A stretch of DNA of 41,303 nucleotides from a virus (Duplodnaviria; Caudoviricetes). The notes below the pieces were generated by a model, which was not told the DNA's origin, searched no databases, and worked only from the letters and a program-made list of their open reading frames with translations. The stretch covers positions 1-41,303 of the IMG/VR virus record IMGVR_UViG_3300035494_000238. The stretch is one strand, 5' to 3'. Positions 1-41,303 of the stretch are shown here, piece after piece (within the stretch, counting starts at the first letter, position 1; every line of letters starts with the position of its first letter). A program made the translations under genes and the position numbers.

Positions 1-258
1 TTAGGCGCTTAGGTTTTGGTGGTCTTTTTTGGCTTGTTGGCGCTGTTTGTCGAGATAGGTTGCGAGGTCGTCAAGGTGGATTAGCCAGGGTGACTTGGCG
101 GCACCGAGCCGAAATGCCGGAACGGGTAGTTCGCCCGTTGCGGCTAGGCGCTTGGCTTGATTTGGCGCAAGCCCAAAATACTCCCGTGAGATTTCATCAA
201 GCCTTACCGTTGGTTTCTCGAATTGCGCGAATAGCATGGTGATAGTTTTCATTTTCAT
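1..258 (-). CDS. PrtN (pyocin activator)-family DNA-binding protein, probable excisionase
   Basis: 85 aa; LFAQF...RLDEISREYFGL...GELPVPAFRLG...PWLIHLDDLATYLD pattern; last gene of leftward early operon. Confidence 0.8.
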   Translation of the reverse strand: MKMKTITMLFAQFEKPTVRLDEISREYFGLAPNQAKRLAATGELPVPAFRLGAAKSPWLIHLDDLATYLDKQRQQAKKDHQNLSA

Positions 259-324
259 CGCTCCGTTTGGGGGGCTCTAAGTTTTTGAGTGTTTCTTTTT
301 AAACAGGTTTATTTATGACAGGGC

Positions 325-606
325 TTAATCACATTGATAAAGCCCTGTCTCCGTGCAGATTTGGTCGATTTCAGGAATAGCCTTGAAGGTAGCCAACTCG
401 CCATCTTGCTTGACGGTCGCACGAATATAGGTCTCACCCTTTTTTATTTTCCATCCATTGCGCCTAGCCCGAACTATGGCGCGTTTTTCACGATAAGACA
501 GGTTAAAGAACACAAACTCAAGCCCCTGACACAACCAGTAGCTGGCATCGCAGGTGTGGTCTTTCCGGGCTGTGGGGTACTTGACATGAATAACCGTATT
601 ACACAT
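325..606 (-). CDS. Hypothetical phage protein (ARKxHxC motif)
   Basis: ATG at 606 overlaps the end of upstream gene; TARKDHTCD...IKKGETY pattern common in small phage early proteins. Confidence 0.6.
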   Translation of the reverse strand: MCNTVIHVKYPTARKDHTCDASYWLCQGLEFVFFNLSYREKRAIVRARRNGWKIKKGETYIRATVKQDGELATFKAIPEIDQICTETGLYQCD

Positions 607-958
607 CCCGCGAATCCTCCCATGCGTTATCCACAACCTCGCCCGTGTCCGGCAAAACGAACTCGAAGCCGTGGCGCTCAATCACTTTTAAAACCTCGTC
701 TTCATGGTTGGGGTGGTCGTCCGGAATGGCGTTAATATCAGCACACCAAGATTCATACCAGCGCGTGGCTTCCCCGATTGTTCCAGCCGTGCGAATTGCG
801 GCGGCGAATAACCGCTCATAAATGTAGCACTTGCGCACAAACACCGCCGTGCGCTCGCGCAACTCCAACCGATACCATGCCAGCTTCAACTCAAGTTCGT
901 CGGCGCGCTGTAGTGCTTGGGCGGCGGTCGGTTTTTTTGGTTTTTTAAAGCCATTCAT
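599..958 (-). CDS. Hypothetical phage protein
   Basis: ATG at 958 after GGGGAAGG SD-like sequence; fits operon packing. Confidence 0.6.
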   Translation of the reverse strand: MNGFKKPKKPTAAQALQRADELELKLAWYRLELRERTAVFVRKCYIYERLFAAAIRTAGTIGEATRWYESWCADINAIPDDHPNHEDEVLKVIERHGFEFVLPDTGEVVDNAWEDSRDV

Positions 959-969
959 CTGACCTTCCC

Positions 970-1263
970 CTACACTTTTTGAGCCATTGCCCATGCAATG
1001 ACCTCCGACGCTCTCCAGCGATGACCGCTGGCGTTTGCTGAAACCCCTTTGTGAATATCGCAGGGGCGTGGAAAATCCGCTCGACACGCCACACGGTTTT
1101 TAAACGTGGCGTTTGCCAAACCAAGGTAATCCGCAACGGCGTGGCTATCCCAAATCTGCTTCTCAAGCGGGATGGTTTTCTTTGCCACCGCATCCCGGAT
1201 AGCGCGTAACTCGTCAAGCATGGCTTCAAAGCCGGGCGCTTGCATTTCAACACTAGAATCCAT
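970..1263 (-). CDS. AlpA/excisionase-like winged-helix DNA-binding protein
   Basis: WDSHAVADYLGL...DFPRP...RWRASEVIAW; GGAGG SD upstream. Confidence 0.75.
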   Translation of the reverse strand: MDSSVEMQAPGFEAMLDELRAIRDAVAKKTIPLEKQIWDSHAVADYLGLANATFKNRVACRADFPRPCDIHKGVSANASGHRWRASEVIAWAMAQKV

Positions 1264-1265
1264 TT

Positions 1266-1442
1266 TTAGACCTCCCGTACAGAATTGACCGCATTGACCG
1301 CATCGACCGCATATTTTCCGGCGATAAAAATAAACCTTGCCACATCGGAAGGCGACAACTCACCCTCAAGCTGTTCAACGGTAAACTCAATTTTTCCGCC
1401 GTTGAGTACGCCTTTAATTTTGATTTCAACATTTGAATTCAT
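1266..1442 (-). CDS. Small hypothetical protein, 58 aa (MNSNVEIKIKG...VREV), below ORF-track cutoff
   Basis: Read manually: GGAGG SD, ATG 1442, TAA 1268-1266; fills the gap between neighbours. Confidence 0.65.
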   Translation of the reverse strand: MNSNVEIKIKGVLNGGKIEFTVEQLEGELSPSDVARFIFIAGKYAVDAVNAVNSVREV

Positions 1443-1444
1443 TT

Positions 1445-2068
1445 TTAATCCTCCGTGATGTGCGTAGGTAGGTTGGGGAATTCGGCAAAATAAACATGTT
1501 CGGATGGCTCAATAAATTCACCCTTACAAATGCATGCGAACAGTTTTTCACCCGTTTGGACTTGTTCGCAAATCATGACTGAAAACTCATAATCATGTTC
1601 CAAGGTAGTTTTGTCTTGGGGCGCATTATCGTAGTGCATAACGAGGTAGCGTTTGTTTGCGGTGGGTTCGACTGATCCGTCGAATGGGTGCCAGTGAAGC
1701 GTCTTATTGGCATTTACTGCTAGCGCTATTTCTTTTTCAATTTCTTCAAATTCAATATCACGAAACGATTTTGGCGGCTTGCTTTTGGCTATAGAAACAT
1801 CTTTACGAAGTGAATATCCTTGTTTACCTTCCTCGTTTACCCATCTAACTTCCTGCTCAGGTACTGATAATCCAATATCATCAAGGGCGTAAACAATATC
1901 GCCTTTCTTGTCGCCACAAATAGTGCGCACCTTTAGCTTTAGCGGAGTACCCTTAATGATTAAACCTCTGTCAGGTAAGCAGTGGTTATAGTGCCGAAGT
2001 CTCCAAACCGTTTCTTTTATCCTATCAAGTGCATTATTTAAGTAGTTCATGTTTACTTCATTTCTCAT
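1445..2068 (-). CDS. Hypothetical phage protein
   Basis: Likely start MRNEVN at 2068 with GAGGA SD; the longer ORF call overlaps recT. Confidence 0.6.
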   Translation of the reverse strand: MRNEVNMNYLNNALDRIKETVWRLRHYNHCLPDRGLIIKGTPLKLKVRTICGDKKGDIVYALDDIGLSVPEQEVRWVNEEGKQGYSLRKDVSIAKSKPPKSFRDIEFEEIEKEIALAVNANKTLHWHPFDGSVEPTANKRYLVMHYDNAPQDKTTLEHDYEFSVMICEQVQTGEKLFACICKGEFIEPSEHVYFAEFPNLPTHITED

Positions 2069-2085
2069 TTTCAAATCCTCATTAA

Positions 2086-2101
2086 GCCCCCAGCCGGGGG
2101 C
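2086..2101 (-). terminator. GC-rich hairpin downstream of recT
   Basis: GCCCCC-AGCC-GGGGGC; U-tract weak. Confidence 0.35.
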
Positions 2102-2108
2102 GGTAAAG

Positions 2109-2981
2109 TTAAAGTGGGCGTGGTTTTTTGGGCGCAAACTGTGAAGCAGATGCCTTCGCGTTTTCGATTTGGTTTTGGAACGCCTCGAACTGAATATCGC
2201 GCTCCAGCATTTCAGCAACCTCCGATGAATTAGGTAAGCGACGCGCCAACCGATGCAGTACCGATTTGACCGCCATCCGGTCATACCAAGTCGTCCAAGG
2301 TGACATAGCGCCATTCCCAGTTTTAGACGATGCCCGAACCTTGTCAATTTCGGTCTTCGACATGACCTCAACCACCAACTCCCCGGTTTTGTACTTCGCA
2401 AACGCAAACGCAAGCCGGAACTTGCCGGGGTTTTCGAAAGTCGGCTTATAGGTGATATGCTCGCCGTTTTCATCCATAAAATAGTCAAAGGTGTCGTTTT
2501 CAAATACCGCCTTGCCTGCCACATTCGTGATCAAGCCGGACTGCCGAACCTTCTTGAGAACTCCGTCAATCATGACTTGATACTGGGCGTTTTTTCCACT
2601 TTTCGAGTTATAGATCACAATGGCTGACTCGCGCCCGTCAGGTAGCAACCCATCCCTCGCACACAAAAGCAGTGCTTGAAAAACCGACTTCTCGTTACAC
2701 AGGGAAAGGTCAGGGTTTTGTCGAATTGCCGTGGTGCTGACCCGGATGAATTTATCAATGGTAACTTGAGGGGGTAACACCTTTGCAAACTCCCCCTTAA
2801 ATTGCTCAACCTGAGCAATCAGGCTTGTGCCTCTTGGAGCGCCCCTTTGTGGCACAGGTGCGGATTGCGCCATGTCCTGCGCCATCATTTCAAGGTCGCG
2901 TGGATCGGCGGGGGCGGGGGTGTATTCCCCCGTTTCATAGTCGATTTGGCTATCGTGCTGGGCTTGGTTTTGAGTGGTCAT
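2109..2981 (-). CDS. recT: RecT-family single-strand annealing recombinase
   Basis: KVLPPQVTIDKFIRV...ARDGLLPDGRE...SPWTTWYDRMAVKSVLHRLARRLP; adjacent to YqaJ exonuclease. Confidence 0.93.
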   Translation of the reverse strand: MTTQNQAQHDSQIDYETGEYTPAPADPRDLEMMAQDMAQSAPVPQRGAPRGTSLIAQVEQFKGEFAKVLPPQVTIDKFIRVSTTAIRQNPDLSLCNEKSVFQALLLCARDGLLPDGRESAIVIYNSKSGKNAQYQVMIDGVLKKVRQSGLITNVAGKAVFENDTFDYFMDENGEHITYKPTFENPGKFRLAFAFAKYKTGELVVEVMSKTEIDKVRASSKTGNGAMSPWTTWYDRMAVKSVLHRLARRLPNSSEVAEMLERDIQFEAFQNQIENAKASASQFAPKKPRPL

Positions 2982-3003
2982 AATAAACTCCAGTTTTTAG
3001 TAA

Positions 3004-3933
3004 TTAGTAAGTGCGAAGGACACGCGAATCGGTGGTTTTAGCAACCGCTTCGTACACGTCCGGAAATTCAGATTTCAGCAACTTTGGATCGACCCTTACG
3101 GTTGGTTGATTTTTAAACGTGGCGAGTTTCTTGTCACCCAAAGTAAGCACGGCGTGGTCACCCATAAACGCCCCTAGCGCGGTTTTTATGGCGTTTTCTT
3201 GTGCCGTTAGGTCTTTGATTTGCGCCTTGATATCAAGTAAGCGACCGTAGTCAAACGAGACGTAATCGTCGGCTTCAATTTCAGACCCGGCATCCTTGCG
3301 GTAAATTCGACGAACATCATCAAGGTTGACAGGTGGGGGCGGGGTTTGGGTTAAAACATGGTCATACCAAAAGGCACGTGTCTCTTCAATAATCCGGTCG
3401 GCGATTCGCTGGTCAAACTCGACGGTATAGGTGCGGAAATCCGAACCACCAATCAATACCGCGAAATCCCATACACGAAGCCCGGTGACCAGCATGTAGT
3501 CATAGGCTTGGGTTTTGTAATAATCCGGCACTTCATCCGAACCGTCCTCGCCCCATTCGTTAAGGGTATAAAGGCTGGCGGTTTTGACTTCCAACCCTTT
3601 CTTTTTGCCAACCACTAAGCGGTCAACATTGGCGAACAACCAAGGCATATCCGGGTTTTTTAAGATGGCGTGGCGGTTGCGAATGCGCTCGCCTGTTTTT
3701 TCAGCATAGGCACGGGCAACCACATCCTCAAGGCGAACCCCCCACTCGGTCGCGGCGTTACCCTCAAAGGAGTCGTGACGCTCGACCTTTTCAAGATACA
3801 ACTCGGTCGGGGTTTTGAATTTCGACAGACCCATAGCGGCGGCAACGTCCGAACCGCCTAGCCCGTCATAACGAAGGTTAAGCCATTGATCATGGGTTAG
3901 ATTTTTGGTAGGTATAGCGATAAGTTTTGACAT
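3004..3933 (-). CDS. YqaJ-like (lambda Exo family) exonuclease
   Basis: WLNLR..GLGGSDVAA, WGVRLE, ANVDR, LEVKT, YKTQ motifs. Confidence 0.93.
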   Translation of the reverse strand: MSKLIAIPTKNLTHDQWLNLRYDGLGGSDVAAAMGLSKFKTPTELYLEKVERHDSFEGNAATEWGVRLEDVVARAYAEKTGERIRNRHAILKNPDMPWLFANVDRLVVGKKKGLEVKTASLYTLNEWGEDGSDEVPDYYKTQAYDYMLVTGLRVWDFAVLIGGSDFRTYTVEFDQRIADRIIEETRAFWYDHVLTQTPPPPVNLDDVRRIYRKDAGSEIEADDYVSFDYGRLLDIKAQIKDLTAQENAIKTALGAFMGDHAVLTLGDKKLATFKNQPTVRVDPKLLKSEFPDVYEAVAKTTDSRVLRTY

Positions 3934-3944
3934 AGTAACGGCCT

Positions 3945-4094
3945 CTAACGAACAAACGGTTCAACGATTAAATAAATGCAAAGCAGGGCTGCACCTAAAC
4001 CAAATCCAGCAAGCAGGTCGTAGCAAAACGCCTCGACACGGTGCAAGTTAAAGCGCGGCTCTTTAATTGGTTCAATCGGTTTAAAGGTCTTCAT
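3945..4094 (-). CDS. Small single-pass membrane protein, 49 aa (MKTFKPIEP...EPFVR)
   Basis: Read manually: AGGAG SD, ATG 4094, TAG 3947-3945; hydrophobic LLAGFGLGAALLCIYLIV. Confidence 0.6.
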   Translation of the reverse strand: MKTFKPIEPIKEPRFNLHRVEAFCYDLLAGFGLGAALLCIYLIVEPFVR

Positions 4095-4305
4095 CAATGT
4101 CTCCTTCTAGCGGTATTTCGTGAATTTCACACAATTCATTTAATGCAAGCGGATCGAGGTGAAACGTCACACTCGACTCGCTTTCACCTTCACGCGGGAA
4201 GGTTTCCAGCGTTAAAGTTGCAATAGATTTGCCGCTTAAGGCGTTGGTGCGGATACTCGCTGTGATGTTTAAATCATCCGCAAAAATGGTGGTATCGGTG
4301 CTCAT
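4081..4305 (-). CDS. Acidic hypothetical protein, first gene of leftward early operon
   Basis: 74 aa ORF with AAAGGA SD, downstream of OL. Confidence 0.6.
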   Translation of the reverse strand: MSTDTTIFADDLNITASIRTNALSGKSIATLTLETFPREGESESSVTFHLDPLALNELCEIHEIPLEGDIDEDL

Positions 4306-4373
4306 GTCATATTCCTTTGTCGTTGCGTTTCGTTAACCAGGCCTGGTTGGTTAGTTGTCGCGCTTGGGGGTAT

Positions 4374-4423
4374 TACACAGCATGTGTAATTATAAGTCAA
4401 TACAAAGATAAACAAAATGTGTA
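4374..4423. promoter_or_regulatory. Left operator region (OL/PL): TACAC-agcat-GTGTA (4374-4388) and TAAAC-aaaat-GTGTA (4409-4423)
   Basis: Same palindrome as the three sites between cI and cro; TTGACT and TATAAT hexamers on the minus strand between the sites. Confidence 0.8.
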
Positions 4424-4574
4424 TTTTTTTCCAAAAAAGCTAAAAAATGCAACAAAACGTGGAAAAACAACAGAATGCGACGCAGGGTTATGGTAAGCGG
4501 GCAGGGTTGTTGGTAAGATAGTCATCCTTATCAAGCAATCGGCTTGTTAATCATTTAATGTCTAGGGGAGAGTA

Positions 4575-4781
4575 GTGAAAACGGCAACTAATCAGACGGA
4601 GTATCTGGCAGCTTTATTTGAAAAGGCCATAACTAATGTTAAGGCCACCGGTGCGCCTAAACGTTTAGATATCATGCTCAGCGATGAAGGATTGACAAAT
4701 TGCCCTAGCCCCTTTTCTGATGACGTGATTAATCGCATGATTGAGAACACGATTAAAAATGCTAGACCGGTTAGTTTTTAG
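4575..4781 (+). CDS. Small hypothetical cargo protein
   Basis: GGGGAG SD, GTG start; stop overlaps GTG of next frame. Confidence 0.55.
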   Translation: MKTATNQTEYLAALFEKAITNVKATGAPKRLDIMLSDEGLTNCPSPFSDDVINRMIENTIKNARPVSF

Positions 4782-5254
4782 TGACTACAAAAGACTTTTC
4801 AGCATTATTAAACAGTTTTTTAACGATTTGGATCGATGTTAGGATCAACCCGGTTAAATCGTTACAAGGTAAAGTATCTGTTAATTCTGAAAAATTGGGT
4901 CTTGTTAGTCAGGCTTTTTTTATTGGAAAGTTGGAAGTAAATAAACTACTTCACCAATAAGATGGTGCGGACGATCATAAAATAGCATGGCTATTGGTTT
5001 GCGGCATCATGCATTATGGCGATGAATTGCTTTGTTTTGATGAAAGCATTCCTACCCTAAATCACAAGTATTTATACATTGATTGCGCCTTAACGGCTTT
5101 TTGCAGTTTTTTATCTATTAATCAGTTTCAAATTGAGTCTGCTGAACCAGAACTGTATAAATCACTAAAAAACTTAGTCAGTCATTCCAATGAAAAAGAT
5201 TTTTTTATTGGTTCATTAGTTGGTTATCTGCTACAGAAAACACACCCCATCTAA
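4781..5254 (+). pseudogene. Cargo gene (~157 codons) interrupted by one in-frame TAA at 4958-4960
   Basis: GTG 4781 reads MTTKDFSALL...KLLHQ*DGADDHKIAWLLVCGIMHY... in one frame to TAA 5254. Confidence 0.6.
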
Positions 5255-5367
5255 GTCACACTTTCACCCTTGCCATAAATAATATTTATTGAAATTCTGT
5301 AATCTTGCGCAAGCTAATGCGTAATAATTTCACGGCGCTATTTAAGTGCGTGATAAAGGGGGGTAGC

Positions 5368-6015
5368 ATGGTGGATTTGGTTGTTTTAGTCGGGTTTTTA
5401 CTTATGTTCTTAATCGGGGTGATTTGGTCACTTTTGATTAAAAAGTCGCTTTTTTGGGGGGCGATAATTGATGGCGCGCTCATTGGTTTTATTGGGCTGT
5501 GGATAGGGTTAGTCATTGTTCGTTTCGCAACCGAACAGCAGGTGCATGGTGGGCTTGTATTTGCGGTAGGGTTAGCGGCCTTCGTTGCCGCTTGGTCGGT
5601 GTATGCGTTGTTTGCGAAAGCACAAAACGCCTCGTTTGTCGCCACACATGGGGTGGGATTTGTTATAGGCGTGTTGGCGTTTGTTTTAAGCGGTTTTTTG
5701 CATTTTCAGCCCACACCAAAACCCGCTGAGCCAGTTAAGCAGGAGCGTGTTCTGACACCCGCGGAGATTGAGAAAAAAGCGTTTGAGCAAGCCGCGTGGC
5801 AAGCGTATCGTGATATGTTGCGGCAACTGAAAGCACAGCTTCATGACCCAAAAAGCTATAAAGAAGTGTCTGTAACTAATCACAAATATGGCGACAAAAT
5901 CCGTATTAGAATTCAATTCCGCGCCAATAACGCCTTCGGTGTGCCAAGATTGCATAGTGCATTAGGGGAAGCCGATAAGAACGGCAATAATATGCGGATT
6001 ATTGAGGTGAATTAG
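5368..6015 (+). CDS. Multi-pass membrane protein with soluble C-terminal domain (cargo)
   Basis: About four hydrophobic segments, Pro-rich linker, then LKAQLHDPKSY...IQFRANNAFG; G-rich SD before ATG 5368. Confidence 0.75.
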   Translation: MVDLVVLVGFLLMFLIGVIWSLLIKKSLFWGAIIDGALIGFIGLWIGLVIVRFATEQQVHGGLVFAVGLAAFVAAWSVYALFAKAQNASFVATHGVGFVIGVLAFVLSGFLHFQPTPKPAEPVKQERVLTPAEIEKKAFEQAAWQAYRDMLRQLKAQLHDPKSYKEVSVTNHKYGDKIRIRIQFRANNAFGVPRLHSALGEADKNGNNMRIIEVN

Positions 6016-6049
6016 TCTTTTTTTAATTAAACTACAAGAGGATTGAACT

Positions 6050-6256
6050 ATGAGAAGCAAAGTTGTTAGCGGTAAAAATGGAATAGCAATTGTTGAATAG
6101 TTTGATGAAAACGATAATTCATTGGGTTTTTTTGTGTTCGATGAAAATGGTAACGAGACCGGGCCATTGACCTTGGCGGAGGCTGAGGAAATGGTTGACC
6201 AATTAGTTCAAAAGGTAGAGTCAAAACCTATACCAACTCCGAGCATGAGGTTTTAG
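6050..6256 (+). pseudogene. Small acidic gene (68 codons) interrupted by in-frame TAG at 6098-6100
   Basis: GAGGA SD, ATG 6050: MRSKVVSGKNGIAIVE*FDENDNSLGFFVFDENG...PSMRF*. Confidence 0.55.
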
Positions 6257-6320
6257 TTTTGTAAAGTGGCTATCTATTGTGGTTACAGTTTTCTGTAAAA
6301 AGCGGTAAAATAGCTTCGTT

Positions 6321-6914
6321 ATGGAAAGACTAAATGATTTTAAAATTAGACAGGCTTTGTTAGAGCGTTTTTCAAGTCAAGGGTTTGAGACGTTTGAAAT
6401 AATGCAAGAACTGCATGTCTGTGGTAGCCAAGCGATTGCTGATGTTGTGACTTTGAGAGATGAGTCTCATTGTTATGAAATTAAAGGCGAAACCGATAAG
6501 GTTACCCGGATTCTTAGTCAGGGTGAGCACTACAATAAAGCCTTTAGAAGAATCACATTAGTCACCACAGACAATCATTTAGAAAAAGCTTTAAAGCTGG
6601 CGCCAGAGTGGTGGGGTTTGATGTTGGCTCGTACCACGAAGGGCGGAAAAGTTATCATTACGCAGGTGCGTAAAGATAAAGTCAACCCCGAGTTTAATCC
6701 AGAAATTGCACTTTATGCGCTATGGAAAGATGAACTTTTGCAGCTTTTAGAAAATCCGTTGCCAAAAGACAAGCGTAGAAACTGCACTGATTTGTCGAAG
6801 ATGATTGCAGAAAATAATAAAAAATTAGAAGTGAGTCGCAAGGTGGCGGCAATTTTGGGATATCGACATAAAATAAAGATCGCTAACGACTATAAGTTTG
6901 TGACATATAGCTAA
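6321..6914 (+). CDS. sce7726-family PD-(D/E)XK nuclease-like protein
   Basis: LNDFKIRQAL, EL...IADV, CYEIKGETD...RILSQ...YNKAF, WWGL, LWKDEL motifs. Confidence 0.8.
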   Translation: MERLNDFKIRQALLERFSSQGFETFEIMQELHVCGSQAIADVVTLRDESHCYEIKGETDKVTRILSQGEHYNKAFRRITLVTTDNHLEKALKLAPEWWGLMLARTTKGGKVIITQVRKDKVNPEFNPEIALYALWKDELLQLLENPLPKDKRRNCTDLSKMIAENNKKLEVSRKVAAILGYRHKIKIANDYKFVTYS

Positions 6915-7983
6915 TGTGAGAACTAATCATTGGCTTAATTATATTTGAGGCCGTGAAGCCACTATTATCATTACGTTTGTCGTAGAATTTAATGTCTCCC
7001 CAGCTGTTGTTGTGTCGAAAAATTGATGGGGTTATTGCTAGTAATGCACGAATGTGATTATTGTAGTAATGGTAGTTTTTTGTGCCATTTTTTAGACGCA
7101 CTTGACCACCTCTCCAAATATGTTGAACATCTTGATGCGCGTATATCAATTTACTTACGGCGTTTAAGGCAGCAATAATATTGGGTTGCGCAAATTCTGG
7201 GGAAACTGTTGTAAAGTCCCCAATGTAGATATGTTTTTCATAGTCTTTGAGGAAGGTCGAAACCTTTTCATAAATACTGACTTCATTCCTAATCAAAAGG
7301 CGATAGTTATGCGTCGGACAGATTTCTTTGAGCATAAGCGGAATGGAAGATCCTGTGACAATAACATTTCTTACCGGGTAGTTTTTTGTGAACTTGAGGA
7401 TAAAGTCGGTAATATTATTGGCGGTTTCGTCAACCTTTGCGTCGTCCATCCAATGCGTAATACGGCAATCCATCACTAGATCAACTTGAGTGAATAAATC
7501 ATTCAGCAACCCATTAAGTGCGTCTTCAATTTCATATTCAATTGCGTAGTAGCTTGGAAAATCTTCATAGGAAATTCGCAGGGCAATAGTGTTTTCAGGC
7601 TCTTCAGATTCCGCCAAAAAATCTTTGATGGCTTGCTTGTGTTCAGGTGTTCGGTCAATACCGGTTACCGGGATGCACTGCATGGCATTGAGTTCGCGCA
7701 GGAGATACAGATAACTGTGAACACCAGCAATCAGTTGGTCATCTATGTCGTAGGTATCAACATAAATGGTTTTTCTTGAGCCAAAGTGTGTGCTTAGTTG
7801 TTTGGCGAGTTTTGGAACCTTTTCGTCCATCTTTTTTGGTTTTTTTTCGTCCTGATCTGGTGGGTAATCAAAAAAAGGAATTATCACTTCCTTAATTATC
7901 GGATCAAGCTCTTTAAGCGCCATGATTTCATTTTGCTTGAGCTTTAAAAAAGGGATGTAGAAGAGTTCATTAATGTCAGTCAT
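6883..7983 (-). CDS. Beta-protein family (sce7725 / P4 beta-like)
   Basis: N-terminal YIPFLKLKQNEIMALKEL, IPVTG, IALRI, IVTGSSIP, IGDFTTVSP, SWGD, C-terminal SHI; 366 aa. Confidence 0.8.
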   Translation of the reverse strand: MTDINELFYIPFLKLKQNEIMALKELDPIIKEVIIPFFDYPPDQDEKKPKKMDEKVPKLAKQLSTHFGSRKTIYVDTYDIDDQLIAGVHSYLYLLRELNAMQCIPVTGIDRTPEHKQAIKDFLAESEEPENTIALRISYEDFPSYYAIEYEIEDALNGLLNDLFTQVDLVMDCRITHWMDDAKVDETANNITDFILKFTKNYPVRNVIVTGSSIPLMLKEICPTHNYRLLIRNEVSIYEKVSTFLKDYEKHIYIGDFTTVSPEFAQPNIIAALNAVSKLIYAHQDVQHIWRGGQVRLKNGTKNYHYYNNHIRALLAITPSIFRHNNSWGDIKFYDKRNDNSGFTASNIIKPMISSHISYMSQTYSR

Positions 7984-8831
7984 TCATTAAATCCGAGGAT
8001 GCTTCTTGGGTTGTCCATTCGCCAAATATCAGAGAAAAGGTCAAAGCGTTTTTTGTAGTGGCCGATTAATCCAACGACAATTGATGGGTGAATACGCTGC
8101 GCCTTGGCGAAATCATAGACTTCATTTTCGGATGTGGCGTTTTTAACCGTTGTTGTGCGCCATTCAATTCGGCTAACTAAGCTGTATTTTGCGAGATTGT
8201 CGGCCTGAATTTCAATGTCTTTGGTGTGGATTTCATCTGTGGATAAGTCATCGATAATCGGTGTGTCGAGATGATCTATGTGCAAACAGATGTGAGCCAA
8301 TTCGTGCAACAAGGTAAACCAAAAATTATCCATTCTTGGGTAGCGTAAACTGTGCGCAATCACTGGGATTTTGTCGGCAAACAAAAACGCTGCACCATCG
8401 ATTTTGGTCCCGGCAATGGCTGGTAGATAAAGCAAAATAATCCCTTTATGGGCTAGAATTTCAGGGAGTTCAGGAAGAATACTTGAGTCATGACTCATTT
8501 TTGCAAGTTCTTGAACTTCTTCTCGACTAATGCCGGTAAACTCCGGCATAGCCGAATGTTCTAGAAAGAATTTTCGGGCCGCTTCTTGTGCTTGTGCCAG
8601 CCATAGAATGACTTTTGAGTCCGGTGCTGTGTCGTGTTTGCGGTAGAGTGCCTTAGACTGCATTGCACTTAAATAAAGCTTGCTTGGTTCCCAGGGGGTG
8701 ATTCGTTGTTTTTCAAGAGCCGTTGAAAACGTGTGAATAGCTTGACTGGTTTCCATAATGTCGGTCATTGATAACTCACCTCCTGAGCTATCGATGGTAA
8801 AGTCATCGTGTAATTCGGTGAGTTTACTCAT
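7980..8831 (-). CDS. ImmA/IrrE-family (M78) zinc metallopeptidase
   Basis: KIDGAAF...SLRYPRMDNFWFTLLHELAH (HExxH)...EIQADNLA. Confidence 0.88.
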   Translation of the reverse strand: MSKLTELHDDFTIDSSGGELSMTDIMETSQAIHTFSTALEKQRITPWEPSKLYLSAMQSKALYRKHDTAPDSKVILWLAQAQEAARKFFLEHSAMPEFTGISREEVQELAKMSHDSSILPELPEILAHKGIILLYLPAIAGTKIDGAAFLFADKIPVIAHSLRYPRMDNFWFTLLHELAHICLHIDHLDTPIIDDLSTDEIHTKDIEIQADNLAKYSLVSRIEWRTTTVKNATSENEVYDFAKAQRIHPSIVVGLIGHYKKRFDLFSDIWRMDNPRSILGFNE

Positions 8832-9517
8832 GATACAAAGGCTTTTGTTTGCTCTGCTGGCAGTTCGTAGAACTTTAGTACACGACCGTTTTCTGTTTTA
8901 TCGTGCTGCGCTAGATGTTGCATATTTAGTTTTCCTTCATAAAACCCTTCCGCCTGCTGAAGTGCGTGAAGGTTAAAACCATATTTTAACCCGAGTGTAT
9001 TGGCTGCATAAAGAATAATAGTTTGAAGAAGCTGAGTTCCAATCCCATTAAAGATTTTTGGCGAAATAGGGTTAGTGAGATTCCAAGGCGCTGAGGCTAG
9101 ATATTCAATGTAAAATACATCACCGCTTTCCAGTTTAGAGGTTTCTGGTTGGCGAATAAGGCAAACGCCTTGTACCCGAGATTCAGCAAGCAAGAAAAAC
9201 CAGTAATAGTTTCCACCTTTGTAATGAATGGTCTTTTTAAGCCAGTCCCAGTGCTTACTGTTTAGCTGTACACCTTGTGCTTGTTTTAGACGATCTTGCG
9301 GTTTGAGTGTCGAAAAATAATCCAATAGCGCTTTATAAAACTCTGCCCACTCCAGATCACATTGTGAGGCAAGGCTTGGGTTTTTGCCGCATAAGATTTC
9401 AAACTCTACAGTCTTACCGTCATTATTAGTCATAGCTCCGGCATGAATTTTATCTTGCTTCGGAGTTGTTTGGAGAGAACTGGTCGCAAGGTGACGGCGA
9501 ATGTCTTCAAAGGTCAT
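8828..9517 (-). CDS. GNAT-family N-acetyltransferase
   Basis: YIEYLASAPWN, acetyl-CoA loop FNGIGTQLL, LHALQQAEGFY. Confidence 0.8.
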   Translation of the reverse strand: MTFEDIRRHLATSSLQTTPKQDKIHAGAMTNNDGKTVEFEILCGKNPSLASQCDLEWAEFYKALLDYFSTLKPQDRLKQAQGVQLNSKHWDWLKKTIHYKGGNYYWFFLLAESRVQGVCLIRQPETSKLESGDVFYIEYLASAPWNLTNPISPKIFNGIGTQLLQTIILYAANTLGLKYGFNLHALQQAEGFYEGKLNMQHLAQHDKTENGRVLKFYELPAEQTKAFVS

Positions 9518-9521
9518 AGTG

Positions 9522-9932
9522 TTATTTTGCCTTGGTTAAGGTTTTGGCAATATCCAGTAACATGGCTTTTTGATCCGCAGACTGGTCTTTAATTAGTTCT
9601 ATCAAGGCTTGCTCGTACTTATCTAGTTCCATCATATTGCATGGTTGACTATCATTCTCCCCCTCATACCCCGTTGCATGGCTCGCACTAACCGGTGTGG
9701 TGGTTTCGTAGCTGGTGGCGTGGGTGGTGGAGATTCGCCCCAGTAGTTCATCAACACTGATACCAAGTCTTGTTGCTATATTAAGGTACTCAGAGGTTGG
9801 TACCCCTCTATTTTTCCAATTGGTCATTTTTTGTGATGTTGCGCCAATCTTATCGGCAATATCTTTTTTTCTAGTAAGACCAAATTTGTCATTAGCGATT
9901 CTTAGCAGATTTTCAAATACTTTCTCGTTCAT
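9522..9932 (-). CDS. cI: CI-like repressor (HTH; no S24 autopeptidase domain)
   Basis: KDIADKIGATSQKMTNWKNRGVP...LGISVDELLG; divergent from cro across three operators. Confidence 0.85.
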   Translation of the reverse strand: MNEKVFENLLRIANDKFGLTRKKDIADKIGATSQKMTNWKNRGVPTSEYLNIATRLGISVDELLGRISTTHATSYETTTPVSASHATGYEGENDSQPCNMMELDKYEQALIELIKDQSADQKAMLLDIAKTLTKAK

Positions 9933-9949
9933 GTTTGCCGCCCTTTTTA

Positions 9950-10036
9950 TACACGTTAAGTGTAAATGTTTAAAAGTTTTTAGTCATTAAACCTTTTGTG
10001 TATTTTGTTTTTGATATAGAATACACACACTGTGTA
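9950..10036. promoter_or_regulatory. Right operator region (OR): TACAC-N5-GTGTA at 9950-9964 and 10022-10036, TAAAC-N5-GTGTA at 9988-10002
   Basis: Three regularly spaced palindromes in the cI-cro intergenic region. Confidence 0.85.
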
Positions 10037-10054
10037 ATAATTGGGTTTATCAAG

Positions 10055-10249
10055 ATGGAATTTAAAGAATTTGCGCTAAAACTTGGACTTGAAGAATCAA
10101 ACATTACAGCTATCGGTGGTTTATTCGATGCCGCACCAAACACCGTTTGGAATTGGAAGCATCGGAACAGTGTGCCAGCAAAGTATGTGCTTGAGGCGAT
10201 AAACAGGAAGCTTTTCAAGCGAAGCCAAGCGGATAAAAAAGCGAGCTGA
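10055..10249 (+). CDS. cro: Cro-like repressor
   Basis: 64 aa; AIGGLFDAAPNTVWNWKHRNSVP HTH; divergent from cI. Confidence 0.75.
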   Translation: MEFKEFALKLGLEESNITAIGGLFDAAPNTVWNWKHRNSVPAKYVLEAINRKLFKRSQADKKAS

Positions 10250-10252
10250 GGC

Positions 10253-10462
10253 ATGGAAAAGAAAACCGAGGCCTTAACGGTGCATCTAAGCGACACGCTG
10301 AAAAAGCAAACGCTCGCGCTGGCCGAGTCGCAAGGGCTAACAGGAAGTGAATTTATTGGTTTTCTCATATCAAGCCACCTAGATCAGAAACGGTCTGAAT
10401 TTAGATTACTGCAACAGGTGTTTGACTTCGAGAGAACGGATGGAGGCGGTGAGAATTGCTAG
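10253..10462 (+). CDS. Ribbon-helix-helix-like DNA-binding protein
   Basis: KKTEALTVHLSDTLKKQTLALAESQGLTGSEFI pattern. Confidence 0.65.
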   Translation: MEKKTEALTVHLSDTLKKQTLALAESQGLTGSEFIGFLISSHLDQKRSEFRLLQQVFDFERTDGGGENC

Positions 10463-10561
10463 TTTTAACTTATTGAAATATATAGAAAATTACAAAAAAC
10501 TTTTTTTGTATTTTGTAATTGAAAATTTTGATTTTTTTTGCAAGAAAATAGAGCTAAAAGA

Positions 10562-10593
10562 AAACCCGCCAATGGATGGGAGTCCGGCGGTTT
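10562..10593 (+). terminator. Imperfect hairpin (tR-like)
   Basis: AAACCCGCC...GGCGGTTT inverted repeat with long loop. Confidence 0.35.
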
Positions 10594-10623
10594 GAGCATC
10601 AATTAAAGCAGAGGTAATTATAC

Positions 10624-10995
10624 ATGAGTCAGGATAGAAGCAATCACAACACCCTGAATCTAAGACAAGCCCTTGAGCGAAATGAATGGACTAGGGCTGA
10701 GATCATTAAAAACCAAAGCGGCGTTTTTATTGGCGAATTAGAGCCTTTTTTGCAGGCTTTAGGGCTGGAGGTTGTGAAGTCGCGCCCTGCACCACAAGGT
10801 TTCTATCAAAGGCTTGATGAGTCAGCAAGAAATGCGGGGATGTCACTGAGTGCTTTGGCTGAAAAGCTGGGTTTGGCGCGTTCAGCGGCTACACGCTGGC
10901 GTAACGGTGGGGGTATGTCAAGAGGTGTTTTGCTTGATGCAAGTGAGGTATTAGGTGTATCAAGCCGTTGGCTGGAGACGGGGGAGGCCGAATGA
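10624..10995 (+). CDS. Transcription regulator with C-terminal Xre HTH and possible CII-like N-terminus
   Basis: FLQALGLEVV then RLDESARNAGMSLSALAEKLGLARSAATRW...LGVSSRWLETG. Confidence 0.7.
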   Translation: MSQDRSNHNTLNLRQALERNEWTRAEIIKNQSGVFIGELEPFLQALGLEVVKSRPAPQGFYQRLDESARNAGMSLSALAEKLGLARSAATRWRNGGGMSRGVLLDASEVLGVSSRWLETGEAE

Positions 10996-11816
10996 GCATG
11001 ATGCTAATGGCGAAAGCCATGCAGATAAAAATAGGCAATCCTTTACGCAAACTGGTGTTGATAAAGCTTGCTGATAATGCAAACGACGCGGGTGAATGTT
11101 GGCCTTCTTACAATCACATTGCTGATCAGTGTGAAATGTCACGCCGTTCTGCAATTAATCACATCGAACAGTTGGAAAAAGATGGTTATTTAAAGAAGGT
11201 TGTTCGCAAAAAATCAGCGACTGAGAACGCGACCAATGTTTATGTTTTGACGCTTAAAAGTGGTGGTGAAAATCCTGCACTAGGGGGTGGTGCAGGAGAT
11301 TCACTAGGTGGTGCAGGAGATGCACTAGGGGGTGCAGGAGATGCACTAGGGGGTGGTGCAGGAGATGCACTCAGAACCAGTCACTCTTTTGAACCAGTCA
11401 TAGAACCTAAAAAAACTAAAGCAAAAAAAGTTTCAAATCCCGACGCAAAAAAACCGCAACCAAAAACCACAGCACCTCTTGAAAAGCAATCGGCCAAAAA
11501 ACCGGTTCAACCCTTACCCATTCCCCAAGAATTGGCGGATGAAATCGTGGCCTATCGGAAATTGATCAAAAAGCCGGTGACGGATCGGGCGCTTAGGGGG
11601 ATCGCCAACGACATGCTGGAGGCACACAGGCAAACGGGTCTGACGCTTGAGCAACTGGTTGAAACGATGCAAGTGAAGGGTTGGATGACGGTGAAGGCGG
11701 AGTGGATGCTTCGGTTGCTGGATCAGGCTAAGCGAGAGCAACACGGCTTGCACAGCGGCTATCAAACGCAGCCGAATCAAGCCTTAACGGACATCATCTG
11801 GGGATGGGAGCAATGA
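10992..11816 (+). CDS. Replication initiator (lambda O analogue, N-terminal HTH)
   Basis: RKLVLIKLADNANDAGECWPSYNHIADQCEMSRRSA; internal iterons; ATGA coupling with upstream gene. Confidence 0.9.
   Translation: MSMMLMAKAMQIKIGNPLRKLVLIKLADNANDAGECWPSYNHIADQCEMSRRSAINHIEQLEKDGYLKKVVRKKSATENATNVYVLTLKSGGENPALGGGAGDSLGGAGDALGGAGDALGGGAGDALRTSHSFEPVIEPKKTKAKKVSNPDAKKPQPKTTAPLEKQSAKKPVQPLPIPQELADEIVAYRKLIKKPVTDRALRGIANDMLEAHRQTGLTLEQLVETMQVKGWMTVKAEWMLRLLDQAKREQHGLHSGYQTQPNQALTDIIWGWEQ
11262..11460. repeat. Replication origin: four GGTGCAGGAGAT(G/T)CACT iterons plus one inverted degenerate copy, followed by A-rich tract
   Basis: Direct repeats 11289-11371, inverted copy about 11265-11281, two GAACCAGTCA copies, then poly-A runs. 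Confidence 0.85.
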
Positions 11817-12325
11817 TTACGATGAAACAAGCAGCGGCATTTGTGAATTCAAGCCAGCGCCAGCACGACCTTGAGCAACAGCGCAAGCAGCGCAGAATCG
11901 GCACGCATGAGGCAATTCCAGAGCGCATCAAGCAGGTGGCCAGTCACGTTTTCAATGAACTCACCACGATGCGCCCGGGATGGAAAGTAGGGTTCAGTCA
12001 CAACGGCCAACTGGACGCTAAGCAGGTCACGGCCTATAAAATCCAATTACTCAAGGCGATGCGCGAAAACGGCATCGATACGATGGATAAAGTCGAATCA
12101 GGCCTGAAGTTTTTACGCGCTCAACCCGGCCAATTTTTACCATCCATCGGTGACTTTGTGCAGGCCTGCAAGCCGTCAAAGTCGGGCGGTGAAATGAACA
12201 TGGGGATGTATCGGATATGGGAGCGAGATAGACGCATCGACAGTATGACCGCCGCTGACCGCCGCGCCGTCGCGCAAAAGGAAATGGCTAAAATCCGTCG
12301 CAACATCAAAAAGGGTAGCGCATGA
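11813..12325 (+). CDS. Replication protein P-like helicase loader
   Basis: YKIQLLKAMRENGI...GLKFLR...FLPSIGDFVQAC; follows initiator. Confidence 0.8.
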   Translation: MITMKQAAAFVNSSQRQHDLEQQRKQRRIGTHEAIPERIKQVASHVFNELTTMRPGWKVGFSHNGQLDAKQVTAYKIQLLKAMRENGIDTMDKVESGLKFLRAQPGQFLPSIGDFVQACKPSKSGGEMNMGMYRIWERDRRIDSMTAADRRAVAQKEMAKIRRNIKKGSA

Positions 12326-12609
12326 CCGCTCAAGACTTCGTTCAAGCTGACGCGTCGGTTTTTGAGATTCGCAAAGCGCTGACCGAGACAAAAGAGGCGC
12401 GAAAAGCGATGTGTGAGGGGAGCAGGGCGATTAAACGCGCTGTCCTAGCCTTGGGTAGCGGCGGGAGAATTTGCGGCCAATGTAAGGCGTTTAAACCGCT
12501 TGGCAATGTTGCCGGATTGAACGGAACGTGTCACACGGTTAGTCGCAACACTTACACTCTGCCGGAATCCCCGGCCTGTCATTTTTTTATTCAAAAAGAG
12601 GAGCAGTAA
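12322..12609 (+). CDS. Hypothetical protein with Cys cluster (CxxC...C...C)
   Basis: ICGQCKAF...GTC...ACHFF. Confidence 0.6.
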   Translation: MTAQDFVQADASVFEIRKALTETKEARKAMCEGSRAIKRAVLALGSGGRICGQCKAFKPLGNVAGLNGTCHTVSRNTYTLPESPACHFFIQKEEQ

Positions 12610-12882
12610 ATGATTGATTTTAAAGACGACGAAAGTGTTAAACGCGCCATTTATAGCGCGCCTGATTTTGTCAAACAGGCGTTAAGAAAACGCTACATTG
12701 AGCAATTAAACGCTGAATGCGAGACGATGTCGCGGGTGAGTTTTTGGCGGTTTTTGGCCATCCATGAGGCATTTATTGGCGGGGTGGGATTGGTTGAGGT
12801 AAGTAAAAAGACCGGCATGAAACAGTTGGATGTTGGCTATCTGATTGAGCAAGCGATGTCGGCGGTAAAAAATGGGGGCTAA
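12610..12882 (+). CDS. Hypothetical protein, possible C-terminal HTH
   Basis: Operon packing, GAGGAG SD. Confidence 0.55.
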   Translation: MIDFKDDESVKRAIYSAPDFVKQALRKRYIEQLNAECETMSRVSFWRFLAIHEAFIGGVGLVEVSKKTGMKQLDVGYLIEQAMSAVKNGG

Positions 12883-13267
12883 GTCACGAAACAAGGGGGC
12901 GGCTTTTGAGCGTGAAGTCGCCGGACTTTTAGACTTGCACCTCGGTTGGAAGGTCAAGCGCAATCTAGAGCAATACCAAGTGAAGGGCTTGGGGGATTTG
13001 AACGGCAAACCCGGCGTTATGATTGAGTGCAAGCGTTACGCCACGGCAACGGATGCCCAAATTGGAATGTGGTGGGCGGAGAGTTTGGAACAGGCGAAAA
13101 CCTTACCTGAGACCGCTCCGGTGTTGATATTTAAAGCGGATAGACAACCCATTAAAGCCGTTGTGCCTTGGGGGTTGGTTTATGCCGATGCAAGCGATCC
13201 AATGGCGGATGCACCGATAACGCTGGCGATGGATCAGTTTTACGAACTCGCAAGAGAGCTTTTGTAA
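12872..13267 (+). CDS. Holliday-junction-resolvase-like PD-(D/E)XK nuclease
   Basis: SRNKGAAFEREVA...GDL...IECKR...PVLIFK. Confidence 0.8.
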   Translation: MGAKSRNKGAAFEREVAGLLDLHLGWKVKRNLEQYQVKGLGDLNGKPGVMIECKRYATATDAQIGMWWAESLEQAKTLPETAPVLIFKADRQPIKAVVPWGLVYADASDPMADAPITLAMDQFYELARELL

Positions 13268-13279
13268 AGGGGTGACAAC

Positions 13280-13660
13280 ATGCCAGCCGAAAGCGAAATC
13301 CTCGTCGGTGAAGTCAGTGATACCGCTATTAAACAGTTAGTTGCGGCATTCGGGGGGCGGCGAATTTACGTCCCCTACAGCATCAACCCCAATCACATCA
13401 TCGCAAAAGCCATCGGCATCGTGCAAGCACGACGGTTGTCCGAGGCTTACGGTGGATCGCCCATCTTCATCCCCAAAAACCATTGTGTGGTCAGACGTAT
13501 GCGCAACCTCGACATCCTGAGCGCTATTATTAACGGTGAGCCAATCAGCGCCATTGCACAGCGTCACGGTATGACGGCGCGAAATGTGCGCATCATTACG
13601 CACAAAATGCTCGGGGGAAATTTGAAGCATTACCCGCGAGTTAAAACACCCTCAAAATAG
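13280..13660 (+). CDS. Mor/C-family late transcription activator
   Basis: LVAAFGGRRIYVP...YGGSPIFIP...RNLDI...IAQRHGMTARNVRII; directly before lysis genes. Confidence 0.85.
   Translation: MPAESEILVGEVSDTAIKQLVAAFGGRRIYVPYSINPNHIIAKAIGIVQARRLSEAYGGSPIFIPKNHCVVRRMRNLDILSAIINGEPISAIAQRHGMTARNVRIITHKMLGGNLKHYPRVKTPSK
13616..13658 (+). promoter_or_regulatory. Putative late promoter 1 (lysis/packaging): GGAAAT-N5-GCATTA-N20-CAAAAT
   Basis: Motif and spacing repeated at 20351 and 31554. Confidence 0.75.
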
Positions 13661-13686
13661 CCTCACAAATCAAATTAGGAGAGGTT

Positions 13687-14133
13687 ATGACCACATTCTT
13701 GTTAGAGCGCTTTAGCAATCACCCGCAAATGGGCGTGTTTGGCACACTAATCACGCCCACAACCGTTTTAAACACCGTCGAACAGCCGTGGAACGACAAT
13801 ACGCCGAATAAGTCCTGCGTCCCGGACGGCATCTACACGTTGCACGAAGTCAACAGCCCACGATGGGGTAAGACTCTCGCGCTGGTCGGGGGTACTGTCG
13901 CGCTGGACGAAGCATCGGTGCTTAAAGGAGAGGCAGCGCGCTGGGGGTGTCTGTTCCATCAAGCCAATTTTGCAAACGAGTTAAAAGGGTGCATTGCCCC
14001 CGGGCTTGGGCTTGGCGCAATCGGCAACGGATGGGTGGTCAAGTCGTCAAAGTTGGCGATGGATCGACTTTTAAGCGAGGCGCATCATGGTGATACGTTA
14101 ATAATCAGTTGGGCGGGGGTGTTTTGTGATTAA
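13687..14133 (+). CDS. DUF5675-family protein, putative endolysin
   Basis: TVEQPW..N....SCVPDGIY...LFHQANFANELKGCIAPG; first gene of lysis cassette. Confidence 0.75.
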   Translation: MTTFLLERFSNHPQMGVFGTLITPTTVLNTVEQPWNDNTPNKSCVPDGIYTLHEVNSPRWGKTLALVGGTVALDEASVLKGEAARWGCLFHQANFANELKGCIAPGLGLGAIGNGWVVKSSKLAMDRLLSEAHHGDTLIISWAGVFCD

Positions 14134-14536
14134 TATTTTAGCGTCGATTATTCCGGGCTTGGTCAGCAAGGGTGTCGAAATTTTTGATAAAAAATTCCAG
14201 ACCGAGGCAGAAAAACAGGTCGCTGTGCGCGAATACGAGGCCATGCTTCGGAGTGAAATTCAACAGGCGTGGGAGAGTGAGCAGAAACACATCACACAAC
14301 GCCATAACCAAGACATGACATCCGATAGCACGCTGAGTAAAAACATCCGTCCTCTCGCGCTGATTTACCTGATGGCGCTCTATACGCTGGCCTTTTTTAT
14401 GGACGTGCCGGAAACCGTCCTCGAAATGCTTAGAGACCTGTTGATGACCGTTTTCGTCTTCTATTTTGGTGCTAGAACGATTGAAAAAGTAACCGGCATC
14501 ATCAAATCGAACGGAGGGAACAACAGTGGAAATTGA
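14126..14536 (+). CDS. Holin (3TM/GTA-holin-like)
   Basis: DMTSDSTLSKNIRP, two C-terminal hydrophobic segments, FYFGARTIEK. Confidence 0.8.
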   Translation: MINILASIIPGLVSKGVEIFDKKFQTEAEKQVAVREYEAMLRSEIQQAWESEQKHITQRHNQDMTSDSTLSKNIRPLALIYLMALYTLAFFMDVPETVLEMLRDLLMTVFVFYFGARTIEKVTGIIKSNGGNNSGN

Positions 14537-15200
14537 ACTTTTTAAGATGTTGGTTGAACACCCTAGGTTCGGGTGGGTTGCGTGGCTTTCAATCACCCTT
14601 GTCGTTGTGCTTTTGGGGTTAAAGATAGGTGCTAAATTTATGGTTTCCATCGCCCAAAGCGTGCGCGAACTGAAAAGCACAATAAGCGATGAGCAATACC
14701 GGGCGCTTTTGAAAAGCGAGGCCGATGTCAGTCGCGTTTTAAGACTGATTAGGCATGACATTTTTGCAGACCGGATTCTGATTATTCAGTTTCACAACGG
14801 GGTGCATTCCATCGCCCACAACCATCTGTACAAGATGACGGCATCCACCGAGGCGATAACACAAGAACTTGAGCCTATCGCACACACCATCAAGGATTAT
14901 CCGGCGGGATACCTCGGCAATATGATCGACAAAATCATGTCAAACGAGGTCATCACCATCGACGATGTGGATAAACAAGCCGCCGAACAACCTGAAAATC
15001 GCGCCATTTTTAAAATCCTCAAAAGTCAGGGGGTGGAGAGCGCTTACTTAATGCCGATGTCAAATGCCTATGGACGTGTGTTCGGGTTTGCACTGATTGA
15101 GTACGTCGTTAAACCACAAGCAATCAGCGATGAAATGCTTAATCACGTCCGAGACCGCATCCATCAAATCGGTGCATTATTGTCGGGTGTAGAGGCTTAG
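14526..15200 (+). CDS. Single-pass membrane protein with GAF-like domain
   Basis: N-terminal TM, then ADRILIIQFHNG...LKSQGVESAYLMPM...GRVFGFALIEY. Confidence 0.7.
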   Translation: MEIELFKMLVEHPRFGWVAWLSITLVVVLLGLKIGAKFMVSIAQSVRELKSTISDEQYRALLKSEADVSRVLRLIRHDIFADRILIIQFHNGVHSIAHNHLYKMTASTEAITQELEPIAHTIKDYPAGYLGNMIDKIMSNEVITIDDVDKQAAEQPENRAIFKILKSQGVESAYLMPMSNAYGRVFGFALIEYVVKPQAISDEMLNHVRDRIHQIGALLSGVEA

Positions 15201-15207
15201 ATTTACT

Positions 15208-15714
15208 ATGGCGCGTCTAACCGAGGAACAATGGGGTGAGATTAGAGCATCCTATGAAGTAGATGGCGTGTCCTTTGGTCAGTTGGCAAAAGACTGGTCA
15301 ATCCACAAGTCAAACATAGCAAGACGGGCTAATAAGGAAGGTTGGCAGCAGGGTAAAACGCAACACCTTGTTGAAAAAAAGGTTAATGCCATCAAAGCGT
15401 TGGAGGAAATTCGCAACGAAACGCAACACCTAACGCAACACCATGAGAAGGCGATTGATAAGGCTGTTGCGTTTATTTTGAAGAATGAAACTCGAATGGA
15501 GAAAGCGGCGCGTAAGGCTGAGCAGATGATTGATGATGTGGATAATCCAACGCATATCAAGGCGCTGATGGATACCTTTGCCAAGCATCGTGAGGCGGTT
15601 TTGGGCAAGTCACCGGATACCGCGATACAGATTAACCACCACCAACCACCACAAGACCATGCCGGTACCGCCATGGAGTTGCTGGCGATTAAACGCAAAC
15701 TGCAAGACCAGTGA
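15208..15714 (+). CDS. terS: Terminase small subunit
   Basis: N-terminal HTH (WGEIRASYE...IARRANKEGW); coupled to terL. Confidence 0.8.
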   Translation: MARLTEEQWGEIRASYEVDGVSFGQLAKDWSIHKSNIARRANKEGWQQGKTQHLVEKKVNAIKALEEIRNETQHLTQHHEKAIDKAVAFILKNETRMEKAARKAEQMIDDVDNPTHIKALMDTFAKHREAVLGKSPDTAIQINHHQPPQDHAGTAMELLAIKRKLQDQ

Positions 15715-17153
15715 CCAGCGACGACTTGACGCATATTGCTACCGATTTGCTGGCGTTTACCGAGTGGAGTTTTCACACCATCAAGAAACAGGCGTTTCGG
15801 CGTAACTGGCACCATGTCAAGATAGCGCAAAAACTCGAAGACGTGGTACTGGGTAAAACCAAACGCCTGATCATCAACATGCCGCCGCGTTATACCAAGA
15901 CCGAAATGGCGGTGGTGAATTTTATTCCTTGGGCGTTACAACTGGCACCCGATGCCGAGTTTATTCATACCAGCTATTCCAAAACCCTCGCGGCCAATAA
16001 CACCGCGAACGCTAAAGATATTGTGCTGAATGAGCACTACCAACAGGCCTTCCAGAATGTCACTGTTAAGATCGACTCTAAATCGAAAGCCGATTGGCGC
16101 ACCACCAAGGGCGGTGTCGTGTATGCCGCTGGAGCGGGGGGTACGATTACCGGCTTTGGTGCAGGCAAAAACCGAGATGGGTTTGGGGGTGCCATTATTA
16201 TTGATGATCCACATAAGCCCGATGAAGCCACTTCGGATGTGATTCGTCAGGGGGTGATTGACTGGTTTGGCAACACGATTGAAAGTCGGGTGAACAATCC
16301 TGACACCCCGATTATCGTCATCATGCAACGCCTGCATCAAGAGGATTTAAGCGGCTGGCTGTTAGATGGAGGTAATGGTGAGGAATGGGATCATTTATGT
16401 TTACCTGCCGAAATGAACGGTCGTCCGATATGGCCTTGGAAGCACTCAGCGCAAAAGCTGGCGCAAATGCGACATAAAAACCCCTATGTGTATGCGGGGC
16501 AATACATGCAAAGCCCGGTACCGTTGGAGGGTGGCTTAATTCGTAAAGATTGGATCATGACTTACTATGCCAAACCTGTGGAATTTTTGCGCGTGGTGCA
16601 GTCTTGGGATACAGCGTATAAAGACAAGCAACACAACGACCCATCGGTATGCACAACGTGGATACAAACCCGAAAGGGTTATTTTTTGGTTGACGTGTTC
16701 GTAAAGCGGATGCGCTACCCTGAAGTTAAACAAATGGCAAAGCAAATGGCGGCGCGATGGAAACCGGATGCGGTGCTGATTGAGGATAAGGGCTCAGGGC
16801 AAAGCCTGATCCAAGAACTCCGAGATGAAACGCACATCACCGTCATCGCTATTGAGCCAACCGCCGATAAGGTCACTCGATTGATGGCGGTAACCAGTGA
16901 GTATGAGGCGGGGCGCGTTTATCATCCGGAAAAAGCCGAATGGCTCGACGCTTACGAATCCGAACTCTACCTATTCCCGAACAGCAAGCATGACGACCAA
17001 GTTGATAGTACGAGTCAGGCGATAAAGTGGATGAAGGACACCGCAACCAGCGTCGAGTTTGCCAGCGCCGGACGCAGGGAAATAGCAACACCGGGGCAAC
17101 GCGATGACCGGGGCTACGGTCGCATTAAATCAACCAGTAACAGAGGGTACTAG
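15711..17153 (+). CDS. terL: Terminase large subunit
   Basis: INMPPRYTKT Walker A, IIIDDPHK Walker B, SWDTA and HDDQVDS nuclease motifs. Confidence 0.95.
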   Translation: MTSDDLTHIATDLLAFTEWSFHTIKKQAFRRNWHHVKIAQKLEDVVLGKTKRLIINMPPRYTKTEMAVVNFIPWALQLAPDAEFIHTSYSKTLAANNTANAKDIVLNEHYQQAFQNVTVKIDSKSKADWRTTKGGVVYAAGAGGTITGFGAGKNRDGFGGAIIIDDPHKPDEATSDVIRQGVIDWFGNTIESRVNNPDTPIIVIMQRLHQEDLSGWLLDGGNGEEWDHLCLPAEMNGRPIWPWKHSAQKLAQMRHKNPYVYAGQYMQSPVPLEGGLIRKDWIMTYYAKPVEFLRVVQSWDTAYKDKQHNDPSVCTTWIQTRKGYFLVDVFVKRMRYPEVKQMAKQMAARWKPDAVLIEDKGSGQSLIQELRDETHITVIAIEPTADKVTRLMAVTSEYEAGRVYHPEKAEWLDAYESELYLFPNSKHDDQVDSTSQAIKWMKDTATSVEFASAGRREIATPGQRDDRGYGRIKSTSNRGY

Positions 17154-17154
17154 C

Positions 17155-18615
17155 ATGGCGGTAATTAAAAAGCCGGAGATGCGCGAATTGAGCGCCAAAG
17201 CAAACGAGTTTTTAACATCCTACGTCGGCGAAATGGTCGCCAATGACGACGAAATCCTGCAACACTTGGGCGGGGATATTGAAGTGTACCAGCAAGTAGC
17301 GCGGGATGACCAAGTCAAAGCAACCTTTCAACAGCGCCGCGATGCGGTTATCGCAAGAGAGATAGAGGTCACCCCCGGCGGCGATGGTGCAAAAGAAAAG
17401 GCGGCGGCGGATTTTATCCGAGAGCAAATCGAAAGCGTCAACTTTGACGATGCGGTCAACAAAATGTTGTGGGGGGTGTTCTACGGCTACAGCGTCGCGG
17501 AATTTATGTGGGGTACGGATGGGCGATTCATCACTCTCGATGAAATAAAGGTGCGAGAGCGTCACCGTTTTGGGTTTGACGTTAAAGGGCGGCTCTACAA
17601 ACTAGACCGTGGCAACCCGCGTGGGCTTTTAATGCCTGAGCGCAAATTTTGGACGTTTAAGAGCGGTGGAGACCATAGTGACAACCCATATGGATTAGGC
17701 TTGGCGCATTACCTCTACTGGCTAACCTATTTTAAGCGCAATGGGCTTAAATTTTGGATGATCTTCCTTGAAAAGTTTGGCACACCGACCGTCACCGCAA
17801 AAGCGAACAGACAAGTAATCGACAACCCGATGGAGCGCGGTAAGTTGCTGGACGCTTTACAGGCGATACAGGTGGACGGCGCGGTCATTATTCCCGAAGG
17901 CGTGGAGATTGAACTGCTCGAAGCTGTGCGCGGTGGCGCATCCGACTACGATACGCTACAGGAACGCATGAACACCGCTATCAGCAAGATTGTGCTCAGT
18001 CAAACGATGACCACCGACAATGGCTCAAGCCGAAGTCAAAGCGAGGTGCATAAACTTGTGCGCGATGAGGTGGTCGAGTCTGACGCTTGGCTGGTGGATG
18101 ACAGTTTCAATAAGACCGCCGTCAAGTGGCTGACCGAATGGAATTTTGGCGAAGGGGTGCGCCCCCCGATTATCAGTCATGCCCGAAAGGAAGAAGAAGA
18201 CCTGACGCAAAAAGCGGAAATTGACACTAAGATTTATAGCCTCGGCTTTGAGCCAACCGAGGACTACATCAAGCAAACCTATGGCGAAGGCTGGGTGAAG
18301 CGCGTCGCGCCCCCTATGCCCCAATTTGCTGAGTTTGCCGATGCAGGCCTGGTCGGGGTTAAAAACGCATTGCACCGCTCGGACATGGATATTCTTGTCA
18401 AAAATGCCAAAGCCCTCGCGCAAAACTACGATGAAGCGGTAGGGGACAGAGTACGTCAATTAATGGCCTTGCTCGAAGACACCAAGGACTATGCCACGTT
18501 TGAGAAACACCTGATCGAGTTAATGGAAACCGCCCCGCCGGAAAAGAGCGTCACCGCCGTTGAAAAAGCCAACTTTGTGGCGCGGTTACTGGGAGCACTC
18601 CGGGGGCAAAGATGA
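17155..18615 (+). CDS. Portal protein, DUF935 / Mu gp29-like
   Basis: GVFYGYSVAE, NPYGLGLA, FLEKFGTP, ISKIVLSQTMTT, SEVH; likely start 17155. Confidence 0.92.
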   Translation: MAVIKKPEMRELSAKANEFLTSYVGEMVANDDEILQHLGGDIEVYQQVARDDQVKATFQQRRDAVIAREIEVTPGGDGAKEKAAADFIREQIESVNFDDAVNKMLWGVFYGYSVAEFMWGTDGRFITLDEIKVRERHRFGFDVKGRLYKLDRGNPRGLLMPERKFWTFKSGGDHSDNPYGLGLAHYLYWLTYFKRNGLKFWMIFLEKFGTPTVTAKANRQVIDNPMERGKLLDALQAIQVDGAVIIPEGVEIELLEAVRGGASDYDTLQERMNTAISKIVLSQTMTTDNGSSRSQSEVHKLVRDEVVESDAWLVDDSFNKTAVKWLTEWNFGEGVRPPIISHARKEEEDLTQKAEIDTKIYSLGFEPTEDYIKQTYGEGWVKRVAPPMPQFAEFADAGLVGVKNALHRSDMDILVKNAKALAQNYDEAVGDRVRQLMALLEDTKDYATFEKHLIELMETAPPEKSVTAVEKANFVARLLGALRGQR

Positions 18616-20237
18616 AAATCAATCTAGACAGCGTTTTCAATCTTGAGCCCGAACAGGCGGTCGGATTTTTTGCCGATAAGGGGCTAAAGCCGTCGTTTGA
18701 TTGGCGTGACATGGTCGGTCAAGAGCATGACACCGCCTTTACTGTCGCAAAAATGATGGATAACGACCTGCTGGAAACAACGCAAGGCTTGCTTAAACAG
18801 GCGATTAAAGACGGTCAATCTTTTGGCTCGTTTAAAGAGCAACTCATTCCCAAACTGGTTGAAAAGGGCTGGTGGGGGCGCGCCGAAATGCTCGACCCGC
18901 TCACAGGCATGGTGTCCGAGGTGCAACTGGGGAGCGTATCGCGCCTTGAAACGGTGTTTAGAACCAACCTGCAAAGCGCATACAGCGCGGGTAAGTGGGA
19001 GAGTATAGAGCGCAACGCCAAAACCTCCCCCTACTTGATGTACGTCGCCGTGGACGATAACCGCACAAGAGAGGAGCATGCCCGGTTCGATGAGCTGGTT
19101 TTGCGCTGGGATAACCCATTTTGGAAAACACATTACCCGCCAAACGGGTGGAACTGCCGATGCGGGGTGATTCAGTTGAGCGAACTCGAAGTCAAGGAAA
19201 TGGGGCTAAAGGTCGCAACAAACCCACCACCAATCAAGCAGAGCAAGTGGATTAACCCGCGAACCGGAAAAACACACACCATCCTCGATGGCACAGACCC
19301 CGGCTGGAATCACAACCCCGGCTTAATGCGGGAAGACACCTTGAGACAAGATTATTTAGATAAAATCAATGCCCTGCCGGAACACATGAAGCAATCCGCT
19401 ATCAAAGGGGATGCTTTAATGCATAGATTGATTAAAAACACTCGAAAAATTGAGACTGGTGGTATTATTAAAAACATGAACACACACGTTATCACCAGAC
19501 AGCAAGGTGTACTGTTTTCAACACAGCGCACCGATTGGGCACAATCAAAGCATGATGGCTTTATTCATGCTCAAGAGGAATTGGTCAAGGCACATCCGCA
19601 TTATTTGGCCGCGAAGGGCGGATCGTTTGAACATGCCGTTGATCTTTCAGCCGAGTTTCTTGACATTGAGGGTATTGAGCGCCGATATAAGAACCCTATT
19701 CTTTTACCAATAACAGCCGAAGAAAAACTGGGTAAAAACGCAATACCGCTAGGCATGGCCGCGTTAATTCAAGCGCAAACCAAGTGGGGCGTAGAAAACG
19801 GCATCTATCAAAGTAACAAGGCGGGGCATACTGGTGCAAATGGCTGGCATCGTTTAGTCAGTCATGCCACCTTTGAGGGTGAGGTCGTTTTAGGTGGGCA
19901 CTATGTTATTTTGGATGACTTTTTGGGCATGGGCGGCACGCTGGCTAGCTTGAAGTCATTTATTGAAGGCGCGGGTGCTAAAGTGGTCGGGTATGAAATA
20001 TTGACCGGTAAACTCGAATCCTCTAAACTTTACCTAAGAAAGCAAACACTCAACGATTTAAGGGAAAAACATGGACAATTTGAAGCCGAATTTAAGCAAC
20101 TCGTCGGGTTCGACTACAGCGGACTCAGCGAATCCGAAGCCCGATATTTACTCAGGGCTAAATCTATTGAACGACTCCGAAACCAAATCACTCGCGCAAT
20201 TTTTGAAAGATACGGTGAACAAGATGAACCGCGATAA
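18612..20237 (+). CDS. MuF (Mu gp30-like) minor head protein fused to C-terminal phosphoribosyltransferase-like domain
   Basis: AFTVAK, RLETVFRTNLQSAY, DNRTREEH, YPPNGWNCRC; C-terminal VILDDFLGMGGTL PRPP-binding motif. Confidence 0.9.
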   Translation: MKINLDSVFNLEPEQAVGFFADKGLKPSFDWRDMVGQEHDTAFTVAKMMDNDLLETTQGLLKQAIKDGQSFGSFKEQLIPKLVEKGWWGRAEMLDPLTGMVSEVQLGSVSRLETVFRTNLQSAYSAGKWESIERNAKTSPYLMYVAVDDNRTREEHARFDELVLRWDNPFWKTHYPPNGWNCRCGVIQLSELEVKEMGLKVATNPPPIKQSKWINPRTGKTHTILDGTDPGWNHNPGLMREDTLRQDYLDKINALPEHMKQSAIKGDALMHRLIKNTRKIETGGIIKNMNTHVITRQQGVLFSTQRTDWAQSKHDGFIHAQEELVKAHPHYLAAKGGSFEHAVDLSAEFLDIEGIERRYKNPILLPITAEEKLGKNAIPLGMAALIQAQTKWGVENGIYQSNKAGHTGANGWHRLVSHATFEGEVVLGGHYVILDDFLGMGGTLASLKSFIEGAGAKVVGYEILTGKLESSKLYLRKQTLNDLREKHGQFEAEFKQLVGFDYSGLSESEARYLLRAKSIERLRNQITRAIFERYGEQDEPR

Positions 20238-20262
20238 CAAGGTCGCACCGGTTCACTCTTAA
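20071..20262 (+). CDS. Overprinted 63-aa ORF in +1 frame over MuF-PRTase 3' end (candidate immunity protein)
   Basis: AAGGGA SD, ATG 20071; ends just before terminator. Confidence 0.4.
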   Translation: MDNLKPNLSNSSGSTTADSANPKPDIYSGLNLLNDSETKSLAQFLKDTVNKMNRDNKVAPVHS

Positions 20263-20286
20263 TTCCAGCTACACCCCTTCTTAATT

Positions 20287-20310
20287 AACCCGCCACCGTG
20301 CGGGTTTTTT
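20287..20310 (+). terminator. Rho-independent terminator
   Basis: AACCCGC-CACCGT-GCGGGTT followed by T-run. Confidence 0.8.
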
Positions 20311-20350
20311 CATTTTACCCCCTCCAATACCGCATCGCCGCTCCCGCCGG

Positions 20351-20393
20351 GGAAATAACACGCATTACACGCCAACGCCAAAACAAACAGAAT
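20351..20393 (+). promoter_or_regulatory. Putative late promoter 2 (head/tail): GGAAAT-N5-GCATTA-N20-CAGAAT
   Basis: Directly after a terminator and before protease gene; same motif and spacing as 13616 and 31554. Confidence 0.8.
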
Positions 20394-20417
20394 AAAGCCC
20401 AATGTAGGAGGTTAGGC

Positions 20418-21494
20418 ATGAAGCGGATGCAGATTTTTAAAACAGGGACACACACTAGCGCCAACGGCGTAACGCTGGAATTTAGTGAGGACATGGTCAA
20501 GCAGGCGGTGGCGGCATACGACCCGGCGCTATATGAAGCCCCCATTGTGGTCGGACACCCAAAAGACAACCATCCGGCATACGGCTGGATTGCGGGGGTG
20601 TATTTTAGCGATGGCGCGATTGAAGCCGAACCCCATCAACTAGACCCGGAATTTGAGGAAATGGTCAAGGCGGGGCGGTTTAAGAACCGTAGCGCGTCGT
20701 TTTACCATCCCGACAACCCAAATAACCCGAAACCGGGGGTGTATTACCTTCGACACGTCGGGTTTTTAGGCGCTCAACCCCCGGCGGTCAAAGGACTCAA
20801 GGCGGTCGAGTTTTCCGAAAGCGAGGGGGTGGTTGAGTTTTCCGAACCTATCGGTTCAAAACCCTCGCTTATCGCCCGACTAATGGCGCTTGTTTCGGAT
20901 TACAGCGATACAGACACAGGCGGGGCGGGTGGTAACGACAACCAAGGCAATCCTGACACCGGGGGCGCGAACGACAACCAAAACCAAGGAGATGACCAAG
21001 TGACCATCGATGAATTAAAGGCGCAACTTGCAGACGCGCAAACCAAGCTGGCAACGGCGGTAACGGAAAAAGACAGTCTGCAAGCAAAACTGGACGCAAC
21101 CACAACCGAATACTCGGAGTTTAAAAACAAGGCGCGTGAAGCCGAAATCAACGGCATTGTGGACGGCTTAGTCAAGCAAGGAAAACTCACCCCGGCGCAA
21201 AAGGGCATGGCGGTCGGCTTGTTTAAAAGCATGGATGCCAGCGCATCGGTTGAGTATGGTGAAGGCGATAACAAGACCACCAAAACACCGACTGAAGCGG
21301 TACTCGAACTTTTAAGCACCAAGCAGGCGGTCAACTTCGGCGAAGCCGGTGGGGATGATGGCAATGGCGCGGATGGCAAATTCGACATCGTCGGCATGGC
21401 TATCGAGTATCAAGAGGCGCAAGCGGCAAAAGGGATTTCCGTCACCACAACCGAGGCGGTTAATCACATTAAAAAACAGCAAGCAGTGGGGTAA
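20418..21494 (+). CDS. Mu I-like prohead protease with C-terminal scaffold
   Basis: IFKTGTH, APIVVGHP...PAYGW, GRFKNRSASFY, LRHVGFLGAQPPAVKGL; AGGAGG SD before ATG 20418. Confidence 0.92.
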   Translation: MKRMQIFKTGTHTSANGVTLEFSEDMVKQAVAAYDPALYEAPIVVGHPKDNHPAYGWIAGVYFSDGAIEAEPHQLDPEFEEMVKAGRFKNRSASFYHPDNPNNPKPGVYYLRHVGFLGAQPPAVKGLKAVEFSESEGVVEFSEPIGSKPSLIARLMALVSDYSDTDTGGAGGNDNQGNPDTGGANDNQNQGDDQVTIDELKAQLADAQTKLATAVTEKDSLQAKLDATTTEYSEFKNKAREAEINGIVDGLVKQGKLTPAQKGMAVGLFKSMDASASVEYGEGDNKTTKTPTEAVLELLSTKQAVNFGEAGGDDGNGADGKFDIVGMAIEYQEAQAAKGISVTTTEAVNHIKKQQAVG

Positions 21495-21499
21495 ATACA

Positions 21500-21853
21500 A
21501 TGCAAAACATGGGACTGATTAAAACATTCCAAACCGATGCGGCCATTGAGCCGCGAAAAGTAGTCACTTTTGGCGCGGGGGATCGCAAGGTCGTCAAAGC
21601 AGGCGCGGTAAACCAAGCCTTAATCGGCGTGACGAACGACATCGGTAGCGAGAAAACAGGGCGCGTGGACATCATTATGAGCGGCATCGTCCTCGTTACA
21701 GCGGGGGCGGCCATTACACGCGGCCAGCGCCTAACCGTAAACGCGGATGGCAATGTTGTGCCGTCCACCTTGGCAACCGACCGCATTCTCGGTATTAGCA
21801 TGGAAAGTGTCGATAGTGGCACGGTCGTGTCCGTAATGCTTGCGCAAGCCTAA
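21500..21853 (+). CDS. Capsid cement/decoration protein (DUF2190-like)
   Basis: IGVT...VDIIMSGIVLVTAGAAITRGQRLTVNADG; between protease and capsid. Confidence 0.8.
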   Translation: MQNMGLIKTFQTDAAIEPRKVVTFGAGDRKVVKAGAVNQALIGVTNDIGSEKTGRVDIIMSGIVLVTAGAAITRGQRLTVNADGNVVPSTLATDRILGISMESVDSGTVVSVMLAQA

Positions 21854-21883
21854 CTCAATTAAATAAGTATCTAGGAGAGAGAT

Positions 21884-22807
21884 ATGTCAGCGCCATTTAA
21901 AATCAACCCTACCTTGACAGCCATCGCGCAAGCTTACCGCAACAAAGCGATGGTCGCGGACTTGGTTATGCCACGTAAGCCTGTCGGTAATCAAGAATTC
22001 CGCTACATCGAATACAGCAAGTCAGACCGTTTCACCGTGCCGGATACGATGGTCGGGCGTACAGGTCGCCCATCTGAAATCACATTCGGTGCGAACGAGA
22101 AGACCGGCTCAACCGTGGACTATGGACTTGAAGCCCCAATCCCACAGCGCGATATTGATACAGCGAAGGATAGCGCCGGATATGACCCTAAAGGTCATCA
22201 CACTGAAATGGTCACCGAGTTAATCATTCTTGACCGCGAAAAACGCGTTGCAGACTTGGTGCATTCAGCCGCCAACTACGATGCAAACAACATCGAAAGC
22301 CTGAGCGGTACAAGCCTGTGGTCACATCCTGACAGTAAGCCGATTACCGACATCTTGGACGCGCTGGAAACCCCATTGATGCGCCCAAATATCGCCGTCA
22401 CAAACCGCAAGGTCATGCGCGTGTTACGTACACACCCTGAGTTGGTTAAGGCATACAACGGTACGCTGGGTGATGCCGGGTTGTTGCCTTTGTCGTTTTT
22501 GGAAGAGATGTTCGAGGTTAAATTTATCGTCGGGCAAAGCCAAATCAACACGGCCAGCCGTGGAAAACAGGCTGAGTACACCAACCTATGGCATGACAAG
22601 TTTGCGCTATTGCACATCAATCAAAATGCGCGCCCTGAAGGGGATGCAACATGGGGACTGACAGCCCAATGGGGTGAGCGCATGGGGTATGAAAAGTTTG
22701 ACGATTCAATCGGTTTACGCGGCGGCATTCGCATCAAAGTCGGCGAATCGGTGAACGAACTGGTCATCGCAAAGGATGCCGGATTCTTAATTAACGCCTG
22801 CATCTAA
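21884..22807 (+). CDS. Major capsid protein
   Basis: INPTLTAIAQAYRN...ADLVMP...LDREKRVA...DAGFLI; size and position. Confidence 0.88.
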   Translation: MSAPFKINPTLTAIAQAYRNKAMVADLVMPRKPVGNQEFRYIEYSKSDRFTVPDTMVGRTGRPSEITFGANEKTGSTVDYGLEAPIPQRDIDTAKDSAGYDPKGHHTEMVTELIILDREKRVADLVHSAANYDANNIESLSGTSLWSHPDSKPITDILDALETPLMRPNIAVTNRKVMRVLRTHPELVKAYNGTLGDAGLLPLSFLEEMFEVKFIVGQSQINTASRGKQAEYTNLWHDKFALLHINQNARPEGDATWGLTAQWGERMGYEKFDDSIGLRGGIRIKVGESVNELVIAKDAGFLINACI

Positions 22808-22822
22808 AAAAAAGGGGGGGGT

Positions 22823-23131
22823 ATGCCTGTAGTCACAACAACCCGCGTTAAGCATGATGGGACGCTTTACTTAAAAGGGGAGACTGTCCCCTTTAAGCAC
22901 GCGCAAGCCCTAAAAGATGCCGGTCTCGCGGAAGGCGAACTCGATGATCAAGCTAGCTTCGACATCGCGGCTATTGCACAAGCCATCTTGTCGTTAGACC
23001 CGGCGAACGAGGCCAACTTCACCCGCGAAAACGAGCCAAAACTTGAGGTATTGAGTGAGGTCGTCGGCTTCAAGGTATCAGGCGAAATGCGCGAAATGGC
23101 TGTGCGCTTGATTGATGGGGCGGCGGAATGA
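22823..23131 (+). CDS. Hypothetical head-associated protein
   Basis: VKHDGTLY..GETV and FTRENEPKLEVL patterns; position after capsid gene. Confidence 0.6.
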   Translation: MPVVTTTRVKHDGTLYLKGETVPFKHAQALKDAGLAEGELDDQASFDIAAIAQAILSLDPANEANFTRENEPKLEVLSEVVGFKVSGEMREMAVRLIDGAAE

Positions 23132-23529
23132 GCTACGCCAACCAGACAGACCTGATTAACCGATTCGGAGAGGCGGAGTTAATCCACCTCACCGATGATG
23201 GACGCACCGGCCAAATTGACACCGTCAAAGTCGATTCAGCCCTCGGCGATGCTACGGATTTAATCGATTCGTACATCGGGGCGATAGTTACAAAAGAGGT
23301 CGCCCTAACTCAGCCGATTTATAAAAACCTCGCTTGTAATATAGCGCGGTTTTTCTTGCACACCAAAAACGTGCCAGAAACGGTTGAACATCGCTATAAA
23401 GTGGCGATTGAGCAACTGGAGCGCATCGTCGCCAACGAAAAGGACGGTGCCGGGGTTGCGATGGGCGGCGGGGCGGTCGGGGTTGCGTCCGGTCGCTTGT
23501 TTACGCAAAGCAGTATGGATAGTTTTTGA
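23128..23529 (+). CDS. Head-tail adaptor, Mu gp36 / DUF1320-like
   Basis: MSYANQTDLINRFGEAELIHLTD...IDSYI...ACNIARFFL...RYKVAIEQL. Confidence 0.88.
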   Translation: MSYANQTDLINRFGEAELIHLTDDGRTGQIDTVKVDSALGDATDLIDSYIGAIVTKEVALTQPIYKNLACNIARFFLHTKNVPETVEHRYKVAIEQLERIVANEKDGAGVAMGGGAVGVASGRLFTQSSMDSF

Positions 23530-24035
23530 TGGAGCTCAAGACCACCAAACTACTCGAAAACAAATTGCAGGCTATAACGGATGCGATGGGGGCGGACGAC
23601 CTACTGCATGACATAGGCCGTGCGATTAGAACTCGCGTAGAGATGGGGTTCAGGAACACCACTGACCCATACGGAGATAAGTGGCAGTCGCTCAAGTATC
23701 GGTCGGGGCAACCTTTAAGCGATACCGGGCGATTACGCAACTCAATCAGCTACGAGGTGCAGGGCGATGCGCTGATTGTGGGAACAAACGTCTGCTACGC
23801 CATTGTGCATCAATTTGGTGCAACGGTGGAGGCTACAGGAAAAAAAGGGGTTGGCCTGTGCGGTGAAAGTCGAAAGGGCGCAAGCCTGCTGGCCTTCCCC
23901 ACCCCCGACGGCTGGATTCGGGCGAAGAAAGTCACGATACCGGCGCGCCCCATTTTCCCCGATTCACGCGGAATGCCCCCAGCTTGGGCGAAAGCGATAA
24001 AACAGCAAATAGAGCAAAGGTTTAAACAGCTATGA
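23526..24035 (+). CDS. Virion morphogenesis protein (Mu G / P2 S-like)
   Basis: DPYGDKW...LSDTGRLRNSI...VGTNVCYAIVHQFG...IPARP. Confidence 0.88.
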   Translation: MMELKTTKLLENKLQAITDAMGADDLLHDIGRAIRTRVEMGFRNTTDPYGDKWQSLKYRSGQPLSDTGRLRNSISYEVQGDALIVGTNVCYAIVHQFGATVEATGKKGVGLCGESRKGASLLAFPTPDGWIRAKKVTIPARPIFPDSRGMPPAWAKAIKQQIEQRFKQL

Positions 24036-24469
24036 CCACCCTAGCTGATATTCAAGACGCGATTATCGACACCTTGAAAGCTATGACAACCGACAACGGC
24101 GAATCGGTATTCATCGACGTTGAGCCTTGGGTATCAGGTGATGCGCGCGATGTTGAGAGCGCGAAAGGGATACGCGCCCCCTCAGCGTTTGTTGTCTTCT
24201 TGAGAGCGGACGAACTGGACACCGCTCAAGAGGTAACGCGATGGGGTGTGTTTACGATTACAGGGGGCGTAAGGGATAAGGCCGAACGCAACCGCCACGC
24301 CATGCAAACAGCCGAAAGTGTGGCGCAAACCCTGCGCAATAACCGCTTAGGGCTTAAAAAAATCACGTCCGTAAAAGCTTTGAGTATCGACAACTTACAC
24401 AGTGACAGCCTGGACCGCAATGGGATGGGGCTGTTCGGTATTAGCTTTGAAATTAAACGACATCAATAG
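24032..24469 (+). CDS. Tail terminator-like protein (Mu gp37-like)
   Basis: IQDAIIDTLK...APSAFV; position before tail tube. Confidence 0.65.
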   Translation: MTTLADIQDAIIDTLKAMTTDNGESVFIDVEPWVSGDARDVESAKGIRAPSAFVVFLRADELDTAQEVTRWGVFTITGGVRDKAERNRHAMQTAESVAQTLRNNRLGLKKITSVKALSIDNLHSDSLDRNGMGLFGISFEIKRHQ

Positions 24470-24479
24470 GAGATAACCC

Positions 24480-25217
24480 ATGTACAAGCAAATCGACCAA
24501 TCCTACATCGGAAAAGGGAAGGTTTATATAGAGCCGGTTGGCGGCGTGATGCGCTTTTTGAGCAACGCGTCATCTATGCAGTTGGCTATCAGCGAAGAAG
24601 AAAAAAAGCTACTGGACTACACGCAAATGGGGGGAGGTACACGCAACAGCTTATCGCGCATTAGTGAGATTAAGATCAATTTTGAGCTCACAGACATTAG
24701 CCCCGAAAACTTGGCGCTGGCGTTATCAGGCACGGTCGATGACGTTGCCGCCGGATTGGTAACCAGCGAACAGGTCACGGCGGTGGTGGGGGCGGTGTCG
24801 CCGCTTGCTTATATCGGTGCGACGGCGGTCGTAGTCAAGGATGAAACGGAGACCGAAACCTTTGTAGCAGGGACGGATTATGAGGTCACCGGCGCGGGAA
24901 TTGTGGCGCTTGAAGGCGGCATGATTGAGACCGGGGATAAACTCGTCGTGTCTTACAGTTACGGCGCGCAAAAGGCCGTGGAAGCCTTGACCGACGCGGC
25001 GCGTGAATATCGCATTGTGTTTGACGGCCTCAATGAAGCGCAAAGCGGATCGCCGCGTGTCGTCGAGTTTTATCGCATTAAATTCTCGCCCACATCCGGG
25101 CTAGGATACATCGGGGACGACTTCGACACCCTGAGCCTAAGCGCTACCGTATTGAGAGATACGACCAAGCCTGCTGGTAAGTCGGCCTACTTCCGCGATG
25201 TACAGGTAGCCCGATAA
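24480..25217 (+). CDS. Major tail tube protein
   Basis: SYIGKGKVY...ISPENLALAL...FDGLNEA...FDTLSLSATVLRD. Confidence 0.8.
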   Translation: MYKQIDQSYIGKGKVYIEPVGGVMRFLSNASSMQLAISEEEKKLLDYTQMGGGTRNSLSRISEIKINFELTDISPENLALALSGTVDDVAAGLVTSEQVTAVVGAVSPLAYIGATAVVVKDETETETFVAGTDYEVTGAGIVALEGGMIETGDKLVVSYSYGAQKAVEALTDAAREYRIVFDGLNEAQSGSPRVVEFYRIKFSPTSGLGYIGDDFDTLSLSATVLRDTTKPAGKSAYFRDVQVAR

Positions 25218-25532
25218 ATGAGAGTCACCATCGACACAAAAGAGGTCACGGTCAACGAACTGACCGTGGCGCAAGTGCGCGAACTGATTAACGAGGGGGC
25301 GGCGGGGGGCGGCGAAACCGACGTGGTCAACGCAACGTTAATCGACGGCGTGGATTTTAACCAATTGTTGAAAATGACCGACCTGACCGCTATCGAACTG
25401 GACGCGATGACCCCCTCCCAAATTCAGCAAGTCGCCGATGCCGCAAGGGAGGTGAACCGTCATTTTTTTACGCTGTGGGGGCGGATAATGGCGATAGCAA
25501 GCCAAACCCTGAGCAAGCCCTCAACCATCTAA
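25218..25532 (+). CDS. Tail assembly chaperone (G-like); -1 frameshift product extends to 25639
   Basis: Between tube and tape measure; T7 slippery run at 25463-25469. Confidence 0.82.
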   Translation: MRVTIDTKEVTVNELTVAQVRELINEGAAGGGETDVVNATLIDGVDFNQLLKMTDLTAIELDAMTPSQIQQVADAAREVNRHFFTLWGRIMAIASQTLSKPSTI

Positions 25533-25631
25533 ATAAATCGATTGCTCGATTGACACGCAACGGACACCCTCAAGCGATGACCTATCCTTGGGGGCTTTTT
25601 TTAGTCGCTATACAAGAGGCAAACACCGCTC

Positions 25632-28424
25632 ATGAGTGACGGCATCCAATACAGCATCAACCTCGACACCAAACCACTGACCAACGCGATTAAACAAGCG
25701 ATGGCTGACATTCGTGGGGAGGTGTCAAAAACCCAATCCCAAATCAAAAACGTTAAGTTAGTAGATACCCAATCCGCCAGCCGTGAACTTGCAGACATGG
25801 GTGTCAAATTCCGCTATGTGGCAGACCAAGCGGACAAAACACGCAAGGCCGGTTGGGGCGTTTTTAGAGAGGTCAAAACCTCCGCCGAACAAGCGAAGCC
25901 GCCTATCGAAAGTCTTAAAAAAGAGATGGGCGGCCTTGGTGCAGTTGGAGTAAGTGCCGCCGGGGGCTTGCGCACCTTTATCAACGTCGCGGCGGGGATT
26001 GCCGGGGTGTCGTTATCAATAGCAGGCCTGCAATCCGCCATTGCGTCCGTGATTCGCACCGGGGGGCAATTTGAGACCCTAGGCGCAACGATGGACAGTC
26101 TTATGGGTTCGGCGCAAGCGGGACAAGAGGCGATGGCTTGGATAGAGGATTTTGCTCAAAAAACCCCCTTACAGCTAGACGGTATCACTAATGCGTTTAT
26201 CAAGATGCGGGCGTTTGGGCTAGACCCTATGAGCGGGGCGATGGAAAGCCTAGGGGATGCAAACGCCCAAATCGGCGGCAATCAAGAATCACTCGAAGGG
26301 ATCATTCTTGCCGTCGGAAAAGCATGGTCAAAGCAAAAGCTGAGTCAGGAAGAAGCGGTGATGTTGATTGAACGCGGTATTCCGGTATGGAAACTATTGT
26401 CCGACGCGATGGGTAAAACGGAAACCGAACTACAGGAAATGGCAACCGCCGGGGAGTTGGGGCGCGATGCCATTCAAACGCTGATTGATGAAATGGGGAG
26501 GGTGTCAAAGGGTGCAATGGAAGCCCAATCAAAAACGTGGGCTGGTTTAGTATCCAACATGGGGGATTCATGGACGCGCTTTTTAAATACCATCGCTAAA
26601 AACGGAACGCTCGACTACTTTAAAGACCAATTGCAAGCACTGCTTGACAAGATACAAGAGATGGCCGATTCGGGCGAATTGGCGGAAATGGCAAAAACAA
26701 CAAGCGATGCCATTATCGCTTTAATGGAGGTCATTAAGTCGGTCATTGTTACCATCTACGAATGGCGTGAAGCGATTATCGCCGGGGGTGCGGCGTTGGC
26801 GGCGCTCAAACTGCTAGGGCTAATCACAAACATGGGTGTAGTGGTAGCAGGGATTAGAACGGCAACCGCATCGATGGCGGCGTTTAAAGCTTCCGCAATG
26901 GCGCTCAATCCGGCATTGGTTGCTATTGCGGGGACGATGGCTAGTTTTGAACTCGGCAAATGGGGCGCGGAGTTGGCGCTCGTAAAAACAGGCTTCTTAG
27001 ATTGGGCGTATGGCTCGGGGGTGGCCACTGATGAGACAGCGAAATTCGTCAAGCAATTAGAGCAATATCAAGACAAGATAAAAGGCTTTAGAGACCTAGA
27101 ACTAAACCTAAGAAGCGAGGGCTTTGACCAAGCCGCTGATGCCGTGAACGAACTCACGCGTAACCTTGTATTGGGTAAGCAGGGTATTGTCGAGGTTGAA
27201 GCGGCGGTGGCGCAACTTAAACAGGGCATAGACGACGCAAAACAAAAAGCCTCGGACGACCAAGCGGAAATGGCGCGCATGGAGCGCGAAAAACAGGCCT
27301 ATCGTGATTTAGTAGCGGAAAAGGAGCGGCTCGAAGGGGAAATGACCGCCCGACGCGTGGCGCGTGAGGAAGCGCAAAACCGCGAAGCAATGGAGCGCAA
27401 TTTAGCCGAAAAGAAACAGGCGCTGGAAGCGGAAAGCAAAGCGGCCATTGATGAAAAAAACCGCTCACTTCGTGAACAGCAACAGGCCGAACAGCAAGCC
27501 CAAAACGAGATAGAGCGCATCAAGCGCAACGCTCAAAACCAAAGCCTCAGCATCGAAGAACAGTTGATGCGTATCCGCCGTGAATCGTTGGGCGGGGCGC
27601 GTCAAGAGGCGCAACTCCGTGCGGACATCGCCACATTCACCGAGCGCGCTGAGGCGGCCATGCGCAAAGGGGACACCGATACGGCGCGGGATTACTTCGG
27701 GCGCATTCAAGGCCTGACATCCGAGATCCAAAAGACCGATGAAAAGGTGGCGGCGCTTAAAGCGTTAGATGACCTTAATAAGCGTATTGCGCGCAATGAG
27801 CAACAGCAAGTCGCGGCGGGATTGGACGCGAAAAGCCGCGAAACGCAAGCGGTCAAGAGTCAAAGCGCGGCAAAGCAAGCGGCCATTCAAGCTGAAGTGC
27901 GCGCCATTGACAGGATTATGGCGGCGCTGGAAAAACAGCGCGAAATCCCGGTGGACGTTGAAGACAAACAAGCGATTGATCGCATCAAACAGATTGAGGA
28001 CAAGCTGGCCGAATTAAGCAAGGGCATTACTATCCCGATTAAAACCGCCGGAAGTGGCGCGGGGGCGGTAAAGGGCTACAACCGAGGCGGACGCATTCCG
28101 GGCTACGGCGGCGGGGATATTGTCCCGGCATTGGTCGAGCCGGGTGAGTATGTGATCCGCAAGGAGATGGTGCGCAAATACGGAGTGAACTACATCGAGG
28201 CGATAAATCGAGGCATTGCCAGCCTTAGCGCCCCCCAGATGCCGAATATCACGATACCGTCCATGCCGCGATACAACACAGGCGGTTTAGTCGCGGCGGG
28301 AGGCGAAACCCAAACCATACAGCTACAAATCCAAAGCGGGGGCGCAAGCAGTACCGTGCGAGGCTCACGCTCGGACATCGATGGGCTGATTAAACAGTTA
28401 CGGAAATTAGAGGTGACCCGATGA
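25632..28424 (+). CDS. Tape measure protein
   Basis: 930 aa, Ala-rich helical; FAQKTPL, ERGIPVWKLL, C-terminal GGDIVPALVEPGEYVI. Confidence 0.93.
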   Translation: MSDGIQYSINLDTKPLTNAIKQAMADIRGEVSKTQSQIKNVKLVDTQSASRELADMGVKFRYVADQADKTRKAGWGVFREVKTSAEQAKPPIESLKKEMGGLGAVGVSAAGGLRTFINVAAGIAGVSLSIAGLQSAIASVIRTGGQFETLGATMDSLMGSAQAGQEAMAWIEDFAQKTPLQLDGITNAFIKMRAFGLDPMSGAMESLGDANAQIGGNQESLEGIILAVGKAWSKQKLSQEEAVMLIERGIPVWKLLSDAMGKTETELQEMATAGELGRDAIQTLIDEMGRVSKGAMEAQSKTWAGLVSNMGDSWTRFLNTIAKNGTLDYFKDQLQALLDKIQEMADSGELAEMAKTTSDAIIALMEVIKSVIVTIYEWREAIIAGGAALAALKLLGLITNMGVVVAGIRTATASMAAFKASAMALNPALVAIAGTMASFELGKWGAELALVKTGFLDWAYGSGVATDETAKFVKQLEQYQDKIKGFRDLELNLRSEGFDQAADAVNELTRNLVLGKQGIVEVEAAVAQLKQGIDDAKQKASDDQAEMARMEREKQAYRDLVAEKERLEGEMTARRVAREEAQNREAMERNLAEKKQALEAESKAAIDEKNRSLREQQQAEQQAQNEIERIKRNAQNQSLSIEEQLMRIRRESLGGARQEAQLRADIATFTERAEAAMRKGDTDTARDYFGRIQGLTSEIQKTDEKVAALKALDDLNKRIARNEQQQVAAGLDAKSRETQAVKSQSAAKQAAIQAEVRAIDRIMAALEKQREIPVDVEDKQAIDRIKQIEDKLAELSKGITIPIKTAGSGAGAVKGYNRGGRIPGYGGGDIVPALVEPGEYVIRKEMVRKYGVNYIEAINRGIASLSAPQMPNITIPSMPRYNTGGLVAAGGETQTIQLQIQSGGASSTVRGSRSDIDGLIKQLRKLEVTR

Positions 28425-28780
28425 AGCGATTAGGCGGCATTATCCTACCCGAACAGACACAGTGGACAAACCGATACAGCGAGACCCCTGTCGTGTCATC
28501 CATGCGATTCACGGTCAGCGGTGTGCCGGTCATCCAAGAGACGGCGCTTCAAGGCGGGGTGGCGGTGGTGATTGAATTTGTCGATGGCATAGAGTGGATT
28601 GAGGCTGGCCTTGTCAAACAAATCAAAATGCTTGAGGCTCAACTCGGGGTATCGCACGAATTCGAATTTGAGGGTGAAATTATGCGCGTTGTTTTTAACC
28701 GACAACTGCCTTGTAATTTTGCACAAGTATGGCCGGGTTCGACGTGGTACACCGGACAAATCAATTTAATCAAGATTTAG
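28421..28780 (+). CDS. Distal-tail-like protein
   Basis: Directly after tape measure; 119 aa. Confidence 0.55.
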   Translation: MKRLGGIILPEQTQWTNRYSETPVVSSMRFTVSGVPVIQETALQGGVAVVIEFVDGIEWIEAGLVKQIKMLEAQLGVSHEFEFEGEIMRVVFNRQLPCNFAQVWPGSTWYTGQINLIKI

Positions 28781-28789
28781 GAGGCCTGA

Positions 28790-29779
28790 ATGCCTATTTT
28801 AACCAGCGATGTGAAATGGAAAAGCAGTTTGACCGTTAATGACACCCCTGCAAACGGTGGACGCATGGTGCAGACCGTGATAGCAAGCGGCGTGAAAAAC
28901 AACTTGTTCCCGGATGTGCCAAAAGCGGAGCGCGATGCCGGTAGCGTTAAATACCGCAAGGTTTTTATTGACGTAGGCAACATCGATAATCACGCGCTGG
29001 TTGATGCAAGGGTGTTTGTCGATGTGCCTACAAACGGACAAGATGGGGTGCATATCCTGGCCGCCACATTTAGCGATACGCAGTCGGATATTAATGGCAC
29101 GTATAAAGAGTACGCCGCCGCTACGGTGAGCGAATCCACCACAAATGACACAACCAATATCAAGGTCACGCTGGACGTTGCCGGTTCGCAACCCTTCGCT
29201 ATCGGAGACCATGTGCGCATCACAACTCGTACAGCGGTCGATGCGGCGGGGTTTGAGGGTTACTTTACTTTAACAGCGGTGAGTTACACCGGCGCGGATA
29301 GCGCAACGCTGACGATCAACAATCCTGTCGGGGCTATTTTGCCAGAGCTAGGGGCGCGGGTTGCAAACTTAATCATGCTGAGTGAGGTCAAAGCAGGCCA
29401 CGTCAACTTAGTAAAAACCAGCGCAAGCGGTCATTTTGACGCGGATTTTTTAACCATTTACTCGCTCGGCGCGGTGCATCAAACGGTAAGCCTGACATTT
29501 ACCAGCGAAACGGCCTACTCGGTGCAAGGGGATGTGAGCGGCGTGATTGGCAATGGCACGGTCGGCGCGGCGTTTGAGCCGCTCAACCCGGCCACATCCA
29601 CTGAGATGATGCGCATCGAACCACAAGCTTGGTCGGGGACTTGGGCGGCGGGGGATTCGCTCACGTTTGAGATGCGCCCGGCGGCAATCCCATTGTGGTA
29701 CAAACGCATTGTCCCCGCCGGGGCAACCGAGGTCGCGGGAAATAATGTTGTTGTTGGATTAATCGGCGAATCGATGTAA
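28790..29779 (+). CDS. Tail tip/baseplate structural protein
   Basis: NGGRM...NNLFPDV...YRKVF...PLWYKRIVPAG patterns; position. Confidence 0.6.
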   Translation: MPILTSDVKWKSSLTVNDTPANGGRMVQTVIASGVKNNLFPDVPKAERDAGSVKYRKVFIDVGNIDNHALVDARVFVDVPTNGQDGVHILAATFSDTQSDINGTYKEYAAATVSESTTNDTTNIKVTLDVAGSQPFAIGDHVRITTRTAVDAAGFEGYFTLTAVSYTGADSATLTINNPVGAILPELGARVANLIMLSEVKAGHVNLVKTSASGHFDADFLTIYSLGAVHQTVSLTFTSETAYSVQGDVSGVIGNGTVGAAFEPLNPATSTEMMRIEPQAWSGTWAAGDSLTFEMRPAAIPLWYKRIVPAGATEVAGNNVVVGLIGESM

Positions 29780-30870
29780 TGAGCGCGCAACCACCGAGTC
29801 ACCGGCTAGATATAACCTTCGGGGATGACAAAGACAACGAGACGCTGGCGGTCGTTGACATTAAAAGCGAGAGCGCCAATGACTTCAAAACTATGTGGAT
29901 CGCGCCGTTTATGACCGCGAATGGCACTGATTATCACAAGCTAGTACAAGGGTATAAGCGTGTTTTTGTTATCAGCGATACGCCTGTAAGTATCAAACTG
30001 CTCACCACCATGCTTCCTGTTTCGAGCGGTGAGGTTGCACCCGACGGCAAAAAGTACCCTGACATTTATACCGTTTTTAAATTCTTTGTGACTCCGCAAA
30101 AACCAAGGTTTGGATATGAGCCGGTGCGGTTGGGCGTTAAAGAAGAAGACTTTATCGAAACGCTCACGTTTAAAAGCGGTCGAGAGGCGCGGCTTAAATA
30201 CCCGGTGGAGTCGCCCCCGGTTGTATTGCACCGAACTGATTTTAAAAACAAGAACGGTGAAATGTCCTTCCCGCCAATGTGGAATCCTGAGACCAAGCGC
30301 TTTGAGGCCTTGGAGAATGTCACAGGTGCGCTGTCGGTGCGCTATCGGGTTAAAGGGGAATTGTGGTCGATACCTTACGACTTCGCCGAACCCGTCGAAA
30401 AGGCTGTGCCGGTGTGGAACAATCAAGGCCATGCCGGGTATTCCGCCGGGGATTCGGTACTCGACCCCGCTGAGACAGGGATAACGCGGCGGGTACGCAA
30501 CGTAGTACTAATCAGTAACGCAACCGACATCACCATCCACGAATTAGACGGAGAGGTCGAACTTTGGGCACCAAAATTCGACTCAAATCAGCTAGAAAAG
30601 GAGTTTAAACCACAACTCATTAGTAACTTAGATGCAACGATAAAAAGTATAGGAGCCAACGGGCATACAAGTGATACGGTTGCAAATCAGCTACGAAAAA
30701 TCGTGAGTAAAAACCGAACGTTTGTCGAGCAATACCGTCAAACAACCAACGTGGACATCCCCGATGCCAGCGGCCAACCGAGTGGCGTAAAGATTCAGCG
30801 CATTAATCGCGTGGTGTTTAAAGATGTAAGCTCGAGCGAGCAACTCACGCTGGAGTTTAGACATGGCTAG
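29779..30870 (+). CDS. Putative tail tip protein
   Basis: Coupled ORF; shares ETLTF module with later tail genes. Confidence 0.55.
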   Translation: MSAQPPSHRLDITFGDDKDNETLAVVDIKSESANDFKTMWIAPFMTANGTDYHKLVQGYKRVFVISDTPVSIKLLTTMLPVSSGEVAPDGKKYPDIYTVFKFFVTPQKPRFGYEPVRLGVKEEDFIETLTFKSGREARLKYPVESPPVVLHRTDFKNKNGEMSFPPMWNPETKRFEALENVTGALSVRYRVKGELWSIPYDFAEPVEKAVPVWNNQGHAGYSAGDSVLDPAETGITRRVRNVVLISNATDITIHELDGEVELWAPKFDSNQLEKEFKPQLISNLDATIKSIGANGHTSDTVANQLRKIVSKNRTFVEQYRQTTNVDIPDASGQPSGVKIQRINRVVFKDVSSSEQLTLEFRHG

Positions 30871-31552
30871 TCTGCGCCTCGACCCTTTTCAGACGGTGGT
30901 GGAGATTATTAACGCAGAGGGTGTGGCGGATTATGATTTCTTGATGGGCGGCGGGGTTAGTGAGATTGCGAGGTTTGAGAAGTTTGGCGACCCTAACGTT
31001 TATGTGAACTACATCCCTTGGAATTGTGAACATGAGTCCGGGGTGTACCAACAAACCATAGGTTCGCCCACGTGCAGAGGCATAATTACCACAAGAAAGC
31101 ATTCGGTATTTCAGGTGGGACTCAGGGTTAAGTACCGATACGCCATCGTTGATGGGGATATTGGGGTTGAGATTTTTGGTTTAACAAGGAAATCAGGACT
31201 GCTGATAGAGGACGGTACTGAAACTCACAGAACAACATCAAGCAGTCTTGGGGTGTGGAAGAGTGGAAATGATAATCCTTACGTCATGCATTCATGCAGG
31301 GCGGCATATTTTAAGAAAGAACCGGATAATGATACGCGCTGGGCGTTAATCGAGCAATGTAGGGCGCGTGGATATAAAAAAACAATTTCGTCTTCGCCGC
31401 ATGAAAAAACCTACGCTGAACACGAAAATGCAATTAAAACCGCCGTGGCGATGAGTGCAAACGTTGAACCACAACGCGTCATTTTAAGACAAAGCGCCAT
31501 TAGTTTTTTAAAGGCAGAAATAGAGCAGATGAAAGAAACCTATGGCGGTTAG
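30863..31552 (+). CDS. Hypothetical protein
   Basis: GGAG SD, overlaps upstream stop; no recognised motif. Confidence 0.55.
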   Translation: MASLRLDPFQTVVEIINAEGVADYDFLMGGGVSEIARFEKFGDPNVYVNYIPWNCEHESGVYQQTIGSPTCRGIITTRKHSVFQVGLRVKYRYAIVDGDIGVEIFGLTRKSGLLIEDGTETHRTTSSSLGVWKSGNDNPYVMHSCRAAYFKKEPDNDTRWALIEQCRARGYKKTISSSPHEKTYAEHENAIKTAVAMSANVEPQRVILRQSAISFLKAEIEQMKETYGG

Positions 31553-31553
31553 T

Positions 31554-31596
31554 GGAAATAAGGCGCATTAACCCGGCGGCCAAACCCATCTAAGCT
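31554..31596 (+). promoter_or_regulatory. Putative late promoter 3 (tail tip/fibres): GGAAAT-N5-GCATTA-N20-TAAGCT
   Basis: Occupies the only sizeable intergenic gap in the distal tail region; same motif and spacing. Confidence 0.78.
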
Positions 31597-31624
31597 ATTC
31601 CGAATAAACAAAGGAGTAGTTTAA

Positions 31625-32002
31625 ATGGCATCATTTATTTATAACGTCACCGCACAGCGGATGCTTAACGGGGGATTGAGATGGGATCAGGGCGGGTTTT
31701 TATGTTCGCTCGTTGACAACACCTACTTGCCCGACCCAACAGAAACCACCTTCACACATCCGGCTGTTGTTACACAGCCCATGTCAACCTTTATAGAATC
31801 AAGCGGCGCGGCGGATGCGGATGATTTGATTTTTGAAAACCTTAACCACTCATCCGAAATTGTCGCGGCGGTCATTTGGGACGCCAATACGGGTGAGCCT
31901 ATCGCCTACATCGACAATGTAATCGGCTTCCCGATTATGCCCAACGGTACAGACATCCGCGTGGTGTGGAGCAACGAACCTGCTCGTATTTTTAGACCTT
32001 AA
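31625..32002 (+). CDS. Virion structural protein (putative)
   Basis: AAGGAG SD; GAADADDLIF...PIAYID...PIMPNGTDIRVVW. Confidence 0.65.
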   Translation: MASFIYNVTAQRMLNGGLRWDQGGFLCSLVDNTYLPDPTETTFTHPAVVTQPMSTFIESSGAADADDLIFENLNHSSEIVAAVIWDANTGEPIAYIDNVIGFPIMPNGTDIRVVWSNEPARIFRP

Positions 32003-32014
32003 AAGGGGAACGCA

Positions 32015-32452
32015 ATGATAGTAGGTAACGATGGATTAAATACCGTTCGGGTGATGTATGGCCGGGTAGACCAAATGCGCATTTATGCCGGGACGTTGCC
32101 CACGGTGGCGCAACTGTCCTCTCCGCCGGGAACTATGCTGGTTAATTTTAGTAACGACATCGATAAAGCGTCCGATAATTCGTTTTTTTTGAACGCGTCC
32201 AAACAAGTGCAATGGCATTTTGCGGATATTAACGCTGAACGAAGTTATGCGCAAGCGGACGCGATAAACTCAGGAACAGCGGGGTTTTTTTGGCTAGTAG
32301 TCGCGTCCGATAATTACGACTACTCGACCATTGCCGGTACGATTGGCGAAATTGGCTCGGGGGCGGATTTGGAACTGCCTAGTACGAGTATCGCGGTCGG
32401 AGACGTGGTTAAATTCCAAAGCCTCATCATTAACCTCGACATTTTTAGTTAG
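32015..32452 (+). CDS. Virion structural protein (putative)
   Basis: IYAGTLP...SGTAGFF...GSGADLELPSTSIAVG. Confidence 0.65.
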   Translation: MIVGNDGLNTVRVMYGRVDQMRIYAGTLPTVAQLSSPPGTMLVNFSNDIDKASDNSFFLNASKQVQWHFADINAERSYAQADAINSGTAGFFWLVVASDNYDYSTIAGTIGEIGSGADLELPSTSIAVGDVVKFQSLIINLDIFS

Positions 32453-32457
32453 CGCCA

Positions 32458-34545
32458 ATGGCAACCCATTCTGTCGCGCTGACGCTCACGCACCGTCACG
32501 CCGCATCACTGTCGGTCAGTCTTGCGCGCCCGGTCAGTATTAACCTCGAAATCAACCATCGGCATGATTTGACGCTTGATTTAGCGCGGATAAACTCGCT
32601 CTCGCTCAATATCGCCTTCAACCAGCGGCATCAGGCGGCGATTGAGGCGGCCATTACTCGCTCGGTATTGCTTGGCCTTGATGTTACACACAAGCACACC
32701 ATCGCCCCCGGCCTGATGATACCTTATAAGGCCTATCCTGCTCCGATTGAGGGGGCGGCGTTTGGTCAAGCTACGGCGCGGTTTGCAGACTTAATGGCCG
32801 GGGCGATACAAGGGACGGTTAATCCCGCGTTAATTTTTTACGTTGACGCGGTGCTTACACGCCCGGTGCGCGGAGAGTGGGGGCAACATAAACTCGATAT
32901 CGGAGTTAAACCCGACCCGATAGATGGGGCGGAATTTGGCCTTAATCGATTAGCGTATGGCATTAAAACGGCGCATATAAGCCTGTATGACCTGTGGCCT
33001 AAGATTCGCGTCGGGCATCAAGCCCTGTATGCCAACGCGCCATTTGTGCGTATCGGTCACGCGCTCAAGCTCACGCCATCACTGCAAGCGCGTCACGCTA
33101 CGCTGTACGGTGTCACCACGGCGATGGCCTGCGCCTTAATTGCGGGTTACGACTTATTAAAAGGTGACCCGATGCAGGCCTGGCATCAAGTCGCCTACCG
33201 CTCACGTTTGGACGCGTCGCACCGAATCACCTATCAGGCGGGGGCGGTCGTTAAGGGTGCGCATGAGTCCGGTTACGACACTAGCCCGGCGCTATCGGTC
33301 AAGCACCAAGCCGGATACCAAAGCGCGGTCACTTTACACGTATCGCACGGCGCGTTTTATCAGCCAACCGGACAACTCACCGCGTCGCACGCGATGACTT
33401 ACGTGGCACGGCATGACCTCGGCGCGGGATTTATCGCCGGTTGGGATTTGACGCTAAACACCCCGCTTGTCGCGTCGCATACGATGGCATGGTATGGCGA
33501 TTCGCTGGCCGTGTTTGCGCCCCACCCCGATGTAAGCGCGTGGCACGGACATACCCGGCTTGATTTTGAGCGCATCGAATGGCTGATTGATGAGGATAGC
33601 GTCGGTTGGAGCGCGTCAATCACGCTGTTGGATTACGCGCAATATGCAGGCCTGCAAGCTAACTCGCCTATTACGATTAAAGCTGATGGCCATGAGTGGG
33701 CGCTGGTCGTTGCAAATAAGGCGATACGGCGCTCATTCGGAGAGCGCGATATGGAGGTGTTGGCAGTGTCACCGGTGGCGCAACTTGAGGCTGTACCGTT
33801 TGATGGGGATTTGACCGGACAACTCGCCAGCGCAACCGTCGGTATGTTGGTGGATGGGTTGGATTGGCAGATTGAGGATTGGGTATTGACCGATGCCGCT
33901 GTTTTTTATGAAACCGACAAGCTGGCCGTGATTAAAGCGATTACACAAGCGGTCGGGGGTATCGTGCAGTCCGGGCAAAATGGGTTGACCGTTGCGCGCC
34001 ATAAATACCCTAATCCGCTTAACACCCTTGATACAGCAACGGTGGATTTTTACATTGCCGCTGATACCAATCTGATCGACATCGCCGAATCAATGGTGCA
34101 GGGTAAGCGCATTAATCGCGTTATTGTGACCAATAATCAAGACGACGGACAAAGCGGCCAGCATGATTACAGCGTGACCATGCTGGGGGCTACGACGGCG
34201 CGCATCGATGTGTACACCGCAAAAAACCCTCAAACCCTTACCTTGCTGACAACCGGCAACCCCGATACCGTGTCGATTAGCGAGAGAGCGGTCAACCTCG
34301 GCCAGACCGTTGAGCAAACGGTAGAGTTTAAAGCAGGACAATCAAGCATTAAGCATCACGCGGTGGGCTTGGTCGGATTGCGATGGATGTATCAATCGCT
34401 CGGCGAAGTGAGCGTGCAGGGCAACCGCCTTGTTGCACAACACGACGGCTACAGCGTCGCGGAAGTGACCTACACGGTCAATACGGCCAGTTGGCAGGTC
34501 AACAATATCACCCCCGAATTAACGCAGTTTATTATTGTGGAGTAA
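32458..34545 (+). CDS. Tail hub-like protein with N-terminal His-periodic repeats
   Basis: 22-aa and 14-aa His repeats, then LAVIKAITQAVGG...INRVIV hub-like segment. Confidence 0.65.
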   Translation: MATHSVALTLTHRHAASLSVSLARPVSINLEINHRHDLTLDLARINSLSLNIAFNQRHQAAIEAAITRSVLLGLDVTHKHTIAPGLMIPYKAYPAPIEGAAFGQATARFADLMAGAIQGTVNPALIFYVDAVLTRPVRGEWGQHKLDIGVKPDPIDGAEFGLNRLAYGIKTAHISLYDLWPKIRVGHQALYANAPFVRIGHALKLTPSLQARHATLYGVTTAMACALIAGYDLLKGDPMQAWHQVAYRSRLDASHRITYQAGAVVKGAHESGYDTSPALSVKHQAGYQSAVTLHVSHGAFYQPTGQLTASHAMTYVARHDLGAGFIAGWDLTLNTPLVASHTMAWYGDSLAVFAPHPDVSAWHGHTRLDFERIEWLIDEDSVGWSASITLLDYAQYAGLQANSPITIKADGHEWALVVANKAIRRSFGERDMEVLAVSPVAQLEAVPFDGDLTGQLASATVGMLVDGLDWQIEDWVLTDAAVFYETDKLAVIKAITQAVGGIVQSGQNGLTVARHKYPNPLNTLDTATVDFYIAADTNLIDIAESMVQGKRINRVIVTNNQDDGQSGQHDYSVTMLGATTARIDVYTAKNPQTLTLLTTGNPDTVSISERAVNLGQTVEQTVEFKAGQSSIKHHAVGLVGLRWMYQSLGEVSVQGNRLVAQHDGYSVAEVTYTVNTASWQVNNITPELTQFIIVE

Positions 34546-34547
34546 CC

Positions 34548-35060
34548 ATGAGCAACACTTACAAGACAAGTCTGACTATCCAATTCGGAGAGTCTACTTC
34601 CGGGGTAGACTTTAGCGCCGAAGTCGATAGCCGCGAAAACGGCTACAACAAAGGAAAAACCACGTTTAGCCCATCTGTCCCGGGTAAGCCGGGCGATAAC
34701 GCCTACTTCCTCGTTTTTTTGGCTGACAAATTCACCATCACCCCCTACTCAAGCGCGGGGGCGGTGGTATACCAAGAGACGCGATTAATCGAGTACACCG
34801 AGACGTTGACGTTTACCGATTCGCAAGCCTCGACATCAAAACCAATTGAGAGCATCGCAAATCGCCGATGGGTTGGGGTTAATGGCGGGGCGCTCACGTT
34901 TGACGTTGGCACTAAATCCATTAAGTGCGCCGATGGCGTAAAGATTGCCGTCGCCCAAATCAGCTACCTCGCTAAAGCCAGGGTGTATTACCTGAGCGCT
35001 CCGGACAAGGCGGTGCTGGGCGATGTAGGACAAGTCGCGGTATTGCTGGAGGCTAATTAA
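34548..35060 (+). CDS. Putative tail tip protein
   Basis: GGAG SD, ATG 34548; ETLTF module. Confidence 0.6.
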   Translation: MSNTYKTSLTIQFGESTSGVDFSAEVDSRENGYNKGKTTFSPSVPGKPGDNAYFLVFLADKFTITPYSSAGAVVYQETRLIEYTETLTFTDSQASTSKPIESIANRRWVGVNGGALTFDVGTKSIKCADGVKIAVAQISYLAKARVYYLSAPDKAVLGDVGQVAVLLEAN

Positions 35061-35356
35061 TGCGCGTCGAGGTTTTAAGAGACCCCGCTGATAAAGATGG
35101 CGGCGTGATTTACGAACCACTTATCAACACCCTGTCAGGGCTGGTCGCTCGCGGTCGGCTTGAGATTGAGGGAGGTGAAAAACAAACCCTCGTGCAGATT
35201 AACACCCCATTTATGCCCGATGCACGAACCGGTGCGGTGGTAGAAGTGGCAGACGAGTTAGGCCTGCGCTGGCGCGGAAAGATTAGTGGCATAAAGCACA
35301 CGCACGAACTCGGAATGACAAGCACAACGCTGGAGGTGGTGCGCCGTGAACGTTAA
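35060..35356 (+). CDS. Small tail protein resembling the C-terminal barrel of baseplate hub proteins
   Basis: PFMPDARTGAVVEV...GKISGIKHT...STTLEV. Confidence 0.55.
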   Translation: MRVEVLRDPADKDGGVIYEPLINTLSGLVARGRLEIEGGEKQTLVQINTPFMPDARTGAVVEVADELGLRWRGKISGIKHTHELGMTSTTLEVVRRER

Positions 35357-35567
35357 TCAGTTGGCTGAACTGCGCCGAATCGTGGCCGGAGAAACGACCT
35401 ACCCCGGAAAGGTGGTTGACATTGAAAACGGGGGCGCGGTGGTCGCTACATCAAAGGGTTTGCAAAAAACACGCACCTTTGCCGAAATTGGCAGTCGCGT
35501 GGTCATGCAAGATGGGGAAATTTTGCGCGTGTCAAAAACCGAGAAGTTGCCGCAATATACGGTTTAA
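35346..35567 (+). CDS. Small tail protein (OB-fold-like)
   Basis: GKVVDI...IGSRVVMQDG; GGAGG SD. Confidence 0.5.
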   Translation: MNVNQLAELRRIVAGETTYPGKVVDIENGGAVVATSKGLQKTRTFAEIGSRVVMQDGEILRVSKTEKLPQYTV

Positions 35568-35579
35568 AGGAGACACACG

Positions 35580-35822
35580 ATGCCGGAATTGAGAATCACC
35601 GCTGAACAGGATTGGGTTAAGGCCAGCGAATTGTCGTGTATATTCCAAAGCCAAACGCGTGCGTCGGTTTTTTTTAAACTGTCGGCGGACGCGCCCACCG
35701 ATGACATCGGGCTAAAACTTAATCCTTATGAGTTTAATTATTTCGAGGCCAGCGCGGGTAAGAGCCTATGGGTTAAAACCCAGTGCGGCGAAGCGGTGGT
35801 GTACATTGAACACGAAGGGTAG
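35580..35822 (+). CDS. Small virion-associated protein
   Basis: AAGGAG SD; beta-rich 80 aa. Confidence 0.6.
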   Translation: MPELRITAEQDWVKASELSCIFQSQTRASVFFKLSADAPTDDIGLKLNPYEFNYFEASAGKSLWVKTQCGEAVVYIEHEG

Positions 35823-35824
35823 CC

Positions 35825-36985
35825 ATGAGTAGAGGATTCGATAACCGAAAGCCAATCGGAGGCAGTGGGGATGTTATCGTTGAGCCTTATCAACAGGTCT
35901 CGCAATTTGACGCGCTCCCTGATGCGGCCAGCTTCGCCGGGAGAATTGTGGTTGTGCAAAACGCAACCGGCGCGTGGTTGCTCGGTACGAGAAAAAAAGC
36001 CGGACTATACCGCTCCGACGGTAATGCTTGGATTTACCTCGGCTCACAAGTCACTATCGACGACACCGAGGCCTCGACCGAAAAAACCTATTCGAGCGCC
36101 AAAATAGCCCAACTCGCCTCCGGCGCGGCGGGTGCGTCATTGAGTGCGCCCATCACCGCGTTAGTCGGCGCAGGATCAATCGCGGCGGGGGACACGCTGG
36201 ACGCAGGTACGGATTTCGAGGGGTTTGTGCGCCGCTTAGTGCTTAAAACGTTTTATCCCACCTTCGTTAATCCTAGCGCGACGCTAAACGTCAATCTTGG
36301 CACAAACGTAGAGGCGGGGACGATAGCAACTATCACCCTGTCCGTCGCGTTTAACCTCGGTCAAATCCGTGGCGCGCTGGTCGGTGGATTGTGGAGCGAC
36401 ACCGCTATCCAAGCCCCGCGTGCGGGTGCGGCCACGGCCTACACAATAGACGGCACAGCAAACGGCACCAACAACAGCCTAAGCCGCGCAGACTATCAAG
36501 TGATAGACGGCGCAAACACCTGGTCGGCCTCGGTTGACTACGCCCAAGGCGCGCAACCGCTTGACTCGGACGGTCAACCGTTTGGCACACCGCTGGCGGC
36601 GGGGATGATTAACGCAAATCGCACGATTCAAGGGCGGCGCAATGCGTTTTATGGCACGTCCAGCGTCACCGCTACGCCTTACAGTCACAGCGCCCAAATC
36701 CGTGACATGGCGGGTAAGCTACTCAATCCCGCCAACGGTTCGTCGTTTACGCTGGCGATTCCGGCGGGTGCGACATTAGTCTGCTTTGCCTACCCCGCAA
36801 CCCTGCGCGATGTGTCCAGCGTGACCTACGTCGAGGGCTTGGGTGCGCAAGTTAAGGGCGTTTTTAATAAGTCCAGCGTCCAAGTCAGTGGCGCGAATAA
36901 CTACGCCCCGATTGAGTATAAAGTGTTTAGCTTTGTCCCCGCCGAAGCCTTTAGTCAAGCCGCAACCTACGAGGTGACGATATGA
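35825..36985 (+). CDS. Tail fibre/appendage protein
   Basis: IDD....TEKTYSSAKI linker; beta-rich, Thr/Gly/Ala-rich body. Confidence 0.6.
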   Translation: MSRGFDNRKPIGGSGDVIVEPYQQVSQFDALPDAASFAGRIVVVQNATGAWLLGTRKKAGLYRSDGNAWIYLGSQVTIDDTEASTEKTYSSAKIAQLASGAAGASLSAPITALVGAGSIAAGDTLDAGTDFEGFVRRLVLKTFYPTFVNPSATLNVNLGTNVEAGTIATITLSVAFNLGQIRGALVGGLWSDTAIQAPRAGAATAYTIDGTANGTNNSLSRADYQVIDGANTWSASVDYAQGAQPLDSDGQPFGTPLAAGMINANRTIQGRRNAFYGTSSVTATPYSHSAQIRDMAGKLLNPANGSSFTLAIPAGATLVCFAYPATLRDVSSVTYVEGLGAQVKGVFNKSSVQVSGANNYAPIEYKVFSFVPAEAFSQAATYEVTI

Positions 36986-37497
36986 GCGAAATGCTTTTTC
37001 CGTTGCGCATCAAGCGGCAATTTGCAGGGGCGCTAGACCCCGATATGACATTTGAGACCGACGCACAACTGCAAGCCTACCTAGCCAGCCCCATCCGCTA
37101 CGCAGGCCAAATCGCAACCTGCCAAGCGCACGAAGGCGCGTTGTTTATCCTGTCCAACGACCTCAGCGCATGGCTACCGGTGAGTGGATCGGGCGGGGGC
37201 GGGGCGGTAAACATCGTCGCCGCTGAAACCCCACCCAATCCGACCACCGCCCCACTGTGGTTTAACACCTTGGATGGCGGCATGTACTACGCGTATGACG
37301 ACGGCGAAAGCGTGCAATACGTCTCGATTGGCGGCGGCGGTTCAAGCGGCGGCGGGGAAGGCGCAAGCGTTTTTGTACAAGAGTCCGAGCCGCTTGTCGC
37401 GGCGGCGGGTTCGATTTGGTTTAACCCGACCACCAAACAAGTCAAGTTTTACACCACCGAATTTAACGCCGTCACCACCGACGGCGGTCATTTTTAA
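36982..37497 (+). CDS. Modular fibre adaptor protein
   Basis: Gly linkers separating two P..(L/I)WFN modules; ends DGGHF. Confidence 0.6.
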   Translation: MSEMLFPLRIKRQFAGALDPDMTFETDAQLQAYLASPIRYAGQIATCQAHEGALFILSNDLSAWLPVSGSGGGGAVNIVAAETPPNPTTAPLWFNTLDGGMYYAYDDGESVQYVSIGGGGSSGGGEGASVFVQESEPLVAAAGSIWFNPTTKQVKFYTTEFNAVTTDGGHF

Positions 37498-37511
37498 AAG
37501 GAGATAAAAAA

Positions 37512-37982
37512 ATGGCAGACCTAATCAAAATCAAACGCAGTGCCACCACCGCCACCCCGCCGAACCTAGCCCCCGGCGAACTCGCGTATTCGGAGCAATC
37601 CGGTCTATTGTTTTACGGACGTATCTCGGACGGTGCGCCCGTCGCTATCGGGGGTAAGGCTTTAAAAGACAAATTAGACAACTTGGCCGCGACGGACATT
37701 TCAAACTTCACCGCCGCCGTTGAAACGATTATCGGCAACGCGGTGCTATCCGACCTCGCCGATGTGGACGTTACCGGCTTGTCAGATGGTCAAGTTTTAG
37801 TGTGGGACGCGGCGAACAGCGTATGGAAAGCGGCGGCTATCCCGGGCGGCGGCGCGACCACATTCACCGGCCTAAACGACACCCCGGCGGCCTACGGCGG
37901 CGCGGCGGGATTTTTTGTGCGCGTCAATGCGGCGGGTAACGGACTGGAGTACGTAGAGGGCATCGACGGAGGCGCGTTTTAA
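37512..37982 (+). CDS. Fibre connector protein
   Basis: N-terminal IKIKRS...P..L..GELA, LSDLADV...GQVLVWD repeat, ends IDGGAF. Confidence 0.65.
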   Translation: MADLIKIKRSATTATPPNLAPGELAYSEQSGLLFYGRISDGAPVAIGGKALKDKLDNLAATDISNFTAAVETIIGNAVLSDLADVDVTGLSDGQVLVWDAANSVWKAAAIPGGGATTFTGLNDTPAAYGGAAGFFVRVNAAGNGLEYVEGIDGGAF

Positions 37983-39299
37983 ATGAGCGACATCATCCGT
38001 TTTAAACGCTCATCGGTAGCGGGTAAAGTGCCGCTTGCGGCGGATTTAACGGACGGCGAACTCGCGCTTAATACCGCTGATAAAAAGATTTTTGGCAAAG
38101 ACGCACAAGGCAATGTGGTCGAATACGGCGGCGGCGGGGCGGGATTGACACCCGAAAAAGAAGCCGAACTCAAAAGTCGATACTACCACACAGGCACGCA
38201 GCCGATCGAGTCAATAGCAGGCCTGGTCGCGCAACTGGCGGCGAAAGCGGACATCAACACGGTTTATGCCGCCCCGATTCAAAGCGCGTACACCGTGCGA
38301 GAGCGCGGGATGGCCGCTGGCGAAAGCGTCGTGTACCCTTTAGCTAATCCACAAGTCAGCTTTGGATTTTTAGCGTTCGCCATGCGCCGCATCGACAATC
38401 CGCCGCCGCTGGTGCTTGCGCCTGACGCGCTGGGGATTGGTTCGGGGCGGTTTGAGTACAACCCCGGCTTGTATTTTGGCGCGCAAATCCGCACTAATTC
38501 GGGTGCGTTAAGTTACGCATACCACACCAACTCAAACACCGAGAACAATCAGCTTATCGCGGCCAGCTCGGTGTACACCGCCGGATACCAGCCTTATCTC
38601 GCTTTCAAGGCGGGCGCACCGGCATCAAACGCTGATTGCTGGGCATCTCTTGGCCGCCCCACAGTCGCCAATCCGCAATGGATTAGCATCAAGTTTAACA
38701 ACCGAAAAACCGTCGCGTCTTATCAATTTCAAAACCGTGTATCTACCAACAATCCGCCCGGCGATTGGACGTTTCAAGGGCGTAACGGCGGCGGCGAATG
38801 GGTGGATTTGCATAGCGTTAGCGGATACAGCGACTACGGCGCAAACGTCATGTCGCCGCTGTATGAGATAGCCGAACCCGATGCGTATGACGAATACCGA
38901 ATGCACATCACCACCACGCCCGGTACAGCGGCTTATTGCATCATCGCCCGGTTACGGATGTTTTCGCCAACAGGCAAAATGCTGGTCATCGGCGCGGACG
39001 ACCAAGCTTATGTCGCTAACAATGGCACGCTCACGCCCACCGCTTATCCGGCGGACGCGGCGGCATTAGACGCGGTCGGGACAACCGAGAGCGGACAACT
39101 GGCGCAAGCGCAAATCGACGCGATTAAACCCTATAAGGTCTTGACCAGTGGGCGCGTAAGTTTGGAAATTGAAACAGCCCCAACGCTACAGTATCAATCT
39201 CAATTTGATGTGCTGGTCGATTGGGCGGAGGAATACGTTAAATTCACCGCCCAGACCGCCGGGTATTACAAATTCTGCTATCAAGAGCCGGAGGCCTAA
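37983..39299 (+). CDS. Tail fibre/receptor-binding protein with discoidin (F5/8 type C)-like domain
   Basis: IRFKRSSVAGKVP..DL.DGELALNTAD N-terminus; CWAS...PQWISIKF...PGDWTFQG...EWVDL. Confidence 0.72.
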   Translation: MSDIIRFKRSSVAGKVPLAADLTDGELALNTADKKIFGKDAQGNVVEYGGGGAGLTPEKEAELKSRYYHTGTQPIESIAGLVAQLAAKADINTVYAAPIQSAYTVRERGMAAGESVVYPLANPQVSFGFLAFAMRRIDNPPPLVLAPDALGIGSGRFEYNPGLYFGAQIRTNSGALSYAYHTNSNTENNQLIAASSVYTAGYQPYLAFKAGAPASNADCWASLGRPTVANPQWISIKFNNRKTVASYQFQNRVSTNNPPGDWTFQGRNGGGEWVDLHSVSGYSDYGANVMSPLYEIAEPDAYDEYRMHITTTPGTAAYCIIARLRMFSPTGKMLVIGADDQAYVANNGTLTPTAYPADAAALDAVGTTESGQLAQAQIDAIKPYKVLTSGRVSLEIETAPTLQYQSQFDVLVDWAEEYVKFTAQTAGYYKFCYQEPEA

Positions 39300-39301
39300 G
39301 C

Positions 39302-40255
39302 ATGGCGATTAGCTTCCCAAACAACCCGGCGCTAGGCGAAACCTACCTCGCCGCGAACGGCGTGACTTATGAATGGCTAGGCTATTGGCGCGCTCAAAGC
39401 ACCGGCGGCGCGGGCTTAACGGCCGAAAAAGAGGCTGAAATTTTTACGGCGATTGGCGAAAAAATCCCGTTGACGCAAAAAGGGACGGCCAACGGCGTGT
39501 GTCCGCTTGACTCAAATAGTCGCGTGCCGCTAAGCGCAATGCCCGAAGACTTTGACGTGCCAACGGTGACCGCGAATTTTGAAGTCACCGTTGGCACAGG
39601 CGGCGACTACGCCACCATTAATCAAGCCCTTTCCGCGTTATCAGAGCGTCGCCCAGCGTACAACTACGAAGGCATTAAAGCGACGGTGCGACTGCTATCC
39701 GGTTTTTATATGCGCGAACAAGTGTTTGTGCATGGGCTGGACATGGCATGGGTGACGATTGTCGGCGACGATCCGATTACCATGGTCGAACGCGCGAAAA
39801 TCACCAGCGTGTTTACCGCCGAATACGGCTCAAATCTACGCGCCATTTTTGGTGTAAAAAACGGCGGAAAATTGCCCGTTATACAGCAACTGTTCGAAGT
39901 GGATAATTCGTCCTCTGTCACGACCTACGGCGTTTTGGCGATTGGCGCGGCATCCTCCGCGTCGGTCTTATCGGGCTTCGGCGTGCGTAAAGCCGGTATC
40001 GGCGCGTGCGCCTACGATGCGGCGGTGTTACAAATTCGCGGCGCTGATTTTACCGGATCGCTTAATCGCGGTGCATCCGCCCAATTCGGCGGCATCATCA
40101 ATGCCTATGGAGCGAAATTACGCATGGTCGAAGGGGTGGATGGCAGTAACGACATCCGCGTCGATTCGGGCGGTATTATCAGTTGTCGGACGGCAGAGGG
40201 TGGCACAAACACCCCGCCAAACCAAGTCAATTTTAACGGGATTATTTTTCAATGA
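39302..40255 (+). CDS. Tail spike/fibre protein with probable beta-helix C-terminus
   Basis: KGTANGVCPLD linker; VTVGTGGDYATINQAL; ends NGIIFQ. Confidence 0.68.
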   Translation: MAISFPNNPALGETYLAANGVTYEWLGYWRAQSTGGAGLTAEKEAEIFTAIGEKIPLTQKGTANGVCPLDSNSRVPLSAMPEDFDVPTVTANFEVTVGTGGDYATINQALSALSERRPAYNYEGIKATVRLLSGFYMREQVFVHGLDMAWVTIVGDDPITMVERAKITSVFTAEYGSNLRAIFGVKNGGKLPVIQQLFEVDNSSSVTTYGVLAIGAASSASVLSGFGVRKAGIGACAYDAAVLQIRGADFTGSLNRGASAQFGGIINAYGAKLRMVEGVDGSNDIRVDSGGIISCRTAEGGTNTPPNQVNFNGIIFQ

Positions 40256-41303
40256 GCGATTCGTTGGCTTTTCTTAAAACCACGTCTTGCGGTTTTAAGT
40301 GCGTGTACCGGCTCAGGGTTTGCCAGCTTTCGTGCAAGGTGAATTGCTGTACCTCTACAATGCTATAACCCGCTTCAAACAGTCTGCTTGTTGCTTCGTG
40401 GCGCAAGTCGTGAAAGCGCAAGCCTTCAATCTCTAATATCTTACATGCCCGTGTAAACGTGGTGCTAATGGTGCGATGTTCACGCGGGAAAATGCGCGCG
40501 TCTGTTTTTGGTTGTCGCTGGATAATTTCCAGCGCTTTTTGTGTCAGCTTAGCGGTTTTTGTGTAGCCGCGCAAAGTAGGGTGCTTTAAATCGCGCACTT
40601 TGATAGTGTGTGTCGCCTCGTCCAAATCATCCCATCTTAATCGGGTAATCTCCGCCTGCCGTCTGGCGCTATGCAGCGCGAACTCGACAATATCGGCCAT
40701 CCAGTGCGGCTTTTCTCTAAAATAATCAATCAATTTTATCACTTCATCGTCAGTTAGTCGGCGATCCCGGCGATCAGGCCTGCCAATCAAGTTGTTTGCC
40801 TGCGCTTTTTCGCGTGCCCTTAAAATCTCGGTCAAATTAACCGGTATGTCAAGCATGGATTCAGCATAACGCATCACCGAGCCGATATAAGCAAAGTCGT
40901 TATTTACTGTTTGAGGTTTGGCTTTGTCGTGGATTATCCGGTGCTTGAGGTGGGCGATAATATCTTTATGGGTAATCGCGCTCACGTCTTTGTCGGCAAT
41001 CGGCTGACGCATTAAAAACTCAATCGTGGTGCGCTTGGTACGCTTGAGTGCATCTTGAGATTCCAAATATTTGATGTAACGCTCCGCAACCCCTTTAAAT
41101 TTAATACTTTTGACAACATGACCGACCTCGGCAAAATTTTGCTCAATCTCATTTTCCCTGCGCTTTGCCCAAGTTTTTGCTAAACTCTCACGACTGAATG
41201 ATTTGGATTCGCGGTGAATAACCACACCATCTTTTTTAATCAGTATGCGCGCGCGATAAGCAACTGTGCCATCCGCTTTGGTGCGTTTTTCGATTGTCGC
41301 CAT
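40242..41303 (-). CDS. int: Tyrosine recombinase/integrase
   Basis: SARRQAEI (R), FHDLRHEA (HxxR), TLH, RYTH (Y); N-terminal MATIEKR...YRARI arm domain. Confidence 0.95.
   Translation of the reverse strand: MATIEKRTKADGTVAYRARILIKKDGVVIHRESKSFSRESLAKTWAKRRENEIEQNFAEVGHVVKSIKFKGVAERYIKYLESQDALKRTKRTTIEFLMRQPIADKDVSAITHKDIIAHLKHRIIHDKAKPQTVNNDFAYIGSVMRYAESMLDIPVNLTEILRAREKAQANNLIGRPDRRDRRLTDDEVIKLIDYFREKPHWMADIVEFALHSARRQAEITRLRWDDLDEATHTIKVRDLKHPTLRGYTKTAKLTQKALEIIQRQPKTDARIFPREHRTISTTFTRACKILEIEGLRFHDLRHEATSRLFEAGYSIVEVQQFTLHESWQTLSRYTHLKPQDVVLRKANESLIEK

What the first reader, a model, noticed from the sequence alone, without database searches (positions are those of the whole stretch)
6321..9932. 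Candidate new defence/TA cassette: cI - GNAT - ImmA/IrrE peptidase - Beta protein converging on an sce7726 nuclease-like gene
Seen: four tightly packed minus-strand genes (4-nt gap, then two ATGA overlaps) led by the repressor, meeting a plus-strand sce7726-like gene tail-to-tail, in AT-rich cargo between OL and OR. Known: genes co-transcribed with cI are expressed in lysogens (lambda rexAB); Beta is part of the P4 gop-beta-cII anti-phage locus; GNATs such as AtaT/TacT are toxins; M78 peptidases act as antitoxins or switches (RosmerTA, CapP, ImmA). Inference: a Beta/sce7726 system in which a GNAT and a peptidase replace the usual Gop/RES partner. I do not recognise this combination as a named system.
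Basis: partly seen in the sequence, partly recalled or inferred. Interest (0 to 1): 0.88.

Follow-up and report, generated by a model that had tools for sequence, protein, structure and literature searches.

The report
Acetyltransferase-type TIM-B phage defence cassette
A temperate phage carries, right behind its repressor gene, a four-gene cassette (acetyltransferase, zinc peptidase, P4 Beta protein, facing nuclease-like gene) that recurs in dozens of other contigs and likely protects the lysogen against other phages; it is an untested member of a class already outlined in a 2026 preprint, and the repressor is a neighbour, not a part.

Summary
The five genes, their spacing and the OL/OR setting are as described. 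The conserved unit is four genes, not five: GNAT - HTH-less M78 peptidase - Beta, plus a convergent sce7726 gene. Among 85 loci with a close GNAT relative, the peptidase follows in 80 of 82, Beta in 69 of 69 and sce7726 in 59 of 60 with room. A cI like the window's was found beside only 2 of them. Peptidase and Beta match PD-lambda-2 B and C; sce7726 matches P4 cII. Catalytic motifs are invariant. A bioRxiv preprint (10.64898/2026.10.19.760177) already describes 'TIM-B systems' with GNAT as one alternative effector, an intervening metallopeptidase and a convergent REase, by computation only. So this is a new member of a known kind. I found no experimental test of the GNAT version. Best mechanism: lysogen-expressed abortive defence, with the GNAT as effector held off by Beta and the peptidase (0.55). 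Extra finding: the slot behind cI is an exchangeable module whose crossover lies inside cI.

The parts
8828..9517 (-). GNAT-fold acetyltransferase, predicted effector; 229 aa
   Evidence: AlphaFold2 pLDDT 94.8; fold matches are GNATs, best Z 12.5, rmsd 3.0, 156 aligned, tied with other GNATs; G160 38/39, E138 39/39, Y193 39/39
7980..8831 (-). ImmA/IrrE (M78) zinc metallopeptidase without the N-terminal HTH of PD-lambda-2B; 283 aa
   Evidence: PD-Lambda-2_B profile positions 179-396 of 402, E 8e-48; H176, E177, H180, E207 each 39/39
6883..7983 (-). P4 Beta family (TIM-B) protein, TIM barrel, predicted regulator; 366 aa
   Evidence: PF14350 E 7e-44; PD-Lambda-2_C E 1e-33; model pLDDT 89.9, TIM-barrel matches Z 10-12
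6321..6914 (+). sce7726 / P4 cII family, predicted PD-(D/E)xK nuclease, convergent and overlapping Beta by 32 nt; 197 aa
   Evidence: NF033832 E 2e-41; PADLOC cll E 5e-12; E30, D41, E53, K55 each 39/39
9522..9932 (-). Phage cI-like repressor (HTH + short C-terminal helices, no S24 domain). Context, not a component; its 3' half travels with the cassette in this phage group
   Evidence: Phage_CI_repr E 0.001, no S24 hit
9950..10036 (.). Three operator-like palindromes (OR) between cI and cro (context)
4374..4423 (.). Two operator-like palindromes (OL) (context)
   Evidence: this stretch is diverged in the sister phage contig of run X5
10055..10249 (+). cro-like gene, divergent from cI (context)
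   Evidence: weak HTH hits only

Best explanation
The four genes GNAT, HTH-less M78 peptidase, Beta and convergent sce7726 form one conserved cassette that likely acts as an abortive anti-phage system in the lysogen, with the GNAT as the predicted growth-arresting effector, likely kept off by Beta and the peptidase until infection. Shown: gene order, co-inheritance, intact catalytic motifs, folds, position behind cI. Inferred steps: (1) GNAT, peptidase and Beta are transcribed with cI, so they are on in the lysogen; (2) Beta restrains the effector, as P4 Beta restrains Gop; (3) an infection signal removes that restraint, with the peptidase cutting a protein of the cassette (it has no HTH of its own to cut); (4) the GNAT acetylates an essential host target and the cell stops growing; (5) the sce7726 nuclease is a second effector or damps the operon by convergent transcription. 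I put anti-phage function at about 0.8 and this wiring, given that, at about 0.65.
For: Conservation: M78 80 of 82, Beta 69 of 69, sce7726 59 of 60 loci with room; after clustering GNATs at 90%: 65 of 66, 56 of 56, 47 of 48. Median pairwise identity 36-45% and correlated divergence of the four proteins, Spearman 0.48-0.68. Purifying selection: dN 0.15-0.47 against dS above 2 or saturated in 6 gene pairs. Parts B and C of PD-lambda-2, where C is needed for defence (PMC9519451); gop-beta-cII protects against lambda and P1 (PMC9122126). The GNAT stands where PD-lambda-2A (HigB-like) or DUF6932 stands in related viral loci. Distant relatives of this GNAT (E about 1e-25) lie behind a small RHH gene in a toxin-antitoxin layout in the 4 distant loci I opened (L099-L102; RHH_1 hits for 3 of 4), while no such RHH was found upstream in 0 of 65 cassette loci with over 300 nt of room. 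The same slot behind cI holds other cargo in a sister phage (L165).
Against: No experiment on any GNAT version was found. In PD-lambda-2 the peptidase fusion (B) was the toxic part and A rescued it, the reverse of my wiring. The GNAT fold match to a toxin is tied with non-toxin GNATs, the cassette profile does not hit a DUF1778-paired GNAT (E 0.46), and the family is acidic (median pI 5.6). Most flanks examined are integrases, transposases and housekeeping genes, with few other defence genes (Pfam only). Promoter and terminator scans gave no more sites than shuffles, so co-transcription with cI rests on spacing alone. The 80 metagenome loci are the best 80 of 379, so the counts describe the close family only.
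Confidence: 0.55

Rival explanations
1. Same anti-phage system, reverse wiring: the peptidase is the killer and the GNAT is its antidote (by binding or acetylating it), as PD-lambda-2A rescues PD-lambda-2B.
For: [quoted passage not shown] GNAT and peptidase are translationally coupled (ATGA). The GNAT family is acidic, which fits a protein substrate.
Against: PD-lambda-2B carries an HTH that is missing here, so its toxicity may not carry over. Distant GNAT relatives sit in the toxin position behind an RHH gene.
Confidence: 0.2
2. A modification-and-cut system: GNAT and/or Beta mark host DNA and the sce7726 nuclease cuts unmarked phage DNA.
For: sce7726 is present in 59 of 60 loci with room, basic (median pI 9.5) and keeps a PD-(D/E)xK-like motif (motif name recalled). 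The preprint relates Beta to deazaguanine transglycosylases such as DpdA.
Against: Five PD-lambda-2-type viral loci show no sce7726 hit, three of them with room, and the tested PD-lambda-2 has three genes. I could not reproduce a specific transglycosylase link. The peptidase has no role in this model.
Confidence: 0.1
3. An addiction or general stress module of mobile elements that gives no phage protection.
For: Loci lie near integrases, transposases and prophage genes. Two loci have CapP-like genes nearby (L039, L056), which respond to DNA damage (PMC13373217).
Against: Both tested Beta systems protect against phage. Four genes with three intact enzyme-like sites are more than addiction needs.
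Confidence: 0.1
4. In these phages the peptidase also serves as an ImmA-like antirepressor that cuts the short C-terminal domain of cI and induces the prophage (not exclusive of defence).
For: cI has no S24 autoprotease; no antirepressor family was hit among the window ORFs scanned (not every ORF was scanned). The cI C-terminal helix stays with the cassette behind at least three different HTH types (window, X5 contig, L001/L002), at 50% identity to L002, like the cassette proteins.
Against: 83 of 85 loci have no cI like the window's. L165 has a short S24-less cI with other cargo and no M78 gene beside it. A likely ribosome-binding site of the GNAT lies in the last cI codons, which alone would keep the two linked. 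L085 has the cassette behind an S24-type repressor.
Confidence: 0.08

Closest known systems
TIM-B systems (Li, Burroughs, Aravind, bioRxiv 10.64898/2026.10.19.760177, Oct 2026; computational)
   Same: Beta/TIM-B (PF14350) with a same-strand effector, GNAT named as one of the alternatives; metallopeptidase between effector and TIM-B, with or without HTH; REase on an overlapping convergent gene (section 33).
   Different: The text does not say that GNAT, HTH-less peptidase and REase occur together as one fixed four-gene unit; Figure 6B is not held and the supplement was not seen, so it may. No test, no counts for this subtype, and no mention of the slot behind cI in the passages read.
PD-lambda-2 (Vassallo et al. 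2022, PMC9519451; tested)
   Same: Peptidase and Beta match B and C; same order effector - peptidase - Beta.
   Different: A is HigB-like there, a GNAT here (0 of 67 GNATs hit PD-Lambda-2_A or any matching PADLOC model; one stray JetA hit). B has an HTH (about 400 aa) there, none here (about 285 aa). A convergent sce7726 is nearly constant here, not detected in five PD-lambda-2-type viral loci.
P4 gop-beta-cII (Rousset et al. 2022, PMC9122126; tested)
   Same: Beta plus cII/sce7726 gene, carried by a phage-type element.
   Different: Gop is replaced by GNAT plus peptidase.
RHH-GNAT toxin-antitoxin pairs (AtaRT, TacAT; recalled) and CapH-CapP regulators
   Same: GNAT fold; distant relatives have an RHH partner and lie beside CapH/CapP; the peptidase is a remote CapP/IrrE relative.
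   Different: No RHH gene in the cassette, no close sequence match to the DUF1778-paired GNAT tested, no HTH repressor partner for the peptidase.

Membership tests
TIM-B systems | Beta/TIM-B gene (PF14350) | tested here: met
   PF14350 E 7e-44 over residues 9-360
TIM-B systems | TIM-barrel fold | tested here: met
   Model pLDDT 89.9; top matches are TIM barrels, Z 10-12.3
TIM-B systems | Specific relation to deazaguanine transglycosylases (TGT/DpdA) and their active site | tested here: inconclusive
   No transglycosylase among the rows shown; profile comparison with 25 TGT sequences gave probability 0.1%. Several acidic residues are invariant (D39, D76, D79, D172, D256).
TIM-B systems | Same-strand effector gene from the listed set (GNAT is one) | tested here: met
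   GNAT fold; Beta follows in 69 of 69 loci with room
TIM-B systems | Metallopeptidase between effector and TIM-B (optional) | tested here: met
   HExxH + E invariant in 39 of 39
TIM-B systems | Overlapping convergent REase gene (P4-type versions) | tested here: met
   32-nt overlap; 59 of 60 loci; E-D-ExK residues invariant
TIM-B systems | TIM-B negatively regulates the effector | not testable with these tools
   Needs toxicity/rescue tests
PD-lambda-2 | HigB-like component A | tested here: not met
   GNAT in that slot; no PD-Lambda-2_A hit
PD-lambda-2 | B = Xre HTH fused to peptidase | tested here: not met
   Match covers profile positions 179-396 of 402; protein is 283 aa; no HTH hit
PD-lambda-2 | C = P4 Beta-like | tested here: met
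   PD-Lambda-2_C E 1e-33
P4 gop-beta-cII | Gop toxin gene | tested here: not met
   No Gop hit among the 9 window proteins scanned; the genes upstream of Beta are the peptidase and GNAT
P4 gop-beta-cII | cII gene | tested here: met
   PADLOC cll E 5e-12
RHH-GNAT type II toxin-antitoxin | RHH antitoxin gene directly upstream | tested here: not met
   cI stands upstream here; a 3-sequence RHH profile hit 0 of 65 upstream regions (narrow profile)
RHH-GNAT type II toxin-antitoxin | Acetylates aminoacyl-tRNA | not testable with these tools
   Fold match to toxin structures is tied with other GNATs
ImmR-ImmA / CapH-CapP repressor-peptidase switch | Constant adjacent HTH repressor as substrate | tested here: not met
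   cI-like neighbour in 2 of 85 loci

The most novel reading that the evidence does not exclude
The cassette is an immune switch built from protein acetylation, proteolysis and a TIM-barrel enzyme, and in this phage group its HTH-less peptidase has taken the phage's own S24-less repressor as substrate, so that sensing a superinfecting phage both arrests the cell and induces the prophage.
Probability: 0.08. Interest if true: 0.8.

Novelty: new member of a known kind. Interest (0 to 1): 0.4.

Why it matters
It gives a complete, intact, four-gene example of an untested subtype of Beta/TIM-B defence systems that the PADLOC copy used here does not model as a system (no GNAT profile). Testing it would settle what Beta does and which part kills, a question left open by PD-lambda-2, and could show an acetyltransferase as an anti-phage effector without an RHH antitoxin. 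It also marks a rexAB-like slot in a phage group where the cargo is exchanged together with the 3' half of cI.

Tried and rejected
cI as fifth component: rejected. Complex prediction (peptidase + Beta + GNAT): the queue was full and no job ran, so nothing is known about binding. Specific link of Beta to tRNA-guanine transglycosylase: not found in three fold searches or by profile comparison; this does not exclude it. Sequence search of solved structures: nothing significant for Beta, sce7726 or GNAT; the peptidase hit 9vzy, CapP and, weakly, IrrE. Promoter/terminator scan: 11 and 4 sites against 15.3 and 5.4 in shuffles. Expression: no RNA holder listed. GNAT in the GenBank phage set: no match; Beta in phage and plasmid sets: no match by tblastn, although a truncated Beta is present in L003, so that search is insensitive. 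Charge as a clue to the GNAT substrate: weak, since a DUF1778-paired GNAT is also not basic (pI 6.4). Window cI in viral contigs: no relative. Earlier findings of the scan: none on this cassette. Literature: 8 searches showed no experimental study of a GNAT version; subscription papers are mostly not in the library.
Full report
Observation. The window is a temperate phage genome of 41,303 bases (integrase, RecT/YqaJ, replication, terminase, head and tail genes). All five ORFs are at the stated places. cI ends 4 nt before the GNAT start, GNAT/peptidase and peptidase/Beta overlap by ATGA, and Beta and sce7726 overlap tail-to-tail by 32 nt. The cassette has GC 0.409 against 0.487 and 0.522 for the arms. 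A palindrome TACACA-N3-TGTGTA occurs twice at 4374-4423 and three times at 9950-10036, 6 matches in all against 0.97 expected; these are likely OL and OR.

What the genes are. Beta: PF14350, E 7e-44, PD-Lambda-2_C; the model (pLDDT 89.9) is a TIM barrel, with many unrelated barrels tied at Z 10-12. Peptidase: PD-Lambda-2_B, E 8e-48, but only profile positions 179-396 of 402, so the HTH part is absent; H176, E177, H180 and E207 are invariant in 39 aligned cassettes. sce7726: NF033832, P4 cII profile; E30, D41, E53, K55 invariant, a PD-(D/E)xK-type pattern (name recalled). GNAT: no firm family hit, but a confident GNAT-fold model (pLDDT 94.8); best match a 'bacterial toxin' structure 7byy (Z 12.5, rmsd 3.0, 156 aligned), tied with non-toxin GNATs. 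It belongs to a family of 109 representatives at E up to 1e-10. The window protein has S87 where 36 of 39 have D.

The unit. I fetched loci with the GNAT or its alignment: 1 from genomes, 1 and 12 from viral contigs, and the best 80 of 379 from metagenomes. Eighty-five loci had a strong GNAT hit (E below 1e-20; I left out L088, a duplicate of L002, and 8 weak viral hits L089-L096); they fall into 69 clusters at 90% identity. The peptidase follows in 80 of 82 loci with at least 300 nt of room (the two misses have under 400 nt), Beta in 69 of 69 with 1,200 nt, sce7726 in 59 of 60 with 2,400 nt (L057 lacks it); by cluster 65 of 66, 56 of 56, 47 of 48. Median pairwise identities are 36-45% and divergence of the four proteins is correlated. 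dN is far below dS in six gene pairs (dS near saturation). In the reverse search with the peptidase alignment (26 viral loci), all 5 short peptidases (284-288 aa) have GNAT, Beta and sce7726, and none of the 21 long ones (373-432 aa) has a GNAT; four of the five were already known from the GNAT search and the alignment came from such cassettes, so this is only partly independent. Five long ones are PD-lambda-2 proper and one has a DUF6932 gene, Beta and sce7726. The cassette is uncommon: 2 of 401 genomes drawn from the phylum of L001's genome, one of them the seed.

cI is a neighbour. A repressor like the window's was found in 2 of 85 loci (L001, L002). Two more prophage loci have the cassette downstream of other repressors (L085, S24-type, 653 nt away; L087, one gene between). 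The closest fetched relative, L005 (GNAT 72%), has no repressor upstream. Flanks of the 21 longer loci scanned hold integrases, transposases, housekeeping genes and a few defence-type genes (ThiF with CapP-like genes in L039 and L056, an HNH gene, a Schlafen-type helicase).

The slot behind cI. A 26-kb contig of run X5 keeps 6246-9733 with 102 differences and no gaps, replaces 9733-10989 (cI HTH, OR, cro and the next genes) and has a diverged OL: a sister phage of other immunity, with the crossover near cI codon 67. L001 and L002 share only the last 32 residues of cI with the window (50%). Conversely L165 has L002's HTH (97% over residues 1-75) with another C-terminus and other cargo, and the window's HTH also occurs with another C-terminus or with an S24 domain (P0176, P0177). 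So 'cI 3' half + cargo' is exchanged as one block, a rexAB-like hotspot (rexAB recalled). An AAGG 12 nt before the GNAT start lies in the last cI codons, which would explain the linkage without any functional tie.

Mechanism. Best reading (0.55): abortive defence in the lysogen, GNAT as effector, restrained by Beta and the peptidase, with sce7726 as second effector or antisense damper. The effector role rests on the slot it fills and on distant relatives that sit behind RHH genes. The main rival (0.2) reverses the roles, because PD-lambda-2B was the toxic part. Others: mark-and-cut (0.1), addiction or stress module (0.1), peptidase as antirepressor (0.08, not exclusive). None of the steps is shown. 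No complex prediction was obtained.

What is known. PMC9519451 (passages): PD-lambda-2, HigB-like A, HTH-peptidase B, Beta-like C; B toxic, A rescues, C needed for defence. PMC9122126 (passages): gop-beta-cII protects against lambda and P1. 10.1101/2023.04.06.535777 (passages): a phage gene triggers gop-beta-cII cell death. bioRxiv 10.64898/2026.10.19.760177 (abstract, outline, passages, section 33 in full): TIM-B systems with GNAT as an alternative effector, an intervening metallopeptidase with or without HTH, and a convergent REase; computational only. Its Figure 6B is not held and I did not see its supplement; either may show this exact operon. PMC13373217, PMC11754643 and 10.1101/2024.10.26.620412 (passages) added context only. 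Eight searches showed no test of a GNAT version.

Verdict. A real, conserved, intact four-gene cassette; a new member of the TIM-B class, not PD-lambda-2 itself (A and B fail the membership test) though it likely works like it. Interest 0.4: the class is outlined, but this subtype is untested and easy to test.

Noticed in passing
window 9733-10989; run X5 contig; L001, L002, L165: Immunity exchange with the crossover inside cI: the HTH, operators and cro swap while the cI 3' half stays with the cargo; the same HTH is found with different C-termini and cargo.
   Followed up: yes
window 10624-10995 (+): This early gene ends in an HTH that is 81% identical over 62 aa to the DNA-binding domain of P0175, a repressor with the same C-terminal part as the window's cI. 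It could act on a sister phage's operators or be a recombination relic.
   Followed up: partly
L099, L100, L101, L102: Distant relatives of the GNAT occur as RHH - GNAT - CapH-like - CapP-like, in three of the four divergent from a multiubiquitin/ThiF (Bub-type) operon. The passages read on Bub regulators mention no acetyltransferase; may merit its own look.
   Followed up: partly
L165:1692-4635: Other cargo behind the same cI HTH: a 288-aa protein with HipA-like kinase motifs (recognised by eye, recalled), a 305-aa partner, and two convergent genes; no Pfam or PADLOC hit at E 0.001.
   Followed up: partly
L003:4967-6874 (Acinetobacter pittii plasmid NZ_CP014478.1): DUF6932 - long M78 peptidase - Beta truncated by IS30, directly beside blaNDM-1: a broken TIM-B locus.
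   Followed up: no
window 6050-6256 (+): A 68-codon frame with a good ribosome-binding site and an in-frame TAG at codon 17, likely a broken small gene upstream of sce7726; this stretch is replaced in the X5 contig.
   Followed up: no
window 4575-6015 (+): Three more cargo ORFs between OL and the cassette (68, 86 and 236 aa, the last with hydrophobic N-terminal segments) with no firm family hit; largely kept in the X5 contig up to 5741.
   Followed up: no
L056:4232-5688; L039:1438-5920: The cassette lies directly behind CapH/CapP-like genes (L056) or behind a ThiF gene with a CapP-like gene nearby (L039), suggesting DNA-damage control in some hosts.
   Followed up: partly
window 5300-10300: Best holders are tar pit metagenome runs (two may be the source of the window) and one sediment run.
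   Followed up: partly
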